From the IMG/VR virus record IMGVR_UViG_3300050122_000130, positions 1-64,000 of that record: a stretch of DNA of 64,000 bases. The stretch is one strand, 5' to 3'. Below, piece by piece: positions 1 to 64,000 of the stretch (positions are counted from its first letter, which is position 1; the number at the start of each line of letters is the position of its first letter). Under the pieces are notes generated by a model that worked only from the letters and a program-made list of their open reading frames with translations, searched no databases and was not told where the DNA came from. The stretch is from a virus. A program made the translations under genes and the position numbers.

Positions 1-109
1 TCTTCGACGGCTTTAAGGATGCTATCCTTGAAGCCGTCGAAGAGTACAAAAAATACGACTGGAGTCGTGACAAAGAGAAGGTCCAGCAGTCCCCGCAGGA
101 CACCGCGTC

Positions 110-322
110 ATGAAAATCACAAGAAAGCGCCGCTACGAAGCAATGCTTGAGCAGGGCATGCACAGCGGCAACACGGATGCAAAGTTTGATCCGCCGCTTC
201 TTTGCCCGCGCTGTGCGGGAAGCGGGCATTGGGTTGAAAAAGATCAGGTTTGTTTTCGGTGTAGCGGGCGAGGAAAGATCGCTGTGCCCTCGTGGTCTTC
301 TCGGGAGACTCAAAGTGACTGA
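110..322 (+). CDS. small zinc-finger protein (two CxxCxGxG motifs)
   Basis: CPRCAGSG...CFRCSGRG; ATGA overlap with an upstream partial ORF. Confidence 0.6.
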   Translation: MKITRKRRYEAMLEQGMHSGNTDAKFDPPLLCPRCAGSGHWVEKDQVCFRCSGRGKIAVPSWSSRETQSD

Positions 323-370
323 TGATCTGATGACGCGCCCAGACGGCAAGACGCGGGACGGCTAGAAAAC

Positions 371-1012
371 ATGGAAGACAAAGAAAAAGTTTTTTGGCTG
401 TCGATAGCAGCATCATTCATCACAGGCGTATCCATCGGTAGTTGGATCACTCCCAATAAAATCGAAACCGCATCTGCTATGGCGAACCTTGAACTTCCAT
501 GGTTTCAACACAGCGAATGCAAAAGAGACAAGCAGGATTCGGAATACGCCTGCATCACCAGGCTCGAACCACGAAAAATGACGTTGGAGTTCGTGACGCG
601 GGATCGGTTTGATTCGATGACCACGGCTCTCGATACCGCGGCAAACTATAAAATAGGTGGGTTCGCCCGCATCAATAAATCGCCGTGCGAGATCGTTATC
701 CCGATCGAGGGAGCCGAGTTGGAATCCAGGCCATATTCCTTCAGTGGATACGTCAACTGGGGTTCCAGTAATTACAACATCGCCAACACGATCGCTCATG
801 AGATCCTGCATTGCTACACCGGCAGGTGGCACGCCGATTATATTCCAGCGCTTCAATTCCGATCCAACCTCGAAACTAATATAATGGTCGGGCGATATGA
901 CGCTAAATTCGGATTCTCCGAGAAATTCCTTCGTCTGCAGCCTCAGACGTGGGACCTTCGCCCGGCCTACGCACAAACCTCGCCTATTTATTTAGCCCAA
1001 CATCGCTTCTGA
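371..1012 (+). CDS. membrane-anchored/exported zincin-like metalloprotease
   Basis: N-terminal hydrophobic helix; IAHEILHC (HExxH); 4 Cys. Confidence 0.65.
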   Translation: MEDKEKVFWLSIAASFITGVSIGSWITPNKIETASAMANLELPWFQHSECKRDKQDSEYACITRLEPRKMTLEFVTRDRFDSMTTALDTAANYKIGGFARINKSPCEIVIPIEGAELESRPYSFSGYVNWGSSNYNIANTIAHEILHCYTGRWHADYIPALQFRSNLETNIMVGRYDAKFGFSEKFLRLQPQTWDLRPAYAQTSPIYLAQHRF

Positions 1013-1057
1013 ATCCCTTGCTGCGGGTTGCAGCTAACCTCACGGAGACGACGACAA

Positions 1058-1591
1058 ATGCGACGCTTTTTTTTCACGATCCTATTCACCGCCGCGATCG
1101 GTGCCGCGCACGCGGCCGAAGCGCCGGTTCCAAAACCGGCTGGCCTGCCGGCGACAAACCTCACGCTGAACGATTGCCTGCTGATCCTTCAAGGTCTTCA
1201 GGCGATCGACGAGCATATCGTGGTGGTCGGCAAAGAGCCGAACCAGCAACTCGTCAAACAATCCTACGAATATGGGCCCGGCGGCTTCCGGCTCAATGTT
1301 CTTGCTCACAACATCCGCGTGCTGACCGACCTGCAGCAGACAGCCCAGGCCGAGCAACAGAAAATTCTCCGCGACATCTTACAAAAGATGCCGGCGAAGG
1401 ACGGCAAGCCGGCCACTGAAATTCCGGCAGGTACCGAGGAGGCGATCGAGTACGATCGCAAGCTGAAGGAACTGACCTCGGCGCCGTGCCTCGCCGATCT
1501 GACCCATTTCAAGGAACAGGATCTCAAGCTGGACAAGAACGAGCTCCCGGCCGCGGCGCTCGCCAACCTGGAAAAGATCAGGGACAAATGA
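1058..1591 (+). CDS. exported helical protein, resembling phage fibre-associated DUF1617-like proteins
   Basis: Signal MRRFFFTILFTAAIGAAHA-A; GGAG RBS; family resemblance by eye only. Confidence 0.6.
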   Translation: MRRFFFTILFTAAIGAAHAAEAPVPKPAGLPATNLTLNDCLLILQGLQAIDEHIVVVGKEPNQQLVKQSYEYGPGGFRLNVLAHNIRVLTDLQQTAQAEQQKILRDILQKMPAKDGKPATEIPAGTEEAIEYDRKLKELTSAPCLADLTHFKEQDLKLDKNELPAAALANLEKIRDK

Positions 1592-1701
1592 AGCTCAGCA
1601 CCCTTACTTTGCTCCTGCTCATCAGTTTCGCCGCTGGAAGTTATTTCGAGGCCGTCTGGCGTCCCTATCTGTTTCCTACAAGGTCGATTGCCGCCAATTA
1701 G
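1588..1701 (+). CDS. 37-aa membrane peptide
   Basis: ATGA overlap; MKLSTLTLLLLISFAAGSYF. Confidence 0.45.
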   Translation: MKLSTLTLLLLISFAAGSYFEAVWRPYLFPTRSIAAN

Positions 1702-1755
1702 GCGCCCCGTGGTGAGTTATTCCAGATCGGCGCTATCTCAGTGCCCAAAACGACA

Positions 1756-1803
1756 AAATCGCCCCTACGGCCCCGCATTGAGCGGAACCGTAGGGGCTTT
1801 TTG
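1756..1803 (+). terminator. rho-independent terminator, possibly bidirectional
   Basis: GCCCCTACGG...CCGTAGGGGC followed by TTTTT, between convergent units. Confidence 0.7.
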
Positions 1804-1911
1804 GTGTGGGAAAACAGGGGCGGGCGAGAACGGGTACAATACCCGAACTTGCAGCGCCATGCTGCACTTTCGTGAACATGGCGCGAACAGACGTGAACGA
1901 AAAGGAAAAGG

Positions 1912-1983
1912 TGCCAATGAGAGGACTTGAACCCCTGACCCCCGCTATGTGCAAGCGGTGCTCTACCACTGAGCTACGTTGGC
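1912..1983 (-). tRNA. tRNA-Val(CAC), atypical (G33, C6:A67 mismatch, 3' end CCT)
   Basis: Cloverleaf GCCAACG-TA-GCTC..GAGC-A-CCGCT-TGCACAT-AGCGG..AGGGG-TTCAAGT-CCTCT-CATTGGC-A. Confidence 0.75.
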
Positions 1984-2024
1984 GACGCCGGATGTAGACC
2001 GGCCCGCGGTCGGACGCAAGAGGG

Positions 2025-2102
2025 TGGTTGCAGGGGCGGGATTTGAACCCGCGGTGACCGCCTTATGAGGACGGAGCCTTAACCGGACTTGGCGACCCTG
2101 CG
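2025..2102 (-). tRNA. tRNA-Met(CAT), initiator-like (C1:A72 mismatch)
   Basis: CGCAGGG/CCCTGCA-A-CCA; loop CTCATAA; GCGGG-TTCAAAT-CCCGC. Confidence 0.85.
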
Positions 2103-2110
2103 ATAATTCG

Positions 2111-2185
2111 TGGCACCCGTGCTCAGATTCGAACTGAGGTTTTCGGCGTCAAAGGCCGACGTCCTAACCACTAAACGAAACGGGC
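2111..2185 (-). tRNA. tRNA-Gln(TTG) with a Glu-like 5' half
   Basis: GCCCGTT-TC-GTTT-AGTGGTTA-GGAC-G-TCGGC-CTTTGAC-GCCGA..CTCAG-TTCGAAT-CTGAG..G-CCA. Confidence 0.85.
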
Positions 2186-2210
2186 TCGTTTAGCGTTGCT
2201 GCTGAAGGGA

Positions 2211-2288
2211 TGGTGCTAGCGGCACGGATTTGAACCTGCGACCTGAGCTTTACAAAAACCCTGCTCTACCGGACTGAGCTACGCCAGC
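2211..2288 (-). tRNA. tRNA-Thr(TGT)
   Basis: GCTGGCG/CGCTAGC-A-CCA; loop TTTGTAA; one-nt bulge in the T stem. Confidence 0.85.
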
Positions 2289-2387
2289 GAAACGCGCCTA
2301 GCGCGTCGTGGTCGTCAGCGTTGTCGTGGTGAAGGCGGTTCTCATGGCGCAATTCTCTATCGCTCCAGTGATCGGCCGTCAATGGGG

Positions 2388-2795
2388 TCAGTGCCACAAG
2401 ATCAATCCCAAAAGAACGATCGCTGTAAGCCCAGCGGAGGCCAGCCATGGCCGGTTGCCGTGATCTGGGTATGTGAGAGCCCGGATCTTGCAGAGCGCAC
2501 CCACGATCACCAGGATGCCTCCAAAGGCCCACATGAGGTTGATCTGGGTATTGGCCGTGTCTGTGCCGTAGAAATGTCGCCAGGACCAACTGGCAATCGA
2601 TCGCGTGCAGCTTCCGATGTCGAACACGAAGATCGCAAAGACGAGGTTCATGCTCGGAGGCAACTTCAACCAGTCAAATCGCCGAAGACCGCGTCGTCGC
2701 GCTTCTCGAGACAAGTAGAGGGAAAGCAGGACAAGGCAAAAAATCTCAGGTGCAACAGCTAGGCCGTTCAGCAACTCGAGCAAAAAGGCATTCAC
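2388..2795 (-). CDS. multi-pass membrane protein (lysis region)
   Basis: About 4 hydrophobic segments; GTG start overlaps the upstream TGA. Confidence 0.7.
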   Translation of the reverse strand: MNAFLLELLNGLAVAPEIFCLVLLSLYLSREARRRGLRRFDWLKLPPSMNLVFAIFVFDIGSCTRSIASWSWRHFYGTDTANTQINLMWAFGGILVIVGALCKIRALTYPDHGNRPWLASAGLTAIVLLGLILWH

Positions 2796-3031
2796 GATCG
2801 GTCGATTCCAGATTTTGCTTCCTGTACGGCTTCGTAGACTGTTGTGAGAAACGGAATGTTGTTGTTCTGTGCCCACACGTCCGCCATCACCGCGCGCGCA
2901 GCATCTGTCGAGCTCGACGAGTCACTCATGCGTTTCAAAAGATCGCCACTGACGCGCATCGCTTCGTGATAGGCTCCATCACCGCGGCTTTCGGACTTGC
3001 GACCGAATATGCGCGCGATCAAACCCGTCAT
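2792..3031 (-). CDS. hypothetical protein
   Basis: ATGA coupling to the upstream gene; MTGLIARIFGRK. Confidence 0.6.
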   Translation of the reverse strand: MTGLIARIFGRKSESRGDGAYHEAMRVSGDLLKRMSDSSSSTDAARAVMADVWAQNNNIPFLTTVYEAVQEAKSGIDRS

Positions 3032-3246
3032 GGTGAGGTACGACGCTCGTTGAACAGGAAAGTCCTTAGCTCTGTCGCGACCGTAATAGATCGCTCGGAT
3101 AGGGCCACCAACCGATCGTCCTTCAGCTTGTTCTCGTCGATCAAGCGTTTCCGATCTGCGTTCAGCCAAAGGCATGCTCCCATCAACAGTGGCGAGATGT
3201 AAATCCCGCCTTCCTTCGCTAGGGCGAACCATTGCTCGATCGTCAC
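3028..3246 (-). CDS. holin-like single-TM protein
   Basis: One TM segment plus coiled C-terminus; downstream of the endolysin. Confidence 0.55.
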   Translation of the reverse strand: MTIEQWFALAKEGGIYISPLLMGACLWLNADRKRLIDENKLKDDRLVALSERSITVATELRTFLFNERRTSP

Positions 3247-3261
3247 TGTACGGCCAGCGCA

Positions 3262-3627
3262 TCAATTGCCGGTCGACGTCGGGCGATCAAGCCATGACGT
3301 CGTTTCAGTCTCCGGTGTTTTTGCGATGCCAGTCAAATGCTGGGTCACCGTTTCACGATGTTGATCGATCTTGGCCTTAGCTTCCGCCGGCGTCGCGGCT
3401 GTACCGGGGATTGAGTCGACAAACTGCTTGATTGCGTTCGCCAGATCCGGAGCGGCCTTCTCGACCGCAGCGAAAGCACCAGGTCCTTCCTTCACAGCGG
3501 CATCGGCGATCGGCGCCAGCTTCTCGATCTGGTCTTCGTGCTCGAGCACAAAATCAATCATAGTTGCGTATTCCGGATGGAGAACGGCAATCGTCTTGAG
3601 AAGTCCGTCGACAAGCATGGATGACAT
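3262..3627 (-). CDS. hypothetical protein
   Basis: GAAGGA RBS; coherent helical ORF. Confidence 0.7.
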   Translation of the reverse strand: MSSMLVDGLLKTIAVLHPEYATMIDFVLEHEDQIEKLAPIADAAVKEGPGAFAAVEKAAPDLANAIKQFVDSIPGTAATPAEAKAKIDQHRETVTQHLTGIAKTPETETTSWLDRPTSTGN

Positions 3628-3651
3628 TTTTGTTTTTCCTTCCCATGAACG

Positions 3652-3686
3652 AAAAAAAAGACCGAAGCGAATGCTCCGGTCCTCTT
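3652..3686 (-). terminator. rho-independent terminator after the OMP gene
   Basis: GGACCGGAGC-ATTC-GCTTCGGTC followed by T8. Confidence 0.8.
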
Positions 3687-3712
3687 TGTATAGTCTTGAT
3701 TCTGGTTACGAA

Positions 3713-4465
3713 CTAGAACGCGTATCCAATGCCAGCGCGATAACCGTTCTCGGCGAGCGTCGACACCGTGGCAAGGCTGTTCGCGGGAACAGCGCCAAAG
3801 ATCTTCGAGTTGCCCAGGAAGTCCCACTTCGCGAAGATCCGGATCGCACCGCCGCCCACCAAGGGCTGAGCCGTGATCGCCTCGAGGCCAGGGTTGCCGC
3901 GCCACACCTTGCCGGCCTGGAGACCTTGGAAGGCGGTCGAGATATCGGCCGCGCTATAGTACAGGCCGAGGCCAGCCAGAGCGTTGCCCTGCGCGACGAA
4001 TCCGCTCGGCAGAGCGAACGCCGAGAGAGATGCGAAGGGGTTCCAGATGTTCGGGAGTGCCGAGAACACCCGCGACCACGGCGCCCACGCGATGACAGCA
4101 CCTTCCAGCCGCAGCGGGCCTTGGACGCTGAGACCGGCATTATTGCCGTTGAAGTTCTGCGCTTCGATATGACCCTCGACCGAGATCGAGATCGGGCTGC
4201 CCTTCGGCGTCCACATATAGCCGAGCGTGCCACCCACGCCTGCGGTCGTGGTGGACAGGCTTGCCGGCGGAACGCCGGGTACCGACGCGACTACCGAGCT
4301 GCCGCCGCCCTCGGTGAAGACTTCGACGATCAGACCGTTCATGGTCGGATACGTGAAATTGATCGTGGCCGCGGCCGGAGCCTTGAGCGGAAGATCAGCC
4401 GCTCGAGCAAACGGCGTCATGGCGATAGCCGCCGCGACAGCCGCAAAAATTGCGATACGTCTCAT
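3713..4465 (-). CDS. outer-membrane beta-barrel protein (Omp25/RopB-like)
   Basis: Signal ..FARA-ADLPLKAP; amphipathic strands; C-terminal YRAGIGYAF beta-signal. Confidence 0.85.
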   Translation of the reverse strand: MRRIAIFAAVAAAIAMTPFARAADLPLKAPAAATINFTYPTMNGLIVEVFTEGGGSSVVASVPGVPPASLSTTTAGVGGTLGYMWTPKGSPISISVEGHIEAQNFNGNNAGLSVQGPLRLEGAVIAWAPWSRVFSALPNIWNPFASLSAFALPSGFVAQGNALAGLGLYYSAADISTAFQGLQAGKVWRGNPGLEAITAQPLVGGGAIRIFAKWDFLGNSKIFGAVPANSLATVSTLAENGYRAGIGYAF

Positions 4466-4586
4466 GATGAGATTCCCCGATGGGTTGAAGTGTTGCAACG
4501 CGGCGGACGCTACGCCGCGATTGTCACTCCGCAAGCCCGGAGAATGAGCACGCGGACGATTGCCGCCCGCGTGTGTCTTTTGTGCA

Positions 4587-5105
4587 TCAGCTTTTTGCCG
4601 CGACAACGTTCTCTGACGGCGCTGCATCGGCCGTAGCCTGGTCCGTGACGATGGTCTGCACTTCAGGAAGTGCAACGGTCGTGGCGATCAAGGTCTGCAC
4701 CGCGTTCTTGGATTGGGATCCAGGAGATTGAGCGATCGCACCTGTCGCTTCGATAATTGCCTTGGCAGCTTCTTCGCCAGCCGCCGACGGATCCTTCGAC
4801 AACTGCTTAAAGCGAGCGACTTGCTTCTTCCATGTCGAACTGAGAACTCCGAAGATCAAGGCAGCCGTCGGAACGAGGATGCCTACAAGAGCTGAAATTG
4901 CACCTGCGGCAACGCCGAACGTCTTTGCGTAGTTGATGAAATGGTCGATCTGATCCGGCGTCAGCGCCGCAAATCCGAAGATCGCAAGCACGGGAGAGAC
5001 GGCGGTTAGCGTGTAGCGCACCGCGGCAAGCGTCGCCGGGCTGAACAACTGCGCAACAGTGCTCATAAGAGTCGGTGAAGGAGGGGGAGTCTGCTGGCTG
5101 GACAT
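4587..5105 (-). CDS. putative holin / 2-TM membrane protein
   Basis: Two hydrophobic segments; lysis-cassette position. Confidence 0.6.
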   Translation of the reverse strand: MSSQQTPPPSPTLMSTVAQLFSPATLAAVRYTLTAVSPVLAIFGFAALTPDQIDHFINYAKTFGVAAGAISALVGILVPTAALIFGVLSSTWKKQVARFKQLSKDPSAAGEEAAKAIIEATGAIAQSPGSQSKNAVQTLIATTVALPEVQTIVTDQATADAAPSENVVAAKS

Positions 5106-5119
5106 GATTCACCTTGGGT

Positions 5120-5602
5120 TTAATGCGGGACAACAATAACCACGCTTATCATCAACAGAAGATCTCGTGGATCAATACAATGCGCTGGCACGACGACAGG
5201 TGCGTGACTCGGAAACCAATCCGCAAAATCACGCAATAGCAAAAATATCTTCGCCGAGCAGAATGCTTCGAATTTGGTGTGGAAGTGGCCCGGCACTACG
5301 AAGCCCATGATCGCATTGATATCGTACGGCTGTCCGATCGATGCGCGCGCGGCGGCGTAAAACGCCTTGGCCTGTTCGTCGGTGCACGGCAGATCAACAA
5401 AACACTCGCCCTTGAACGGAGCGTCGTATCCTGGCTTGCGGGACATCATGCCACCATCGGCATGCTGACCGATGTACTCGCCGTTCACCGGATCGACGCA
5501 TTCGCAATGCGATGGAACGATGGGCATGCACACCATTTCCCGAAACTCGATCAGGTCAGACAAGATGCCCTGACCTTCAACGAAGCGCAGACGAATGGTC
5601 AT
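5120..5602 (-). CDS. permuted NlpC/P60 papain-like amidase
   Basis: PSH...IGQPYD...FCS (His before Cys). Confidence 0.75.
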   Translation of the reverse strand: MTIRLRFVEGQGILSDLIEFREMVCMPIVPSHCECVDPVNGEYIGQHADGGMMSRKPGYDAPFKGECFVDLPCTDEQAKAFYAAARASIGQPYDINAIMGFVVPGHFHTKFEAFCSAKIFLLLRDFADWFPSHAPVVVPAHCIDPRDLLLMISVVIVVPH

Positions 5603-5817
5603 GTCGTTTTTTCGTTAATGATTGCGATGGCTGCGCGACGCGTGATCGTCGCGTTGTGCCACACTGTCTCCGCTAAAGCCTTCGCATCTTCAAAGGTTCT
5701 GATCGGCGCGACTCCATAAGTACCGAGATCACCGTACATCCCGCCGATAGCTATTTTGAAATGCTCGTCTATCGCATCAAGAGCAAGCTCAGTCTCTGTT
5801 GGCCTGTCCACCATCAC
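5599..5817 (-). CDS. hypothetical protein
   Basis: Overlapping start/stop with both neighbours. Confidence 0.5.
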   Translation of the reverse strand: MMVDRPTETELALDAIDEHFKIAIGGMYGDLGTYGVAPIRTFEDAKALAETVWHNATITRRAAIAIINEKTT

Positions 5818-6683
5818 GCCATTCCATTCTCAGCGAGCGACTGTTTCAACCTGGCGACCACCTGCGGGCCCGGGATACCTCGGTCGACGAGCAGTCGATT
5901 CTTCTGCTCGAAGGTTCGGATCACGCCCATGGTACCACGGCCGATGTTGCCATCGACCAGGAGCGGCGTGCCTGGAACACGCAGCTTGTTCAAGCTGCTC
6001 TGAACCCACTCCGCATTGACGTTGACCATTTCCGGATGCGGCGGGATGACGATCGGCGCCGACACGGCGCCTTGCGATTGCTTGGCGATGCCGTCGGCGA
6101 ATGCTAGAGACGGATCCTGCTTCACAATCTCTTCGACCAGCGCCAGCGTGCCGAGCTGAGGATCGATAGTAGTGCTACTGAAGACGTGATCCCGGATGAA
6201 TTTTCCAGGTCGCTGCACCGTCGTGGCGCCGAACACGTACGGCGACGGAATACCTCGAGCTCGATAGCCCCAGCCATTCCACGCTTCGGATTCGTAGCAG
6301 AACCGCGCGAGCGACCAGCCACCGACATCCTTGTAGACCTGGTCCAGTCCATCGAGGTGCAACGCATCAAGACAACCATCGACAAAACCATCTGGCGTAT
6401 CAGTCCAGGGTCCGCGATTCAGAGGAACGATCGTGGTGCGCATTGTCAGGCGCTGACCGTTGCCGAGATAGCAATGCAGATTGCCTGTCATCTCGCGCTC
6501 GGCGAGTGCCATCAGAGCCGCGGCCGGGACATGCGTTAGCTGCTCGACGCGCTGATAGATCGCCTTGTCCTTGATGAGACTCTCGCAGGCCAGCGCGAGA
6601 GAATGCTCGCGCGACGGTTCGATGACCGCAGCTGAAGTCAAAGCCACATAGTTTGCTTCAAGCTTCTCGAATGTTAAAGCCAT
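5814..6683 (-). CDS. endolysin: lysozyme-family domain plus C-terminal peptidoglycan-binding domain
   Basis: ERE..YLGNGQ..EAWNGWGY..PSPY..DPQLG; LLVDGNIGRGT PG-binding motif. Confidence 0.85.
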   Translation of the reverse strand: MALTFEKLEANYVALTSAAVIEPSREHSLALACESLIKDKAIYQRVEQLTHVPAAALMALAEREMTGNLHCYLGNGQRLTMRTTIVPLNRGPWTDTPDGFVDGCLDALHLDGLDQVYKDVGGWSLARFCYESEAWNGWGYRARGIPSPYVFGATTVQRPGKFIRDHVFSSTTIDPQLGTLALVEEIVKQDPSLAFADGIAKQSQGAVSAPIVIPPHPEMVNVNAEWVQSSLNKLRVPGTPLLVDGNIGRGTMGVIRTFEQKNRLLVDRGIPGPQVVARLKQSLAENGMA

Positions 6684-6687
6684 GGCC

Positions 6688-8787
6688 CTACATCCTCAAT
6701 TTTACGGTCATATTATTGAGATTGAATGCCGTGTAGGTCCCGGCGTTGGCGTATTCAACGGTTTGGACAAAGTGGAATCCTGTCTGCGCAGAGAGACCTC
6801 CAGAATACCATAGCTCTCCGGTCACAGGTGACGATGAAAGCTGATTGAAGAATATGCCTTGGATATTCGCACTGATGCAACTAGTGCCGTCTAAGCAGAC
6901 GCCACCTTCAGTTCCAGACCCAGGAGAAGATGGAGTGTTCACTTCAAGTAAACCACTCACTAGAATCCCGTCTAGCGGCATTCCTGAAACGAAGGAAGTC
7001 CTGTTTCCTATAGAGTTGTTGAGCGGGCGGAATGTGGCTGTTCCATACGTCCATGACGTTGTTGCGTCGCCAGTCGTGCTGACGACATCAACTCTATTGT
7101 AATAATTCCAAACTCCTAGAACCCCAGGCGTACCGCCAACTGTGATTGCTCCGAATTGGAATGCCGTCAAGCCGTTGTTGGTTGCGAATACGGTCCCTAG
7201 ATAGGTCGCCTGATTGGCGGCAACGCTGCCGTAATTGGTAGAGCCGTTGAAGCAATTCGCGATTGAGTTTTTGTTTGTGACATATGACCTAGTCACAAAG
7301 TCGAGCTGGCTGTAGCCGGTGCCGCGCGCGGCGTTGCTGCCGCCTGTATCAGAAGCCCATCCGCCGCCGCCGCCGGTTGCCGACGACATCGCCATACAGA
7401 TGCGGTTAGTTCCAGAATGAACCCACCACACGTCGTAGACCTGAGAACCTACGACCTGCCCGGCGCTCGCCGCGGAGACCATCGCGTCCGTCACCTCGCA
7501 CGAACTAATCGTGTCGATCAGGTCGACGGAGCCATTGTAGTACGGTACCTGGCCGCCGACGTAGCAGTCATAGCGAAGCGTCCCTTGGTTGGCGCACGGA
7601 GAGCCGCTGCATGAGTTTTGCCCCATCACAGGGGTATTGGCTGCGAGAGTGATGCGGCCCTGCGGAGAAGGTACAGCTCCACTTATCGTGATCGTTCCTG
7701 TAGATGTAATCGGGTTGGTGCCGGAGAGAGCTATGCCACTGCCGGCAGCCAGAGTGACGCTGGTCACAGTACCAGTGCCGGTCAGAGTCGCCCACGACGG
7801 AGCGCCGGACGCGTTCTCCTGGAGGACCTGCGTCCCGGAGTTGTTGCCGGCTAGCAGAGCCCACGCCGTCCCTGTCCAGTACACGACGTCGCCTGCGCGC
7901 GTCGGAGTCGGAAGCAACGCAGCGATGGCTAGGGTGGCCGTCGCCTGCCCGGTGCCTCCATTGGCGATCGGAGTTATGCCGGTGACGCCACCATTGCCGC
8001 TCGCCGCCAGATTGACCGACGACATAAACGAACCGGAGATAGTTCCGGAGTTGATGGCCGATCCCGGTATAGATGGAGATCCTCCCAGCGAATAAGTGCC
8101 TGTGACGGTTCCGCTAAGTATTGGAGTGGTTATCGTCGGTGTACTGAGAGCCGCCGTAGTAATCGATGGCGAAATAGAGAGCGCAACATTTCCAGCGCCC
8201 GTGGTGGGAATATTACCCAACACACCAGCATTATTGGTCAGCACGTATCCGGAGGTACCAGACGCAACCGTCGTGGTTCCGATCGAGATCGTTCCGGCCG
8301 AGGCGGTGATCGTACAAGCCCCACCGAGAGTACACGTTTGTCCATTGACGGTCGTCGAGGCATTCGCCAAATCCGCGTTGGTGACGAGCCCGATCGCGGT
8401 GAATGACCCTGTGACAACCAGGTTAGATATGGTCCCTCCGGTGGCCGAGGCGAAAGGCCCCACTGTCCCACCATTGACCTGGGCGAATAGACCTGCCGCT
8501 GTCATCCACATATTGCCGTTAACCGGCGATGTCGGAGCGGTACCAGGCAGAATGCTAAAGCCGGCTACGCCTGCCGTTGAAGATGCTGTGACGAGAGGCC
8601 CCGTCATATTGCCGCCAGTAATCAAAAGCGGCGCGGCACCGAGATAATCCTGCTTGTTGATGAACAGTTGATTCCACTGTGCAGGAGTTAGCACTTGACC
8701 GAATGTCAAGTTGGGCGACGTCTGCGCAAACGCAGCGCCAACGGACAGCCACAGACCAACCGCGAACGCGGCAATCTTTTTCATCAT
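6688..8787 (-). CDS. distal tail fibre / receptor-binding protein with Sec signal peptide
   Basis: MMKKIAAFAVGLWLSVGAAFA-Q; fibre motifs PIANGGTG and GTVTSV; 10 Cys. Confidence 0.8.
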   Translation of the reverse strand: MMKKIAAFAVGLWLSVGAAFAQTSPNLTFGQVLTPAQWNQLFINKQDYLGAAPLLITGGNMTGPLVTASSTAGVAGFSILPGTAPTSPVNGNMWMTAAGLFAQVNGGTVGPFASATGGTISNLVVTGSFTAIGLVTNADLANASTTVNGQTCTLGGACTITASAGTISIGTTTVASGTSGYVLTNNAGVLGNIPTTGAGNVALSISPSITTAALSTPTITTPILSGTVTGTYSLGGSPSIPGSAINSGTISGSFMSSVNLAASGNGGVTGITPIANGGTGQATATLAIAALLPTPTRAGDVVYWTGTAWALLAGNNSGTQVLQENASGAPSWATLTGTGTVTSVTLAAGSGIALSGTNPITSTGTITISGAVPSPQGRITLAANTPVMGQNSCSGSPCANQGTLRYDCYVGGQVPYYNGSVDLIDTISSCEVTDAMVSAASAGQVVGSQVYDVWWVHSGTNRICMAMSSATGGGGGWASDTGGSNAARGTGYSQLDFVTRSYVTNKNSIANCFNGSTNYGSVAANQATYLGTVFATNNGLTAFQFGAITVGGTPGVLGVWNYYNRVDVVSTTGDATTSWTYGTATFRPLNNSIGNRTSFVSGMPLDGILVSGLLEVNTPSSPGSGTEGGVCLDGTSCISANIQGIFFNQLSSSPVTGELWYSGGLSAQTGFHFVQTVEYANAGTYTAFNLNNMTVKLRM

Positions 8788-8800
8788 GATGCTACTCATT

Positions 8801-9433
8801 TCAAGCTGTCGGGAAATCTGGCATTTTCCACGCATCGATATTGTCGAGCGTGAGATCTTCGATGTCACTGTGCATCTGTGCCGCAGCATGCTGAATCGCC
8901 GCGATCGCGCTTCGTCGCACATCTTGCTCTTGAAGGAACTTCTGATCTTCCGGAGAAAAGGATACTTGCGGCGGATTCGAAATTCCTACCGCAATGGCAA
9001 CTTTTTTGACTATACCAGCAGACTGCGTGGCATCGTTGGCTGCCTTGTGAGCCTCCGTCCGGATATTGTTTTCCTTTAGATTCAACATTCTGAGTTTACC
9101 AAACGGAACGATATTACTGATAGCGTTAGTTTCAGCGATCGACACTGTCCCGATCAAATCGTTTTTCTTGGTCCTCAGAATCTGATCCGCGGTCGGCATA
9201 TCATCGACAATCTTGAAGTCCGCTTCATTGTTTTCGTTGACGGATGCTCGAACAATAGGATGAGCATCTGGCCGCGGATATGCGACGTGTCGATCAATCG
9301 GAGAGACGTTGGAATTTTTATCCTGCTCAACGCGAGACATATGAGAACGCCAGTTTTTCATCTCAAATATATACGAGGCAATCTTCACCTCGAAATTTTC
9401 AGGAACTTGCGATTTCAAAACTGTGTTGGTCAT
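8801..9433 (-). CDS. tail fibre assembly/chaperone-like protein
   Basis: Lies between two fibre genes; helical with C-terminal I..W..PDF. Confidence 0.55.
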   Translation of the reverse strand: MTNTVLKSQVPENFEVKIASYIFEMKNWRSHMSRVEQDKNSNVSPIDRHVAYPRPDAHPIVRASVNENNEADFKIVDDMPTADQILRTKKNDLIGTVSIAETNAISNIVPFGKLRMLNLKENNIRTEAHKAANDATQSAGIVKKVAIAVGISNPPQVSFSPEDQKFLQEQDVRRSAIAAIQHAAAQMHSDIEDLTLDNIDAWKMPDFPTA

Positions 9434-10509
9434 AGCTTGAGATTCCAAAAGACAGTGATGTTTTGCGATACCGTATTATGCCCAGATCCAGATCCGGAGC
9501 TCGCGTTCGTCAGGGTGATGTTGGCGCCCGCCGTATTAGTCTGTGTCAGGTTGCCTATCTGCGGCTGAACTGCCGGGGCCGAATTACCCGAAAGGGCAGC
9601 GCCACCGGCTATAGCCAATGGACTAGAGAACCCATGTAGATGGCCAGGGTCGCTCAAAAAGTTGGCGTGAATATGTGAGCCGTTCTCGCTGCCTACCAAG
9701 GAATGAAGATTCTCACCAAGGACTGATGCTGGTGCCGTAGAGCTCCCCAATGTAACCGGGACTCCGACTAGCCTGGTGGTCGTCGGACCCAACATCGTAT
9801 CGATGCCGATCAGTCCGCGGCCGCGCATATCTGGCGTGGACAGGGCCTTGTTGGCATTGAAGTCAGCATCAGGATTAGCGCCTCGAGTCGAGGCTGCTCC
9901 AGTGCTGGTGAAGATCGGACAGGCCGTATTCGAGAAGTTCATCCAAATCGAACGGTAGGCCAGCAGAGTGTCTCCGTTGGCCCTTCCCGTGGCATTCGAA
10001 GCACCATTGCCGATCGTCAACGTGTTACATGCCACAAAGCCGGTCGGTACCGTCGATGAGAAAGACGGCACCGGCGTACCTGGCGCGATTCTACTTGGAT
10101 CGGGCACCCAATTCGCAGAGCCCGTAGAATCCGGATTGGTTGTATTGTTGTCTGCCGTCGACATCCAGAAGTCGCCTAGAACGACACTCGATTGAATGAT
10201 CGCTCCTTGCGGATATCCGCCGCTCGCGCCGCTGGCAAACGTGGCATCGTAATAGATCGGAGCACCGGCCTCGAACCACTGGCTCCATAGCGTGATCTGA
10301 TTCAGGATACCGTTGAAATCCTCGCCGAACGGCGGCACGCCGCCTGCCGCCACAGGCTGGAAATTAAGCGGCGGGAATCCATCTGTTAGAGAGGCTGCAC
10401 CACCCTGAATTCCGATCTGCGATGCTTGCGGTATCGCCCTGATAAAGCCGCCGCCGGCGCCGGCGGCAAAAGCGATGTTGAAGCGCGGAGGTGTCGAAGC
10501 TCTCAACAT
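9430..10509 (-). CDS. proximal tail fibre with collar domain
   Basis: ASLTDGFPP..GGVPP..DFNGIL N-terminus; PTGFVACN..PDMRGR collar. Confidence 0.85.
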   Translation of the reverse strand: MLRASTPPRFNIAFAAGAGGGFIRAIPQASQIGIQGGAASLTDGFPPLNFQPVAAGGVPPFGEDFNGILNQITLWSQWFEAGAPIYYDATFASGASGGYPQGAIIQSSVVLGDFWMSTADNNTTNPDSTGSANWVPDPSRIAPGTPVPSFSSTVPTGFVACNTLTIGNGASNATGRANGDTLLAYRSIWMNFSNTACPIFTSTGAASTRGANPDADFNANKALSTPDMRGRGLIGIDTMLGPTTTRLVGVPVTLGSSTAPASVLGENLHSLVGSENGSHIHANFLSDPGHLHGFSSPLAIAGGAALSGNSAPAVQPQIGNLTQTNTAGANITLTNASSGSGSGHNTVSQNITVFWNLKL

Positions 10510-10511
10510 TT

Positions 10512-11177
10512 TTATAGCACCTGAACGACTGAGGAGGAGACACCAACCGGCTTCGGAAGGACTCCGGATTGTTCGAGAATCGCGAGTTCTACCGATGTCA
10601 GCAGAAAACCAAATTGATAGGTCATCGTCATGTTGTTCCCGTCTGTGACGAAAGCGTTGCCGCCTCGAGCTGGAAACAGGTTGAGCAAAATCTGATTGAT
10701 CGACTTGATAGATCCGTCAGAGATATTTGCGAGAGCCTTCGCCAAAATTAAAATGCGAAAAGCACTGTCCGATAGACTGAAGTTTGATGACAACGGAACG
10801 CCAGCATAAAACGGCGATTGACCGAAAGGATCCGCGCTGATCGTGGTTGCTTCCTCAAACCCGAAATATCTCTGACTTCCAGGGATAAATAGAGTTCGAG
10901 TCACGCCGACGATCGTTCCCCAAATATCGAGTCCGATTCCTTGAGCACTGGATATGTCCCGCATGAAATCGATAAAATTATCGATGTTTTGCGTTTGATC
11001 CAAGTAAGCAGAGAAATTCTGAATCAACGTCGTGATAATCGGGCTGTTGGCATATTGACTGATTACAGTGTCCCAAACGTCGAACAGCTCGATGTCGCCG
11101 ATCGGCGAAATTCCAATCACAAAACTTCCGATACTATTGGACCCAGCGACAAGCTGGTTTAGGTCCGGTCCGCTCAT
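10512..11177 (-). CDS. baseplate wedge protein (DUF2612-like)
   Basis: ISQYANSP..AQGIGLDIWGTIVGVTR; follows baseplate J. Confidence 0.85.
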   Translation of the reverse strand: MSGPDLNQLVAGSNSIGSFVIGISPIGDIELFDVWDTVISQYANSPIITTLIQNFSAYLDQTQNIDNFIDFMRDISSAQGIGLDIWGTIVGVTRTLFIPGSQRYFGFEEATTISADPFGQSPFYAGVPLSSNFSLSDSAFRILILAKALANISDGSIKSINQILLNLFPARGGNAFVTDGNNMTMTYQFGFLLTSVELAILEQSGVLPKPVGVSSSVVQVL

Positions 11178-11231
11178 TTGCTCGCACCCACATACTGGTG
11201 TAGACCGTATCCCTCAAGAACGGAGGAGCAT

Positions 11232-11684
11232 ATGGGTGTAGAAGCGTGGCCATTAAGGTTTTCCAGCAAGGTTGACATTCGAGGTCCTGACGAATGCTGG
11301 CCGTGGCTGGCAGTTCTCATTCCTGGCGGATACGGGCAATTTTGGTTTGAGGGCCGCATGGTAAATGCCCATGTTATGGCCGTCAGGTTTGCCGGCATCG
11401 AGATCCCGGATGGGCACGTCGTTCTGCACGATTGCGATTTCCGCAGATGCTGCAATCTGAACCACCTGATTGTAGGCACCCAAGCCGACAACATGAAAGA
11501 TATGGTCCACAAAGGAAGATCCGCCAAAGGCACTATGCACGGAAGCGCCATCCTCACAGATGACGATGTCAGAGAAATACTTAAGAAAAACGAAACCGCG
11601 GCTGAAGCCGCCGCAAAATATGGCGTATCGAGAGCTACGATAAACGATATCAGGCAGCGACTTTCGTGGACCCACATCACGTAA
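11232..11684 (+). CDS. free-standing HNH homing endonuclease with C-terminal HTH, antisense to the tail operon
   Basis: CWPW..GYG..AH..VLHDCD..CCNLNHL..GT..DN; GGAGG RBS. Confidence 0.9.
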   Translation: MGVEAWPLRFSSKVDIRGPDECWPWLAVLIPGGYGQFWFEGRMVNAHVMAVRFAGIEIPDGHVVLHDCDFRRCCNLNHLIVGTQADNMKDMVHKGRSAKGTMHGSAILTDDDVREILKKNETAAEAAAKYGVSRATINDIRQRLSWTHIT

Positions 11685-13098
11685 GTGTCACAACGATATT
11701 GCCGGCGTTGACCGTCGGCACCTGGTTGATGTTGACAGTTACCGAATTCGCCGTTGGCTTCACGCCGAACATCTGCTCGCTACTAACCGTTTGAGTGAGA
11801 TTCACCACCCACGCGGTACCGGATCCGGACTGGATGACGGTTCCTGGCAACACATTCCCTGACGCATCGACCACAGTCTGACCGATCGCGATCGTGCCCG
11901 TCGTCGCGGAGGTCGTCAGCGCTGTGCCGGCGATGACGCCGGTGAATGTTGCACCCGGAGAATTAGACGATCCTATCGTGAGAGAAATGATTTGCGCCCA
12001 CGTTCCAAGCGCAGCGATCGGCGCGTAGAACCGGCTGGCAAAGATCGTCGATCCGATCCTAGCTCGAGGACCCCCATCGGCGCCGGCGAACGCTGCGATG
12101 ATAGCATTCTGAATCAGCGTCGCTGCGTTGGATGGGACCTGTGGATTGTTGGCGATGTTGACCGCAAACAAGATCGGGAGCGCCGCCGGCGTCTCATAGG
12201 TGACGTTGTAGGAGGGATAGGGCGGCGAATATCCGGACCTGGTATCCTGAACCACCACCGTCGTGTTGCCGTTATAGGCGCACCCGGGAGCCTTCTTCGA
12301 CCAGATCGCTGTTGCAACAGCAGACTCCGACCCACCGACAACAGCCACATAGAGCGAATTGGCTGCCAGCGATACGCCGCCAATCGTCGCCGGCGTCGGA
12401 CTGTCGTTTTCGGTGACATAAGCATCGAGCACGCCTGCGACGCTAAGAACGGCGCCGAGAACAGAAGGCAGCGAACCTATCGAATTCACACCAACAGATT
12501 CAGCCATTCTCTCGGCGAAGGCCGTGGTACTTTCAGTGTCGTTTCCGACCACACCGTCAGACAAATTGTTGATGCTGTCCCAGCCCGGGATAGTTTGATA
12601 GATCACGTTCAGCGTGCCAGCGGGGCACACGATCGGGCCAGGTACATTGCACGCAAACGGTAGGACAATCGATCCACCTACCGGAATGGTCCCGCCTTGG
12701 GTGCAAGTGTAGATGTTACCGTCTTCAGCGAGGCCCAACGCGCCGGCGTTGATGACAACTCCGGTGCCTCCGGAACATGTTGCCTGAACCACAGTGGGCT
12801 CTGACGAATTGCGCTGCAGGAAATAGAGCTGAGCGATCGCGTCCTGAAAAACGCCGGATGCAAAATTAGGATTCGTCTGGTTGGTGAGAGCGATGAAAGT
12901 ATCGTTCGCTTGCGCGATAACCGCTGTCAGGCTGGATGCTAACTGTCCTTGTGGCGTGCTAAGCGATTGGTTGAGTCCTCCCCCGAAGGCCGCATCGAAA
13001 TCGGCCTGCACGCCCGTCAGAATGTCCTGCTGAGTCGGACCTGTAAATCCGGTTGCAGTGTTGAACGTGATCGGCGGGACATTGGTGGTGACTGCCAT
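11677..13098 (-). CDS. baseplate J-like protein
   Basis: STPQGQLASS, ASGVFQDAI, IPGWDS motifs; synteny. Confidence 0.9.
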   Translation of the reverse strand: MAVTTNVPPITFNTATGFTGPTQQDILTGVQADFDAAFGGGLNQSLSTPQGQLASSLTAVIAQANDTFIALTNQTNPNFASGVFQDAIAQLYFLQRNSSEPTVVQATCSGGTGVVINAGALGLAEDGNIYTCTQGGTIPVGGSIVLPFACNVPGPIVCPAGTLNVIYQTIPGWDSINNLSDGVVGNDTESTTAFAERMAESVGVNSIGSLPSVLGAVLSVAGVLDAYVTENDSPTPATIGGVSLAANSLYVAVVGGSESAVATAIWSKKAPGCAYNGNTTVVVQDTRSGYSPPYPSYNVTYETPAALPILFAVNIANNPQVPSNAATLIQNAIIAAFAGADGGPRARIGSTIFASRFYAPIAALGTWAQIISLTIGSSNSPGATFTGVIAGTALTTSATTGTIAIGQTVVDASGNVLPGTVIQSGSGTAWVVNLTQTVSSEQMFGVKPTANSVTVNINQVPTVNAGNIVVTLT

Positions 13099-13448
13099 CA
13101 GAACGCCGCCGCTGTTGTGACGCCGTTGGCGTCGGTGACCTGCACTTGGCCGCTAACGTTGCGTCCGACGATCGATGTAATGAAAACCGTGGCTGAAGCG
13201 ACGCCAGGAACAGTCAATGCCGCGGCGACGAATTTGGCTTTGATCAGCGTCACGTTAGGCGGGTTGCCGAATAGTTGCTGAAAATACGGCACGCCTTGCG
13301 ACGTATCGAACCAAAGCTCTCCAAGAAAAAGCTTGATCGCGCTCGCAGCATCCTGCGCGAGCGAATACGGATCTTCTGCGACGGCGATGTTGCCAGCGGA
13401 ATCCTTCATCAGATCCCAATTAACAGGCGACAAAAGCAGAGTTTTCAT
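13098..13448 (-). CDS. baseplate gp25-like / sheath initiator
   Basis: LFLGELWFDTSQGVPY; synteny. Confidence 0.8.
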   Translation of the reverse strand: MKTLLLSPVNWDLMKDSAGNIAVAEDPYSLAQDAASAIKLFLGELWFDTSQGVPYFQQLFGNPPNVTLIKAKFVAAALTVPGVASATVFITSIVGRNVSGQVQVTDANGVTTAAAF

Positions 13449-14068
13449 GGAATCGTTACCGGTACGCCGTTGACCTGGAAAACACCCGTCACGATGTTGA
13501 CGACGCCGGCTTTCATCTGGATCTGGTTTGCGTTCACATCGGTCATCGTCATGCCGGCGGCGGCGGTGACGATCTTATTGCCGTTCACGTCCTGGATGTT
13601 GATCCCGGTCTTTGTGAACTGCACATACTGCGTCGGCTCGCTTCCAAACAAGGTCCCGATATAGATCCCGTCGGCGAGATCGAACATGCGCCTCGATCCA
13701 GGCTGAGATTCCTTGCCACTGGTGGTCGCCACCACTGAACTATCTCGATCACAAACCGCCAGCCAGCCGACATCACCCTCCACCGGGTCGGCAATGACCG
13801 AACCATTGCCACAGCCGACTCGAGAGACCTGGATATTGTTGATAGTGCCGTGCGACGTAGAATTGTTCTGACCGTCAACCACCTTGACGAGAGGCTGCAC
13901 GCTGACTGTCGGCGGGACGCCGACACCGCCGCCTGTAACCGAGATCACCTTGACCTGGACAATCGTGCGGATATGAGCAAACGCTTGATCGATCTGGAAT
14001 TGATCCGCCAACCAGTCGTCCGCGCCGTCTTCCGGATCCTGCTGGGTATAATTTGAATCAGTTCCCAT
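13445..14068 (-). CDS. baseplate spike (gp138-like N-terminal OB fold)
   Basis: VSVQPLV..DPVEGDVG..CDRD..RMFDLADG. Confidence 0.85.
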   Translation of the reverse strand: MGTDSNYTQQDPEDGADDWLADQFQIDQAFAHIRTIVQVKVISVTGGGVGVPPTVSVQPLVKVVDGQNNSTSHGTINNIQVSRVGCGNGSVIADPVEGDVGWLAVCDRDSSVVATTSGKESQPGSRRMFDLADGIYIGTLFGSEPTQYVQFTKTGINIQDVNGNKIVTAAAGMTMTDVNANQIQMKAGVVNIVTGVFQVNGVPVTIP

Positions 14069-14963
14069 TGGTCACCGGCGTCGCGAATTTCGGGCTGCTA
14101 GCGAACAGAACAGATTCCCATTTACCGTTGACGGTCTGGCTCTCGAGCGCATGGTTGACGTTGTAGACATTCCACGTTGCGTTAGCCGGCGTAAGTTGCG
14201 AATCCTTAACTGTCACCTGCTTACCGATCGCAAATCCGGAATTATAGAGCGCCGTGAACATCATTCCGTTTGCGGTGTAGGCTGGGTAGCCGATTAGCGA
14301 TCCATCATTTGGCGTGATGATGATCGGATCGCCGCTACGGTTTTGAAACTTAGGCCAGATTGCCAACGTTCCACGATCGATCGTCGCATAGATGTCGGCG
14401 TGCTTTCGAACCTTGTTGTACATGTCACGAGGCGAACCATATAGGTACGTGTTCGAAAGCTGAGCCGTCACTCCATTGTTTTCGAATTGCAATCCCATCT
14501 GCTGAGCGATTTGCTGCATGACGGTAGAAACGGCAACTTTGCCATTGTAACTCAGCGGCGTAACCGAGCCTGCGGCAAACGCCGCTGCCGCATTCGCTGT
14601 AATGCGCATCGCCGCTTCAGGCTGATTGAAATCGATCACGCTGGCGATGATCCACCCGGCATAAGCTTGCTGAAGTCCTGAACCGTCGCCGGCCAAAAGA
14701 GAAATAGCGTTCTTCGGCAGCAGATTGATCTGAGTTCCGAATGTTGACAGCTGATTCATGACCGACAGGGGAAGTCCCCACACCGTCAAATCCATCCTGC
14801 TATCGACGCCCTGAACATTGTGCAGATCGGCCTTCATGCGCACGGCGTTCTGCGCCGGTCCTCCAAAGGTGATCGTATTTGAATCACTGCCGTTGAAGGT
14901 CGGCGTCGAGCTCGTCGGGTTGATTGTGATCGACGCCTGCAACTGCTTGATCGAAAACGTCAT
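14058..14963 (-). CDS. baseplate hub protein
   Basis: LTVWGL..MN.LS; FENNGV..L.N.YL.GS; synteny. Confidence 0.8.
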   Translation of the reverse strand: MTFSIKQLQASITINPTSSTPTFNGSDSNTITFGGPAQNAVRMKADLHNVQGVDSRMDLTVWGLPLSVMNQLSTFGTQINLLPKNAISLLAGDGSGLQQAYAGWIIASVIDFNQPEAAMRITANAAAAFAAGSVTPLSYNGKVAVSTVMQQIAQQMGLQFENNGVTAQLSNTYLYGSPRDMYNKVRKHADIYATIDRGTLAIWPKFQNRSGDPIIITPNDGSLIGYPAYTANGMMFTALYNSGFAIGKQVTVKDSQLTPANATWNVYNVNHALESQTVNGKWESVLFASSPKFATPVTNGN

Positions 14964-15298
14964 GTAGAAGCCGCCGCGGCGGCTGCGCCTGCCACCAGAT
15001 CTGCTGCTTCCCAATATTCCAAGAGATATCGGCCTGCAGATCCGAGCCCGGTATAGACTGGATCGGTCGAACCCTGCGTATCGGTAAACCAGAAATCTCC
15101 GATGAAACCGAGCGACGGATATCGGATGATCCGGTTTAGATTTTGACAGATGACACCGTTGCGCACTGGAATGTTGTTCACCGACAGATCAAAAAACAAA
15201 CCGTAGAATCTCGTCGACAGAGCGATCTGACATGACTGTCCGCCTAGCAAAATCGCAAATGTCTGGTTAGGTACGGCCTGCGTTGGAACGATCAGCAT
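14960..15298 (-). CDS. baseplate plug-like protein
   Basis: VPNQTF..LGGQSC..GF.GD..F.DTQG..DP.Y.GLG. Confidence 0.75.
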   Translation of the reverse strand: MLIVPTQAVPNQTFAILLGGQSCQIALSTRFYGLFFDLSVNNIPVRNGVICQNLNRIIRYPSLGFIGDFWFTDTQGSTDPVYTGLGSAGRYLLEYWEAADLVAGAAAAAAST

Positions 15299-15996
15299 CA
15301 GAAAAAAGGATTCCCTGGATTGGCTATTTCATTGTTGAAAGATGCCGATTGAGCGGGAGTCGGCGGGGTTGCCGTAGACTGACCGCCATTGACGACAGCA
15401 GACGCTCCTGGTGATTGTGGATTTCCGATCGCATCAAAATCATTGGCGACAATCGAATTAGGCGTCGCCGAAGCAGCGCTCGCATTCGATCCGGTCCCGC
15501 TGCTGCTGACGATCAGGCTTGCGGTGCGCACTTCCTCGCAGCCAACATCCACAGTCAGCAGCCCGGCGCCTTCCTGCGCCGTGCGGCGATAATCCTGATG
15601 GTTGAAGTTGAAGCCAATATAGGTCGCGTCCGGCGTCACGACGTCATAAAGGTTGGTGTCGCCGATCACTGAGGCAATCGAGTTAAGCATTCCAGAACGC
15701 TTTGCACTCGATCCGCCGGTGGAGAACCGGAACTTCACCTCCATCGGCTGCTGAACCTTGTTGTAGCTCGCGAAGGCTCCCTGCTCGACCGGATAGTTCG
15801 AAATCTTGAAATCCTGGCGGAATTCCATCGACAGCACATTGTCGGCGACCACAACGGGATCGCCGTTCAGAAAGATGCCCCACTGTGACGATACCGCGGC
15901 CGTGGATACGTCCGGACCGTCGGCGGTGATGAGTGGCACCTCCGAGAATAACGCAGCCGACGCGGCTGACAGTGCCGGCAAACCGGGTATGCTCAT
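15298..15996 (-). CDS. Dit-like / tube initiator baseplate protein
   Basis: ISNYPVEQGAFASYNKV; directly after the tape measure. Confidence 0.8.
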   Translation of the reverse strand: MSIPGLPALSAASAALFSEVPLITADGPDVSTAAVSSQWGIFLNGDPVVVADNVLSMEFRQDFKISNYPVEQGAFASYNKVQQPMEVKFRFSTGGSSAKRSGMLNSIASVIGDTNLYDVVTPDATYIGFNFNHQDYRRTAQEGAGLLTVDVGCEEVRTASLIVSSSGTGSNASAASATPNSIVANDFDAIGNPQSPGASAVVNGGQSTATPPTPAQSASFNNEIANPGNPFF

Positions 15997-17447
15997 TGAC
16001 CACCCACCGCGGATTGATTGGCATCAGCCTGACGCTTCAGGCCAAGGTCGCGAAGCTTGTTCGTGAAGTCGACAGGATCCCTAACTCCGGTCACTGTGAC
16101 CGGACCGTTGATCTCGACCGTGTTGGTCGTGCCTCCGCCTCCGCCGTTTCGATCGATACCGGCCCACGCACCAAGGCCGCTTCTTGCCGCGCCATGATAT
16201 GCACTCCAACCATGAGCCTTGGCGTCATCGAGTGCGAATTGAATGGAGCGAGCCTCATTCGCAGGGTTGAGCGGATCGAGACCGGTCTTCGATCTGAATT
16301 CGTCGCCTACGGCATGTCCGCGGCCGCCCGGCGTGACGTGTAATTGAAAGGCACCTCCAGATGTGCCGCCATCGCCAGAGAACTGGTTAAAGCCCTCGCT
16401 GCGCGCCACCATCATGGCGACGTCAGGGCTGATACCGCGCTTAGCAGCTTCCGCTCGGATGAAGGCTTCTTTTTGGCCCGGCGACGTAAAACCACCTGAA
16501 ACAGATGTCGAATTTACCGATGGCTGCGTGAGGGAAGGAACAGCCTTTCCCGGCGCATAATCGCCCCAACCGAAAAGCGCATCCCAAGGCTTGGCTTCGG
16601 AAAGCGGTTTATCGAACAGCTCGTGCGCCAACGGCGACGCCGCATCTGCTGCTTTGAAGATCGCCGTCTTTCCGTAGTTTTCTGCCGAGACCTTCGCCGC
16701 ATCCCAGCGCCGCTGCACGCGGCCGGCGGCTTCAGCCTCGGCGTCGGTCCAGCCGGCGACCTTCTTCAGCATTTCAGTCATCTGATCGCCGCCGCGGATC
16801 AGCGCGTCGAACAGTCCAGCATCCATGCCCGGAATTTTTCCGGCGAGGTATGATGCCAAGTTTTTATTTTTATCATCAGCAAGATCGTGGATGATCTTCA
16901 GGTTATCAGCTGTCGCGATCAGCGCTGCATTAACTCCTTTTGTACCATCGATCGTCTTGGCATTATTCTTGTCGAGGCGTTCGGCTTCCGTATTGATGAC
17001 GCGGAACATTTGCATGATGCCCGGCGCTTCCGGACCACCGACCTGCCAAGCAGTGAAGACGTCCGACAGTGACTTGAACGCGCCAGCCATGTTCTCGCCG
17101 GTCGATCCGAATTCCCGCGCGACGCCCTGCCACTTGGATATTTCATTTGCAGAGACACCGATCGCGCGCGATAGCCGACCGACGTTAGCTCCGGCCTGGA
17201 GGGTGTTGACGACGAAATCCTTCAGGCCAGATGCGCCGGTCAGAACTGCGAAAAAACCCAGCGCGGTGTTGGTCAGCCCTCGAATGGCTTCGGATTCACG
17301 CTTGGTCCCCTCAGCGATCGTCTTAGAGCGCTTGGTGTTGGCGTCCTCCAGCCTTTTCAGATCATCGACAGCCGTTTTTGCTTTCGGACTGAAATTATTG
17401 GTGTCGAGACCGAGCTCGACAACGAGCGAGTCAATGATCGTTGCCAT
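15993..17447 (-). CDS. tape measure protein with C-terminal lytic transglycosylase-like domain
   Basis: MATIIDSLVVELGLD; EAAKRGI.P..A..VARSE..S.GAFQL. Confidence 0.85.
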   Translation of the reverse strand: MATIIDSLVVELGLDTNNFSPKAKTAVDDLKRLEDANTKRSKTIAEGTKRESEAIRGLTNTALGFFAVLTGASGLKDFVVNTLQAGANVGRLSRAIGVSANEISKWQGVAREFGSTGENMAGAFKSLSDVFTAWQVGGPEAPGIMQMFRVINTEAERLDKNNAKTIDGTKGVNAALIATADNLKIIHDLADDKNKNLASYLAGKIPGMDAGLFDALIRGGDQMTEMLKKVAGWTDAEAEAAGRVQRRWDAAKVSAENYGKTAIFKAADAASPLAHELFDKPLSEAKPWDALFGWGDYAPGKAVPSLTQPSVNSTSVSGGFTSPGQKEAFIRAEAAKRGISPDVAMMVARSEGFNQFSGDGGTSGGAFQLHVTPGGRGHAVGDEFRSKTGLDPLNPANEARSIQFALDDAKAHGWSAYHGAARSGLGAWAGIDRNGGGGGTTNTVEINGPVTVTGVRDPVDFTNKLRDLGLKRQADANQSAVGGQ

Positions 17448-17450
17448 GCG

Positions 17451-17687
17451 TTACTTCTTCCGCGCTGCCATGATTTGGCGATTATAGGCATCGACCGTAG
17501 CCACCTCGAGCAGATCATGACAATCCTCGATCGACAAGATCGTGGATAGGTCCCGCATCATCACGCCGCCGTAGACGCTGATGACGTTTCCGATGAGATT
17601 GGTGACGTTGACGAGTTCTGCGAATCCGGTTGTGTCGACGCCGATTCCGCCTTCAAGCTTGAGGCGAGCTCGGCGAACGTAAAACCC
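17451..17687 (-). CDS. C-terminal part of the frameshifted tail assembly chaperone (gpGT-like)
   Basis: The -1 frame after G GGT TTT is open to TAA at 17451: YVRRARLKLEGG...SIEDCHDLLEVATVDAYNRQIMAARKK. Confidence 0.8.
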   Translation of the reverse strand, partial: GFYVRRARLKLEGGIGVDTTGFAELVNVTNLIGNVISVYGGVMMRDLSTILSIEDCHDLLEVATVDAYNRQIMAARKK

Positions 17688-18052
17688 ATGTGGAGTTCGA
17701 TTAGCTCCTGCCGCAGGGTCTTCAGCGTTGTAATTTCCCAGAAGTCATTGTCGCCACCGAGCGGACGCGTCACAGCCTCTTCAACGATCTGGATCTGATG
17801 CAACATTTCGTCCATCAGCTTATCGACCGATGGCACGTCGCCGCCGGCCAGCGCCTGCATACCTCCGAGTACAAAGCCCCACATGCCGAGGGCTGCGACT
17901 TCCGATCGAATGTCGAGATCCTCGCGGTTCATCGCCATGATCGCGTGACGGGCCCAGCGCTCCGCCTGGAGCGCAGGCATTTCGGTGAGCAGATATTTCC
18001 TGCCCTTGTCACGGCCTTCCGCCGTGATCGTGACTTCCTTGGTCTTCAGCAT
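17561..18052 (-). CDS. tail assembly chaperone (gpG-like)
   Basis: GRDKG..Y.LTEMPA.QAE.W; between tube and TMP. Confidence 0.85.
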   Translation of the reverse strand: MLKTKEVTITAEGRDKGRKYLLTEMPALQAERWARHAIMAMNREDLDIRSEVAALGMWGFVLGGMQALAGGDVPSVDKLMDEMLHQIQIVEEAVTRPLGGDNDFWEITTLKTLRQELIELHMGFTFAELASSLKAESASTQPDSQNSSTSPISSETSSASTAA

Positions 18053-18053
18053 A

Positions 18054-18488
18054 TCAGCTCGAGGGTTGGGAAACGACGCTCTGCCATTCGACGCCGAACT
18101 TCCGGGGTTGCAGGATCTTCTTGACGTTGGGCGCCGGCATCCACTCAGTCAAGAAGCCTCGCGTCCAGGTCCATTTGGTTCCGAGGCTTTTGAGCAGCAA
18201 AATACCATTCGCTGGAAACGTATCTTCTTGAGCGTCCTGCGCCTGCTTCCACTGGTCAAACATGAAGCAGGACGGCGAGTCCGCCTGCAGCGTGTAGACG
18301 TACTTCACCTTGTTGAAGACGTAACCGCCGGACAGGAATCCGTCGACACCCATCAAGGTTTCCGCCACCGTCAGCGTGTCCACGTCGGCGACATCGTCGA
18401 CGGAGAACTGCTGCAGCTGCTGCGGCGTGCTGAAGATTCCCGGAATCGTAAACGTGATAACGGCGTTCGCCGCAGTCAGGCTGGTCAT
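18054..18488 (-). CDS. tail tube protein
   Basis: MGVDG.LSGG.V..LQADSPS; follows the sheath. Confidence 0.85.
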   Translation of the reverse strand: MTSLTAANAVITFTIPGIFSTPQQLQQFSVDDVADVDTLTVAETLMGVDGFLSGGYVFNKVKYVYTLQADSPSCFMFDQWKQAQDAQEDTFPANGILLLKSLGTKWTWTRGFLTEWMPAPNVKKILQPRKFGVEWQSVVSQPSS

Positions 18489-18518
18489 GGTTGATGTTCC
18501 TTGCTTGTGGGATGCGGA

Positions 18519-20294
18519 TTAGAGAACGGTGACCGTGCTCAGGCTAAACGACTGCACGCTTTCTCCGTCAACATAGAAGAACGTGATTTGTCGCGGACCG
18601 CGTCCCTGCCGAACAGTGGACGAAGGCGTGGTGAGGTAGAGATACCAGCCTTGATTCTGCAGCGTCGGACCGATGTTGAGGCCGCCCGCGGCCGCATTGG
18701 CTTGCGCGATCTGCGAAGCCGACAATGTCACGCCCGGCACGATCGCACCGAAGGTGATGAACTGCTGAACCGTCGGCGCGATCGCCGCCTCGACGGAGCC
18801 GTCGCCGGACGAGTTGAACGGGATGGAGTTGGACTGCTCGAGCAGTTCCATGAGATCCAACTGAAGCTGAGCGTTCAGCGCGATCTGGTTGATGTAGGTA
18901 TCGATCCACTGGAACGGCCCGGACACAAACCCGCGCTGATAATCGATGAAGCCCTGGTTCGCGGTCGCGATCCCGCCGTAATAGTTGTAGCCGTTGCCGC
19001 GATCGCCGGTGACTTGCGGATTGCCACCCAAATTGATCGCCGCCGTCGATGTGGTAACGCCCGGGACCATTCCGGTCTGTTTCTTGAAGGCCATCGAGAT
19101 CCGTCCGCCGGCCTGGTTGAAGTTGATCGAGGCCACTGCGCCGCAGACGAAGGCGCACAGGTTCTGATCGCCCAGCGGTTCTGACTGGATCGAGGTGCCG
19201 GAATAATTCCCGGCCGCGACGGCAGCCGCATAGCATGCAGCATCCGGGTTTTCAGTGAGAGGCGTCCCGTCGGTGTCGAACGGCACGTACATGAAGCGGT
19301 TGTTCTGGGAATTGTTCCAAGCCGTGAAAGCCAGCTTGTTGGTGAAGCCGGAACCGTTGTCTGGATCGAAGCAATGGGTGAACGTGGCCCAATTGGTCGA
19401 AATCGAGATCAGGTTGTTCATGAAGGTGGACGGCGTGGCCGCTGCCGCGCCCTGGGAGAGATATGCTCCGGTCGCCTGGGTCAGCAACAGATCCGTAGCG
19501 AGAGCCCCTGATGCGAACGCCATCGTCGAGCCGGCACCGGTCGTCCCGGAATTTATAACGAACGCAGACGTCACGCTGTCGAAATAAACGGCAGGTGCGA
19601 AGGAAGAGATCGTCTCCGGGGTCGCTTCCGTCATGGACTGGTTAAGATTGTAGGTTCCGGCGCCGCCGGTGCCGGTTCCGAAGGAGGCGATAAAAGTTCC
19701 CGCGGTGATGTTCGTACCGGTGATTTTCTGCCCAACGGCAATCGGATTGCCGGTGACGGAACCAGAGACCGTCAAAACGGCAGCCGCCACAGTTCCGGTG
19801 AAGGTCGCCTCCGCGACACCGGAAATGGCCAGATCGGTTTCGATGAGTTGCGCCGCATTGGTGAACGACGTGGCGCCGCTCAGATCGATGCTGGCAGTGG
19901 TCGGAGTGCCGTTGATCGTAACCGTCAGCGAGGCATTGAAAGCCTGGAGCTGGGTCAGTGTGATCGCGGATGCGTTGCCGCCCCACAGATAGGCGGACAC
20001 AGCATTTGGATTGTACTGAGCGACCAAGAGGGCACCGGGCTTGATGGTCGACGTGTCGAAACCACCAAAATAGCCGGATCCAAGATTAGTCCCGCCGCCG
20101 GCGAATTTGTACTCGGCAGAAACTCCGCCAAAGAACGACTGCACCGCGATCGGACCGCCGAACGACATCACGCTGCCAATCGGCACGCGCGTGCTCTTCG
20201 TCAACAGCATGCCGTTCAGCACCAGGCCGCTGCCGCCGGCCGCGAGAACTCCCGGATTGTTGGCAACGAAAAGCGAGGCGTTAATTGTGGTCAT
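18519..20294 (-). CDS. tail sheath protein (DUF3383-like)
   Basis: PGVLAAGG, NWATF, GYNYYG, WIDTYINQI motifs. Confidence 0.9.
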   Translation of the reverse strand: MTTINASLFVANNPGVLAAGGSGLVLNGMLLTKSTRVPIGSVMSFGGPIAVQSFFGGVSAEYKFAGGGTNLGSGYFGGFDTSTIKPGALLVAQYNPNAVSAYLWGGNASAITLTQLQAFNASLTVTINGTPTTASIDLSGATSFTNAAQLIETDLAISGVAEATFTGTVAAAVLTVSGSVTGNPIAVGQKITGTNITAGTFIASFGTGTGGAGTYNLNQSMTEATPETISSFAPAVYFDSVTSAFVINSGTTGAGSTMAFASGALATDLLLTQATGAYLSQGAAAATPSTFMNNLISISTNWATFTHCFDPDNGSGFTNKLAFTAWNNSQNNRFMYVPFDTDGTPLTENPDAACYAAAVAAGNYSGTSIQSEPLGDQNLCAFVCGAVASINFNQAGGRISMAFKKQTGMVPGVTTSTAAINLGGNPQVTGDRGNGYNYYGGIATANQGFIDYQRGFVSGPFQWIDTYINQIALNAQLQLDLMELLEQSNSIPFNSSGDGSVEAAIAPTVQQFITFGAIVPGVTLSASQIAQANAAAGGLNIGPTLQNQGWYLYLTTPSSTVRQGRGPRQITFFYVDGESVQSFSLSTVTVL

Positions 20295-20312
20295 AGGATC
20301 ATTTCCTCACGT

Positions 20313-21026
20313 TCAATCGGGAAAGACCACGTCGACATCGACGAGGCTGAGAGCGACCGCATCATAGAATTCCTGCGGTGTGGAAATAGAAGGCGTGATT
20401 TGAAGATGGACATCGACGGTCCATCGCTCTTCGTATTGAACAGCGGCCGTATGGAACGGCGACTGGATAGGATCATCCGAAAATAGCGGGGTCACGCCGG
20501 TGCCGGCCATCTGATCGACAGCAAAAGAACTCCGGATCACATTCGATATTACTTGAGCATTGTCGCCGCTATTCGGACCGTGGACATCGAGCTGCGCAAC
20601 GAACTCGGTCGAGGTTGCTATCGAGAGCGTGCCGGCGGACATTATCCTCGACCCGACAGTTTGCGTACCGGAAACGATATAGGTTCCGACGCCCCCAACT
20701 GTTCCGCTCGATTGCGATTGAACGATGGTACTGTTCGCGACACCGACACCAAAGACCTGGTTGCCTTCTTCAATCTCGCCGGAAGAAATTTCCGTTACGA
20801 TCATCTGATTGGCCGTAATCGAAGCCGTGAACTTGGTGTCGACCGGAGTCTCCAGGTTCGTCCCCAGCCGAGGGCGCCGAAGAGGCCACATCGATATGTA
20901 ATCTCCGCTCGGAGACGCCACTCTGTTGGTTTGACCCACGATGACGGATACGCCGGTCGGCAAGATAGCAGTCAATAGGTTGCCGAGCGCGGTGAAGACC
21001 GCACTCTCTACTATCGATGGGGTCAT
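20313..21026 (-). CDS. tail terminator / neck protein
   Basis: GQTNRV..P; QLDVHGP; PLF.DDP.Q; QYEERW. Confidence 0.8.
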   Translation of the reverse strand: MTPSIVESAVFTALGNLLTAILPTGVSVIVGQTNRVASPSGDYISMWPLRRPRLGTNLETPVDTKFTASITANQMIVTEISSGEIEEGNQVFGVGVANSTIVQSQSSGTVGGVGTYIVSGTQTVGSRIMSAGTLSIATSTEFVAQLDVHGPNSGDNAQVISNVIRSSFAVDQMAGTGVTPLFSDDPIQSPFHTAAVQYEERWTVDVHLQITPSISTPQEFYDAVALSLVDVDVVFPD

Positions 21027-21029
21027 CGT

Positions 21030-21446
21030 TTAGTTTGTGCTGACGCCGAAATTGATCACAACGCCAGAGCCGGCATTGGATGAATCGTTGTCGGCGATGC
21101 CGCCGACTAAACAAAAGCCAAGGCCGAGACCGAACAAATAACCTAGCGTTGATGGGATCACCGCACCTCCGCCTGAGCTCGATGTCCCGTAAGGCACCGG
21201 AATACTCAAAACAGGTACATCGGTGCCGGCAATCGGTGCCGTGGCCTTGTTGAATAGCTTCAAATAATAGATCACCGCCGTGGTGTTGATCGGCACTATA
21301 TCATGGAGGACTACCTTGCCAGCCTGCACCAGTGTGCAGTTCGTCGATACCGTGCTGAGATAATGCAGCGGAGCGCTCTGCGCGTGGGCGCGAATTGTGC
21401 CTAGCGATAGAAAAACCAAGCACACCAGGATATTGATCGCCTTCAT
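21030..21446 (-). CDS. exported small beta-sandwich protein
   Basis: Signal ..IRAHA-QS; YLKLFNKATAP.AGT..P resembles the C-terminal domain of 26816..28648. Confidence 0.75.
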   Translation of the reverse strand: MKAINILVCLVFLSLGTIRAHAQSAPLHYLSTVSTNCTLVQAGKVVLHDIVPINTTAVIYYLKLFNKATAPIAGTDVPVLSIPVPYGTSSSGGGAVIPSTLGYLFGLGLGFCLVGGIADNDSSNAGSGVVINFGVSTN

Positions 21447-21469
21447 AGTTTTTCCTTCTCTAGAGATAG

Positions 21470-21877
21470 TCACCAGTTTGTATATCCGGACGGCACGGTG
21501 AAGGCATAGGGCGTGGCACCAAAGTCCGTAGTGTTGGCGTCACCTCCAGACGAATTGAGAGAGACTATCGCGATGAACTGCAGCGCGGAGATCGTGCCTT
21601 CATACTGGATCGGTGCGTCAGTCACCGCGACCGGCTGGCCGACCGTCGCTGTCGGAGCTACGCCATCATCGCGATATCTAACTGCCTGGGTCTCGGCCTT
21701 GATAATCGCCAGCGATGGGACGCCATTGCAGGCAGCCGGGATCGTCAGCGACTGGACGGTCGTCACCGTGACCTGCAGGTAGCCGCACGGCACGCGACGG
21801 ATGCCGCTGTCGGCCATCGCGGAGCAGGGCAGCAGCCAAGCAGCCGCCAGCACCGCTAGAAGGGCGGTTCGGAGCAT
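21470..21877 (-). CDS. exported small phage protein, possibly chimeric
   Basis: GAAGGA RBS; signal ..SAMA-DS; VRYRDDGVAPTATVG. Confidence 0.7.
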   Translation of the reverse strand: MLRTALLAVLAAAWLLPCSAMADSGIRRVPCGYLQVTVTTVQSLTIPAACNGVPSLAIIKAETQAVRYRDDGVAPTATVGQPVAVTDAPIQYEGTISALQFIAIVSLNSSGGDANTTDFGATPYAFTVPSGYTNW

Positions 21878-22096
21878 GAGATTTCCTTCGGGATTTGTGG
21901 TAGATTTTACTCGTGGTCGCTGCTTAGCTCGAAGCGTGCCGCGGTCAAACACTGTTGGCCAAGGACTCCCATAGCCCCTCCCCGCCTGTAGATTTCAGGT
22001 TGTCAAGACGGGATATTTCGCTTCGAGCGACTGGCGCGTGCAGCGCAACCTGCGGTAACGGTTCCATCGGGGGATTGCCTCCCGGGGGAATTAAAG

Positions 22097-22261
22097 TTGA
22101 GTGCCAAACGTTCGGCTCGCCTACTTAAACCGGTCGAAAAGCCGCAGCCGGTTGATAGCCAGAAAGCTAAGGTGATCACACCGGCAAAAGACGAAAGCGT
22201 TGATGAGTTTGCCAGAAAGTCGTGCTTCGATGACGATGGGCAGTTTACTCTTGGGTCATAA
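22097..22261 (+). CDS. 54-aa antisense ORF (not in the ORF track)
   Basis: GGGGGA RBS, TTG start, open to TAA; fills the only large gap in the cassette. Confidence 0.4.
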   Translation: MSAKRSARLLKPVEKPQPVDSQKAKVITPAKDESVDEFARKSCFDDDGQFTLGS

Positions 22262-22264
22262 GGT

Positions 22265-24655
22265 TCACGGCAAATGACTTACCAAGATCGAGGTCTGTGG
22301 ATTGTCCGTGAACGGACCGCTCGGATAGCCGCTCGGTACAGCACTCAGGATGTAACTCGTCGGTGAATAGAATGCGGAATCGCCACCCACCCAGTAAGAC
22401 CAGCCCATATAAGGACCGGACGCCGAGACTTCGTTGGCCGAGAAATAATTGAACAGGTTGGTGGCGTCAGGCGGGCAACTGGAATCCTGCGACCATCCGG
22501 TTTCCCCGATGAATATCTTGACGCTGTTGGTGACGGCCCATGACGTTGCGGCTGTCATCGGCGCAGAGCCGTTGCCAGCACAAGCCGCATGTGTCCCCGA
22601 GAAATCGCTGTCGAGATATTCGTGCATCTCGTAGGCGACCTGCAAGCCTGCAGGTGGCGTATATCCGGCCCATGCCGTGCTGTTGCCGCAGGATACCCAA
22701 GAGTGCCCGCCGGTGTAGCAGGTGCCCTCAATCATCACGAGCTGTGCCGTCGTGACGCTCGCAATCGCGGTATTGACAGCGGTCTGTGCGGTAAACCATT
22801 GCGCCGCCGTCTGCACATTTGGTTCGTTCATCACGTCAAAAATGACGTTCGGATAGTTCTTGAACTTGGTAGCCATCCGGGTCCAGAAATCGACGAGTTG
22901 GGCAGTCGCTTCCGAACTGATGCCGGGATAGATGATCGAGTAATTCAGCAGCGTGTCGTTGACCTGTCCGAACAGATGATCATCAATCATGACGTACATA
23001 TTTTGCGAAAAGGCATAATCAATCACCGCCTTCATCGCGGTAAGATTGGTCTGCGTCCCTGAAGTCGCGAACGCCGATTGCGCGGGCTCGTCGCACCGTC
23101 CGACCAATCCGTCTGGGCTGGCGAGCCGGGGGCAGTTCGTGCTGTTGCGGACGAATGAAACCGGGTCCAAAGGGCCGTAGACATCGGGTTGCAACCGAAG
23201 CTGATGGATGGGCATCCGGATCAGGCCCATGCCTTTACCGCCCCAATAGGCCGTGTTCGTGTTTTCCGGGTAGATATAATTATATTGAGATGACGAGGGG
23301 TATGTGAACTCCGCACCCGAGATATTGACTCCCTTGTAATTGATCGGTGTGAAGGTCCCGCTCGGCGCGGCGAACGCCGTCTCTGCGGGGGCAACCGCTT
23401 TGACGGTGATAACGGTATTGGCATCGGTGGATAAGGCAGTCGAAGAACTTGTGACCAATAGCGTAATCGTTTCGGTTTGCGTGGCCGTAGCGCTTCCGGG
23501 GTTATAGACGATCGATTGCAGTTCCGAAGTAATAGTAGCTGGCGTGGCCGAGGCCAGAGTATAGGGACCGCTCCCGCTCAATCCGGTTCCGGTAAGCGTT
23601 CCCCCGGCAGACCCGGAGAGTGTCAATGTAGCGCTGTCTGTGTTCCCGACATCGGCGACAGTCACATTAACTGACTGGAACGTGGATGGCGCACCGCCGC
23701 CATGGATGAATGGCATATTGGACTTGCCGACTACCGTCACAGTCGGGCCTGCCCCGGCAATCTGTGGCGGCAGGGCGGATAGCGGATCTGGCAACGTTGT
23801 GGAGTAATAGGTATTGTCCGTAGTGTTGAAATTTCCGATCACGGTCGGCGTCAGTTCGTCATAGGTGACGATGATCTCCTGCCACGACCCGATATAGTCC
23901 TGACCACCGAATCTGAAATGATTGACATCAAACTCTGTACCGCCTCCAGCGGGAGCGAACGTGAACGCCGCGACGCTAGAGCTAGCGACCAGAGAACCAT
24001 TCTGGAAACCGTTGACGTTATTGGTCGAATAAAGATCGCTGAATGAGCCCGCCAGATTAGCCCAGCCCGTATTTGAACCGAGACTGACGGATGTCCCGCC
24101 GCTATTCGGTGCCACCAGGTAAGCATTCGATAGCATCCGGAACTGGAGGCTGAAGATGTCCTGGGACAGCAACACTCCAGAAGTTGCGTTCATTCTTGCG
24201 ATCACCGTTTGCAGTCCCTGCCCGGAACTCGGCGAATTGCTGATCATGTATTCGCCAGCCGCCACGGTCACTTCTGGATACCCGAGTGAATTGACCAGCG
24301 TCAGGATCGGCGCGGCGCCCATGCTGGAGGTGTCGAGATGATTTGCGGACGGGCTTTGGTCGTAGATGATTGCAATCGCAATCGATCGCGAGGTGGCCCA
24401 GTCCTGAATGGCTTGCCGTGGCAGGTTTCCAGCCGCATTGAAGTTAAAATCCATCTGCGCACTGTCTGACGCGCGCTGCAAACGAATGGCCGGGCCGCTA
24501 TAGGTCGGGTAAATCTTGCGAAGCGCGTAGATGTTGGAAACGTGGGTCGCGGTTGCGAAATTCCCCAATGAGACGGACGAGCCATGTAGGCCGATCCCGG
24601 CGGCCGACACCCACGCAATGAGGATGAGCAAGCAGGCGCTAACTGCTTTGCGCAT
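22265..24655 (-). CDS. exported GH5 endoglucanase with N-terminal LamG/arabinofuranosidase-B-like and Ig-like domains
   Basis: GVNISGAEF, MNEP (acid/base), HEYLD, GETGW (nucleophile); YALRK..Y.G..IR..R N-domain; signal peptide. Confidence 0.9.
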   Translation of the reverse strand: MRKAVSACLLILIAWVSAAGIGLHGSSVSLGNFATATHVSNIYALRKIYPTYSGPAIRLQRASDSAQMDFNFNAAGNLPRQAIQDWATSRSIAIAIIYDQSPSANHLDTSSMGAAPILTLVNSLGYPEVTVAAGEYMISNSPSSGQGLQTVIARMNATSGVLLSQDIFSLQFRMLSNAYLVAPNSGGTSVSLGSNTGWANLAGSFSDLYSTNNVNGFQNGSLVASSSVAAFTFAPAGGGTEFDVNHFRFGGQDYIGSWQEIIVTYDELTPTVIGNFNTTDNTYYSTTLPDPLSALPPQIAGAGPTVTVVGKSNMPFIHGGGAPSTFQSVNVTVADVGNTDSATLTLSGSAGGTLTGTGLSGSGPYTLASATPATITSELQSIVYNPGSATATQTETITLLVTSSSTALSTDANTVITVKAVAPAETAFAAPSGTFTPINYKGVNISGAEFTYPSSSQYNYIYPENTNTAYWGGKGMGLIRMPIHQLRLQPDVYGPLDPVSFVRNSTNCPRLASPDGLVGRCDEPAQSAFATSGTQTNLTAMKAVIDYAFSQNMYVMIDDHLFGQVNDTLLNYSIIYPGISSEATAQLVDFWTRMATKFKNYPNVIFDVMNEPNVQTAAQWFTAQTAVNTAIASVTTAQLVMIEGTCYTGGHSWVSCGNSTAWAGYTPPAGLQVAYEMHEYLDSDFSGTHAACAGNGSAPMTAATSWAVTNSVKIFIGETGWSQDSSCPPDATNLFNYFSANEVSASGPYMGWSYWVGGDSAFYSPTSYILSAVPSGYPSGPFTDNPQTSILVSHLP

Positions 24656-25857
24656 CACTGAATCCACGCCGGGTTGACGTTGCCGGAATTATACACCGCT
24701 GGGTAGCCCGTGCTACCAGTCGGATGAACGTCGCTCCATGGTGAGTTGGAGGCTGTACCGTTCACGATCCAGATGCCATCGCCTTGAACGAATTCAAGCG
24801 CGCCAGCAACTTCGAAGTAGTGTGGTGTCAACCCACGGACCCAAGTGTTGTAAATCTGCTTCTGGGCGTTGCAGCCGCATGGAGTCTGGCCGGCGGTGGT
24901 TGAATAGTTATCGGAACTGGAGCCGCCGGACGGCCCAATCGTGATCGAAATCAGCGGACCATAAGAAGCCAGCGCCGAAGTCATCGATGCGACGTAGCCT
25001 TCGACCGTGGCCGCGCTTTCACCAAAGTTGAAATCGTTGACGCCATACTCGTTGATGAAACTAGAAAAATATTGCGCGAGTTGGATGCGCTTGGCGTGGC
25101 CAGAAACCCAACTTCCAATGCTGTCACCGGGGATACCATAATTGGCAGTCGGAACCGTGGATATGATTGATGGGACAATTACGCCTCCGTTCGGCGTATC
25201 GCCCGTACTCGTGCCGCTCTCGCCTATGCCATAGGCTATGCTGTCGCCCCAGACAGCAACGGCAGGATGGGTATGGTCCCCCGCAATAACGACCGCCCCG
25301 AACTGAAATCCATTTGACGTGTTGCTGGGAAAGCCGCCTCCCATCGTGTAATTGGGAACTGTCGTGCCAAATTGTGTCACGCCCTGGTATAGACTGGTGC
25401 CAGTCTCATACTGGTTCATCCCAGGAATCACGTTTGCCGAGTTCGAACACCACACATAAATCTCGACCTCGGAATTTGCAGCAACCGAAACGGAGATGAC
25501 ATCAGAAGTTAAAAAGTCACCTGTCGTGGACCCAGACGCATTCCCCCCGAACGTGAACTGGTTGAATGGCCCGGTGACCGCAGGATATCTGGCGGATGCT
25601 GAGCAGGTGAGAGTGCCACCAGTGTTTGTTTCGCCGACAACATTTGGCAGCACGATCTGCAAATGGTTGACAGCGTAAATATTTTGCGTGGCCTGATAGG
25701 ATAAAACCTCTGCCGCACTGACCGACGTAACGGGATAATTTGTGGCCGATACCGTCTGCCGAAGTCCTGATGGAGCGTTGGCGCTCCCGTGTATCCAATT
25801 CGCGCTAACCAGCGAAACAATGGCGAGAATTGCGAACCTGATAACGGCGCCTAGCAT
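24655..25857 (-). CDS. exported SGNH/GDSL esterase
   Basis: GDSI, GVND and DVHP blocks; hydrophobic N-terminus. Confidence 0.85.
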   Translation of the reverse strand: MLGAVIRFAILAIVSLVSANWIHGSANAPSGLRQTVSATNYPVTSVSAAEVLSYQATQNIYAVNHLQIVLPNVVGETNTGGTLTCSASARYPAVTGPFNQFTFGGNASGSTTGDFLTSDVISVSVAANSEVEIYVWCSNSANVIPGMNQYETGTSLYQGVTQFGTTVPNYTMGGGFPSNTSNGFQFGAVVIAGDHTHPAVAVWGDSIAYGIGESGTSTGDTPNGGVIVPSIISTVPTANYGIPGDSIGSWVSGHAKRIQLAQYFSSFINEYGVNDFNFGESAATVEGYVASMTSALASYGPLISITIGPSGGSSSDNYSTTAGQTPCGCNAQKQIYNTWVRGLTPHYFEVAGALEFVQGDGIWIVNGTASNSPWSDVHPTGSTGYPAVYNSGNVNPAWIQ

Positions 25858-26816
25858 GAGTTTGCCAATCCCCAATAGAGATACTGGTTATGACAGAGCG
25901 CGGTCCGGTTGGTTGGCGAAAAAGCTATTGGCCACTCACCGCCTTCTTCAAAACTACCTGTTTGAAAAACAGCATCGTCGGTCGAGGCGAATAAAGTCGT
26001 TTGACTCTGCGGGGTACAGAAATTGGCGGTAGCCGTATTGTCGGTCCCGTTGATATTCAAAACGATACCGGCGCTTGAAAATCCCGTCTGATAGGCATTT
26101 GCCACACCGAGAGCAATGGCGCCGCTGGCAAAAGATCCTGTTCCGCAACCAGAGCCTATAAAAGCCGAGGGTGAGCCATTGCCCGTTTGCAAACCTAAAC
26201 CGGCGCCATTGCTCAGGACTCTCCCATATATGATACCGAAATTTGATTGGGGTGAGTTGCTTTGCGCGACGACGGACCATGATATCGGCAGCGTCGTATT
26301 GGAATCGCTAGCAGTGAGGAATGGACTGTTTCCGGCTACGCCCTGAACACAAGGAAAAGTCCCAACGCAATTAAACACCAGCGTCGGCATATTAGCCAGC
26401 GTGGCTTGAAGCAGATGAATGCCGTTGCCGGTCTGATCATAGAGCTTGGCCACACTGCATCCAGCGTGTGTGACCGTGCAGAACGTGGTGACACTAACGG
26501 TTGGCGATCCGGTTGGGCAAACTACCGCACTGAGATTAGCTGCGCCGCTGGTCCCAATGGGGATGGTGCATGTTGCAGTGCCGGTTGATGTATCAACGAT
26601 ATCCGCAGCGGGATTGGTGCCCGGTACGGCATAGGCTGCGTTATAGGCCCTAAGGCCGTACCAATTCGAGGCGCTGGCGATAACGTCGCCGGGTCCGGTG
26701 TAGCCGCTTGCTGCGGGAGTTTTGGAACTCCCGGCCCCCGTCAGCGTCATCTGAGCCGATGACGGCCCAGCGACCGCCAGCAGGCATGCCAGCGCTATCG
26801 CGAAAAGGCCGCGCAT
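25851..26816 (-). CDS. exported LamG/arabinofuranosidase-B-like lectin-fold protein
   Basis: Signal ..PSSA-Q; WYGLRAY, V.KLYDQTGNG; 10 Cys. Confidence 0.75.
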   Translation of the reverse strand: MRGLFAIALACLLAVAGPSSAQMTLTGAGSSKTPAASGYTGPGDVIASASNWYGLRAYNAAYAVPGTNPAADIVDTSTGTATCTIPIGTSGAANLSAVVCPTGSPTVSVTTFCTVTHAGCSVAKLYDQTGNGIHLLQATLANMPTLVFNCVGTFPCVQGVAGNSPFLTASDSNTTLPISWSVVAQSNSPQSNFGIIYGRVLSNGAGLGLQTGNGSPSAFIGSGCGTGSFASGAIALGVANAYQTGFSSAGIVLNINGTDNTATANFCTPQSQTTLFASTDDAVFQTGSFEEGGEWPIAFSPTNRTALCHNQYLYWGLANSC

Positions 26817-28648
26817 CAGAGGAAGTCCACCGTGCAGTCAAGTGCTGTGGTTGGCCCCGTACCGCCTGTAGAGGTGCTTGCAGCGCCAGCGCTGATGGCG
26901 GTCGAATATTGGTCGCCAACCAGAGAGAACGTAAACCCGGTATTGGACCCTGGAGGAATGCCGACGAACTTAGTTGGCGCCGTCGTCCCCATGGTGACCG
27001 ACGCTGCCGCCACGTTGAAGATCTGGATATAGGCCCAATGCGTGGCGTCGGAATTACTGCACTGTGCCGAGTAGACCTGTCCGGCTGACGCCTTGACCGC
27101 GATAGCTGTATTTGACAGGGCGGCGAGGGTTTTGGTGGATAGGCCGCCGGAGGCGCTTCCGAGAGTGACCGGGTTATTGACGGCCGCCCTGATGCAACCG
27201 AGCACTGTCGCGGTCCCGGACGCCGGGCAAGCCGTGTCCGAGGTCTGCCCCTCAGTCACATCCGCTCCTGATGCAGCACTGATGGGCTGCGTCGCTTGCC
27301 AGAATGTGCCGGAAACAGGTTGCGTAGCCTGCCAGAACGTCCCGGTAACCGACCAAGTGGCTGCCGTAGTCGGCGCCACAAACAGACCATTCGTGGCGGA
27401 CAACACTGTCCCGCCCTGCGTCGGCACGACGCCGTTGCCGTTGCCGAGCGATGGACTTGTGTTGAGAGAGACGCCGACTCCGCCGCCGGAGATCGAGACG
27501 GAGCCGCTAATAGGGACAGCCGTCCCACCGGAGACTCCCTGGATAGCAAGCACCGCTGTGCCAGGCGCTCCGGCCGTGCCTCCTCCCGCGACAATCCACG
27601 GCGACGTGGATTGCGTCACAGCGACGGTGCTCAGCGGAGTCAACGTCGAGATTTGCGCAGCGGTCAAGACCACCGGCATCGACGCAGCAGCCAGGGCTTG
27701 CCCTTGCGCCGGAATGCGTCCGGTATTCGTCGCGACGGTGCCGAGATTTCCTCCGGTTTCGAGAGCGTAGTTCGTGAGCGCGGCGGGAGGCGTCAGGGTC
27801 GACAACTGCGAGGCCGTTAGCACCACGGGGACGGAGGCGGCCGCTAGAGCCTGACCAAGCGCCGGCGTCTTGGTGTCGATCGACGCTACTGACGCATTAC
27901 CGATGCCTTGCAAAGCCGACGTCGCCGCGCCATTAAGCGTGCCGATATTGAAGGTGGGTGTTGCAGCAAAAGCCGGGAGCGTCCCGGTGATGCCGACAGA
28001 CGTCGGTGGCGTCAGCGCTGTGACCTGCGCAGCCGGCAATACGACAGGAATGCTGGCGCTCGATAGCGCTTGGCCCAACACCAGAGCAACCATGTTGGTG
28101 CCGTTGGAGACGCCTAGCGCGGTACCGGCCGCAGGGAATGCCGAGCCGAAGTTGCTCGAGGTACCACCGCCGCCACCTCCTCCGCTGCAACCGCTATCGC
28201 AGATGAAATGGGCGGGGCTGGTGAATTGGGGAAGCGTTCCGGATATGCCGAACGCCGTGTTGCCGATCGAGCCGCCGGCTTGGAACGGCGATCCCAACGC
28301 TGTAATCGTAGAGCTCTGCAGCGTCGCCGTCGCGGCGCCGTTCAAGGTGCCGAGGTTTACCGTCGGTGTGCCGTTGATGGTTGCCAGAATGGGAACGCCA
28401 CCGGTGACGCCTTGGACATACAGAGCCGTGCCGTTTGGGTTATTCGATCCGATACCACCCGAAAGAGGATTGCCAAAAGCGTCGCTCGAGATAGACGACG
28501 GCGTGGTGATGCCGGCGTTGGTGTACGTCTTCATCGACAGGATTTGCTGCGGCGACGACTGATCCTTCAGGATATAGAAGCCGGCCGTTTGCGCATGCGC
28601 GTGCAACACCGACGCCAGAAGCGCCAGCGCAGCAAGTTTAATTCTCAT
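26816..28648 (-). CDS. exported repetitive fibre-like protein
   Basis: Signal ..HAHA-Q; three GQAL..AS.PVVL repeats; two GTFWQATQP repeats; C-terminal VKASAGQVY domain. Confidence 0.8.
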   Translation of the reverse strand: MRIKLAALALLASVLHAHAQTAGFYILKDQSSPQQILSMKTYTNAGITTPSSISSDAFGNPLSGGIGSNNPNGTALYVQGVTGGVPILATINGTPTVNLGTLNGAATATLQSSTITALGSPFQAGGSIGNTAFGISGTLPQFTSPAHFICDSGCSGGGGGGGTSSNFGSAFPAAGTALGVSNGTNMVALVLGQALSSASIPVVLPAAQVTALTPPTSVGITGTLPAFAATPTFNIGTLNGAATSALQGIGNASVASIDTKTPALGQALAAASVPVVLTASQLSTLTPPAALTNYALETGGNLGTVATNTGRIPAQGQALAAASMPVVLTAAQISTLTPLSTVAVTQSTSPWIVAGGGTAGAPGTAVLAIQGVSGGTAVPISGSVSISGGGVGVSLNTSPSLGNGNGVVPTQGGTVLSATNGLFVAPTTAATWSVTGTFWQATQPVSGTFWQATQPISAASGADVTEGQTSDTACPASGTATVLGCIRAAVNNPVTLGSASGGLSTKTLAALSNTAIAVKASAGQVYSAQCSNSDATHWAYIQIFNVAAASVTMGTTAPTKFVGIPPGSNTGFTFSLVGDQYSTAISAGAASTSTGGTGPTTALDCTVDFL

Positions 28649-28652
28649 TGTG

Positions 28653-29138
28653 CTAGACCCCTGTGAGGATAGCCGGAACGATCACTTCGTTACCCGGATC
28701 GGAGAGATCCGTGGTCAGACCGCCGCTCGGCGGCGTCGGGAAGAGAACATCGTCCTGAAGCACGATCGCAACCATGCACCAGGTCAGGCCCCATTGCTCG
28801 AGCGAGGCCAGGATCTTCCATGTCGTGCCTTCCGGCACGGTCCCCGCGGGAAACACCAGCAGATCCCCGCCGAATTGCAGAACGCGATTGATGGCAAGCG
28901 CCGTGCCGTTGAGAAAGACCTTTTTCTCCGCGCCCTGGATGTTCAACGAATCCAGAAGTCGAACATCTTTCGAACTAAGCGGCTGGACCTGTGCCAACAC
29001 CGTGGCTTGATTGTAGCCGGGCTGCTGAACGAAATTGGCGCCGATCGTGTTTCCCGTGCTGACAAACAGCGTGGCCGGAATATTTGGATTGATAACGCGC
29101 GTGACTGAATTGGCTGTCGCGCGCAGATTTCCTACCAT
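28653..29138 (-). CDS. head-closure / head-tail joining protein
   Basis: NL..INPN..STG..AQVQPLS..LNIQG..GGDL..W..LEQW..W. Confidence 0.8.
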   Translation of the reverse strand: MVGNLRATANSVTRVINPNIPATLFVSTGNTIGANFVQQPGYNQATVLAQVQPLSSKDVRLLDSLNIQGAEKKVFLNGTALAINRVLQFGGDLLVFPAGTVPEGTTWKILASLEQWGLTWCMVAIVLQDDVLFPTPPSGGLTTDLSDPGNEVIVPAILTGV

Positions 29139-29530
29139 CGAATTCTCCGCGCTGACCGGCGTTGCTCGCGCAGGCTCTTTACGCTCACACGAGCAATCAG
29201 CGGCTTAATGCCGATGTTGGCGTCGTACTCGGAGCGATCCTTCAAGATGAACTTGCGAGCCTCTTCGAGAACGCCATCAGCAATCGACCGATCAAATTGC
29301 GGTTCGGCAAAATTGATGCAGTAAAGGTGACGTTTATTCTGAGGAATCCGCTTCAGAGCCTCAGCCTCAAATTCTCTGAGTTGCTGAAGGATCGGCACCG
29401 CTGAGAACCGTATCGGAGAATCATAGATGGCGCAGCGCGTCAAAGGACCAAGCTGCTCGAGCGCAGCCATCTCGTCATCGACTGAACCGACATAAAGCTC
29501 CGTGATGTGACCGCCATCGTTCGTAGACAT
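29132..29530 (-). CDS. hypothetical protein
   Basis: GGAGG RBS; coupled to the downstream gene. Confidence 0.6.
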   Translation of the reverse strand: MSTNDGGHITELYVGSVDDEMAALEQLGPLTRCAIYDSPIRFSAVPILQQLREFEAEALKRIPQNKRHLYCINFAEPQFDRSIADGVLEEARKFILKDRSEYDANIGIKPLIARVSVKSLREQRRSARRIRW

Positions 29531-29585
29531 CTTCGCCTCCGGAAAGATATGCGTATTTCACGCATACCTCCCGAAGGTCAAGCTT

Positions 29586-30263
29586 TTAGCCAAGACGATA
29601 GAGCGTCCAGGCACCCGCACCAGTCTTGCGTGCGCGAAAGCGAACAGAAGAATCGGCGCCTGGAGTGTTGGTCGATAGAACGGTCATGCCGCCGACCAAA
29701 GTCCACCCGGTATTTGTCGTCATCACCGCAGTTTCAGCGGCGACACCCGACGTGTTGATGACCGAGAAATCGAACGAGCTGCCCGCGACAGAATTCGGAA
29801 AAGCTGTATCCATCGCGGTCGCAAGTGGAAGAGTGAGCGCCGAGCTACCGGCAGCGCCGTTTGCTACCGTGATGATGCCAGTCTGCATGTTGGCCGCGGT
29901 CAGCGTCGCCGACACGGTTTGCGCGTTCGGAGCGCCCTGCACGAGCGGTGTCGGGTTGGTGTTGACGATGTTGCTGAACGTACCCGGCGCCGGCACGTTC
30001 GCGCCGATCGTCATATTGTCGATGAAGCCCGGCGTGCTGCTGGCCCGGTTCGGCGGACAGAACGGAAAGCTGATGTTGCCGTTTTTGTCCGTCAAGAAGA
30101 TCGTGTTGCATTGAGCGGCGCTCGCCGGCGAGACAAACATCAGCAGCAACAGCAGAAGCGTCACGAACAACAGCATCAGCAGTTCGAGCCGCCAGAAGGT
30201 ACGCGCCGTGATCGGACGACCGAACGGATGACTATCGAAGTCAGCGAAAGCAATCTTGAACAT
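29586..30263 (-). CDS. head-fibre-like protein with N-terminal signal/TM segment
   Basis: LLMLLFVTLLLLLLMFVSPASA-AQC; C-terminal TLP.A..FDFSVIN..GWTLVG..FRARKT..LYR domain. Confidence 0.7.
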   Translation of the reverse strand: MFKIAFADFDSHPFGRPITARTFWRLELLMLLFVTLLLLLLMFVSPASAAQCNTIFLTDKNGNISFPFCPPNRASSTPGFIDNMTIGANVPAPGTFSNIVNTNPTPLVQGAPNAQTVSATLTAANMQTGIITVANGAAGSSALTLPLATAMDTAFPNSVAGSSFDFSVINTSGVAAETAVMTTNTGWTLVGGMTVLSTNTPGADSSVRFRARKTGAGAWTLYRLG

Positions 30264-30287
30264 CTGGTGTTCTCCGGTTGAGGGGTT

Positions 30288-30827
30288 TTACATTTTGACT
30301 TCGTAGCCAACCGAGTTCAGCAGGTTGCCGTGCTCGATAAGCGGTTTTGTCGATGCGCCGTAATTCGTCAGTCCCGCGGCGACGCGCGCGCGCGCCTGTT
30401 CAACCACAGTTCGGTTGACGACCAGGCTCTGATCCTGAGATTTCATGCCGCGCAACATCACCGTGACCGGGCTGAGCGGCGGAGTGTACGTGTTGATGAT
30501 CGAGTCCTGGAGCTGGCCTTGGATCACCATTCCGGTGCGCGCAAGCGTCAGCGGAATGTTGTAGTCGGTGGCCTTGAGCTGAAACGCGATCCCGGCCGGC
30601 CAGCCAGGCGACTTGTCCGAAATCATGTTCCGGAAGAACGGCCGCGGCGGGATATGCGCCTTCGGAGCGCCAAACTCCTGGATTGCCGCAATCATAGGGA
30701 TCGAGGTGCCGTCCGGTTCCGTCGATCCTTCGAGGAACCCAATGCGCACGGTGCCCGGCTGGGACAGTTTCGCGGCCATTTTGGTCAGAATGGCGCGGAA
30801 CTTGATCCCGCCGGACATCGTAGGCAT
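30288..30827 (-). CDS. neck / tail completion protein
   Basis: RIGFLEG..AAIQEFGAP..IPPRPFFR..KPLI..G.L. Confidence 0.85.
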   Translation of the reverse strand: MPTMSGGIKFRAILTKMAAKLSQPGTVRIGFLEGSTEPDGTSIPMIAAIQEFGAPKAHIPPRPFFRNMISDKSPGWPAGIAFQLKATDYNIPLTLARTGMVIQGQLQDSIINTYTPPLSPVTVMLRGMKSQDQSLVVNRTVVEQARARVAAGLTNYGASTKPLIEHGNLLNSVGYEVKM

Positions 30828-30830
30828 GTT

Positions 30831-31277
30831 TTAGACCCCTGTAAAAGCCGCAGCGGGGGCCGCTGGCTCGTTTTTATCAGCGGCAGGGTCCTTGGTACCC
30901 TTTTCAACTTCGTGCGTCTCAGCGGTGCCCAAAACGGTTGTTTGTTCACCGGTTTTGGGAACCTCCATTTCGAGGGTGGCCGTGAGGGTTTTGCCGGCGT
31001 CGTCCTTAGCCGGTTCCTTCTCTTGGGAACCGTCAGCGCCCTCAGCCTTGGTGGCGCCCTCGGATTTGTCGGTTCCCAACAGATCGGCGTCGTCGGTGCC
31101 GAGATCGGCCGGCTTCGAGGCGGCTTCAGCCTCAAGCTTGGCTTTCTCGATCTTATCGGCCCGCGCTTGGTCCGCCATCTTGTGAAATTCCTCGATCGTC
31201 ATCTTCGACAAGACCAGGAAGTCGTCCCGGAACTTCATCAGCTTCTGGACGTGAGTCCACATCGCGTCGTGATCCAT
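30831..31277 (-). CDS. acidic low-complexity hypothetical protein
   Basis: GAGGAG RBS; phage-like codon use. Confidence 0.65.
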   Translation of the reverse strand: MDHDAMWTHVQKLMKFRDDFLVLSKMTIEEFHKMADQARADKIEKAKLEAEAASKPADLGTDDADLLGTDKSEGATKAEGADGSQEKEPAKDDAGKTLTATLEMEVPKTGEQTTVLGTAETHEVEKGTKDPAADKNEPAAPAAAFTGV

Positions 31278-31587
31278 CGTCGTTCTCCTCGCGCTGCGCG
31301 CTTTCGGGTTGGTCTTCGTCTTGAGCCGTGAAATATTTCAGCAGAGTACCGCCCGGGTTCTGCGCTTTCCACTTCTCGAAAAATTCCTTGTCGATGCCCG
31401 CATTGCCGCCAGCCTGCAACTGAACCTGTTGCGGCATGATGTCCGGATCTTCTGCCGGCGTCAGCATGCGGCCCTGAAACGGACGGCCGCCGCCGTCATC
31501 AGCGACGGTCATATGCAGGTGAAGCATGATCGGACGGCCGAGCGTGTTGTGCACGTTGACTGTCTGGCGCTTTTTCTGTTCCGACAT
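31153..31587 (-). CDS. hypothetical protein, paralog-like to 32688..33302
   Basis: AGGAG RBS; IDKEFFEKWKAQNPG vs VDRDWWEEWKSLNPG. Confidence 0.65.
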   Translation of the reverse strand: MSEQKKRQTVNVHNTLGRPIMLHLHMTVADDGGGRPFQGRMLTPAEDPDIMPQQVQLQAGGNAGIDKEFFEKWKAQNPGGTLLKYFTAQDEDQPESAQREENDDGSRRDVDSRPEADEVPGRLPGLVEDDDRGISQDGGPSAGR

Positions 31588-31588
31588 C

Positions 31589-32173
31589 TCAGTAACTCCT
31601 GCCGCGAAGAGCGGCGTTGGCTCTACGCGTCGCGGTGCGCTGAGCGATTTCCTCGGCGGTCTTTTTCGTACCAAGCTTCATCGCCGCCAGTTTCTCAATG
31701 AGATGACGCGACGTCGGTTCCTTTTCTCGCGCAATGCGCCGAAGGTGTTCGATGTGGGACGCCTCTGGCTTCCATCCCTTCTTTTTTGAAGAGATTAACG
31801 CGCGCGACTCGATTGTGTGGCTGCGCCCCTTAAACGTGCCTTCTCTTTTTACCGCTCTCTTGATGCCGAGCACTGAGTCCACGCACTCAAGGCAAAGATT
31901 GTAGAGCTCATCGCGATCATAGCTATCAACGATACGCTGTTCGTACAGCGTTAGATTTTCGACGGAGCAGATCAGCAAAACTTCAAACCTGAACGCGGGC
32001 TCGCCATATTTATTGAAGGCGCGCTGCAGGTTCTGGTTTTTGTGCGTTCCTCTCCTCAAACACCCAAGGTGAGAAGACTTTCGATTTCCGATTTTGGCCG
32101 CCTGCCCGATATAGAACTTTGCAGGATCTTCGCCGCGATCAATGACGATTCGATAGATGCCGGTTTTCTTCAT
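31589..32173 (-). CDS. GIY-YIG homing endonuclease with NUMOD3-like repeats
   Basis: GIY..FYIG..R..H..N..LQRAFNKYG..E..YN; KGRSHT.ES. Confidence 0.9.
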   Translation of the reverse strand: MKKTGIYRIVIDRGEDPAKFYIGQAAKIGNRKSSHLGCLRRGTHKNQNLQRAFNKYGEPAFRFEVLLICSVENLTLYEQRIVDSYDRDELYNLCLECVDSVLGIKRAVKREGTFKGRSHTIESRALISSKKKGWKPEASHIEHLRRIAREKEPTSRHLIEKLAAMKLGTKKTAEEIAQRTATRRANAALRGRSY

Positions 32174-32190
32174 TTCGGCATTCTATATTT

Positions 32191-32685
32191 TCAAAACGCT
32201 CCTGCACATCCCCGCCCGCGACGGCCAAAACCGGGAGCAATACCATTCCCGAAACGTGTCGGCCCCGGCAGGTACGCAGGAAATGACCGGAACGCACTTG
32301 TTGCAGACCAGAAGGCTGCTCCATACGGAGTTTGCGTAAAAAACGCACTATTCATCGTGCCTTCGTATTCCGTGGCGACGGTGACGGATCCTTCCGTCGC
32401 GCTAGAGATCCTGCCGACCAGGCCGGAGGGATCGTTGCCATCGGGCCCGCTGAAGAGCTGCGCAAGATGCGCGGTCAGCATATATAGCAGCTGCGTCTGC
32501 AACGTGGTGGTCCGGACAGGGCCTGAGCCATCGTTGCGCAGCCATACCTCGCCCGCGAGGGCGAAGTAGGCTTCGAGAGTAGCTTGCGGTGGCGCCGAGG
32601 CGAATGCCGGATAAGCAGCGATGAAATCGGCATACGTAAATGTGCCGATCGCGCCGCCCTGACAGCCGCCTCCAAACCACCCCAT
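32191..32685 (-). CDS. head-tail adaptor (DUF4054-like)
   Basis: F..YPAF..LTAHLA..VGRISSATEGSV..QTPYGAAFW. Confidence 0.85.
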   Translation of the reverse strand: MGWFGGGCQGGAIGTFTYADFIAAYPAFASAPPQATLEAYFALAGEVWLRNDGSGPVRTTTLQTQLLYMLTAHLAQLFSGPDGNDPSGLVGRISSATEGSVTVATEYEGTMNSAFFTQTPYGAAFWSATSAFRSFPAYLPGPTRFGNGIAPGFGRRGRGCAGAF

Positions 32686-32687
32686 GA

Positions 32688-33302
32688 TTAAACCGCCCTA
32701 CGTTGTTTCGCGCGATCGGTATCAGGCTCGACGTCGCTAAGATTGTCGTTCGGAGCCTTTTCACCGCGCTCATCGCCAGCCGGATCCATCGGCTCGAGGC
32801 CGCATTTGAGATCCTTGTTCTCGAGAGCGTAAGCTTCGACGCTGGCCTTTTCGCCATGCTCGAAGATCAGGCCGTTCTTCAACATCTCGAAACCGGGGTT
32901 TAACGACTTCCATTCTTCCCACCAGTCGCGATCGACCTCAGTCAGACCGAAATCTCCGATGATCGTGTAATTCGGAATCTTGCCGAATGCAGTCGCGTAT
33001 CCCTTGAGACGGACTTCGCCACGAGTCGGATCCGGCATGTAAGTCTTCGTGGGCTTCACGCCACCACCGAAAGTCGGCCTGTCGACGGTGACCATGCTGC
33101 CAAGTGTCAGCTTGAGGCCACGCGGCAGTTTGAGGCCGATCCAGACCGTGCTGGTGTTCTTCTTGGTCTCGGCGCCGATCGCGGGACCGGTGATTGCGAT
33201 TCCGGCCTCCGCGCCTTCGGCTTCAGCGGTAGCGAGCAACGCTCGCGCCGCATCGATATTCTTCTGCGCTCTCGCAGCCTTCTGGGCTTTGGACAGTGCC
33301 AT
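32688..33302 (-). CDS. conserved head-associated protein downstream of the capsid gene
   Basis: KLPRGL..FGLTEVD..W..GLEP.DP; synteny. Confidence 0.75.
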   Translation of the reverse strand: MALSKAQKAARAQKNIDAARALLATAEAEGAEAGIAITGPAIGAETKKNTSTVWIGLKLPRGLKLTLGSMVTVDRPTFGGGVKPTKTYMPDPTRGEVRLKGYATAFGKIPNYTIIGDFGLTEVDRDWWEEWKSLNPGFEMLKNGLIFEHGEKASVEAYALENKDLKCGLEPMDPAGDERGEKAPNDNLSDVEPDTDRAKQRRAV

Positions 33303-33356
33303 GTTATTAGGTCTCTCTGTTCAGGATTGATGGGGAAAGGTGAAAGGGAAACAAGA

Positions 33357-33431
33357 CGTGCGCGTCACGCGTGGGACCGCAGAGGAGGAAGCCTCCGCGC
33401 CACCGTCGAAGCCGGGCGTCCCCGGCCGCGC
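33357..33431 (-). ncRNA. putative structured RNA element downstream of the capsid gene
   Basis: Outer TGCGCG/CGCGCA pairing; hairpins GCCGGG/CCCGGC and CGCGGAGG-CTTCCT-CCTCTGCG. Confidence 0.4.
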
Positions 33432-33441
33432 AACTTATCGG

Positions 33442-34545
33442 TTAGATGCCGATCATGCTCGCAATGGCGAACGGCTGACGCAAAACAGCGCCCATCGAGC
33501 CGCCACTCAGCTTCTGCTTCCACGATGACAGATCGGGGATCAGACGATGAGCACGCATTTTCTCGTTGAACGCGCAGAAGCCGGTCTGCTGACCGCGAAC
33601 GCTGGTGCAGATCAGCTGCATGAAGTTGCCACCGACAACGCCCTGCGGATTGCTCGAGGACTGAGCCTGGTACTGGATCGCGTCGATGATCTTCAGGTTC
33701 GGAATCTGCTTCAACAGATCCGAAACGTTGACATCGAACGAGTTCGTCGCGGTGAGCGCGAACTTGGACGCCGGAGAAAGCGCCAGCACGAATGGCGATT
33801 CCTGGTTGATGTTGCCGCCGGACTGCAGGATGAGTTGGATGACCAGCGCCTGGATGTCCAGATAGATCTCGTTCGGCGTCGCGGTGATGATGCCGTTGGT
33901 GATCCACTGGTTGTTGCCGTATGCCTTCGGTCCGGGCGTCAGCGCGGCCGTGAGGTTCGGATCGTTCAGCAGCCCGTAATTCTGCAGGCCCTTCACGCCG
34001 AAGAAGTATGTCTGGTTCTGGTAACGGTTCAGAGCCCAGGCGGCCGCGGCGTTCAGTTCGCTGACCCAGTTGATCTTCGCGAGACCAACGACATCGAGCT
34101 CGCGATCGCCGTATTGCAGGATCGTCTGATAGAGGTACGGCTGGCGCGAGGGGAAGTTCAGGTTGGTGCTGACCGAGCCGTTGTTGACGTAATCGTCGTA
34201 GCTCGAGACTTCACCGGTGTGCTCGGCAGTCGGGAACATGACCGAGTTGAGCGTCCAATCGCCCTTCTTTACTTCGCCGAGAATATCGGCGGCGCGCAGC
34301 GGGGAGAACAGGATCTCGTAGACTGTCGGGTCGATCATGGTCGACAGCCACACCGGAATGCCGGTGTTCAACGTGGTCGTGGTCGTCGGCTGCGCGTCCA
34401 TCGCGAGGCCTTGATCCATGGCGAGCTCGAAGTTGTGCTTCCAGCCGTCAGGGATGTACATGCGCGCGTTTTCAAAGATCGCGCCGCTCGACTCGTAGGT
34501 TTTGCGCTCCTGAGCGAACGCGGCGACAGCTTCGTGGCGATTCAT
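33442..34545 (-). CDS. major capsid protein (DUF2184-like)
   Basis: AMDAQP..N.GIP..IDP; EVKKGDW; YFFGV.GLQNYGLLNDP; EKMRAH. Confidence 0.92.
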   Translation of the reverse strand: MNRHEAVAAFAQERKTYESSGAIFENARMYIPDGWKHNFELAMDQGLAMDAQPTTTTTLNTGIPVWLSTMIDPTVYEILFSPLRAADILGEVKKGDWTLNSVMFPTAEHTGEVSSYDDYVNNGSVSTNLNFPSRQPYLYQTILQYGDRELDVVGLAKINWVSELNAAAAWALNRYQNQTYFFGVKGLQNYGLLNDPNLTAALTPGPKAYGNNQWITNGIITATPNEIYLDIQALVIQLILQSGGNINQESPFVLALSPASKFALTATNSFDVNVSDLLKQIPNLKIIDAIQYQAQSSSNPQGVVGGNFMQLICTSVRGQQTGFCAFNEKMRAHRLIPDLSSWKQKLSGGSMGAVLRQPFAIASMIGI

Positions 34546-34559
34546 CGTAAGTGCCTTTC

Positions 34560-34593
34560 CAAAATAAAAAAGGCGCTCACGAGGAGACGCCTT
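34560..34593 (-). terminator. terminator-like hairpin directly upstream of the capsid gene
   Basis: AAGGCG..CGCC followed by TTTTTTATTTT. Confidence 0.55.
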
Positions 34594-34620
34594 GGCTGAG
34601 GGAGATTGTGAAAGCGAAGT

Positions 34621-35607
34621 TTAGGAGATGTTGGTGACCTTGATCAGTTCACCGACAGCACCAGCAGATGCAGCACGCCACTTCGTTTCGATCGAGGCCT
34701 GCGCCGAAATCGCGGTCGAAGAAGCCGTTTGCGACGGGCTCACCACATAAGTGCCGGCACCTCCCGCCGATCCGGTGAGCTGCTGTGTGACCACGGTACC
34801 GGTCGTCACGCCGCTGCCAGTCAGGATCTGACCGGGCCCGAAACCGGAGACCACCGTGCCACCGACCGTGAGAACACCGTAAGTGCCAGTGATCGTGGTC
34901 GATGCAGCGTTCTGCTCCGGGATATTGACGTTGTAACGGCCGAGACCGTTCAGCGCTTCACCCGCGAGCAGCGGGGTGATCTGGCTGACGATCTGCGTTC
35001 CGGTGGCAACGCCGGTACCGCTCAGAATCGAGCCGGGGTAGAAGTTGCCGGTCAATACGCCGCCGGCGGTGAACACGTCGCCGATGAGCGTGCTAGCCGT
35101 CGCATTGGCGGTCGCCGGCGCAATCGAAGATGCCGATCCAGAACCGCCGCTCGGCGTCGAGCCGGCAGCAGCAAACGAGGCCGAGCCATCCGCATAGTTG
35201 GCGAATGCCTTCATGCCGACAGTGGCGGCGGCGGCACCGTTGTTGACCACCCACATGTCGACTTCGTTGTAACAAGCGATCTGGAAACCGCTCTGCAGAT
35301 ATTGCACCGCGGTGCCCAGATAGGCAGTGATCATGCCGACCTGGCGTCGGGAGACGATACCCGCGGGCAAGCCAGAACCGAACGTGTTCAGCGTGGCCGG
35401 AGCATTGTCGTTGTCGATCGTGGCGTACGACGTCCAGCCGAAGCGGCCGATGACGCAGCCAGTGACGACAACACCGCTGATAACGCCAGCACCGGAGATG
35501 AGTCCGCCTTCGCCGGCGAGGACGGTAGCGCGCGGATTCGCCGAAGCAAAATCACCGGCATTGCCGGGCGCCTGGATCGAGTTAACCTGGTTGGGAAAGT
35601 CGGGCAT
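34621..35607 (-). CDS. capsid decoration / cement protein
   Basis: F.NQVN..APG.AGDFASANPR; immediately upstream of the capsid gene. Confidence 0.85.
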   Translation of the reverse strand: MPDFPNQVNSIQAPGNAGDFASANPRATVLAGEGGLISGAGVISGVVVTGCVIGRFGWTSYATIDNDNAPATLNTFGSGLPAGIVSRRQVGMITAYLGTAVQYLQSGFQIACYNEVDMWVVNNGAAAATVGMKAFANYADGSASFAAAGSTPSGGSGSASSIAPATANATASTLIGDVFTAGGVLTGNFYPGSILSGTGVATGTQIVSQITPLLAGEALNGLGRYNVNIPEQNAASTTITGTYGVLTVGGTVVSGFGPGQILTGSGVTTGTVVTQQLTGSAGGAGTYVVSPSQTASSTAISAQASIETKWRAASAGAVGELIKVTNIS

Positions 35608-35635
35608 CGAATTTTTCTCCTGTTCGATGAAAGTT

Positions 35636-35796
35636 GCGGGGAAGGGGATCAAAAAAATCCCCCTCCCCGGAATGGGAAGAGGGCCGAAAAGGTCACAGCC
35701 TGCGGTGCGTTCTTTCCGCCTACAGAGAATCGGAGGGCCAATTCTCTTTGCTAACGACGATCAGCTAAGGCTGTTACGAGCGGAGGAAGCCGCCCG
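35636..35796 (-). ncRNA. putative structured RNA: hairpin, multi-way junction and terminator
   Basis: CGGGCGG-CTTCCT-CCGCTCG; ACAGCCT/AGGCTGT closing three hairpins; CCCTCTTCCC/GGGGAGGGG followed by T7. Confidence 0.5.
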
Positions 35797-35802
35797 GTTC
35801 GT

Positions 35803-36876
35803 TTACTGGTGGCCGATACGCTCGAGGTTCTTGGCCAGACCCGGATTGCGCTTCGCGATCTCGCCGGAGGCGGAAGTCTGCTCCGCGGAATCCATCGCGT
35901 AGGTCTGCTTTTTGCCGCCGTCCTTCGGAGGCAGAGCATCGAAGGCAAACTTGAGCATTTCGACGTTTGCCTCTTTCGGCGGCTTCTTGCCGGAAGCGAT
36001 CTCGATCGCCTTGCTGAAGACCTGCGCAGCACTGTCGAAGGCCATGCCGCTGAGATTTCCGACGCGACCACGGACGTGATCCTTGGCAACGGCGACTGCA
36101 TCCATGCGGTCGCGCTCCTTCTTGATGCCGGCGTTGATGCCGGCCTGGATCTTCTCGTCCATCGCCTTGTCCTTCTCCTCGTCGTCTTCATCGTTGGCGG
36201 TTTCTTTGGGCGTCTCCGGATCGTGCTCTTCGTCTTCCTCGTTGACGTCCTTGTCCTTGGCGCCAGCGGTGAGCTTGCCGTCCTTGCTCTTCTTGGCATC
36301 TTTAGCCTTTTTGTCAGCCGCCTTCTTGGCTTCCATGCGCTTTTTCATGCGCTCGGCCTTCTCCTCGTCGGTCTCGGCCTCTTCGTCGTCGGCCATGTCC
36401 TCATCGTCCATGTCCTCGTCTTTGGCCTTGTCTTCCTTTTTGTCCTTCATATCGTCGGGGAAATCGTCGCACGCGACCTCGATCATATCGAGCACGGCAT
36501 CGAGCCCCTTCGGATCCAGCGCGCCGTCTTGCGCATACTGCGGATCGAGGTGACCCTCGACCGAAGCGTTGATCCATGCGCCAAGAACCGGACGCTTGGC
36601 CTTGAAATTCTTCGCATTGATATTGCGAAGACCCTTGTTCAGGTCGATCTTCGCATCCATCGCAAGCTGCGGACGCAGGAATGTGGTCAGCATGCCATAC
36701 GCGACAGTGCCGAGCGCCGACAGTTTAGCTTTCTTGATCATGGTCTTCTCCTTGATGTCAGGGTTAACGGAGTCGTATGCGCGCTCAGTCAGAAGTGACT
36801 CGTCGAGACCGAGCGCCACGATGGCCTCACGAGGAGTCTTGAATTTCTTGCGAAGTGCGTCACGCAATTTGCTCAT
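35803..36876 (-). CDS. head scaffolding protein
   Basis: Highly charged; many A-x-D motifs; between protease and decoration; ATGA coupling. Confidence 0.8.
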
Positions 36877-39413
36877 AGGTGCAGCCCCAGGATTGCCGAC
36901 TCGATCAGAGCCCACGGATCGATCGCGCCGTCGCCGACCACAACATCGCTACCCGCGCGGCCCTCAGAAACGAGCGCAACGTGATTTCCGATGATGTCGC
37001 GCATAACACCGTCGTAGGGCTTGCCCTCGTAAATGCCTGGCGTCATGTCAGCGCGGTAGCGATAGGCGCTGGACAATTCCTTTTTGCGTTTACTCTCGAC
37101 CGCGTTGATGCCGCGCTCAGCCCAGATGACGAGGCTGTTTTTCAGGTGCGGATGTTCGAACGAAGCGTCGGTACCGGTCGAACCGACCACGAGCTCAGGA
37201 CGATGGTTGGCGGCGTTGACGCCGACATGCTGATCGAGCAACGGCAGATTGTTGAAGGTCGACTCCGCCTTCTTCAGCTCCGCAGGATCTCGCAACAATT
37301 GATAGATACGGCCGGGATCGAGCCCCAGCTCCTTGTACTTCGGAATTTCCTTTCCGAGATACGGGTTCACAATCGCCTTCGAGATGTTCGAAATCTCGAC
37401 GTGCATGCGGCCGTCGGCGTCGATCCTGCGCACCGTCACCGGCGCGCGATCGAACGCCAAGCCGTGGCGCTCGATCCCAGGAATGGTTGCCCGGTCGAAC
37501 GCCAGCTCCTCGCCGTCGAGCTCGACGTCATGAATCTTGTCGGCGCCGTCGCCGTCCCAGCCGAACGGCACGATCTTGTCGTCTTCGTCGCGCGCCTCGA
37601 TCGTGCGTGACGCGCCGATCGATCCCAGCCGCTTCATGTGGCTCAGCAGGCCCTTGAAATTGAAGTCGCCGCTGTAGCGGACGGTCAGCGTGTGCTCGGC
37701 ATTGTACGGTTTCCGATCCCGCGCGAGGCCCGCGAACATGCCGTCCATCGCCTTCACACCGACTCGAGTCGCGAGATTCTTCTTCCTCGCAATGAGCCGA
37801 TCGGCCAATTCCTTGTCATCGCCGACGGCTTCGCGGATCTTCGCGTCCGGGATCTTTGAGACGCGCTCGACCGACGCCGAGAGCTCAGCTTCGGTCATCG
37901 GTGCGAACAGCTTCGCGGCGTCCGGGTTCATGCCCTTGTCGCGCAGTGTGTCGAATTCCGTAACCTTGTCGCCGAACGCCGCCCCCTTGGCCCCCCCCTG
38001 AGCACGGAAGCGCAGCGAACCGCCTACATCCAGCGTGGTCGTCTTACCTTCGAGGATCCCTTGATTGTCTCCACCCGTACCAGCCGCGTCCCAATTAGAA
38101 AGCCAGGCATGGATAGCGAAGTCTTTAGCCGCTTCTTTGCGCTCAGCCGGCGTGAACTCGCTGATGTTTTTCTTTTCGAGCTTCCGCCATTCCGTCGCAA
38201 CATGCTGACCGCCTTCCACATCGCGGTAGGGCAGCGTCGCGGCGCCGGCGAGCTGGTACAGGCGCGCGGCGGCGCGCTCATTGTCCGCGTGGGCCTTAGT
38301 CGGGGCTTTCTTGATGTAAAATTTGGAACCGCTTTTATCTTCGTAGGTTCCGCCCTCGTTCGATCCCAGCTTGCCGCCCTTTTTCGACAACTCGCCCATC
38401 TTCAAGGGTGAACTTGCGCCCTTCTCCGATGACTTTGCCTTTGAGGAGTTCCCGGAATGGGCTGATGCACTCGCAGAGGAACCGCTCCCGCTCCCGAATT
38501 TCCCGTCGTCTTTGCGCGGATGATCGCCCTCGTTCCATTCGTCGCTCGCTAAGGTTCCAAGGCTGCGCATGAACAGCGCCATATCGAAGGCCTTCGTGAT
38601 GCCCAGGCCCTTGCTCACGGTCTTGAAGATGGGAGCAACCCCCGACCCGCCGCATTTATCGCACCCAGCGCCCGCGCAGGCCCCGCAAACGCTATCCTGC
38701 GCAAGACGACGCTTCGCCAGCCGCTTCAGGCGGGCGTCAATCTTCCCGCCGACCGGGGTTCCGGTGTTGACGATCGTCGCCAGCGCCGGCTGATTATCGT
38801 CAGCGTGTTCCGGTTCCGCTTCTTCCTCGCGCGTCCACTTCGCGAAGTTCTCGCGCAGCTCCGCCCAATCCTCCGGCGCCATGTCCTGCGCCATGCCGAG
38901 ATTTTCGCCAAGCACCCGGGTGACGTTCGGATGCATCGGCTCCGGCAGTTTGTCGAGCGGAAACCAGCCGAATTCCGAATGCTCCTCGTTCAGCTTCGGT
39001 TTGAACTTGTCCTCGACCGATTCAGTGAACGTGTGGAACATCATCCCGTTCGGAGTCTGCACCAGGTCGAGCAGCTTCTTCCGGCCGGTAGCGGCCGGCG
39101 CCGTCGATCCGAGCTCCTCGCGAGCTTCGCGATCGGCGCATTGCTCCGGAGATTCCCCTGCATCAGCTTTGCCGCCCGGTAGCGCCCAGTGCCCGACGTA
39201 GTTGTCCTTGCCTTCCTCGCCCGCGCGCTTGATCAGTAGCACATCGCCATCTGGTGCCACGAACACGATGCCGGCCGCGATCGGCAGCGCTGCGTCTTCT
39301 CCGGCTTCCTTGTATGCGATAGCAGCAGCCTGCTTTACAGGTCTTCCCAGCTTAGTGAGTTCAGCTATATTAGCCGATATCACTTTCTGGGATGATCCCT
39401 GCTTCAGTGGCAT
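36873..39413 (-). CDS. prohead protease (DUF2213-like) polyprotein with NUDIX, Zn-finger, kinase-like and WDGDG domains
   Basis: Nudix box [23 protein letters not shown]; GSNEGG..FYIK..NE..NWD..DN..DVGG; C-terminal LLDQH..ELSSAY..NHVALV..GRAG. Confidence 0.88.
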
Positions 39414-40131
39414 TTTTGTTTTTCCATCTATTTGGCGGTCGCGTGCCAAGGCGCTTATGCGCTGCGCTCATCTTGGCTTTAGTTTCATCGGAATGCTTGC
39501 GGCCAATGCTTAGCTGTCTCAGCATTTCCATATGTTCGGGAGACGAACGAAGACCGCTAGTGTTTCTTGTCGCACTCATTTTTTGGCGAGTTTCCAACGA
39601 AACCTTGCGACCTGTTTGAGTCTGCGATCTTTTCAGATTGCTCTCTGGAGTAATAATTTGATTAGCTCTTGCAACTCGGATTTTATCGCGAGTTTTTTCA
39701 GAAAGAGGTATCCCGGCTCGACTACTCAATACCAAACGGCCTGCATCCGTCATGATGTGCGGTTTCGACATTTTTTTGAGCGTTTCCGCTGAATGTCGTC
39801 TGCCTGCGCGTTTAGCTGCGACCTCTGGTGAAGACATCGGGCTGGTCTCTCCGCCCAATCCGACATTGTAGCCTTGTGATCGGTCAGTCGTCCGAAAGAA
39901 CCTAATGAACTCTATTTCTAGGCTCAGTATTTCGTGCTTCTCACCAAGCGCCAGAACTTGAGGAACCAAGTTGTTAGTCCCGTAGCGCATGATAGCCTGA
40001 TGAACGGGTAGATTAGATCCTCGTCTCGCATCACTGCAATGCCTCATCCAACGATGTCTTATCGTTTTTGAGGTAATGCCAAAATATCGCTTTCCATTCG
40101 GAAATTCGATCACATAGAGTAGGTAAGCCAT
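39370..40131 (-). CDS. GIY-YIG homing endonuclease with NUMOD3 repeats
   Basis: LLY..YFGIT..RW..H..AI..YG..E..GYN..GG; repeated GR.HS.ET..KMS. Confidence 0.9.
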
Positions 40132-40199
40132 CTGGGCGCTCCAACGCTCATTTCGGTTAGAGGCCGTTCAGTGTGTCGAGCACTGTACGGCCTCGTCTT

Positions 40200-40228
40200 C
40201 TTATACTAGCTCCTACTGACTATCGCAA
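40200..40228 (-). promoter_or_regulatory. sigma70-like promoter of the GIY-YIG gene
   Basis: TTGCGA-N17-TATAAG, followed by a leader hairpin. Confidence 0.65.
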
Positions 40229-40258
40229 CGCTCTCTGCACTGCCAAAACTTGAAGTGC

Positions 40259-40384
40259 CTATGCCTTGAAGCAGTCCTCACAGCGGTCCGAACTGATGAC
40301 CCTGGGACTGACGCTGACATACTTCTCGACGGATGGCTTCTGGCCGCAGTCCGTGCAGACAGGTTCAGCCGGTTTCTTTTTCAC
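40259..40384 (-). CDS. 41-aa zinc-ribbon peptide (not in the ORF track)
   Basis: GTGA overlap; CTDC...CEDC. Confidence 0.5.
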   Translation of the reverse strand: MKKKPAEPVCTDCGQKPSVEKYVSVSPRVISSDRCEDCFKA

Positions 40385-40662
40385 TTCGGTTTCTTTCGCC
40401 CGCGCGTATCGAGCGCGGTTCGATTATTGTTGCGGCCCTTGTTCACTGCCGGCGGACGCAGACCGAGCCGGCGCTGATAGGCGCGGACGTGCGTGGCGCT
40501 GAAACCGCAGACACCGATCTCGGCCGCGAGTATTTCCGGATCCAGACCCTGCGGCGCGTCCCTCAAAATCTTTTCGATCTCTGGGGAGTCGTACGGGTCG
40601 CGAAACTTCATTGTCGAACTGGTGCTGATCCACCAATCATCTGAATTCCCGAAGTTCTCCAT
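40381..40662 (-). CDS. hypothetical protein, possible HTH
   Basis: TGATG coupling; basic C-terminus. Confidence 0.55.
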   Translation of the reverse strand: MENFGNSDDWWISTSSTMKFRDPYDSPEIEKILRDAPQGLDPEILAAEIGVCGFSATHVRAYQRRLGLRPPAVNKGRNNNRTALDTRGRKKPK

Positions 40663-41093
40663 CAGCCAAGACGATAGGTCAGCGTCACAGCTTCTTCGGT
40701 ACGCCCCTGCTTCTTGGCGATCGCACGCATGGCGCTGTTGCGCACATGCGTTCCTGACTGAATCGTTACTGCTTTGAGTTCAGCGGCCTTCTCGACCATT
40801 GCCGCCCACAAAGCGTTGTAGAGCCCGCGGCCGCGGAATTCCGGGAGCGTATAGCTCTGGAAGATCCACACGCGCCCGGTATCCTTGTCAAAATTCCAGG
40901 TCATCACCGCGGCGGGTATCATTTCGCGGCCGTTCTGCGCGTAGGCGATAAAGGCGTTAAGCGACGTAAAGACGTTCAGCGTCCCGTCACCGTACCCCTT
41001 CTCGACACATTCCGCCCAGCCGCGCACCGCGAGCTCGAGCGCTGGCGTATTGTTCAGGCCCTCGACGTACACGATCTTGATCTCGTCGCTCAC
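40662..41093 (-). CDS. GNAT acetyltransferase
   Basis: YTLPEFRGRGLY acetyl-CoA motif; N.AM...KQG. Confidence 0.85.
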   Translation of the reverse strand: MSDEIKIVYVEGLNNTPALELAVRGWAECVEKGYGDGTLNVFTSLNAFIAYAQNGREMIPAAVMTWNFDKDTGRVWIFQSYTLPEFRGRGLYNALWAAMVEKAAELKAVTIQSGTHVRNSAMRAIAKKQGRTEEAVTLTYRLG

Positions 41094-41187
41094 TCGTCAA
41101 ACTCCGATCATCTGAACGAGCGGCCACCGAATCCAGATCATCCGCCGCGTACGCCAAAAAACCAGACGTGAAGATCGTACTGCATTT

Positions 41188-41352
41188 TCAAATTCGGCCC
41201 ACGAGCAGCAAGATGATCAAGATCACGACGATCAGACCGAGACCGCCGCCGACTCGATAACCACCGCCATAGAACGGACCGCCGCCCATGCCGCTGAAGC
41301 CGCCGAGCAGCGCGATAACGAGAATAATCAGAATGATGGTGCCGATCGACAT
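41188..41352 (-). CDS. small membrane protein (DUF3309-like)
   Basis: MSIGTIILIILVIALLGG..GGLGLIVVILIILLLVGRI; AAGGAGG RBS. Confidence 0.85.
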   Translation of the reverse strand: MSIGTIILIILVIALLGGFSGMGGGPFYGGGYRVGGGLGLIVVILIILLLVGRI

Positions 41353-41366
41353 GGTGGCCTCCTTCG

Positions 41367-41840
41367 TTATTGCCGCGCACCGATCGCGATATACTCGCCG
41401 GGCCCGGCATTCTTGTTGTCGCGATCGAGCGTCACGCGAAGATCGGTCGATCCGTTCAGCATCAGGACCAGGTCCGACGACGAACTGATGATGCCAGGGG
41501 GTACCATCGGCGAATTCTGCACGGTGGTCTTCCAGTGTGCACTCTCGAAGGCGTTCTCCAGGTTCAGCGCCAGATCGCCGCATTTGCTGTCCTCGAGACA
41601 GAAAATGGTCACTTCGCCCGGCTTGTCCTTCAATTTCGTGGTCAGGTCGTCAATTTCAGCCTGACTGAGCTCCGGCCAGATGGTTCTCGCCATCCGTTGG
41701 GCCTTTGCCGGGCTTACGGTGCCCGCTGGTGCGGTGACGACGCGGGTGACTACTGGCGCGCGGGTCACGCTCAAATAACCCACAGAGGCCGCCACAGCGA
41801 CTAACGAGGCCACGATCGAGGGGATGACATGCTCTCTCAT
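41367..41840 (-). CDS. membrane-anchored hypothetical protein
   Basis: N-terminal TM segment; CLEDSKC pair. Confidence 0.65.
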   Translation of the reverse strand: MREHVIPSIVASLVAVAASVGYLSVTRAPVVTRVVTAPAGTVSPAKAQRMARTIWPELSQAEIDDLTTKLKDKPGEVTIFCLEDSKCGDLALNLENAFESAHWKTTVQNSPMVPPGIISSSSDLVLMLNGSTDLRVTLDRDNKNAGPGEYIAIGARQ

Positions 41841-42055
41841 GGTATCCCCGCTGGTCGATCGATTGCAGGAGGCGGTTCAGCCGCCGGAGCCGGCGCGTAG
41901 ACCGGCGCCGGGCCCTTGTCGCGCTTCATCACGACCGAGACTTTCGGCTTGTGCGGGATCGGCAGATCAGCGCCATAAGCGACCGAGAAAATCAGCGCAC
42001 CCACCGACACCACTAAAGCGAACACAGATAGTGCCAGCGATATTCGATACAGCAT
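41837..42055 (-). CDS. small exported/TM protein (ADLP motif, Pro-rich)
   Basis: Hydrophobic N-terminus, then AYG-ADLPIP. Confidence 0.55.
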   Translation of the reverse strand: MLYRISLALSVFALVVSVGALIFSVAYGADLPIPHKPKVSVVMKRDKGPAPVYAPAPAAEPPPAIDRPAGIP

Positions 42056-42060
42056 CGTGC

Positions 42061-42414
42061 TCAATCCTGCGTTTCTTTGGCGAAGTCGCCGTGTTTGTCG
42101 ACCGGCGCCGGCAGCAGCGGCATCTGTACGATATCGGAACGCTTGTGCCAACTGTCCGGGCAGAACTGAATTTTGCCGTCGGTGATGATGTAATGGCAAA
42201 GGATATTTTGCTTTTCACCACGGCCGAGATTGGTTTGCGGGTCGATCCCACCAGTCCAGCGAACGAAGGTCTGCGCAAAGCTTGGCGAGAACGTTGGCTT
42301 CTGCACGTCGCCATTGAAGGTCCAACTATCGGGCAGGATGTGAACTTCCTCGCATGCCGGACACCAGTGAGCGTGACCGGTAATTGTTTTGCGGAGTATC
42401 GGGCTGACCTGCAT
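42061..42414 (-). CDS. DUF6527-like metal-binding protein
   Basis: HWCPAC..H..WTFNGD..PTFSPS..CHY.ITDG.IQFC.D..H. Confidence 0.8.
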   Translation of the reverse strand: MQVSPILRKTITGHAHWCPACEEVHILPDSWTFNGDVQKPTFSPSFAQTFVRWTGGIDPQTNLGRGEKQNILCHYIITDGKIQFCPDSWHKRSDIVQMPLLPAPVDKHGDFAKETQD

Positions 42415-42514
42415 CAGGAATATCTCTGAGCGACGATCATCACAATCACCATGAAGATCACCATCATCGCCACGATTCCAGCGGCCTGCCATATCTCTTT
42501 ACGTCCAGAACGCC

Positions 42515-42871
42515 TCACAGCCGCGCGCTCGTCATATACTTGTCGTCAGGGACATCTGGCATCTCAACCGTCTGTCCGCGCAGCGAATGCGTGCAGTCAC
42601 CGAGAAACTCTATCATCCCATTGCGAATGAAGTAGTGGCAGACCGTGCTCGCGACACCGCGCTGATATTCCTTCATGTCCGGTGTGTTCACCCGCATATT
42701 GATGCTCGGCGAGAACGTCGGCTTGTACCGGTTGTTGTTGAACGTCCACTTCGCACCAGATGAGTTTGGCTCGTCAACGTTAATCTCGTGGCCATAGCCA
42801 CAGCCTGGACACCAGTGACCGTAGCCACCCTGCGGCCAATACTTGCGATCGAGCGCTACCAGCTTGCTCAC
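42515..42871 (-). CDS. DUF6527-like metal-binding protein
   Basis: HWCPGC..H..WTFN..PTFSPS..CHYFIRNG.IEFL.DCTH. Confidence 0.8.
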   Translation of the reverse strand: MSKLVALDRKYWPQGGYGHWCPGCGYGHEINVDEPNSSGAKWTFNNNRYKPTFSPSINMRVNTPDMKEYQRGVASTVCHYFIRNGMIEFLGDCTHSLRGQTVEMPDVPDDKYMTSARL

Positions 42872-43341
42872 GGCGTCAGCTTTCCATCGCGCAAAAATCC
42901 ATGCCACTCATTGTTCGAACCCATGAAGAACGAGCCGGCGCCCGCGGCGCACGTCTTGCCGTTCTTGTCGACGGTGATTTTCTCGCCAACAGTGCCGTGC
43001 CGTACCCAGCACCGGTGCTCGTGGTCTTCCTTCATCGTGCAGTTCGACGCGCGGCCCTCGATCGCCCACGAATGACCGTCGGCGTGCTTGCAGTAGATCG
43101 ACAGGCCGTCATAGCCCACGCGCGGATATGAATTAGGCCCAGCGCCGTTTGTGCGGCGTGCGGACCAAAGCGCGCCCGTCGGCATCTCGTTCCAGCGAAC
43201 CTCGCGACCGGTAGTCGTCTCACGCATGATCGGCGAGCTCACGCCATCCTTGTCGAAGCCGCTCATCTTCGGCTTGCCCTCAGCATCGAGGACGTGTTCC
43301 CACCAGGTCGTCTCGAAGACAGCGTGCGGATCGATCGTCAT
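42868..43341 (-). CDS. divergent DUF6527-like Cys/His protein
   Basis: NC..H.CW.RHG..TC..S..WHGFLRDG. Confidence 0.65.
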   Translation of the reverse strand: MTIDPHAVFETTWWEHVLDAEGKPKMSGFDKDGVSSPIMRETTTGREVRWNEMPTGALWSARRTNGAGPNSYPRVGYDGLSIYCKHADGHSWAIEGRASNCTMKEDHEHRCWVRHGTVGEKITVDKNGKTCAAGAGSFFMGSNNEWHGFLRDGKLTP

Positions 43342-43367
43342 GACAAGCAATCTCCGCAATCCGACAA

Positions 43368-43399
43368 GCAAAAGGCCCCGACTGTAAAGTCGAGGCCTT
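43368..43399 (-). terminator. rho-independent terminator
   Basis: AAGGCCTCGAC-TTTACA-GTCGGGGCC followed by TTTT. Confidence 0.7.
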
Positions 43400-43514
43400 G
43401 GCCGTTATTTATTGCAAGTCCGTGTCGCCACGAGCCCGGGCGACCGCGCGAAGCTTACCTCAACATCTCCGACAAATGCTAAGGGGCGCCGGCTCGGCCG
43501 GCGGCAGTATTGGG

Positions 43515-43763
43515 CTATCGCTGGAGAAAGTAGCCGTGGCCACCTCCGAAACCGCCAAGCAGGCACGAGATGATCTCAGCTAGCAGATAGATAATTCGGA
43601 TCGATATCGACAGCATGATGATTATCAGCAAAACCTGCGTGATCCACGGAATTCCGGACATGCTCTCGAGCCAAGGTCCGATCAGCCGGCAAATCTTCAA
43701 TGCCGCGATGATACACATAAACCAAACGATTAACTCGACAACGAACCAGATTGAAAAGCACAT
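43515..43763 (-). CDS. small 2-TM membrane protein
   Basis: GGAGG RBS; two hydrophobic helices. Confidence 0.7.
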   Translation of the reverse strand: MCFSIWFVVELIVWFMCIIAALKICRLIGPWLESMSGIPWITQVLLIIIMLSISIRIIYLLAEIISCLLGGFGGGHGYFLQR

Positions 43764-44032
43764 CGCTCAGCCTCCAAGGGTTAAGCCGACGCAACGCGCG
43801 AGAGTTTAGTTCGTTCCTCTCACACCCAACCCAGAACCCAAAAAATGAAAGCCCAAAGCGGAAGCGCGATCGCTACCGCCAGCACCCAAGGCCAGGATGC
43901 GGAATAGATTATTTTCAAGACAGGTGATCCATTTTGACCATGCTTCCACTTCAAAGCCTGACTTAAACTTTCCCCATGAGACAGCATCCTCGCCCAATTT
44001 GGGTCGACAGCGGTTTGTTTCCGCCGATTGAT

Positions 44033-44866
44033 CTACGAGAAGCCCGGCACGATCGGGATGCTCACACATCGGCAGTTAATCAACTGGCCTGGATGGATGA
44101 ACTCTTTGACCGCAGGGTCATACCATCCTTTGGTGACGTCGTAGGTTTTGCCGTTGTTCTTGACATGCGTCGGGCGCGGGACCTTCCCCCCGCCTGAATG
44201 TCGCCATGTCGCGGTAGTGATGCCGTTCTCAATGAACCGCACGCGCGACATGTTCGCCGTCGCTTTATTGTTCTGATCTTTCGATATCAGCGCCGCACGC
44301 CGCTTCGTCACGCCGTACCGCTTCTCAAGTTGTTTCGAAAGTGTTCCAAGGTCCCGGCCAGCCGATACCGACCGCATCACGAGTCCTTCGACTTCCTGCA
44401 GGTGCTGGCTGGCGATCGATTTGATCAACCCAACATTCTCCGCGGTCGTCGCCTCGACCACGTCCTTCATGGCTTGCGACATCTGAAACCGAACAGAGAA
44501 GCCGCCTTTTCGCAAGATCGAAGCGAGCTGCTGGTCCGTCCGCTTGTGCGCGGCCGTCGCGAAGTATTTCGCCAGTTGCGGTGCCGCCCAATCGAATCTC
44601 TTCAGCCAGCGCTTCTTCAGCAACTCGATCGCTTTCTTGAGCGCGTTTGCCGGCAGGATATCGTCCATCGCCATCGCTGGCGGGTTCTCGCGGTACGCAG
44701 CCTTGATCCAGTAATCGACGGATGCGTTCATTTCCTTGATGAGCCGGTCCAGCTTCTTGCGGTAGGCGACGCTGAGGCCGATGTTCGGATGCACCGGCCG
44801 CAGCTTCTTCGGCTTCGAGGCCTTGGATGCTTGGCCAACTGAAGTCGCGCGAAATATTCCGTGCAT
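44033..44866 (-). CDS. MuF / SPP1 gp7-like head morphogenesis protein
   Basis: ENVGLIKSI..RAALI.KDQNNK..W.HS..R..H..PGQLINCRC. Confidence 0.92.
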   Translation of the reverse strand: MHGIFRATSVGQASKASKPKKLRPVHPNIGLSVAYRKKLDRLIKEMNASVDYWIKAAYRENPPAMAMDDILPANALKKAIELLKKRWLKRFDWAAPQLAKYFATAAHKRTDQQLASILRKGGFSVRFQMSQAMKDVVEATTAENVGLIKSIASQHLQEVEGLVMRSVSAGRDLGTLSKQLEKRYGVTKRRAALISKDQNNKATANMSRVRFIENGITTATWRHSGGGKVPRPTHVKNNGKTYDVTKGWYDPAVKEFIHPGQLINCRCVSIPIVPGFS

Positions 44867-45146
44867 CGAACTTTCCAACGTAGGCCCGAACGAACGACAT
44901 ATCGTCGGGCACGATCGATTGCATTTTTAGCAGCTGGTCGACCATGGATTTGACGTCGGAGTAAATCTCCTCCGGCGTGGCCATGGCCCAGAACTTACCG
45001 CTGCCGTAGAGCGTCACAGCGGTCTTGCTGGGACCGATGGCCATATCCATCCCGTAGACGACATCAACCGGCGCCTTCGGCAGGGCCGGCGCGATCGCCG
45101 CGGCCGCAACGCCCGTCAGAAACGCTCTGCGGTTAAGTTCGGGCAT
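44325..45146 (-). CDS. twin-arginine-leader protein; only the 5' ~95 codons are likely real, the rest overlaps MuF
   Basis: MPELNRRAFLTGVAAAAIA; GGAGG RBS. Confidence 0.45.
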   Translation of the reverse strand: MPELNRRAFLTGVAAAAIAPALPKAPVDVVYGMDMAIGPSKTAVTLYGSGKFWAMATPEEIYSDVKSMVDQLLKMQSIVPDDMSFVRAYVGKFDARNISRDFSWPSIQGLEAEEAAAGASEHRPQRRLPQEAGPAHQGNERIRRLLDQGCVPREPASDGDGRYPAGKRAQESDRVAEEALAEEIRLGGTATGEILRDGRAQADGPAARFDLAKRRLLCSVSDVASHEGRGRGDDRGECWVDQIDRQPAPAGSRRTRDAVGIGWPGPWNTFETT

Positions 45147-45435
45147 CGAGCGCGCGCCTCCCGATCGGCGGGTCACCCATCAATTGCGACGTGACATTCT
45201 CGTGCTCGAGATAACCGTCTCTGCTAGGATCGTATTGCGCGGCAGCGCGGTAATCCGGCTTGTCGACAGCGTACTCTTTCAGCCGATTGTCGACTGAACC
45301 TGCCATGCGCTTGCGGTAACCGCGCATATATTCCTTCATGTATCGATTGTACGATTCTCGATCGGCCCATTTCGACGGCGTGGCACCTTTCGGTCTACCG
45401 CGTGGACGTCCAGTTGGATTGCTCCAATAGCTCAT
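45133..45435 (-). CDS. AT-hook-containing small DNA-binding protein
   Basis: TGRPRGRPK; YN.YMKEYMR.YRKR. Confidence 0.6.
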   Translation of the reverse strand: MSYWSNPTGRPRGRPKGATPSKWADRESYNRYMKEYMRGYRKRMAGSVDNRLKEYAVDKPDYRAAAQYDPSRDGYLEHENVTSQLMGDPPIGRRALDART

Positions 45436-45701
45436 CAGTGCACGCGCCCGCGGCGCTGATGCTCCCACCAGATGAAGCGGTGATAGCCCCACCAAAACGG
45501 ATTGGCGAATGAGTGGCGGACCACGAGCGCACGATTGTCGAGCGGTATGGTGTGTTTGTCATCAACGCAGCCCATACGGCTGTTGCACGATGGATAGATG
45601 CAGTCGTCCCACGGACAGGCGGTCATCATGCAGCCCCATAAGGCCGCACCAGCGGCCGAGCGACGCGCGTGTTGCGCTGCTCAGCCCGATCTAGCGCAGA
45701 A

Positions 45702-45977
45702 TCACTCTTTGCGAAAGGAGGTTCCCGACGTATCGCCGGAGCCCTCCCCGTTTTTTGAGTTCGAACGCTCCAGATCCTTCACTTCCTCGAGCATCGCGTC
45801 GAAGTCGGCCTCGCCGCTATCGAGCGAACCTTCGTGCGCCTCGAAGGCCTGGTTCATCCGAGAGTCGAAGCCCGGCATACGGTCGATCAGCGCCTGCGCG
45901 CGCTCGTCCATCTTCCGCTTGCGCTCGGCCACCATCTGCGCTGCGAGACGCGCCTTGCTGATCGGTGCGTCCGCCAT
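45702..45977 (-). CDS. hypothetical coiled protein
   Basis: GAGG RBS; coherent ORF. Confidence 0.6.
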   Translation of the reverse strand: MADAPISKARLAAQMVAERKRKMDERAQALIDRMPGFDSRMNQAFEAHEGSLDSGEADFDAMLEEVKDLERSNSKNGEGSGDTSGTSFRKE

Positions 45978-45978
45978 A

Positions 45979-46413
45979 TCAGCCTCGTCCCGCTTCGCCG
46001 CTCGATCGATTGTCCGACTCAGATGTAGGTTCAGCAACTGCGACAGCAGCAGCGTTCGCTGCATCGGGCGCGTCCCTCTTGAAGCCGGCCTCTGCGAAGA
46101 TCCTCATCATGGCCTCGGCGCCGAGCGGGTCGCCGATCTTGACCGCTCCGCGAATCAGCGCCGATGACGAATACATGCCGGCGACCACGCCCATGATCTG
46201 CTCCGCGCAATAGTTGCGGTGCTTCTGCTTGTCCTGGACGACGTCGATGCCGGGAAACAAATCGATCACGGTATTGAGCTGGTCGCGCGCGCGCGCCGCG
46301 AGGAAGCGCCCATACCGCAGGCTCACGTCCATCAGCCACGTCTGGTCATCACCGGTGGTGATTTCCTTTTTGATCTCGTCCAGGCGCCGCTGGTAGGCTT
46401 CATGGTTGAACAT
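45979..46413 (-). CDS. hypothetical protein
   Basis: TGATG coupling to the upstream small ORF. Confidence 0.7.
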   Translation of the reverse strand: MFNHEAYQRRLDEIKKEITTGDDQTWLMDVSLRYGRFLAARARDQLNTVIDLFPGIDVVQDKQKHRNYCAEQIMGVVAGMYSSSALIRGAVKIGDPLGAEAMMRIFAEAGFKRDAPDAANAAAVAVAEPTSESDNRSSGEAGRG

Positions 46414-46577
46414 CAGTCGTCGTCTTCCATCTCGACTTCGTTGCCATTGTCGTCGACCACCTTCACCTTGAACGGTGGGTCGTCTTTCTGCACTACAACG
46501 ACTTCGCCGTCCGGTCCAGCACCGATCGGACCCTGCTCGAGCGTCGAGGTATCAATCTTCTTCGGCTCTTTGGACAT
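46413..46577 (-). CDS. 54-aa acidic protein directly after the portal-ART gene (not in the ORF track)
   Basis: MSKEPKKIDTSTLEQGPIG...EVEMEDDD; GAGGA RBS; coupled on both sides. Confidence 0.65.
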   Translation of the reverse strand: MSKEPKKIDTSTLEQGPIGAGPDGEVVVVQKDDPPFKVKVVDDNGNEVEMEDDD

Positions 46578-46578
46578 T

Positions 46579-49500
46579 TCAGACTTCCTCGAGCTCGATG
46601 TGAGTGCCCTTGACGGACTTCACATGAAAGCGGCTGCCCGACTTGAACAGCACCTCAGCCTCACCTGGATGAGACGATAGCTTCTCGATGTCGCGTCCGT
46701 TCTTGCCGTGCACCGTGTAGCTATAATCGCCGGACCACGTTCCCTGGTTCTTGCTAGTTGAGGTGAAGCCACGTTCTTCGATGATGTGCCCGGGAATATA
46801 GGCCTTGAACTGCTCCGGCGTCAGCGACGCTTTGCGGTACGTGGTTTGCGTATACTTCGGCAGCTTCTCAAGCCCGGAATTCAGCGACTTCATGAACTTG
46901 TATTGCGCGACAGTCATCGTGCCACGGCGCAACTCGGAATTCACCTTGCCGTAATGCGAACCACTGTACGCGATGATCGGAACAGCGTCCGCGCCACTGA
47001 TGTGCTTGGACAAGCCTGCCGATTTGACCTTCTTTTCCGCTTGCGCGACGTAGGCCTTGGCAGCATCACCGCCACCAAACAGCGCTTCCATCGCTTCGTA
47101 GTGCGTCTTCAGCTCAGGATCGGCCGCAAACTTCTCGTCGAGCTCCTTCTGCGCTTTAGCCTCTTTTTCGGCCTTCTCGGCAGCGGCTTTCTTCGCGTTC
47201 TCTTCGACCTTCTTCGCCGCGGCCTCAGCCGCAGCTGATTCAGTCTGCTTGACCTTGGCGAGCGTGGCTTTGTAGTCGGCGACCTTCTGGTTCAGCTGCG
47301 CGTCGCTCAGGCCTTCCTTGCCGGCGTACTTCGCATTGAACTCCTTGATCGCAGTGACAGCTTCCGGCTCGGAGCTCGAGATCGGTAGCGTCGTTCCTTT
47401 CTTGGCTTTCTTCAGCTCCTCCGGCGTGGCCTGCGGAACAGTGGGCTTGTCCTGCAACAGGCCCATCTTCTTCATCTGATCCTTCATCGCAGGCTTCATG
47501 TTTTCCGAGAGCTGCTCGGCAAAAGCCGGATTGTACTTGAGCAGGTTTGCAGCGGTATCGGTGTCGTTCTTCTGCAGCGCCTCAGCCACCGCGCCCAGGA
47601 ATTTCGGATAGGTGCCGCCTTCACCCGACATGAACTCAGCCAGCGCGTTCAGCTTCGCTGGCTCAGGCGTCTTTTCTGTAACCGCTGGACCTTCCCACGA
47701 TTTAGCAATTGCAGCTTTTTTCTCCGGAGTCAGAGCAGCAGCTTCCTTCGCTGCCTTCTTCTCGGCATCCGTCATCGGATGGCCCTTATACATCAGCTTG
47801 CCGTTTTCGGTGTACTTCTCCAGCTTCATGCCGAGCGACTTGGCTTGCGCCGGCATCGAAACTGAGGGCCAGCCCATGGTCTCCATGATCTCTTTTGCGG
47901 TTGTGCCCTTCTCGAGGAGATGGCCGATGATCTCCTTTTTCGAGTTGAACTTCGCACCAACGAAGCCCTTGGCTACATCTGCAAGAGCCTTAGCCGCGCT
48001 TGACTTGCCGCTCGCCGGCGTACCGCCGCCCCCTGTGGTCGAGAACTTGCCGTCCTGATCGCGCTTGACCTTGCTCTCGTCGAACTGGCCATCGTCGAAC
48101 GCCCAGACATCGGCCGCGATCTCGGAGGGCTCGATCGCTTCGTCAGCAGCGCCGTCGACTTCCTTGTTGTCGCGCGATCCACTACCGCCTTCGCCGCCAC
48201 CGCCGGCTCCGCCGCCCTGAACCATGCCCTGGTCGGCTGGCGGCTCCGGTAGATCGTCTGGCTCGAGTCCATTGTACGGCGAGTCATCGTCAGCGATGAC
48301 GATCTCACGAACTTCTTCTTGGCCGATAACGCCCATGTCGACGTAAATCTGATGGGTCTCGGCCTCGGTCTTCTTGACCTCAGATTCGCCCTTCTCGTCC
48401 AGGCTCCAGAGCGGTTCGAACTCGAAGCCGATCGAGGGATCGACTTCACCGAACAGATTGAGCTGAATAAAATCAATAATGCGCTTCAGCTTGTCGCGGA
48501 ACAGGTTCTCCTGCATCGCGTGCACAAGATCGTAGAACACCCGAAGCTCCCCCTCGCTCGAGGCGTTCAGGCCCGAAGGCGTGATGCCGAGCAGCACGAT
48601 GAGCGGGATACCCGACACCGATGACATCTGCTCCTGGCTTTGCGCCTGCAGGTGGTCGAGCGTCCCGAGGGGGGTTGAGATGTTGAAGAACTCTTCGGTC
48701 TCCTTGTCCAGCACCATGGCGCCGGCATTGCTGCGCGCCTTGTTGAACAGATCGATGCGGTCAAGCACCTCCTCGCCGCCGCCCTGCAGCAGCGATTGAG
48801 CGTTCGTGTAGACGCCCGAAACAGAGAAGCTTTCGATCAGGTTGGTCACGGCCTGTCGGGTGCGCAGCCAGTTGTCGACATATGGCTTGGCCATCTGCGA
48901 CATCGACAGGCCGCCGAATGCATACGACGGCTTGAGAATGTCCGGCACCGGCCGGCCGACGAACGTCAACAGGCGCGAGACGTGCACCTGCTTCGCCATC
49001 GCGAACCAGACTTGCGGATTGTACCAATCATCCGCCAGCGGGTCATTCGCGTTGTAATTGACGGGGTAGCACCAGATCGGCTCGATATGTTTGATGTTCT
49101 TCAGCGAGCCCTTTTTGAATTGAGCCTTGCTGGTCTCATCGCTTCCATTGCCTAGGTCGCTCTTGAGCTCGTCCGGATCGTCACTGTCGCCGGTGTCAAT
49201 GTAGAGGTGGCTCCGCCCCATCCAGCCATCGAACTCTGCGACGGTCTTGAACTTGCCCCGCAGGTCGAGGCGCTTCATGTCCTCCTCGATCGCCTTCAGC
49301 TTCTTCTGCAAAGCCTCGTTGCGTTTGCGTTGTGCGATCTCCTCCGGAGTGGGCTCGTCGTCTTCCTCGTCGTCATCGGCCACGGCGCCGCCGGCAGGGG
49401 CACCATCCGCATCATCGTCCTCTTCGTCCTCGAGCGGCGCATCGGGCGCTTTGTCGGCGCCAAGGCCTTCATCCGCCTCGTCGGCGTCCTCGTCGCTGGC

Positions 49501-50085
49501 ATCGCTCTCAGGTTCGGCTTCACCGGCAATCGTGAGCCGGATCCACTTCCTGGTCATCTCGGTCGCAAGGCGTTCCGAGATCCGGCGATACTCCGGCCGC
49601 TGGGTCAGCTGCGACAGATACGCGTACCCAAGAAAGCCGATGCCCTCCGAGAAGGCCTCGCCGATCGGGTTCGCGAAATTCCACGCGTTTGTGTACGACT
49701 CGTTGGCCCAGGTCGCGATCGCGCCGTCCAGCGCCATTTCCGGCTCGGCGCCCTGGGGTAGAACGCCCGGAGGTGGCTTGAATGCCTGGAACGGGTTGTA
49801 GAGCGCCGCTCCTTGGCTCTGCGAGGCCCCTGAACGCGTTTTACGTGCGGCCCGCGCCATAACTTCGGAACTTATCTTCATCGGCGCACGGGGCTCGACA
49901 ACGGCCGCATGGTGCTTCTCAAGATCGACAGCTGTGCGCGGTGGCACTTTGTCCGCCGCGGGCGCCGGCTTGGCTGTGGGAGCCGGCGTCGCCGCGACAG
50001 CAGGGGTGTGTCGCATCACACCGAGAACGGCCTCCTTGATGGTTTCTGAAGTCGGCCGCTGCCGCTTATACCGGGTCACCGTCAC
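46579..50085 (-). CDS. portal protein (DUF1073-like) fused to a wHTH-like domain and a C-terminal ADP-ribosyltransferase
   Basis: Portal motifs F.GY.YL.QL.QRPEYR..EMTRKWI and LLGITPSGLNASSEGE; ART R-S-E triad YRK / FTSTS / GEAEVLF. Confidence 0.9.
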   Translation of the reverse strand: MTVTRYKRQRPTSETIKEAVLGVMRHTPAVAATPAPTAKPAPAADKVPPRTAVDLEKHHAAVVEPRAPMKISSEVMARAARKTRSGASQSQGAALYNPFQAFKPPPGVLPQGAEPEMALDGAIATWANESYTNAWNFANPIGEAFSEGIGFLGYAYLSQLTQRPEYRRISERLATEMTRKWIRLTIAGEAEPESDASDEDADEADEGLGADKAPDAPLEDEEDDDADGAPAGGAVADDDEEDDEPTPEEIAQRKRNEALQKKLKAIEEDMKRLDLRGKFKTVAEFDGWMGRSHLYIDTGDSDDPDELKSDLGNGSDETSKAQFKKGSLKNIKHIEPIWCYPVNYNANDPLADDWYNPQVWFAMAKQVHVSRLLTFVGRPVPDILKPSYAFGGLSMSQMAKPYVDNWLRTRQAVTNLIESFSVSGVYTNAQSLLQGGGEEVLDRIDLFNKARSNAGAMVLDKETEEFFNISTPLGTLDHLQAQSQEQMSSVSGIPLIVLLGITPSGLNASSEGELRVFYDLVHAMQENLFRDKLKRIIDFIQLNLFGEVDPSIGFEFEPLWSLDEKGESEVKKTEAETHQIYVDMGVIGQEEVREIVIADDDSPYNGLEPDDLPEPPADQGMVQGGGAGGGGEGGSGSRDNKEVDGAADEAIEPSEIAADVWAFDDGQFDESKVKRDQDGKFSTTGGGGTPASGKSSAAKALADVAKGFVGAKFNSKKEIIGHLLEKGTTAKEIMETMGWPSVSMPAQAKSLGMKLEKYTENGKLMYKGHPMTDAEKKAAKEAAALTPEKKAAIAKSWEGPAVTEKTPEPAKLNALAEFMSGEGGTYPKFLGAVAEALQKNDTDTAANLLKYNPAFAEQLSENMKPAMKDQMKKMGLLQDKPTVPQATPEELKKAKKGTTLPISSSEPEAVTAIKEFNAKYAGKEGLSDAQLNQKVADYKATLAKVKQTESAAAEAAAKKVEENAKKAAAEKAEKEAKAQKELDEKFAADPELKTHYEAMEALFGGGDAAKAYVAQAEKKVKSAGLSKHISGADAVPIIAYSGSHYGKVNSELRRGTMTVAQYKFMKSLNSGLEKLPKYTQTTYRKASLTPEQFKAYIPGHIIEERGFTSTSKNQGTWSGDYSYTVHGKNGRDIEKLSSHPGEAEVLFKSGSRFHVKSVKGTHIELEEV

Positions 50086-52181
50086 CGGCGCATGCCCGCG
50101 GCTTTGGCGATAACCGCCTTGCTGATCTTCATCGGCAGCCTCGCGTGCGTTCGGTGCATGACCGCCAGCGCAAGCGCCATGACGCAGTCGTCGTTGAAGC
50201 CTTCGGGCGCGCTGTTATGCGTGGCAAACCCGGATGCGATGAATGTCTTTGTCGTTGTCCCGAGAGCTACCACTTCGCGGTCGCCAAGGTATTCAACCGA
50301 CTCAATGGCTACTTTCTCATCGGTCCATAGCGCGCCAATTCGATTTGGATCAAACTTGGCTAGAAGTCGCTTCGGTCTAATGAGACCTAGAAATCGCAAC
50401 ACTTCTGCTTGACCGCCCTTCAGACTTAATCCGATTACGTCACGATTGGTGCCGCCACTCCCGCTTTCCGACCAATTAAATTGAAGCTTTGTCAGACAGG
50501 ATCGCACCTCCTGCAGCATAGCGTTATCCCGCTGCGCCATTGAGACTCTGAACGTCGATCCATCTCGACCAATGCGATCCTGCTGCGAAAGAGAGCCTTC
50601 GCCATCGAAGGCACCGGCTAGATAACCAGCCTCATAAGAATTGAGAGATTGTCCCCACTCCTTCGCTACCCTGATTAGCTTATGCGGAACGTGGCGTGGT
50701 GACTTGCTCGAGGATATACCTCGGAGTTGGGAAGTGGTCCGCCACTGCATCGGGCCATTGCTGCTTGCAGTCAGCCAGAGATGTTCCGACGACGAAATAA
50801 ATTCATGACCGTCTTCGAGCGTAATGCGGTGACATGGTCGCATAATTCTATCGGCATCGGTGACGGTCGAAGATCGCCACTTACGGACCTTCTGTCTGCC
50901 GACCGGGTTCTCATCGAATGCGGTAAGACGATCACCGGGACGGAGCGAACCTACGGGCACATAACGAAGGTCGTCGGTAAGAACTGGGGTTTCTGCATCC
51001 ATGCAGTACCTTACACCAGTTCTGGTGTACTCGTACTCGAAGATCTCGAGCTCGCGTTGGATGTTGCCCGCATGATCGTGCGGCAACGCGCCGTCCGGCG
51101 CAGCGGGGAATGCCACATCGCCAGATTGAATGGCGAGTGCGAGACCTTCCATCAAAAGCTGCTTTGACTTCGAACTGAAAATGAACTCTTCGACCTTCGA
51201 ACCTGGTGTCTTCTGCAAGCGCTCCACGATTGGATCGCCGACACCGGTCGCGTCCGCCAGCGTCGGCGTATAACCAATCGACGCTTTTAGGATCGGGATC
51301 TGCTGCTCCCAACTCCCCTGCATGCGGATGAACTTCGTAAGCCGGCCATGCTCATCGAGACCGCAATCGACCGTCCAGTCCTGTTTCTTCGCAAAGTCGA
51401 GACCGTGCACCACCGATGCGCCGACTTGAATGCCGGGCAGATTGGCGCATGCCGCAATCGACTTGAGGCCAAAAGGATTGCCCTGATCGTCTGATGGCTC
51501 AGCGAGATAGAGCTCCTTGAAGACGGCGTCCGGCAGAACTTTCTTTGCGTCCGCGACTTCGTCTGCCTCGAGAACGTGCGCGGCGATCGCATCGATGGCT
51601 GTGATCTTGTGGTAGCCGAAGTTAGGCTCCTCACCCTTCTCAGCCTTGCGTGCGAGCTGATAGAACCAATTTCGCCGGCCTTTGACGTTGCCTATAATCC
51701 GGATCGGACCGCGGGTCGCGGTCAGTGTCGACCGAACGGCAAACCAAGCGTTCTCTTTCGTGCGGCTCGCCTCGTCCATCACCGCGGCATAGACGTCCTC
51801 GCCGTAGAGCGAGTCCGGCTTGTCCGCCGATTTGAACCAGAGCACCGCGCCGTTGATCAGCGTGATGGTCTTGAGCGTTTGGTTCTCGGTGCGCAGCTCT
51901 TGCGGGATGGCGCGCAAGCATCGCCTGAAAGCGATATCGGCCTGTCCTGAGACCGGAGCTACCCACCAGTAATTCCAGCCCTCCTGACCGTGGAACGCTT
52001 GCTCGCTGAACCAAACGATACAGCCCGATGTCTTGCCGGCCTTCGTCGAGGCCTCGATAAACGAATAGCGGCGATCGTCAAAGATCGCATCGAGCTGTTT
52101 CGGATAGAGATACGGTCGCTCGTAATCGAGAAGAAATTCCTCGATATTGGCGACGGCGCCGACGGACGTAGCCTTGGCCAC
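50082..52181 (-). CDS. terL: terminase large subunit with intein
   Basis: Walker A-like ASTKAGKT, VMDEA, GLDFAK..D and DDCVMALALA. Confidence 0.93.
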   Translation of the reverse strand: MAKATSVGAVANIEEFLLDYERPYLYPKQLDAIFDDRRYSFIEASTKAGKTSGCIVWFSEQAFHGQEGWNYWWVAPVSGQADIAFRRCLRAIPQELRTENQTLKTITLINGAVLWFKSADKPDSLYGEDVYAAVMDEASRTKENAWFAVRSTLTATRGPIRIIGNVKGRRNWFYQLARKAEKGEEPNFGYHKITAIDAIAAHVLEADEVADAKKVLPDAVFKELYLAEPSDDQGNPFGLKSIAACANLPGIQVGASVVHGLDFAKKQDWTVDCGLDEHGRLTKFIRMQGSWEQQIPILKASIGYTPTLADATGVGDPIVERLQKTPGSKVEEFIFSSKSKQLLMEGLALAIQSGDVAFPAAPDGALPHDHAGNIQRELEIFEYEYTRTGVRYCMDAETPVLTDDLRYVPVGSLRPGDRLTAFDENPVGRQKVRKWRSSTVTDADRIMRPCHRITLEDGHEFISSSEHLWLTASSNGPMQWRTTSQLRGISSSKSPRHVPHKLIRVAKEWGQSLNSYEAGYLAGAFDGEGSLSQQDRIGRDGSTFRVSMAQRDNAMLQEVRSCLTKLQFNWSESGSGGTNRDVIGLSLKGGQAEVLRFLGLIRPKRLLAKFDPNRIGALWTDEKVAIESVEYLGDREVVALGTTTKTFIASGFATHNSAPEGFNDDCVMALALAVMHRTHARLPMKISKAVIAKAAGMRR
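50214..51005 (-). mobile_element. 264-aa intein with a LAGLIDADG-type endonuclease region
   Basis: Y|CMDAETPVLT ... FIASGFATHN|S; SSEHLW block B; YLAGAFDGEG. Confidence 0.93.
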
Positions 52182-52185
52182 GCGA

Positions 52186-52683
52186 TTAGTTCTTCGCGGT
52201 TGTCGTCACCGACGAATTCGGTTTGACCGTGATGTGTCGCGGGGCCGGCCGGCCCTGGCCGTCGAAGATCGATATCGTGAACTTCCTCTTCAAGGGCCCG
52301 CGCGCCTCCGGCGCCGGCGCAGCCACATGGACAGGAGCAAACTTCGGGCTCTGGAAGTCCGCCAGCTCCGTCGCTGCCTTCAGCGCAAGCTTGGCGTACT
52401 TCTCAAACATCGGTTCGTCTTTGCTCGCAGCCCAGCGCTGCAGATCGTCCGGGCTGATAGGACCACCAGGTGTCGCCGGCGTCGGCTGGAACGCCCCAGC
52501 GATCCCCCCGAACATGTTCATGAACTCCTCGAGCACTTCCCGGCCCAGCTTCTGGCCCGGCCGACCCGCCTGCTCCGCGAGGATGCGCTCAGCGAGTGCG
52601 GCCTTCTCGATCGTGGCCCGATTGGGCTGCCCCTTCTTGCGACCACCGCCGCGGCGCTCGCCTGGCTTCGCTCCTCTTGGCAT
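52186..52683 (-). CDS. terS: terminase small subunit
   Basis: PGERRGGGRKKGQPN.AT..A..LADFQSPK; directly upstream of terL. Confidence 0.7.
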   Translation of the reverse strand: MPRGAKPGERRGGGRKKGQPNRATIEKAALAERILAEQAGRPGQKLGREVLEEFMNMFGGIAGAFQPTPATPGGPISPDDLQRWAASKDEPMFEKYAKLALKAATELADFQSPKFAPVHVAAPAPEARGPLKRKFTISIFDGQGRPAPRHITVKPNSSVTTTAKN

Positions 52684-53443
52684 GAGACCGTCCAAAATTT
52701 GTAGGGATTGTAAACAAGAGCGGCTACGGCTGGTTTCGACGGAACCGGGACGAAGCCTACGCAGGATCCCAATCGGGCGCGACGTATGCGCTTTTGGGGA
52801 ACTGCTGGAGCTGGTGGGCAACCTTATCTTGGCTCAGGCGAATGGAGCAGCCGAGCCACAGGCATTTGATGGGGTCCTGGCAGGTCATGAAGCAGGCCTG
52901 TGGGAAGGCCGGGTGTCCAAGCAGATCGGTGGCGGGGCCTTGGGTGGCACTGGCAGGTGCGGGCGCATGGGCGCTCACCGTAGGGCCGACTGGCATAGGT
53001 TTAAACGATATGGTGGGGTTCCCCCGCCAAGGGGCTCCGCCCCTTTACTGAGTGTTAAGCTTTCTCTGGCAGTTTGTGCACGGTCACGCAATCCCGCGCG
53101 ACGATGATCGAATTAAGCATGGTGCACAAAATGGCCCAAAATATTAAGCGTCTTGCCTGCCTATGCGGCGCGGTCCGATTGGCCTGCGGGTGCTGCCATG
53201 GCACCTGTATGTGTCCGGCTCATAGCCCGGACCGCCGCTTCACTTGCCGCCCTAGCCACGGTCTCGCTGTCGCCGGTCCCCATCAGGATCCCGTCAACAT
53301 ACCAGAGCCACCCGCCCGTCACCCCGCCACGGCCGGCGGCTTCCCGCACGTATAGCTGGTTCGGCCCGGCCGCCATATAGGCGCCGCGCGCCACGCCATG
53401 CGTACGGTCCCAAACAGGCATTCCGCTGGCCTCAAAATAGTTG

Positions 53444-53473
53444 TTGCACGGTGCAGTAAGTTACTATACCGTG
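53444..53473 (+). promoter_or_regulatory. promoter overlapped by an imperfect palindrome (operator-like)
   Basis: TTGCAC-N17-TACCGT; CACGGTGCAGTAA-G-TTACTATACCGTG. Confidence 0.55.
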
Positions 53474-53518
53474 AGTTTAGTGGCGCTCAGGCCACTGGAA
53501 TAGCCCGGAGGGCTCAAA

Positions 53519-53716
53519 ATGAAACTCACCCAATCCCACCTCTTCAAAGCCGGGGCACGCCTTTGGCGGACTGGCTACTGCACTCCAGCCGAAGTCCGCG
53601 CGTGGGGAGCTACCCTTACCGCAGCTCAGCTCGCTAATGTCATGGCCGGTTACACGGCCGAAAAGAAACTGTCCAGCCGCGGCTCGCGCGCTGGTCGTCC
53701 CCTTGGAAAGGCTTGA
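53519..53716 (+). CDS. hypothetical protein
   Basis: GGAGG RBS; first gene of the plus-strand island. Confidence 0.6.
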   Translation: MKLTQSHLFKAGARLWRTGYCTPAEVRAWGATLTAAQLANVMAGYTAEKKLSSRGSRAGRPLGKA

Positions 53717-53720
53717 TCCT

Positions 53721-54170
53721 ATGAACAACCGCTTCACCGAACTTCTAGCCATATTCGAGAGCGATGCTTCGAACCGCTCGCTCGAGATCAGCGGCAAGCG
53801 CCGCGACACTGTGATCGAGGCGCTGCGCGTCGCAGCGGCTTCTATCCTCGCCCCAATCGAGAATGCCAGCGATATCGAAAAGAAGATCGCAGGCAAACTC
53901 ATCACCGACGTTCTGGCTGCCGGCTATTCCGTCTCGGTCTGGAATGGCGGCGACGATGCCGAGATCAAACTGTCCTCCGACGCTGAGACGATCTTTAAGG
54001 CGATGGCTGCTTCGGATCAGGACGAGCTCGTCATCTTCAAGAACAACCGCCGGTGCGGTTGGATCAGGCTTGTGTATGGCAATGACGTCGACATCATTAG
54101 CGATTACACCACCAACCTAGAAACTGTCTTGGCCGGCGCTAACGCGCTTGCCAACGAACTCGATAGCTAA
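53721..54170 (+). CDS. hypothetical early-type phage protein
   Basis: GYSVSV..G..GWI.LVYGN..D.ISDY. Confidence 0.75.
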   Translation: MNNRFTELLAIFESDASNRSLEISGKRRDTVIEALRVAAASILAPIENASDIEKKIAGKLITDVLAAGYSVSVWNGGDDAEIKLSSDAETIFKAMAASDQDELVIFKNNRRCGWIRLVYGNDVDIISDYTTNLETVLAGANALANELDS

Positions 54171-54292
54171 AATCCCGCAACCGACAATTGGAGGAAGCCA
54201 AATGTCCCTACTGAATTTTGCCTTACTGATTTCACCGCTCGCTGCGATTGGCGCGCTCGCCATGCTGTTCGTCGTCATCGCGGTGCACTGAC

Positions 54293-54475
54293 ATGACGAA
54301 GATCGACATTCGCTACGCCGACAAGAATTTCCTCGAAGCAATGGCGCTGTCACTTGCTCGCGATATCGATCGCGGCGAAACTGACAAGCGTCCTCTTCTC
54401 GAGCAGGTACTTGCTCAAATTCCAAACGCGGCCGATTACGTCATCGACCATAGACAATCGGGATATCGCCGATGA
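54293..54475 (+). CDS. hypothetical protein
   Basis: ATGA coupling on both sides. Confidence 0.5.
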   Translation: MTKIDIRYADKNFLEAMALSLARDIDRGETDKRPLLEQVLAQIPNAADYVIDHRQSGYRR

Positions 54476-54894
54476 CGGCTCAGATCACAGCTCCCGACCG
54501 AGCCTTGAAGTTCATGCTTGCCGGTAAAGCCACTTTCACCGTGCGCAGCGAGAAAACCGGCGAACACCTGACCTATCAGGTGCGCGAGTGGAAAAAATCC
54601 AGATACGGCACGATGCATTTCGTGAGCGTGCGGACCGGTAACGACTACGCGAAGATCGGTCTGCTACGCCATGGCTGCGATTTCAGCAGCGGTCGCAAGG
54701 CCGATCTTCCTTTCGACGACGCTCGAGTCCGTGCCTTTCGCTATGTGCTTGGCCATCTACTGCAGAAGAATCTACCGCCAAAGGCCGCGATCTGGCACGA
54801 AGGCGCGTGCGGCCGGTGCGGCAAACCTCTTACGGATCCAACCAGCATCGCTGCTGGCTTGGGGCCTGAATGCCGAAAGAAGATGGAGCCATGA
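54472..54894 (+). CDS. DUF6011-like zinc-finger protein
   Basis: AG.ATFT..S.KTG.H.TY; CGRCGKPLTDP.SI..GLGPEC. Confidence 0.85.
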   Translation: MTAQITAPDRALKFMLAGKATFTVRSEKTGEHLTYQVREWKKSRYGTMHFVSVRTGNDYAKIGLLRHGCDFSSGRKADLPFDDARVRAFRYVLGHLLQKNLPPKAAIWHEGACGRCGKPLTDPTSIAAGLGPECRKKMEP

Positions 54895-55445
54895 AATTGC
54901 AGACACCCTGCCCAACGTGCGCCGGCATGAAAGATCAGCGCTCGGTCCAATGCCGAGAGTGCCGTGATCGACCTGAAGCCGTATCTCGTACCTGCACTAA
55001 ATGCAAAAAGGCAAAGCCTCTCGATCAATTCAGGATCAGGACGCGCAAGACCCCGCGCCCTCGTTCAGTTTGCATGAAATGCGAGGCCGCATACACCCGC
55101 TCGCTTCGACAGTCACTGCCCATTGAGGAGAGACGACGCCGAAAAGTCCTCGCCAGCGCAAAGGAAAAACTCTCTCCAAAATACCGCGCTCGGCTACTCA
55201 GAACTTCCATCAAACTGCTCGGGCTCGACTCCGAAAAAGACTTAATCTTGGCTGCGCTAGAAAAACAAAAAGTCTGCGCAATCTGCCACAATGCGCCGCG
55301 CGGAAGACTTCGCATCGATCACAACCACAGCACCGGAAAATATCGGGGTCTGCTGTGCGATAACTGCAACATCGGTCTCGGACACTTCAAGGATTCGCCA
55401 GAGCTATTGCGCAAGGCAATCCGCTATCTAAAGGAACGCACCTGA
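54891..55445 (+). CDS. endonuclease VII-family HNH nuclease
   Basis: CAIC..L.IDHNH.TGK.RGLLC..CN.GLG.FKD. Confidence 0.9.
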   Translation: MKLQTPCPTCAGMKDQRSVQCRECRDRPEAVSRTCTKCKKAKPLDQFRIRTRKTPRPRSVCMKCEAAYTRSLRQSLPIEERRRRKVLASAKEKLSPKYRARLLRTSIKLLGLDSEKDLILAALEKQKVCAICHNAPRGRLRIDHNHSTGKYRGLLCDNCNIGLGHFKDSPELLRKAIRYLKERT

Positions 55446-55684
55446 TGCCTAAGCCCCTCACGAAACCGCCGCTCTATCGTCTCACACTCACGATGGACGC
55501 AGTCAAAGCCGCGGTATGCGGCCCTAACAAAAAACTATTTAAGCCGTCTCGAAGCGCGCTCAGACTCGACGGCCGTATCGACGTCGGCATCAGCTTCGGT
55601 CTACTGGACCAACTCCAGACCGCAGCACTCCCGAAAGAAAATCTTTCGGATACCGTGCTCCGTATCATGGCGCCGAAGTCGTGA
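55445..55684 (+). CDS. hypothetical protein
   Basis: TGATG coupling; E.LSD.VLR.M ending. Confidence 0.55.
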   Translation: MPKPLTKPPLYRLTLTMDAVKAAVCGPNKKLFKPSRSALRLDGRIDVGISFGLLDQLQTAALPKENLSDTVLRIMAPKS

Positions 55685-55846
55685 ATGATCTCGCTGACGT
55701 ATCCCGCAATCTGGCTCAGGCGATGGCAGAACATCGCCGGGCGCTTGCTGACGAAAACAAGAACGCATCGAAATTCACCAGGAACGCGATCAAGATCTTC
55801 CTCTGGGATCATCGCGACGACATTGTCGAGGCATTGTCTATCGCCA

Positions 55847-57112
55847 CTAAGCGGCAACCTTGGATCGCTCTTTCTCAATCTGATCGAACGTCTTCTTCGA
55901 ACCCTGTAGCGTTGCCTTCTGACCTGAAAATTTCATCCAGCGACGAACGCACAGATCCACATACGGAGGATTGAGCTCGCACGCGAGACAAACGCGGCCG
56001 GTAGTCTCGGCCGCGATAATCATCGTACCACTGCCGCAGTACGGTTCGAACACGGCATCACCGCCGTCCGAGTAAAGCCGCAGGATCCTGTTCAGCAGCT
56101 CGACGGGCTTCGCCCATGGCACCGGCCGATCCCAATGGCCGGTCGAGAACAGTTTGCTGTAATCCTCCTGCTCGAGGCCGCGCCGCGGCGCCAGATTGCC
56201 GATCAACACCACGTAATCCAGATCAGGCATCAGGTGTCCGTTGTGCGCCGGCGCCGGATATTTCCGATGCAGCACCGCAACGTCCCAATTCAGCTTTTTC
56301 TCACGCGCCAGGTCCAGGTAATCGGCGAGCAGCCGCTTCGAGGTGAAGATCACGTTGGTCTCGCGCAGCGGCACTAGCTCGGAGACTTTGAAGTCGCCCA
56401 AACTGGCTTCAGCGATCTTTTGTCCACGGCGAATATGCGTTGTCTTCCCATGAAGACCGCCACCCTGCGTTTCTAGGCTATACGGCGGATCGGTCGCCAT
56501 CAGCTTAGGAACATCATCCCCGAGCAGCTTCTTTACCACCTTCGCGTCTGTCGCGTCGCCGCAGATCAGCCGATGCTTGCCCATCACCCAGACATCGCCA
56601 GGCTTCGAGATCGCCGGTGCCAGGTCAGGCAGATCGTCCGGCGTGCCATTGCCGGCGCTGCCGCCGACGAACGTCGCCAGGCGCACGTTGCTGAACCCGG
56701 TCAGATGCAGCGGATAATCCAACTTCGCGAGCGTCGTGAGGCCCACGCGCAGTAGCTTATTGTCAAACCCTGTCATCGCTGGCAGCGAGTTGTCGCTGAT
56801 AACCACGGCCCATTTCTGCGCCGGCGAGAGGCCCTTGCGCATGATCGTCGGGACTTGGGTCAGGTCCGCCTTGCGCGCAGCGAGGTGCCGACCGTGGCCC
56901 TTCAGGATCGTGTTGTTCTCGTCGACCAGGATGGGCTGATCGAAACCGAATTCCTTGATGTTCGCCGCAATCGCCGCGACCTGCTCCGGAGTGTGGATCT
57001 TCGGATTGTTCGGGAACGCGACGAGATCTTCGACTTTGCGCAGGACAATTTCGTCCGCGGTGAATTTCAGAACGGCATCGACCGTCCTGCGCTTTGTCGA
57101 AGGCTTCGCCAT
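55847..57112 (-). CDS. ParB-N domain plus N6/N4 DNA methyltransferase
   Basis: NPK.H..FGF.QPILVD..GHGR; TDPPY; KPVELL; EPYCGSGT. Confidence 0.9.
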   Translation of the reverse strand: MAKPSTKRRTVDAVLKFTADEIVLRKVEDLVAFPNNPKIHTPEQVAAIAANIKEFGFDQPILVDENNTILKGHGRHLAARKADLTQVPTIMRKGLSPAQKWAVVISDNSLPAMTGFDNKLLRVGLTTLAKLDYPLHLTGFSNVRLATFVGGSAGNGTPDDLPDLAPAISKPGDVWVMGKHRLICGDATDAKVVKKLLGDDVPKLMATDPPYSLETQGGGLHGKTTHIRRGQKIAEASLGDFKVSELVPLRETNVIFTSKRLLADYLDLAREKKLNWDVAVLHRKYPAPAHNGHLMPDLDYVVLIGNLAPRRGLEQEDYSKLFSTGHWDRPVPWAKPVELLNRILRLYSDGGDAVFEPYCGSGTMIIAAETTGRVCLACELNPPYVDLCVRRWMKFSGQKATLQGSKKTFDQIEKERSKVAA

Positions 57113-57366
57113 TACGCGGTGGGAGCGGCCGGAGTCGTGTTGGCGGGAATCGCGGGCGCCAAAGCGGCGGCCGACGACTGAAGATCCTGCACCGCCTGGA
57201 TCAGAGCGGCCTTGTCTTCCGGCGTATCGCCGGCGTTCGCGATCTGCGTCTGGAGCGCGGTGATCTGCGCGGACAGACCGGACAGCGCCGCAGCGGCCGC
57301 TGCCTCGATGCTCTTCTGAGCGGTGACTTGCGCAACGAGCGCTTGGGCTTCTGCTGTAAGGGCCAT
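57112..57366 (-). CDS. Ala/Gln-rich coiled-coil small protein
   Basis: AAGGAG RBS; TAATG coupling. Confidence 0.75.
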   Translation of the reverse strand: MALTAEAQALVAQVTAQKSIEAAAAAALSGLSAQITALQTQIANAGDTPEDKAALIQAVQDLQSSAAALAPAIPANTTPAAPTA

Positions 57367-57570
57367 GAGTAATCTCCTTGTTTCGTTCTGGTTGCTGATG
57401 ATCAGCGAGCGGAGACTCGTGGGCCATTTGATGTTGAACATCCGCACGCCCTCACTAATGCTTGGAACAGTGACGCCGTTCCCTGCGGTCCAGAAACGTT
57501 GACGGTAATCCGTGTTGCAATTTTTGTAAAAGTGCCGGAACCGCTGTCTTCGAAACCGAACGGTAAACTC

Positions 57571-57966
57571 TCAGCGGCTTGCGGCCGCAACCTGCCTTGA
57601 ACCATCGCGGCGCTTGGTCAGCAAGCCGCGTTTCTCAGCCCAGAGTTTGATACGGTGTCGCATCTTGCGCCAGGCCGTCGTATCAATCGAGCTGTCCTGG
57701 TCGATCAGACTGCCATGTCGATCGAACAGATGATTGTGCCAGGCTTCCGAATTCGCGGCCGCCACGTCCTTTAGCATTTCACCGTCGAGCTCCACGAGCT
57801 CGAGGCGGTCCTCGATCCTGCTTGCCCTCATTGAGAGCGTTTTCGAATCGGCGAAGCCGCCCTGCTTCTGCATATGCTCGATCTGCCAGACCGCGTTCTT
57901 GAGACCAGCCTCCAGGGTAACTATCCGCTGCTCCTGGGAGAGCTGGGGCTTCTTGTCGTCCGCCAT
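57571..57966 (-). CDS. hypothetical coiled-coil protein, first gene of the late unit
   Basis: GAAGG RBS. Confidence 0.65.
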   Translation of the reverse strand: MADDKKPQLSQEQRIVTLEAGLKNAVWQIEHMQKQGGFADSKTLSMRASRIEDRLELVELDGEMLKDVAAANSEAWHNHLFDRHGSLIDQDSSIDTTAWRKMRHRIKLWAEKRGLLTKRRDGSRQVAAASR

Positions 57967-57981
57967 GTGATGCCTTCAGAA

Positions 57982-58018
57982 ACAACGAAACCCGGCACCT
58001 GGGGGAGGGTGCCGGGCT
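57982..58018 (-). terminator. leader terminator
   Basis: GCCCGGCACC-CTCCCCCA-GGTGCCGGGT followed by TTCGTTGTTT. Confidence 0.7.
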
Positions 58019-58075
58019 TGCGCCGGGATGGGAAACTTGCTGGTCGACCCAATACCCCTTTCGGGGCTCGCACGC

Positions 58076-58176
58076 GGATGAGTGTCGCAAACTGTAGCGG
58101 TGTCAATCCCCATTTCCGCCACTATTGACCAAAATCGGATACAAAAACCGGGTACATAGGGGTACGAAGTGGGTAC
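58076..58176 (-). promoter_or_regulatory. putative late promoter with upstream phased repeats
   Basis: TTGACA at 58106-58101 with a weak -10; GTACCC three times at 10/11-bp spacing upstream. Confidence 0.5.
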
Positions 58177-58341
58177 GCGGACTATCAAAAAATGATGCAA
58201 ATATAATATGTTAACATTTTTCGTATCCTGTTCGTGCGACTTTTTTGAAAAAATGGCCGAACTTTTACCAATCCCATGCCTGTAGAAGGCCAATTGCCGG
58301 GCCTACGAGCGCCACCGGCGCGTCTATTCCGAATCGGCCTA

Positions 58342-58746
58342 TCAGACGCCAGCCTCGAAGACAGGCACGCCCGCGGCCCGCGCTTGCGCCACCATGTTCG
58401 CGGTTCCGTCGTGGCCTGGGAATGCAACGACGCGGTCCGGCCTGCCCTCGGTCAGCATCCGCTTGTTCCGGATCGGACCGCCTCCACGGCCCTTTCGCCA
58501 GTCCGCCTTGAAGACCTGGACGGAGATGCCCTTACGCACCGCCCAGGCGCCGGCGAGACTGTCGGCGCCTTTGGCGCCTCCGTGGATCAGCACCGAGATC
58601 GGTTCCTTGGCGTGCAGGCAGTCCAGCGTCTCGTTGACAAAGAACGCCTCTCTGCTCGACCGTTCAAGCCAATAGCGCGTTTGATCGAGGGGATAGCCAT
58701 CTGGCATCACGCCGTATCCGCGGCCGCCGCACACGAGCAAACGCAT
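58342..58746 (-). CDS. SLOG-family (YspA/DUF2493-like) protein
   Basis: VCGGR..IHGGAKGAD..GPIRN..M..AFPG..GT.NM. Confidence 0.9.
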   Translation of the reverse strand: MRLLVCGGRGYGVMPDGYPLDQTRYWLERSSREAFFVNETLDCLHAKEPISVLIHGGAKGADSLAGAWAVRKGISVQVFKADWRKGRGGGPIRNKRMLTEGRPDRVVAFPGHDGTANMVAQARAAGVPVFEAGV

Positions 58747-59189
58747 CAGAAGGGAATCTCGTCGTCGACCGAAGTCCCTCCGCCGGCATCGGAAGTTTTG
58801 GCGGTACCGTAATCGTCTTCGCTCGGCGCTCCGCGACCACCTCCGGAGGACGTCAGGTTCAGCAGCTTCGATCCGAACCCGCTCAGCACCACGTCCGTCG
58901 AGTAATGCGTGGCCCCGTCTTTTTCGTATTTCCGGGTTTTCTGCTTTCCCTCGACGTAGACCTTCATGCCCTTCTTGAGATACTTCTCGGCGTACTCGAC
59001 CGATTGCTTGTCGAAGATCACCACCCGATGCCAGTCGGTCTGCTCCTTGCGCTCTCCGGTCGTCTTATCGCGCCAGCTCTCGCTGGTCGCCACCGATAGC
59101 CGAACCACCTTGCGATCGCCGGTACCGTTGATATCCGGATCCTGACCGAGATTTCCGATCAGTACCACCAAGTTGACTGAGCCAGCCAT
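58746..59189 (-). CDS. ssb: single-stranded DNA-binding protein
   Basis: SVN.V.LIGNLG.DP..ATSESW..WHRVV; DDEIPF tail. Confidence 0.95.
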   Translation of the reverse strand: MAGSVNLVVLIGNLGQDPDINGTGDRKVVRLSVATSESWRDKTTGERKEQTDWHRVVIFDKQSVEYAEKYLKKGMKVYVEGKQKTRKYEKDGATHYSTDVVLSGFGSKLLNLTSSGGGRGAPSEDDYGTAKTSDAGGGTSVDDEIPF

Positions 59190-59190
59190 T

Positions 59191-59595
59191 TCACCCTCCG
59201 CGCACATGAAGCCGGATCACTTCGATCGCGGCGTGATCATTGCCGGTCAACCCCCATAGCACGAGGGCCAGCAGGAAAGGATCGATACGATACATCGACC
59301 AGAAGTTCTTTTCCGATCCCATGCTGTGCTGCTGGTCGTGGTGCACTCGACAACCAGGAAGCGTCCACCGATCGTCAGACTTTCGCTGGCCGCCGGTTTC
59401 CTCTTTGCCATGCAATAGGCTGCTGGTGCGGATATGCATCGGATCTTCAGCGGTCTTGAGAATGCCCTTCGTCGCACAACATATGCACGGCAATCCCTTG
59501 ATGAAGTCCAGGTGCGATCGCTTCTGCACGCGAGGCGTGCGCTCAGGCTTCAGCCTCGATCCCCATCCGCCTTCTGGAATGATACGAGATGCCAT
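59191..59595 (-). CDS. DUF968/Ref-like HNH nuclease
   Basis: HL.FI..LPC.CC..H..K.DD..TLP.C..HH.QQH. Confidence 0.8.
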   Translation of the reverse strand: MASRIIPEGGWGSRLKPERTPRVQKRSHLDFIKGLPCICCATKGILKTAEDPMHIRTSSLLHGKEETGGQRKSDDRWTLPGCRVHHDQQHSMGSEKNFWSMYRIDPFLLALVLWGLTGNDHAAIEVIRLHVRGG

Positions 59596-60026
59596 TAGCT
59601 AAAATCGACTCCATCCCAACTTTGATCTTTCACGATGAGGTCAATAGCTTTGACAACTCCGTCGTAATTGAAGTTTTTGCAGATGGACTGCAACTCCTTC
59701 AATCGATTGACCATCCGCGCATTGCGCTCCATCGATTGCTGAAGTTGCTTGGCGTACGACGCCATCGATCTACCGGTTGCGGTATCCTTCGGCGCCCACG
59801 CATGAATGTCTTTCACCGCGAAGGTGCGCATATCGTCTTTCGCGACGTCGTAAGCATCGAGAAGCCACTGCTCCTCCGGATGCCATTCCGTTGAACCAAA
59901 TCTAAAAGCACCTTGGGTCAAAGGAACAATCTCTCGGATAGAGCGCACGCCAGCATGATTCGTGTAATCGATCCGAACGTTACCGGGCTTGAATGGTAGA
60001 TCGCTCAATGCCGTATCTCCTTGCAT
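59595..60026 (-). CDS. stand-alone WYL-domain protein
   Basis: IDYTN..G..S.R.I.P..FGSTEWHPE.QWLL.A.D..K...RTF. Confidence 0.8.
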   Translation of the reverse strand: MQGDTALSDLPFKPGNVRIDYTNHAGVRSIREIVPLTQGAFRFGSTEWHPEEQWLLDAYDVAKDDMRTFAVKDIHAWAPKDTATGRSMASYAKQLQQSMERNARMVNRLKELQSICKNFNYDGVVKAIDLIVKDQSWDGVDFS

Positions 60027-60265
60027 GGCAACGTGATCGTGCGCGGGTCATCGGCGCGGCCGGCGACGGTGATTAGTGCAGTGAAATTGCATTTTCTGCA
60101 GCGGACGGAATAGGTGCCGCACCGAGGCGCCGGATAACTCAGGTTGAAGCAACAAGACTTGGCGCCGGGCGGAGCACAATTGGCGTCAATGCCGTTCGGA
60201 TATTTCGGATTCGCTGGCTGCGTCGCAGTGCGACCGCTATCGTTGAACTTGATATCAATCGTCAT
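60005..60265 (-). CDS. small Cys-rich protein
   Basis: YPAPRCG...CRKC..TVAGR.DDP. Confidence 0.65.
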   Translation of the reverse strand: MTIDIKFNDSGRTATQPANPKYPNGIDANCAPPGAKSCCFNLSYPAPRCGTYSVRCRKCNFTALITVAGRADDPRTITLPCKEIRH

Positions 60266-60558
60266 TCCGGCTTCTCCCGCGGCATATAATAAAACGGTGG
60301 CATCTCGTCTCCCGGCTTCAAGGGATGTATACCGGCGACGCGCTCAGCCCACAGCATGCCCTCAACTCGATCCAGACAGGCACCATATCGTTCCCAATTT
60401 CCAGTAGCCGCATTCAATGCTGACGGGTAAGCGGCATATCCGAAATCTTCGATGCGTGCGATATGTCGACCATCGTCGGTGACATACTCGTCGCATTCTT
60501 GATAGTTTGGATTTGGCACCCAGCCAGCCACTATTCGATTCCTGTTTTTATAAAACAA
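60262..60558 (-). CDS. hypothetical protein
   Basis: ATGA coupling downstream; start uncertain. Confidence 0.55.
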   Translation of the reverse strand: MFYKNRNRIVAGWVPNPNYQECDEYVTDDGRHIARIEDFGYAAYPSALNAATGNWERYGACLDRVEGMLWAERVAGIHPLKPGDEMPPFYYMPREKPE

Positions 60559-60743
60559 TCGTCACAAACGATGCCTGTGTCGTCAGCAGGCACATCCGGA
60601 TTTCGCGCGAAATGCTCAGCCATCGCCACGTCGTCTGGCCTGCCTTTGGTAAAGACGCCAAGACAGATCCAGCATCGATACTCGTTCGTCGGTGCCAGCC
60701 GACTATTTTCAGCAACAAGCCACTCGTCCGATACAACGATCAT
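60531..60743 (-). CDS. small zinc-binding protein
   Basis: CWIC...CDDC; ATGA coupling. Confidence 0.6.
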   Translation of the reverse strand: MIVVSDEWLVAENSRLAPTNEYRCWICLGVFTKGRPDDVAMAEHFARNPDVPADDTGIVCDDCFIKTGIE

Positions 60744-61585
60744 GTGGGTGCTTTCCCATCTTTGATGAGACCCTCGACAATGAGCTGCACGGCTTCCTTG
60801 CGATCGCGATAGAATGTCTGCCGCTGCACGCCGATGTCGGCGCATTTCTTGGTGATCTTCGCGCCCCACGCGCGCCACATGGCGCCGAGATTCAGGAAAC
60901 CAGCCAGATCCGGATCATGGTCGTTTAGATAATCCATTGCCCAACCGAGCGCGTCTTCGGCCCGCCGGACTTCCTCTGTGCTCGGCACACCCTTGAAGCG
61001 GTGCGCGATCGCGTTGCGGAGAGACTTGTTGCCGGCCTGGTGCACCAAGTCGGAAACCTCGCGGACAATCTCCGGCATGGCATTGCCGAATTCCCGCGGT
61101 CGGACGCCGGATATACTAGATCGAAACAGGGTGCGGTAGGCTTCCTCCATCCGCGCTTCTACGAGCTCCGGCGTCCACTTCTCGCCGCGCACCGCTTCGG
61201 TCGCCGTGCGCTCCTGCTCTCGTTCGGCCCGCCGGCGAAGCAACACACCTTCGTCGATCGGAACGACGGCGCCAGCGAATGATTCGTGCTGATCTGCTTC
61301 GAGGCGCAAAGCCTGCATTTTTTCGTCGACATCGCCGAGGTGTGCCTTCATGTCTTCCGGCAGTGGTGCCATTACATCGTCATGGTCGATATCGGCTTTG
61401 TCTCCTGTGTTCGTTATCGGCCAGTCCCGGCCTTCCACCAATCTGAACTTGATCCGTTTTTTGTGCTTGCTGAGGGTCTTCATTTCCGTCTGAAGTTCCA
61501 GACGACGACGCTTTCGATCTTCTAGGATTTCCTTCGTGTGATCGATCGGCTTTGTAGCCATGCTGCTCAACCCTTGCATTTCCAT
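60740..61585 (-). CDS. putative late-gene regulator (DUF6362-like, C-terminal HTH)
   Basis: WTPELVEAR.EEA..TL; P..EE..R.E.AL.W; C.DIGVQR.TFYR; Q-like position. Confidence 0.6.
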   Translation of the reverse strand: MEMQGLSSMATKPIDHTKEILEDRKRRRLELQTEMKTLSKHKKRIKFRLVEGRDWPITNTGDKADIDHDDVMAPLPEDMKAHLGDVDEKMQALRLEADQHESFAGAVVPIDEGVLLRRRAEREQERTATEAVRGEKWTPELVEARMEEAYRTLFRSSISGVRPREFGNAMPEIVREVSDLVHQAGNKSLRNAIAHRFKGVPSTEEVRRAEDALGWAMDYLNDHDPDLAGFLNLGAMWRAWGAKITKKCADIGVQRQTFYRDRKEAVQLIVEGLIKDGKAPT

Positions 61586-61591
61586 TGCCTC

Positions 61592-64000
61592 CTAGAACAA
61601 ACCTTCGAGGGGATTAGTTTCACCTGGAGCAGCCAGTGGCGACTGCTCCTTTTTCTTTTTCGGAATCGGCGGCCACTGCAGTCCCTTACCATAGACTCGA
61701 CGGCCTGTCGGCCAGACGAAGTGAATCATACGCGGTTTTTCTGTATCACCGGGCTCCGGAGTAAAATTCGGATCAATCATTTCGGCAATGCCGATCACAT
61801 TGTACTTCAGTAGGTCTTCACGGAAGCGGCGCGTGCGCGCCTTGATGCGGTTTTTGTATTTGCCGATGTCCTCGTCTTGCTCGCGCGGGTCTGTCTTTTG
61901 GTACTCCATGCCGAGCTGCGCCCAATTGATGACTGTCGCGACACTAGCCGGGAGACCTAGCGCCGTCGGCGGCGGACGACCGTTCATATCGAGTGCTTTG
62001 AGCAGTGCCCGGAATACATCGACATTGTTGCCTCGAAGGAAGAACCCTTCCTGACGTTCTTTCGGTCCATCGCTTTCGACATCAGCAGGCACACTGCTTG
62101 CTGGCTCGACGGAAACCATCTGCGTGATGTCGTCTCCATCGTCGTCGATTCCAATTTTCACAGGCTCAAGAACAAATTCCCAAGTCAGGCGATCATCACC
62201 TTCGCGCTGTTTCATGATCTTACCACGGCGAATAACCCTGCCGTTGTCATCGCGTTTTTCTATACCTTTTTTCACATCGGTGTAGACGCGCTCGATCAGC
62301 ACAGCAGTCTCAATGTTGTTAAAGAATTGCTCATTGCCGCGGTGCCTGCCTTCGGCGTTCGTATGCCCTATAACGATGAGCGGCGCACCAGTCTTTTCTT
62401 TGATGATATCGTAGTTGGACATGATCTTGTTCATGTCGTCTGATTTTATTTCGCTCGATCCACGCGTCGCAGAGTTGTGCGTATCAACCACAATTCCAGC
62501 CAGCGGAAACCTGAACAATTTAGCAATCTCGACGATCTCGGTCGCCAGTGCGACAACATTGTCTTCAGAAGCGAACAGATTAGGCGGTCGCGTTAGCCAC
62601 GCGAAAGAGTGCAGGTCATCAATCTTTAAGTCGTGGTGCTTGAGATAAGCACGGAGACGATTCTCGAAACCTGTCGCGCCTTCATATGTCAAATAGATAT
62701 AGCCGCCAGGAATAACCTTGCGACCGGCAAACGGCATGCCGCGCATAATGTGCATAATCATATCGAGACATTCGAACGTTTTTCCCGATCGACTCGGCCC
62801 CATCAGCAGCGCGTTATCGTTCATGGGCAGAATGCCCTTAATGCGCCATGGATAGGCGCTGACCGCTTTTCCAAGGTCAGCAGATGTCTTGGCACCGAAC
62901 CTCGACTGATACGGCTCAGGCACCCACGGCTTCAGGTTATCGACGTGTTCGAGCAGTTGATCTTTCGTGCCTCCGCCAGTGTCGCGCCAGTCCTTGACAT
63001 CGCCCTTGACCGGGCATTTGTCCCACACATCACGGAAGTTCAGCGACTGCACGAGCTCGACGCCCACAGCCTGGAGCATCGGCGCGATCTTCGCCACGCG
63101 CTCGGCGCCGGCGCGATCATTGTCCTGGAGCAGCACGACATGCCGCGCGCCGCGGAAGAATTCCGCGCACGCCGTAGTGAAGTGCTTCGCACCACCCGAA
63201 TTGGTTACAGCGAGGAGTCCCCACTCCGCCAGCACGTCGACCTTTGCTTCGCCTTCCGGAATGAAGATCGTGCGCTGGTCATCCTTCGGCTCAGCGAGCT
63301 CGTCGATCACGGCATTCGCATTGTAGAGCCAGTGCTCCACGTTGCCGAGCTCGGCAAAATTTCGAACCGTGATGTTCTTCCAACTTAGCCGCTCTTCAGT
63401 GGCGCGCAGCCAAGCGGTACCGGTCGCGGTTTTTATGAAATCAAGCGGCTGATCTGTTTCTCGATCGACAACGTCAAGACCGAGGATCCACGCACCATCG
63501 CCGGCGGGCCGGCGGTGCAGGAATGTCTTCCACGTTTTTTTATCTTTAGTCTGACGCCATGAACCGTCGGGCAACCGTTCCTGCATCCGCACAGTTTGAT
63601 AGAGCAGCGTGTTCTCGGAATCGAAGTAATCCCAGACGTGAATCACTTCCCGTTTGGCTCGTGCAACTTCTCCCACACGAGAGTCAGACCTATTTTCTCC
63701 ATGAGGCGACGGGCCCGGATCTCCGCCTTGGTTATCTCGAGGGTCGGATGCCGCTTCATGTCTAACTCCATTATGCGCAGGAGTAGACCGTCCAGGTCTC
63801 TGCTCGAGGGTGATGCCCGCGCGGCGGGATAATTCTTCAACGGCGCCGACAAAAGTTAGCCCTCCATAGATTTGCATGAAGTCAAAAATATCGTGCGGCT
63901 TTCCGTCTCCGCCACTCCCGAACTCACACCAGAATTTTTTATTGTCGTTAACCGTGAATGATTCATTCTTGTCGACGACGTACTCAGAACCTTTTTTGAT
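61592..64000 (-). CDS. primase-helicase (TOPRIM plus RepA/AAA_25); start lies beyond the window
   Basis: PEGE.KVD and DND TOPRIM motifs; GPSRSGKT Walker A; IVVDT Walker B; frame open to the window edge. Confidence 0.9.
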   Translation of the reverse strand: MKKGSEYVVDKNESFTVNDNKKFWCEFGSGGDGKPHDIFDFMQIYGGLTFVGAVEELSRRAGITLEQRPGRSTPAHNGVRHEAASDPRDNQGGDPGPSPHGENRSDSRVGEVARAKREVIHVWDYFDSENTLLYQTVRMQERLPDGSWRQTKDKKTWKTFLHRRPAGDGAWILGLDVVDRETDQPLDFIKTATGTAWLRATEERLSWKNITVRNFAELGNVEHWLYNANAVIDELAEPKDDQRTIFIPEGEAKVDVLAEWGLLAVTNSGGAKHFTTACAEFFRGARHVVLLQDNDRAGAERVAKIAPMLQAVGVELVQSLNFRDVWDKCPVKGDVKDWRDTGGGTKDQLLEHVDNLKPWVPEPYQSRFGAKTSADLGKAVSAYPWRIKGILPMNDNALLMGPSRSGKTFECLDMIMHIMRGMPFAGRKVIPGGYIYLTYEGATGFENRLRAYLKHHDLKIDDLHSFAWLTRPPNLFASEDNVVALATEIVEIAKLFRFPLAGIVVDTHNSATRGSSEIKSDDMNKIMSNYDIIKEKTGAPLIVIGHTNAEGRHRGNEQFFNNIETAVLIERVYTDVKKGIEKRDDNGRVIRRGKIMKQREGDDRLTWEFVLEPVKIGIDDDGDDITQMVSVEPASSVPADVESDGPKERQEGFFLRGNNVDVFRALLKALDMNGRPPPTALGLPASVATVINWAQLGMEYQKTDPREQDEDIGKYKNRIKARTRRFREDLLKYNVIGIAEMIDPNFTPEPGDTEKPRMIHFVWPTGRRVYGKGLQWPPIPKKKKEQSPLAAPGETNPLEGLF

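Follow-up and report, generated by a model that had tools for sequence, protein, structure and literature searches.

We analysed a window of 64,000 nt from an uncultured, ~95-kb, contractile-tailed phage (IMG/VR record IMGVR_UViG_3300050122_000130), focusing on a single uninterrupted ORF of 846 aa. The gene codes for the head-maturation protease of the myovirus and is organised as a polyprotein in which four modules are inserted between the native 39-aa leader of the protease and its DUF2213 catalytic domain. The order is leader, NUDIX, zinc knuckle, HPR-type tag, kinase-like domain, W-D-G-D-G domain and DUF2213. A first-pass annotation of the same DNA had placed a short leader, a Nudix box, a Cys cluster, a domain resembling HipA/PI3-4-kinase folds and a W-D-G-D-G domain together ahead of a peptidase; all of these lie on this single ORF (36873-39413, minus), and each of the domain calls proved right when compared with Pfam, AF2, Foldseek and VIA results. 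The features are as follows:

36873-39413, minus strand: whole gene, protease polyprotein (leader, cargo modules, DUF2213 protease, short tail); single ORF with Pfam and PHROG matches
39297-39413, minus strand: leader, aa 1-39 (phrog_2423, E 2e-13)
38925-39284, minus strand: NUDIX hydrolase domain, aa 44-163 (Pfam PF00293, E 1.4e-21)
39105-39173, minus strand: Nudix box, aa 81-103, complete G-x5-E-x7-R-E-U-x-E-E-x-G-U
38751-38879, minus strand: segment like the capsid protein propeptide/N-arm junction, aa 179-221 (local alignment)
38640-38687, minus strand: zinc knuckle, aa 243-258, four Cys in two adjacent C-x-x-C-x-G-x-G units, conserved in relatives
38496-38537, minus strand: HPR-type tag, aa 293-306, [FW]-x-E-x-x-H-P-R-x3-G-x-F (family consensus)
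37743-38411, minus strand: atypical protein-kinase-like domain, aa ~335-557 (AF2 model and structure matches)
37494-37715, minus strand: small W-D-G-D-G domain of ~70 aa, aa ~567-640 (83 relatives)
36930-37430, minus strand: DUF2213 head-maturation protease domain, aa 662-828 (PF09979, E 5e-47; phrog_2229, E 5e-91)
36876-36917, minus strand: C-terminal tail after an A-I-D site (aa 830-832), common to relatives with a separate scaffold gene
35803-36876, minus strand: scaffold gene, matching the C-terminal part of phrog_2229
33442-34545, minus strand: major capsid protein (phrog_264)
46579-50085, minus strand: portal protein whose C-terminal cargo has an ART domain at its end (PF06381, PF03496, PF01129)

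The protease and its head-gene setting

Upstream of the polyprotein gene, the head-gene cluster encodes terminase, portal-ART and MuF, with a homing endonuclease and several small ORFs between MuF and the polyprotein; the scaffold, decoration and capsid genes follow directly downstream. At least two effector-type domains are joined to a head protein within this cluster, the arrangement by which polyvalent/head-fused effectors are recognised. Each module has many database relatives, and the multi-domain layout is no chance pattern.

The leader begins at the start codon (ATG at 39413), and homologues open with the same M-P-L-K residues. Both this conservation and the phrog_2423 match confirmed the short leader noticed in the first pass, while Pfam gave no match for it at E<=10. 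DUF2213 protease-scaffold proteins that lack cargo (P0211, P0213) have this leader as their native N-terminus, and it is also present on proteins of 43-67 aa and on stand-alone W-D-G-D-G proteins.

The DUF2213 domain scored 160 bits against PF09979 (cut-off 22) and is related to the N-terminal half of gp24 from Pseudomonas phage Pa193 (PDB 9b40_G, E 6e-12). H729, S781 and H811, candidate catalytic residues, are conserved in an alignment that includes Pa193 gp24; the proteolytic activity is putative, based on the annotation and these His/Ser/His positions. Pa193 shares both the homologous DUF2213 and the gene order protease/scaffold, decoration protein, capsid protein. However, Pa193 gp24 has no N-terminal cargo and its scaffold is fused, whereas in our record scaffold and protease are distinct genes that overlap, the scaffold ATG sharing the A-T-G-A at 36873-36876 with the protease stop codon. 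The scaffold is also fused to the protease in P0005, P0008 and other relatives. The C-terminal tail is present in P0003, P0004, P0006, P0092 and P0098, where the scaffold is a separate gene, and is a candidate capsid-targeting or scaffold-docking peptide. A likeness of this tail to the scaffold N-terminus was considered and rejected, as it was equalled by 680/1000 shuffles.

The inserted modules

The NUDIX domain exceeded the gathering cut-off of PF00293 by a wide margin (77.4 vs 21.1 bits), and its Nudix-box residues G81, E96, E99, E100 and G102 are invariant among 18 relatives. By these residues, its predicted catalytic site is intact and conserved. Its closest solved and curated relatives are MutT/NTP-pyrophosphatase-like. 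Against the NCBIfam NUDIX equivalogs, the domain fell far below every cut-off (for NudE, 22 bits vs 169), with no ADP-ribose-specific match.

For the kinase-like domain, the fold was revealed by structure prediction alone, not by sequence search. No Pfam family matched aa 332-559 at E<=10, so neither the HipA, the PI3/PI4-kinase nor the CotH HMM was recovered; the piece had no PDB sequence match at E<=10, the NCBIfam search was without match, and ESM Atlas neighbours were weak (HipA_2 0.92, PI3_PI4_kinase 0.91). The AF2 model is confident and compact (pLDDT 94.6). VIA placed CtkA first (3akj, Z 13.9; 196 residues superposed, rmsd 3.4), followed by dozens of kinases, among them CotH (5jda, 12.5), MavQ (7m7a, 11.6), PI4KII-alpha (4pla, 11.3) and HipA (4pu3, 10.5), and Foldseek also recovered CtkA (E 1.6e-5) among 98 matches at E<=0.001, all kinases among the matches listed. 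The HipA/PI3-4-kinase-like resemblance read from motifs in the first pass was thus borne out in the model, which at the fold level holds as a bilobal member of the protein-kinase-like (PKL) superfamily. Protein kinases and lipid kinases are both represented among the closest fold matches.

The key residues are a G-S-N-x-G-G loop (350-355), K368, E379, D442, D449, N450 and D462, to which the roles of ATP-binding Lys, helix-C Glu, catalytic Asp and metal-binding Asn/Asp were assigned by motif order, not superposition. The active-site set (K368, E379, D442, D449, N450, D462) is kept in 116-117 of the 117 relatives, which are 38-86% identical: K368 and E379 in 116, and D442, N450 and D462 in all 117. 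CtkA, CotH, MavQ, PI4KII-alpha and HipA have the same arrangement of Lys, Glu, an Asp...Asn catalytic loop and a metal-binding Asp, and align over 184-206 residues (Z 10.5-13.9); however, the phage domain is only 9-17% identical to them, is compact (~220 aa) and has its own N-W-D-x6-D-N catalytic loop, with an invariant R-x-x-G-x-x-K after the metal-binding Asp. Judged by these residues, the domain is apparently active. It also differs from Iyer's Kinase-PolyVal (PF18762), which gave no match at E<=10 anywhere in the 95-kb record, in having the full atypical-kinase fold and no HMM match. The kinase-like family is new, being undescribed in the part of the literature on DUF2213, COG3566 and phage-packaged atypical kinases that was covered.

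The zinc knuckle is predicted to be a single-zinc metal binder. Its repeated C-x-x-C-x-G-x-G unit is that of the DnaJ-type CR zinc finger; no Pfam zinc-finger model matched aa 170-338 at E<=10, where a weak RepB match alone was returned. In the alignment of relatives, the first Cys is replaced by His, still a metal ligand, in P0008, P0009 and P0011, and a spacer insert separates the two units in P0005.

The W-D-G-D-G domain is a new component. It has no Pfam match, and its AF2 model (pLDDT 78.6) found at best a BFVD match of E 0.78 and no PDB chain at Z>=2. The 83 relatives include stand-alone proteins of 85-150 aa and NUDIX(+Acb1)+DUF2213 proteins. The relative search also returned multi-stretch matches to giant repeat proteins, probably because of a resemblance between the D-G-D-G-x-D turn and a single calcium-binding repeat of the RTX type; we offer this as a guess only.

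Probable cut sites, tag and capsid-junction mimic

We examined the head proteins for a shared motif, A-[MFYQ]-D, which is probably the maturation cut site. It occurs six times in the polyprotein (0.63 expected, p 0.0005), seven times in the scaffold (0.57 expected) and twice in the capsid protein (0.25 expected), with none in each of eight non-head control ORFs. In the capsid protein, which aligns with Pa193 gp26, the sites are two A-M-D motifs just ahead of the mature-type N-arm; the model of gp26 begins at residue 66, two residues past its own aligned A-M-D (PMC11456595). The portal has a single site (aa 662-664), positioned where its portal part meets the cargo, with a degenerate HPR-type tag after it.

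Within the polyprotein, A-x-D sites at aa 175, 238, 275, 289, 555, 564, 638 and 653 are conserved in relatives and bracket each domain. The HPR-type tag sits just after one of them (A-S-D, aa 289-291) and precedes the kinase in most relatives, as judged by the consensus. Across the family, we counted 97 copies of the tag in 66/120 proteins, and 63 of the 97 copies have an A-x-D no more than 14 residues upstream. A further site (aa 204-206) lies inside the segment that resembles the capsid junction, for which the alignment of aa 179-221 with capsid protein aa 32-65 scored 49, compared to 24.5 +/- 4.4 for shuffles and reached by 0/1000 of them. Both the cut-site layout and this capsid-junction mimic are new.

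A-x-D motifs also occur within folded domains (aa 53, 429 and 607), so the cargo might undergo further degradation. Taken to its extreme, this would make the extra domains decaying passengers or inert internal filler, shredded at maturation like the scaffold of the same phage, which is full of A-x-D-type sites. We consider this very improbable, as both enzymes keep their catalytic residues with essentially no change in over 100 diverged relatives, the AF2 model of the kinase is confident and compact, and the domain-internal sites are less conserved than those at the borders.

Probable enzyme cargo carried by the maturation protease

As each domain lies between likely cut sites, the polyprotein resembles enzyme cargo of a known kind, packed into the capsid and probably injected with the DNA, although some parts of the polyprotein are new. 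We consider it reasonably likely that its protease-borne enzymes are cut free at A-x-D, packaged in the head and delivered to the next host, with packaging, survival of maturation and injection being steps that we infer. Alongside the scaffold, to which it is translationally coupled, the polyprotein would enter the procapsid by way of either the protease domain or the C-terminal tail. Cutting after A-x-D, the protease would trim the capsid protein, shred the scaffold and release leader+NUDIX (aa 1-177), the zinc knuckle (aa 241-277), tag+kinase (aa 292-557, ~28 kDa) and the W-D-G-D-G domain (aa 567-640). The folded enzymes would remain in the head at the copy number of the protease rather than the portal's twelve, and exit with the DNA. 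In the next host, before phage gene expression, the kinase would phosphorylate a host target, most likely a protein, the NUDIX would hydrolyse a nucleotide-type substrate (e.g., an ADP-ribose derivative, a signalling nucleotide or a nucleotide cap), and the portal-borne ART would act alongside them. Since enzymes entering with phage DNA act before phage genes are read, such enzymes are first-line tools against bacterial immunity. As a counterpoint to action in the next host, the polyprotein's enzymes are produced late, while still in the producer cell, which could itself be where they act.

Phage T4 provides a precedent: its head contains Alt and the internal proteins, which the maturation protease trims after a short motif with an acidic end and which are ejected with the DNA. 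This precedent also appears in the introduction of PMC5512222. The SPN3US protease, gp245, processes both capsid and ejection proteins by cutting after A-X-E (PMC10052503), a motif ending in Glu where the one described here ends in Asp. Like T4 Alt and the internal proteins or the SPN3US/phiKZ ejection proteins, the modules are proposed head cargo trimmed by a prohead protease; unlike them, they reside in the protease gene itself, while those of T4 and SPN3US/phiKZ are separate genes with a targeting peptide. The DUF2213-scaffold protein gp24 was detected in mature Pa193 virions (PMC11456595). The general idea of polyvalent head-packaged effectors has been published (Iyer et al. 2017, PMC5512222; Iyer et al. 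2022, PMC9503650), with Nudix domains fused to MuF, portal or a capsid-processing serine peptidase read as head-packaged and injected (PMC9503650, section 3.5.2) and ART as the commonest partner. Our locus is similar in that a single polypeptide links several effector enzymes to the head proteins of a portal-terminase phage; we did not find the W-D-G-D-G domain, HPR-type tag, A-x-D bracketing or capsid-junction mimic in PMC5512222 or PMC9503650.

The distribution of the modules bears on where they act. The kinase module occurs on three head carriers (portal, MuF and protease), and by a hand count, the 117 kinase-bearing proteins include ~57 with ART, 36 with NUDIX, 28 with a portal domain, 18 with DUF2213 and 10 with MuF. 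In P0077, P0080 and P0090, the layout is reversed and opens with the protease. The kinase is cleanly absent from the close relatives P0092 and P0098, many DUF2213 proteases are cargo-free (e.g., P0211, P0213), and sister DUF2213+NUDIX proteins bear Acb1 in the same position. Acb1 is a proven anti-CBASS enzyme family. This optional nature makes it unlikely that the cargo serves assembly in the producer cell or procapsid, with the kinase phosphorylating scaffold, capsid or portal and the NUDIX clearing nucleotides locally, and the same positions are occupied by ART and Acb1, whose known roles oppose the host. An assembly role would suit a gene of the late head module that is translationally coupled to the scaffold, with its enzymes tethered to assembly proteins, and CotH kinases, the second-best fold match (Z 12.5), phosphorylate spore-coat proteins.

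Counter-defence could also proceed without injection if head fusion places the enzymes beside late proteins that bacterial sensors detect (portal, terminase, capsid), blunting abortive infection late in the same cell. Late expression would guarantee their presence as head proteins accumulate, and this alternative has been raised for head-linked ARTs (PMC9503650, section 3.7.1). We give it a small chance of being right, as it leaves unexplained the conserved bracketing cut sites, the shared tag at module starts and the confinement of the modules to carriers destined for the capsid interior. The "packaged writer/eraser kit" that the first-pass annotation proposed together with the portal ART is partly supported: three carriers, Acb1 in sister proteins, bracketing A-x-D sites and the published idea agree with cargo. 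As an obligate unit, the kit did not stand. Among 21 long kinase-bearing phage records, 16 have ART, 13 NUDIX, 10 both and 2 neither, and since the two with neither partner are complete records, we rejected ART, NUDIX and kinase as an obligate set; they are frequent companions.

A bolder extension, which we regard as a long shot, is that the kinase founds an undescribed virion-delivered family working in one chemical pathway with ART and NUDIX, and that the A-x-D/HPR-tag grammar is a general and transferable code by which phage heads load and release cargo. The kinase may then phosphorylate or trim ADP-ribose marks so that they are not removable or, alternatively, phosphorylate a nucleotide or lipid immune signal instead of a protein.

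The locus is a clean, testable case of the maturation protease itself as carrier, and it suggests rules for cargo loading and release (A-x-D cut site, HPR tag, capsid-junction copy) that, if they hold, could guide the annotation of packaged effectors at other loci and the loading of phage capsids with proteins. To the ART, Nudix and Acb1 cargo already known, it contributes a kinase family that is unannotated and whose active site is strictly conserved. This kinase has relatives on about 300 IMG/VR contigs and in 20 cultured-phage records, among them Pseudomonas phages Dolphis (gp117), Jeremy and Touem01, Escherichia phage ECML-606-1 (gp47) and Aeromonas phage ST4, where the kinase-bearing genes are labelled only "hypothetical" or "ADP-ribosyltransferase".

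Domain composition and genomic setting of the polyprotein

Polyvalent, head-packaged effectors have been described (PMC5512222), as have T4 NudE-like Nudix domains fused to MuF, portal and a capsid-processing serine peptidase, which are probably packaged and injected (PMC9503650). The general idea is thus not new, and by analogy the published framework of head-packaged effectors fits the protease polyprotein. The locus is a real, well-formed case of this known strategy and contributes parts not described before, namely a conserved family of atypical kinases, the W-D-G-D-G domain, a layout of cut sites and tag, and a mimic of the capsid junction. The source virus record (IMG/VR; 95,488 bases, about 90% complete) encodes tail sheath, baseplate and tape-measure proteins, and hence belongs to a contractile-tailed phage.

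Head-module genes in minus-strand order
50082-52181 (-), large terminase, 699 aa
46579-50085 (-), portal with a C-terminal ADP-ribosyltransferase-type domain (ART)
44033-44878 (-), MuF
39370-40131 (-), GIY-YIG + NUMOD3 homing endonuclease
36873-39413 (-), protease polyprotein
35803-36876 (-), scaffold
34621-35652 (-), decoration or minor capsid protein
33442-34545 (-), major capsid protein

The polyprotein is a single open frame of 846 aa starting with an ATG at 39413, and its first residues are identical in relatives. The homing endonuclease gene (39370-40131, -) adjoins it upstream and overlaps its first 44 bases. Elsewhere, terminase aa 516-570 give a LAGLIDADG-like match slightly under the Pfam cut-off, which may mark an intein or the insertion of a homing endonuclease, and 55847-57427 (-) encodes a 526-aa protein with a ParB-like nuclease domain and a DNA methyltransferase (PHROG matches).

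All the features listed for the polyprotein in the first-pass annotation were found, roughly where it had placed them. Pfam assigns NUDIX to aa 44-163 (E 1.4e-21) and DUF2213 to aa 662-828 (E 5e-47), the latter annotated by PHROGs as a head-maturation protease (phrog_2229, E 5e-91). The Nudix box (aa 81-103) is complete, with glutamates invariant across 18 relatives; its best matches among curated models and solved structures are of the MutT type, at scores far under the family cut-offs. The cysteine cluster at aa 243-258 consists of two adjacent C-x-x-C-x-G-x-G units. As the first Cys is replaced by His (also a zinc ligand) in three relatives and a spacer splits the units in one, the sequences favour a single-zinc knuckle. 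The leader (phrog_2423) spans aa 1-39 and is the usual N-terminus of cargo-less DUF2213 protease-scaffold proteins (e.g., P0211 and P0213), indicating that the cargo was inserted between leader and protease; it is also found on tiny proteins of 43-67 aa.

An exhaustive search with the W-D-G-D-G domain (aa ~567-640) recovered 83 relatives. One group comprises stand-alone proteins of 85-150 aa, several of which start with the polyprotein's leader, and the other DUF2213 plus NUDIX proteins, two of them with Acb1. The domain's structure was modelled with medium confidence (pLDDT 78.6), and structure searches with the model gave no match to known structures. In P0134 and P0136, DUF2213 proteases of other phages, Acb1 (PF23474) accompanies NUDIX and W-D-G-D-G. 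Acb1 is an anti-CBASS phosphodiesterase family of proven counter-defence function, so these two proteins tie the DUF2213 carrier to such an enzyme family.

Proposed capsid entry and candidate cleavage sites

Many relatives (P0005, P0008, P0014 and others) are protease-scaffold fusions. In this phage the scaffold has its own gene, whose ATG overlaps the protease stop (A-T-G-A, 36873-36876, -), from which we conclude that protease and scaffold split in this lineage. The protease C-terminus carries a short conserved tail past an A-I-D site. Docking to the scaffold or capsid interior would be by way of this tail or of the protease domain. In the related Pseudomonas phage Pa193, the DUF2213-scaffold homologue was detected in mature virions, with a fragment under the five-fold vertices (PMC11456595).

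A-[MFYQ]-D motifs are enriched in the polyprotein (6 versus 0.63 expected from shuffles, p 0.0005), the scaffold (7 versus 0.57 expected) and the capsid protein (2 versus 0.25 expected); eight non-head control ORFs contain none. The only one in the portal (aa 662-664) lies exactly at the border between portal domain and cargo. Every polyprotein domain is flanked by A-x-D (aa 175, 238, 275, 289, 555, 564, 638, 653 and 830), and all these sites but aa 830, which is common only to split-scaffold relatives, are kept in relatives although the surrounding linkers vary. For Pa193 gp26, to which the capsid protein aligns, the cryo-EM model begins at residue 66, two residues past that protein's A-M-D (PMC11456595). 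The SPN3US prohead protease cuts after A-X-E (PMC10052503), making an Asp-ending site a small step. The protease probably cuts at A-x-D, which would release the cargo domains.

Two further features fit this picture of release. First, a tag of the form [FW]-x-E-x-x-H-P-R-x3-G-x-F (aa 293-306; HPR-type tag) lies between an A-x-D site and the kinase-like domain. Across the family, 66/120 proteins carry 97 copies, with A-x-D just upstream of 63. Second, aa 179-221 (38751-38879, -), just past NUDIX, resemble the propeptide/N-arm junction of the capsid protein (aa 32-65; 34351-34452, -), with a score of 49 compared to 24.5 ± 4.4 for shuffles (0/1000 reach 49); both contain an A-x-D site followed by a Q-P...N-T-G-x-P stretch. 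Judged by this likeness, the segment looks like a copy of the protease's natural substrate, and may act as a substrate mimic or as a peptide that docks to the capsid. In the portal (aa 662-680), a degenerate HPR-type tag (V-K-R for H-P-R) follows the A-[MFYQ]-D at the cargo start, with about 300 residues between it and the ART.

The kinase-like domain and its spread

The region at aa ~335-557 has no sequence match in Pfam, NCBIfam or PDB; over 150 relatives turned up among 5.8 billion proteins searched. An AlphaFold2 model built from an alignment of 30 relatives (mean pLDDT 94.6, pTM 0.91) gave 98 Foldseek matches at E<=0.001, with kinases in every row listed and H. pylori CtkA on top (E 1.6e-5). 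An independent all-against-all structure aligner also matched CtkA (Z 13.9, 196 residues, rmsd 3.4), as well as CotH (Z 12.5), MavQ (11.6), PI4KII-alpha (11.3), HipA (10.5) and Rio kinases (~10). These matches bear out, at the fold level, the earlier description as HipA/PI3-4-kinase-like; protein kinases (CtkA, CotH, HipA, Rio) and lipid kinases (MavQ, PI4KII) match nearly equally. The Kinase-PolyVal family (Iyer et al., PF18762) was ruled out, as its model has no match across the whole record at E<=10.

Among 117 family members aligned with a kinase-domain HMM (38-86% identity), 115-116 keep the G-S-N-x-G-G loop, K368 and E379, and all 117 have D442, D449, N450, D462, R470, G473 and K476. Motif order suggests an ATP-binding Lys, helix-C Glu, catalytic Asp, metal-binding Asn and DFG-type Asp.

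Only 20 of 50,697 cultured-phage records contain the domain, in giant proteins labelled "hypothetical" or "ADP-ribosyltransferase", and relatives are encoded on about 305 IMG/VR contigs. Counting by hand in 117 proteins, the polypeptide with the kinase also carries ART in ~57, NUDIX in 36, portal in 28, DUF2213 in 18 and MuF in 10; topoisomerase IB, WGR, GNAT or an intein occur in a few. The first-pass annotation had proposed a packaged "writer/eraser kit", a reading that the data bear out only in part. In 21 kinase-bearing viral records of at least 55 kb, ART was present in 16, NUDIX in 13 and both in 10, but two complete genomes had neither, so the modules often travel together without forming an obligate pathway.

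Domain order is free (P0077, P0080 and P0090 have the protease first, then cargo), and the close relatives P0092 and P0098 keep NUDIX, zinc knuckle, W-D-G-D-G and protease and lack precisely the tag-plus-kinase block. By these comparisons, tag plus kinase is a mobile cassette, moving among three proteins that end up inside the phage head. Another close relative, P0006, has a second W-D-G-D-G-like domain directly after NUDIX and an extra ART-like insert with its own HPR tag in front, showing cassette gain at tag boundaries.

Follow-up and report, generated by a model that had tools for sequence, protein, structure and literature searches.

The window analysed here, a whole stretch of 64,000 nucleotides, belongs to the 95-kb record of an uncultured phage (IMG/VR record IMGVR_UViG_3300050122_000130), which is estimated to be 90% complete. 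Directly after TerL, whose stop overlaps its GTG start (GTGA), lies a gene encoding a portal protein with a C-terminal enzymatic cargo, followed by a small acidic open reading frame (ORF). The features of the locus, together with a second tag-bearing gene of the same genome, are as follows (coordinates in the window, strand, feature, and basis).

46579..50085, minus strand: whole portal-cargo gene (single open frame, 1168 aa; homologues align full length from residue 1)
48226..49623, minus strand: portal domain proper, residues ~155-620 (PF06381, phrog_146, Pa193/E217 gp19)
48004..48138, minus strand: portal/cargo junction tag, ...VWAFDDGQFDESKVKRDQDGKF then a Gly-rich tract (invariant columns, break of homology with the relative L012, tag HMM)
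47776..47940, minus strand: winged helix-turn-helix (wHTH), DUF3489-like, residues 716-770 (AlphaFold2, VIA, Pfam matches in relatives)
47305..47775, minus strand: A/K-rich flexible linker, small helical bundle and conserved "FNxKY" helical region, residues 771-927 (AlphaFold2 secondary structure)
47122..47304, minus strand: A/K/E-rich long single helix leading into the ADP-ribosyltransferase (ART), residues 928-988 (AlphaFold2 and composition)
46582..47121, minus strand: R-S-ExE ART domain, residues 989-1168 (PF03496, PF01129, Tre1 6drh, Foldseek)
46413..46577, minus strand: coupled 54-aa acidic ORF, the candidate partner (conservation in relatives, Shine-Dalgarno-like site, coupling)
38475..38543, minus strand: second copy of the junction tag, ahead of a kinase-like cargo, inside the head-maturation-protease gene (tag HMM, iE 7e-6)
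36873-39449: head-maturation-protease gene (PF09979, 5e-47, plus NUDIX; phrog_2229, 5e-91)

The portal class PF06381 was assigned from the profile match, the homology to a solved dodecameric portal, and the gene position. Phage_portal_3 (PF06381) matched residues 155-579 (E = 5.3e-75), and phrog_146 matched the portal domain at 2e-94; an acidic low-complexity insert lies within the domain at residues 185-260. The match to the Pa193/E217 gp19 portal (3e-32) reached residue 650, residues 323-650 being aligned with residues 205-533 of Pa193 gp19. In the Pa193 virion, gp19 residues 94-528 were modelled, with order ending at the C-terminal barrel; the C-terminal 237 residues (529-765) are disordered and without density, and their cleavage was not demonstrated (PMC11456595). 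Judged from related solved portals, the C-terminus to which the cargo is fused would be the capsid-internal end. The original prediction had described a portal with an extension of about 500 residues that carries a wHTH-like domain, a spacer, and an R-S-ExE ART, and all of these were found by domain matches, translation, and AlphaFold2 (AF2). The extension was confirmed as the last ~520 residues, and its start was moved from position 48110 slightly upstream to residue ~650 (nt 48138). It is basic (pI 8.95, 14% Lys). A single-sequence scan of viral contigs with the extension as the query gave no match, and alignment-based scans of contigs did return relatives.

The ART domain belongs to the R-S-E group by profile scores above the cut-offs, the order of its catalytic motifs, and its fold. 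ADPrib_exo_Tox (PF03496) matched residues 1024-1159 (E = 1.6e-9, 37.8 bits, cut-off 23.4; 42.4 bits in the scan of the phage's own genome), and ART (PF01129) matched at E = 1.1e-5 (25.3 bits, cut-off 22.3). Translation verified the three motifs that had been quoted: YR is R1084 (46834-46836), STS is S1109-T-S at residues 1109-1111 (46753-46761), and EAE is E1142-A-E1144 (46654-46662). These align with TYRG, GFMSTS, and NEAEVLY of Tre1, whose structure 6drh matched at 5.6e-14. A Foldseek search with the ART model gave 117 matches at E <= 1e-3, which included Tre1 (E = 1e-11, TMt 0.81, rmsd 2.7), ExoS, Vis, C3, VIP2, and CDTa. T4 Alt and Mod had been cited as examples of arginine modification by such enzymes; the likeness of this ART to Tre1 (30% identity) is far clearer, and neither Alt nor Mod was returned by any sequence or structure search with this ART.

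The catalytic R-S-ExE residues were conserved at a level of at least 90% in two alignments of close homologues and were among the invariant or nearly invariant columns across 40 distant relatives, which argues for an active enzyme. A XopAI-like pseudo-enzyme was ruled out, since each of the motifs R, STS, and ExE is intact as well as conserved. Tre1, ExoS/T, Vis, and SpvB are arginine-specific ARTs, and the Vis entry among the matches bears the title NAD(+)--arginine ADP-ribosyltransferase. The modification of arginine, as originally proposed, can reasonably be inferred from the ExE motif and these nearest solved relatives. The clade to which the ART belongs is large, with 2301 clusters (50% identity) reaching E <= 1e-3 and 99 reaching E <= 1e-30, and is mostly portal-borne. 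Among 40 long ART-module relatives, 28 contained PF06381 and none contained MuF. We found no experimental study of this clade in the literature.

The wHTH topology was borne out by AF2, which placed three helices and a beta-hairpin wing (H-H-H-beta-beta) at residues 716-770 with a pLDDT of ~90. By score the assignment is weak: DUF3489 (PF11994) gave 16.1 bits for this segment (cut-off 29.5), and the VIA Z values against wHTH regulators, which match structurally over model residues 17-76, were only 4-5.2. Foldseek searches with the wHTH/helical model gave E values for these regulators of 7e-3 or higher only, and no match at E <= 1e-3. DUF3489 was listed for all nine relatives scanned and was the top match in seven of them; its score was 29.1 bits in L006 and 31.2 bits, above the cut-off, in an ORF of L008, which also matched the wHTH profile of this family at 4.5e-15. 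Conservation within the extension is highest in the wHTH, with 20 invariant columns in 55 residues versus 12 in the 180-residue ART. What had been described as an Ala/Lys linker consists of two elements: an A/K-rich stretch that follows the wHTH and is flexible, and a predicted single 61-residue helix before the ART (extension residues 279-339 in the AF2 model, pLDDT 83-88). Residues 771-927 gave no Pfam, PHROG, or fold match and no recognisable relative.

At the boundary between portal and cargo, residues A662, D664, E670, R675, and G679 of the junction tag are conserved as invariant alignment columns. The AF2 pLDDT of this stretch was below 50, which suggests that it is flexible. The tag HMM matched the genome at two places only, the portal/cargo junction and the protease gene, and the tag was also found between modules in relatives. 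In related portals, the position of the cargo is occupied by a kinase-like module, NUDIX, Acb1, GNAT, histidine phosphatase, or Zeta toxin, and one relative (L016) has the wHTH without the ART. The portal of the nearest relative, L012, is 83% identical, whereas its ART is only 25% identical and the wHTH is missing; DNA homology to L012 ends exactly at 48139, and the cargo swap starts exactly at residue 650. The cultured-phage genes that contain relatives of the ART bear the names "minor head protein" or "virion structural protein". As judged from these comparisons, the fusion fits the head-fused or polyvalent virion effectors, in which an effector sits on a virion anchor and is exchanged among orthologues.

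The 54-aa ORF, which the original prediction had proposed as a candidate antitoxin, proved to be a genuine, translationally coupled gene with a strong association with ART portals. Its ATG lies 1 nt past the portal stop, a GAGGAA Shine-Dalgarno-like site is located 8 nt upstream, and its stop codon shares bases with the ATG that follows. In the product (net charge -9, pI 4.1), a core of the form G-x-G-x-DG-x-(L/V)-x-V-V...D-x-P-P-F precedes an acidic tail. Relatives have conserved this ORF (tblastn 5e-11 to 1e-4; five database clusters with 69-93% identity); an alignment scan with the small ORF returned only the already known L002 contig from the viral contigs and none from the metagenome contigs. 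Searches of Pfam and PHROG gave no match, the ESM Atlas gave nothing usable, and PDB profiles gave only chance-level matches (E >= 0.3), so that by these searches the product appears to be without detectable similarity to any described family.

Coupled small acidic ORFs followed all 11 ART portals and 6 of 63 ART-less portals (Fisher 3e-9), a comparison that contains only two to four phylogenetically independent contrasts, with which a sign test cannot reach significance. Coupled small ORFs were also present after further metagenomic ART portals, and the family with the conserved G-x-G-x-DG-x-L-x-V-V core was found only behind ART-bearing portals. No such ORF was present behind portals whose cargo is GNAT, histidine phosphatase, or NUDIX, nor behind three with long unannotated extensions (L022, L058, and L079). 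One of the six ART-less exceptions, L024, has an unannotated extension and, coupled to it, an acidic ORF of 102 aa (net charge -9); the Zeta-toxin cargo of L090 is followed by a 72-aa ORF (net charge -2). In an independent lineage, phages Mallos and ZQG1 carry an Asp/Glu-rich ORF of 89-92 aa at +2 nt behind their MuF-ART genes. When compared with the partner in L012, the N-terminal two thirds of the 54-aa ORF are swapped along with the ART, and the constant part is the acidic tail (a 49-nt island with 94% identity; portal 72%). This co-swap may be a coincidence, because the whole region from the portal core to MuF varies between the two phages.

Among relatives, the stop-start offset ranges between -13 and +5 nt, which rules out a frameshift or readthrough joining the portal and the small ORF. 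The 54-aa ORF and a 144-aa ORF were considered as remnants of a longer ancestral protein, since most relatives have ~1500 aa; this was rejected because the extra ~350 aa of the relatives are a kinase-like module between portal and cargo, the ART being C-terminal in all of them. Neither an ARH (PF03747) nor a macro (PF01661) domain, which would mark an enzymatic immunity gene, was found in the whole 95-kb record.

We consider it probable, although far from certain, that the ART is a portal-fused cargo that is freed at the tag and injected, with the small protein as its inhibitor or escort. The fusion would build up to twelve cargo copies into each procapsid, and no separate targeting signal would be needed. 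Because a portal remains on the capsid, cargo still attached to it would have no way into the host, and the extension most likely must be cut off in order to leave. The head-maturation protease may free the cargo at the conserved A-x-D / FDESKxKRDxDGKF junction, after which the cargo would exit with the DNA on infection and ADP-ribosylate one or more host proteins, at arginine, at the very start of infection. As possible targets, the original prediction had named proteins of host transcription or defence. The 54-aa acidic protein would be the cognate partner, most likely binding and silencing the ART or else escorting it, and would act late in infection, while the fusion is made and assembled.

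The role of the partner could be of another kind. It may help cargo-bearing portals to assemble or be packaged, for instance as an escort that stops the basic, Lys-rich extension from interfering with ring assembly. In another version it would be an acidic late protein unrelated to the cargo, for instance a DNA mimic or decoy. We think a non-antitoxin role of either version quite possible, although we lean against it. The opposite charges of extension and peptide fit such a role, as do the coupled small acidic ORFs behind the six ART-less portals, and the constancy of the acidic tail in L012 in spite of a different ART points to a partner other than the ART. Furthermore, no PF00589 integrase was found in the record estimated to be 90% complete, so the phage may be virulent; self-intoxication would then matter only late in infection, and there would be less need for an antitoxin. 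On the other hand, the core family is confined to ART-bearing portals, portals with other enzymatic or long unannotated extensions lack such an ORF, and the N-terminal part of the partner changes with the ART type. Small structural immunity to a phage ART also has experimental precedent (PMC11699363).

Other readings concern the fate of the ART itself. It seems unlikely to us that the ART goes uninjected and serves as a weapon of the polymorphic-toxin kind, or as a fitness factor, either within the producing cell at a late stage of infection or once the cell has lysed. MuF toxins have been proposed as bacterial weapons (PMC5576092), Bxa acts outside its producer and needs immunity proteins (PMC11699363), and a candidate immunity gene would fit a toxin active in the producer. 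However, an ART joined to an essential structural protein at its capsid-internal end would sit inside particles and not free in the lysate, and MuF toxins are a trait of temperate phages (PMC5576092), whereas no PF00589 integrase was found here. The co-resident NUDIX and kinase-like cargoes, and the anti-CBASS protein Acb1 in relatives, fit early counter-defence instead. We regard it as very unlikely that the cargo stays tethered to the portal in the capsid, where, for example, the wHTH would hold or organise the last-packaged DNA end and the ART would modify phage proteins or DNA or be vestigial. The high conservation of the wHTH does suggest a phage-side ligand such as DNA, the relative with a wHTH and no ART agrees with this, and the disordered C-terminus of the Pa193 portal, with no cleavage demonstrated (PMC11456595), is consistent with tethering. 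Yet the R-S-ExE residues are maintained in close and distant relatives, and the cargo is freely exchanged for unrelated enzymes, as is typical of host-directed effectors. Moreover, NAD is, to our knowledge, not expected inside capsids.

We favour the reading in which the cargo is cut at the tag, injected, and restrained or escorted by the small protein during assembly. In its most elaborate form, the small proteins would constitute a hitherto undescribed family of peptide-like inhibitors with specificity for portal-borne Tre1-like ARTs, the wHTH would be a tether to the packaged DNA end, and the tag-cut cargo would be pulled out with the genome; the targets would be DNA-associated host proteins, or FtsZ as with Tre1, reached before phage gene expression. 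We consider this combination improbable as a whole; if true, it would describe a general system for delivering "portal cargo", directed by the tag and equipped with a safety catch of its own. Because capsid-carried enzymes act before phage gene expression, they are leading candidates for a first-strike role in takeover and counter-defence. The locus is compact: it offers one enzyme with clear catalytic residues, a 54-residue candidate inhibitor, a junction tag that is well delimited, and a relative in which the cargo has been swapped naturally. It poses the mechanistic question of how cargo attached to the portal makes its exit when the portal itself remains on the capsid.

As a putatively virion-borne enzyme, the ART can be compared with T4 Alt, a separate protein whose packaging depends on a targeting sequence and which the prohead protease trims. 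We know of no partner or immunity gene of T4 Alt. The analogy is functional only, Alt being, according to PMC5512222 and PMC9503650, a capsid-carried R-S-E ART delivered with DNA. The same papers show that the concept is not new: Iyer et al. 2017 (PMC5512222) and Iyer et al. 2022 (PMC9503650) proposed that the head packages ARTs joined to MuF or portal, and NUDIX and 2H (Acb1-like) domains fused to portal, MuF, or protease were predicted to be packaged and injected. The present locus resembles these "polyvalent" virion effectors in having an enzymatic effector on a virion-anchoring domain, encoded beside terminase. Both papers are comparative genomics and contain no experimental case of a portal-borne ART, and text searches of the two returned no mention of a DUF3489-like wHTH, a junction tag, or a small acidic partner gene.

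The locus shares a C-terminal toxin-type ART, an exchangeable N-terminal domain, and the cassette-like exchange of toxin and neighbour with Bxa, which is accompanied by Bsi and BAH (PMC11699363), and with the MuF polymorphic toxins (PMC5576092). Experiments showed that Bxa, a Bacteroides stercoris prophage ART, is bound and blocked by Bsi, a small non-enzymatic protein encoded next to it (PMC11699363), whereas the small partner described here is a candidate only. In contrast to the MuF toxins, the anchor here is the portal; MuF is encoded by a separate gene (44033-44878, PF04233, 3.5e-11), and no Phage_Mu_F match was found in the portal-cargo protein, which sets it apart from MuF toxins as defined. 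The locus also differs from the Bxa system in that neither an enzymatic (ARH) immunity gene nor an integrase was found.

Tre1 is a PAAR-linked type VI secretion effector that ADP-ribosylates arginine, with FtsZ among its targets, and its immunity protein is an ADP-ribosylhydrolase. The Tre1-Tri1 pair of Serratia proteamaculans (PDB 6DRH/6DRE) includes the closest solved enzyme, which nearly matches the phage ART in its R, STS, and EAEVL motifs and resembles it in the loop before ExE. This likeness points to particular candidate targets for the phage ART. The two systems differ in that this phage genome has no ARH or macro domain, and in that delivery here would be by the phage capsid.

The head genes considered here are listed below.

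Features of the head module
50082-52181, minus strand: large terminase (TerL), directly upstream of the portal-ART gene
46579-50085, minus strand: portal-ART gene, a single open frame of 1168 codons whose GTG start overlaps the terminase stop
46413-46577, minus strand: small acidic ORF of 54 residues (net charge −9, pI 4.1)
44033-44878, minus strand: MuF-like head-morphogenesis protein (PF04233, 3.5e-11; phrog_324, 4e-77)
39370-40131, minus strand: GIY-YIG and NUMOD3 homing-endonuclease-like gene, adjoining the head-protease gene
36873-39449: head-maturation-protease gene with NUDIX, kinase-like and DUF2213 parts (phrog_2229, 5e-91)

Profile searches assigned residues 155-579 of the portal-ART protein to Phage_portal_3 (PF06381, E = 5.3e-75) and phrog_146 (2e-94), and the solved portals gp19 of Pseudomonas phages Pa193 and E217 matched at E = 3e-32 in an alignment reaching residue 650. 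The C-terminal 180 residues matched ADPrib_exo_Tox (37.8 bits; cut-off 23.4) and ART (PF01129), and the ART motifs named in the original prediction are present as R1084 in TYRK, S1109-T-S in GFTSTS, and E1142-A-E1144 in GEAEVLF. The best-aligning solved structure was the type VI effector Tre1 (6DRH/6DRE; E = 5.6e-14), whose counterparts TYRG, GFMSTS, and NEAEVLY are in register. The extension as modelled by AlphaFold2 (mean pLDDT 78.9; ART core above 90) again superposed on Tre1 (Foldseek E = 1e-11, TMt 0.81, rmsd 2.7 Å, 30% identity), followed by ExoS/ExoT, XopAI, Vis, Lmo0066, C3, VIP2, and CDTa. The profile scores, the motifs, and the Tre1 alignment and fold therefore confirm, far above chance, that a portal and an ADP-ribosyltransferase are joined in one protein.

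Tre1, ExoS/T, Vis, and SpvB are arginine-specific ARTs, and the title of the Vis entry names this specificity. Based on the ExE motif and the nearest solved relatives, we infer that the portal-borne ART is also arginine-specific. The loop before ExE was notably Tre1-like in the alignment with solved structures, and similarity to T4 Alt or Mod, which the original prediction cited for Arg modification, appeared in none of the searches run. On these grounds, FtsZ and RNA polymerase would be equally good candidate targets.

At the start of the extension (residues 650-1168), a flexible stretch (...VWAFDDGQFDESKVKRDQDGKF), termed the junction tag, is followed by a Gly-rich tract; its columns A662, D664, E670, R675, and G679 were invariant or nearly so in alignments of the relatives. 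Two independent models (pLDDT ~90) fold residues 716-770 into three helices plus a beta hairpin, so that the wHTH-like segment proposed earlier has a predicted winged-helix topology there. Structure matches confined to this part were all winged-helix regulators (DriD, NolR, MecI, SmtB, MarR, and PadR), at weak scores (Z 4-5.2; Foldseek E of at least 7e-3). DUF3489 was among the listed matches in all nine relatives tested and the top match in seven, scoring 29.1 bits in L006, and an ORF of L008 that exceeds the Pfam cut-off for DUF3489 (31.2 bits) matched the wHTH profile of the extension family at 4.5e-15. Because of these matches, the domain is tentatively called a divergent DUF3489-type winged helix, the window's own segment scoring only 16 bits. 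Conservation within the cargo is highest here, with 20 invariant columns in 55 residues. The spacers after it, an A/K-rich flexible linker and a small helical bundle, had no recognisable relatives, and a 61-residue A/K/E-rich predicted single helix (residues 928-988) lies ahead of the ART.

A word-indexed protein search returned 48 clusters with this extension, most of ~1500 aa and nearly all with PF06381. The additional ~350 residues of these longer proteins are a kinase-like module between portal and cargo, preceded by its own tag copy, and the ART invariably comes last. This phage houses the kinase-like module in the head-maturation-protease gene, not in the portal gene, and the only other significant tag copy in the genome (38475-38543) lies ahead of it. 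When 1.84 billion representatives were searched exhaustively, 2301 clusters matched at E ≤ 1e-3, 99 of them at E ≤ 1e-30; the typical match is a long protein that ends in the ART and the helical region before it. Among 40 long matches, 28 had PF06381 and none had MuF. The whole portal-ART protein was found in none of 50,697 deposited phage genomes. The ART relatives there, all at 29-35% identity, belong to 'minor head protein' genes (Mallos, ZQG1, and Lj771) or to genes of four Streptomyces phages labelled hypothetical protein or ADP-ribosyltransferase. PHROGs places ART relatives in one MuF+ART family and one 'virion structural protein' family.

In other portals of this clade, the place of the ART cargo is taken by GNAT, histidine phosphatase, NUDIX, Zeta toxin, or Acb1. 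In the nearest relative, the 89-kb contig L012, the portal domain is 83% identical and the ART 25% identical, the latter being joined directly to the portal without a wHTH; DNA homology (72% through the portal) ends exactly at 48139, that is, at residue 650. This ART swap and homology break show that the cargo behaves as an exchangeable cassette with the tag as its 5' boundary. Examples of alternative cargo are loci L032, L037/L073, L048, and L090 (Zeta-toxin kinase) and proteins P0013 and P0048. Acb1, NUDIX, and ART occur together in one 1777-aa portal protein of this clade, and the L026 portal protein has two ART domains.

In the Pa193 virion portal, residues 94-528 were modelled, ending in the C-terminal barrel, and residues 529-765 were without density (PMC11456595). 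The end of this barrel aligned with residue ~645 of the portal-ART protein. Given this position, the cargo would begin where the portal chain enters the capsid interior, and fusion to the portal alone would suffice to load up to twelve copies per particle. Since the portal stays on the capsid, delivery would require release, and cleavage at the junction is the most economical reading, because the conserved A-x-D plus FDESKxKRDxDGKF tag is at every module boundary, a flexible Gly-rich tract follows the tag, and the head-maturation protease itself carries tagged cargo. No integrase was found in the 95,488-bp IMG/VR virus, a single record with an estimated completeness of 90%, and a temperate 'MuF-toxin' lifestyle is therefore not supported.

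The ATG of the small acidic ORF is 1 nt past the portal stop, with a GAGGAA site 8 nt upstream, and its stop overlaps the ATG of the next gene. That this ORF is a real gene is shown by homologues immediately downstream of the portal-ART genes of L001-L004 (tblastn, 5e-11 to 1e-4) and by five database clusters 69-93% identical to it. Among the ART-portals inspected, coupled small acidic ORFs follow those of viral contigs L001-L004, L006, L007, L012, L015, L019, L025, and L026 and of metagenomic contigs L092, L095, L096, L098, L099, and L100; most share the core G-x-G-x-(D/G)-G-x-(L/I)-x-V-V with acidic residues behind it. The exception is L101, with a 152-aa Cys-rich ORF instead. Among loci whose downstream sequence is known, such an ORF accompanied 11/11 ART-portals versus 6/63 ART-less portals (Fisher 3e-9), the ART label taking only 4-6 changes on the portal tree; the resulting 2-4 independent contrasts all have the same direction, a number with which a sign test cannot reach significance. 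No such ORF follows portals whose cargo is GNAT, histidine phosphatase, or NUDIX or the unannotated extensions of L022, L058, and L079, and for plain portals the next gene downstream is usually MuF. One of the six ART-less exceptions is L024 (unannotated extension; coupled 102-aa ORF, net charge −9), and a 72-aa ORF of net charge −2 follows the Zeta-toxin portal of L090.

The original prediction regarded the small ORF as a candidate antitoxin. The same arrangement is seen in an independent lineage, where the 1195-aa MuF-ART genes of the cultured phages Mallos and ZQG1 have 89-92-aa Asp/Glu-rich ORFs at +2 nt. Scans of viral and metagenomic contigs for copies of the small ORF unlinked to an ART-portal recovered only the already known contig L002. 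Neither an ARH nor a macro domain was found in this genome, so any protection from the ART would have to be by binding. An assembly or escort role is a serious rival. In L012, the N-terminal two thirds of the partner were exchanged along with the ART, for a Cys-rich sequence, and the last 15 codons were retained within a 49-nt island of 94% identity; the conserved acidic tail thus does not follow ART type, which, together with the basic extension (pI 8.95), argues for such a role.

The island (46411-46459, minus strand; L012:8647-8695) spans the acidic tail and the start of the following gene, which overlaps the small ORF, within ~3.5 kb otherwise devoid of DNA homology; it may mark a recombination joint or be an element under strong constraint. 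A Cys-rich module (C-x2-C ... C ... W/V-C) in the ORF after the ART-portal (L099:4553 onward, L101:5590 onward, and L012:8515-8694) replaces the acidic core in some relatives and is added to it in others; these ORFs may encode a form of the partner that binds zinc. Between the small ORF and MuF, a ~120-aa ORF (45702-46064, minus strand) without a Pfam or PHROG match has a coiled-coil-like remainder beside the motif LL(D/N)LHLSR(T/S)I, which a regular-expression search located at 13 loci (several on the same contigs), all with ART-bearing portals; the ORF is possibly another cargo-linked gene. A 283-aa ORF with a Tat-like leader (44325-45176, minus strand) was rejected as mostly an out-of-frame shadow of the MuF gene, only its first ~100 codons lying outside.

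Two selfish elements were observed in the head module, the GIY-YIG/NUMOD3 gene and an in-frame 264-aa TerL insert (50214-51005, minus strand). The insert resembles a classical intein, beginning with Cys (..TGVRY/CMDAET..), ending ..ATHN/S, and containing the LAGLIDADG motif LAGAFDGEGS (PF14528, E = 2.9e-4; 21.5 bits, just below the 22.5 cut-off). The L012 TerL is uninterrupted at this site (..TRTGVRYSAPAGYHDDC..), the related portal P0004 has a Hint/intein insert within the portal itself, and GIY-YIG-like ORFs lie just after MuF in L002 and L004.

Passages of PMC9503650 and PMC5512222 propose head-packaged ARTs joined to MuF or portal, and describe NUDIX and 2H domains fused to MuF, portal, or capsid protease, all presumably packaged and injected; these passages mention neither the DUF3489-like wHTH nor the junction tag nor the acidic partner family. 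MuF toxins with neighbouring immunity genes have been described (PMC5576092). Small-protein inhibition of a phage ART has been experimentally tested for the prophage enzyme Bxa: its small non-enzymatic neighbour Bsi blocks it, and an ARH reverses its action (PMC11699363). In light of these fused effectors, MuF toxins, and Bxa/Bsi, the portal-ART locus clearly belongs to the already described kind of head-fused effectors.
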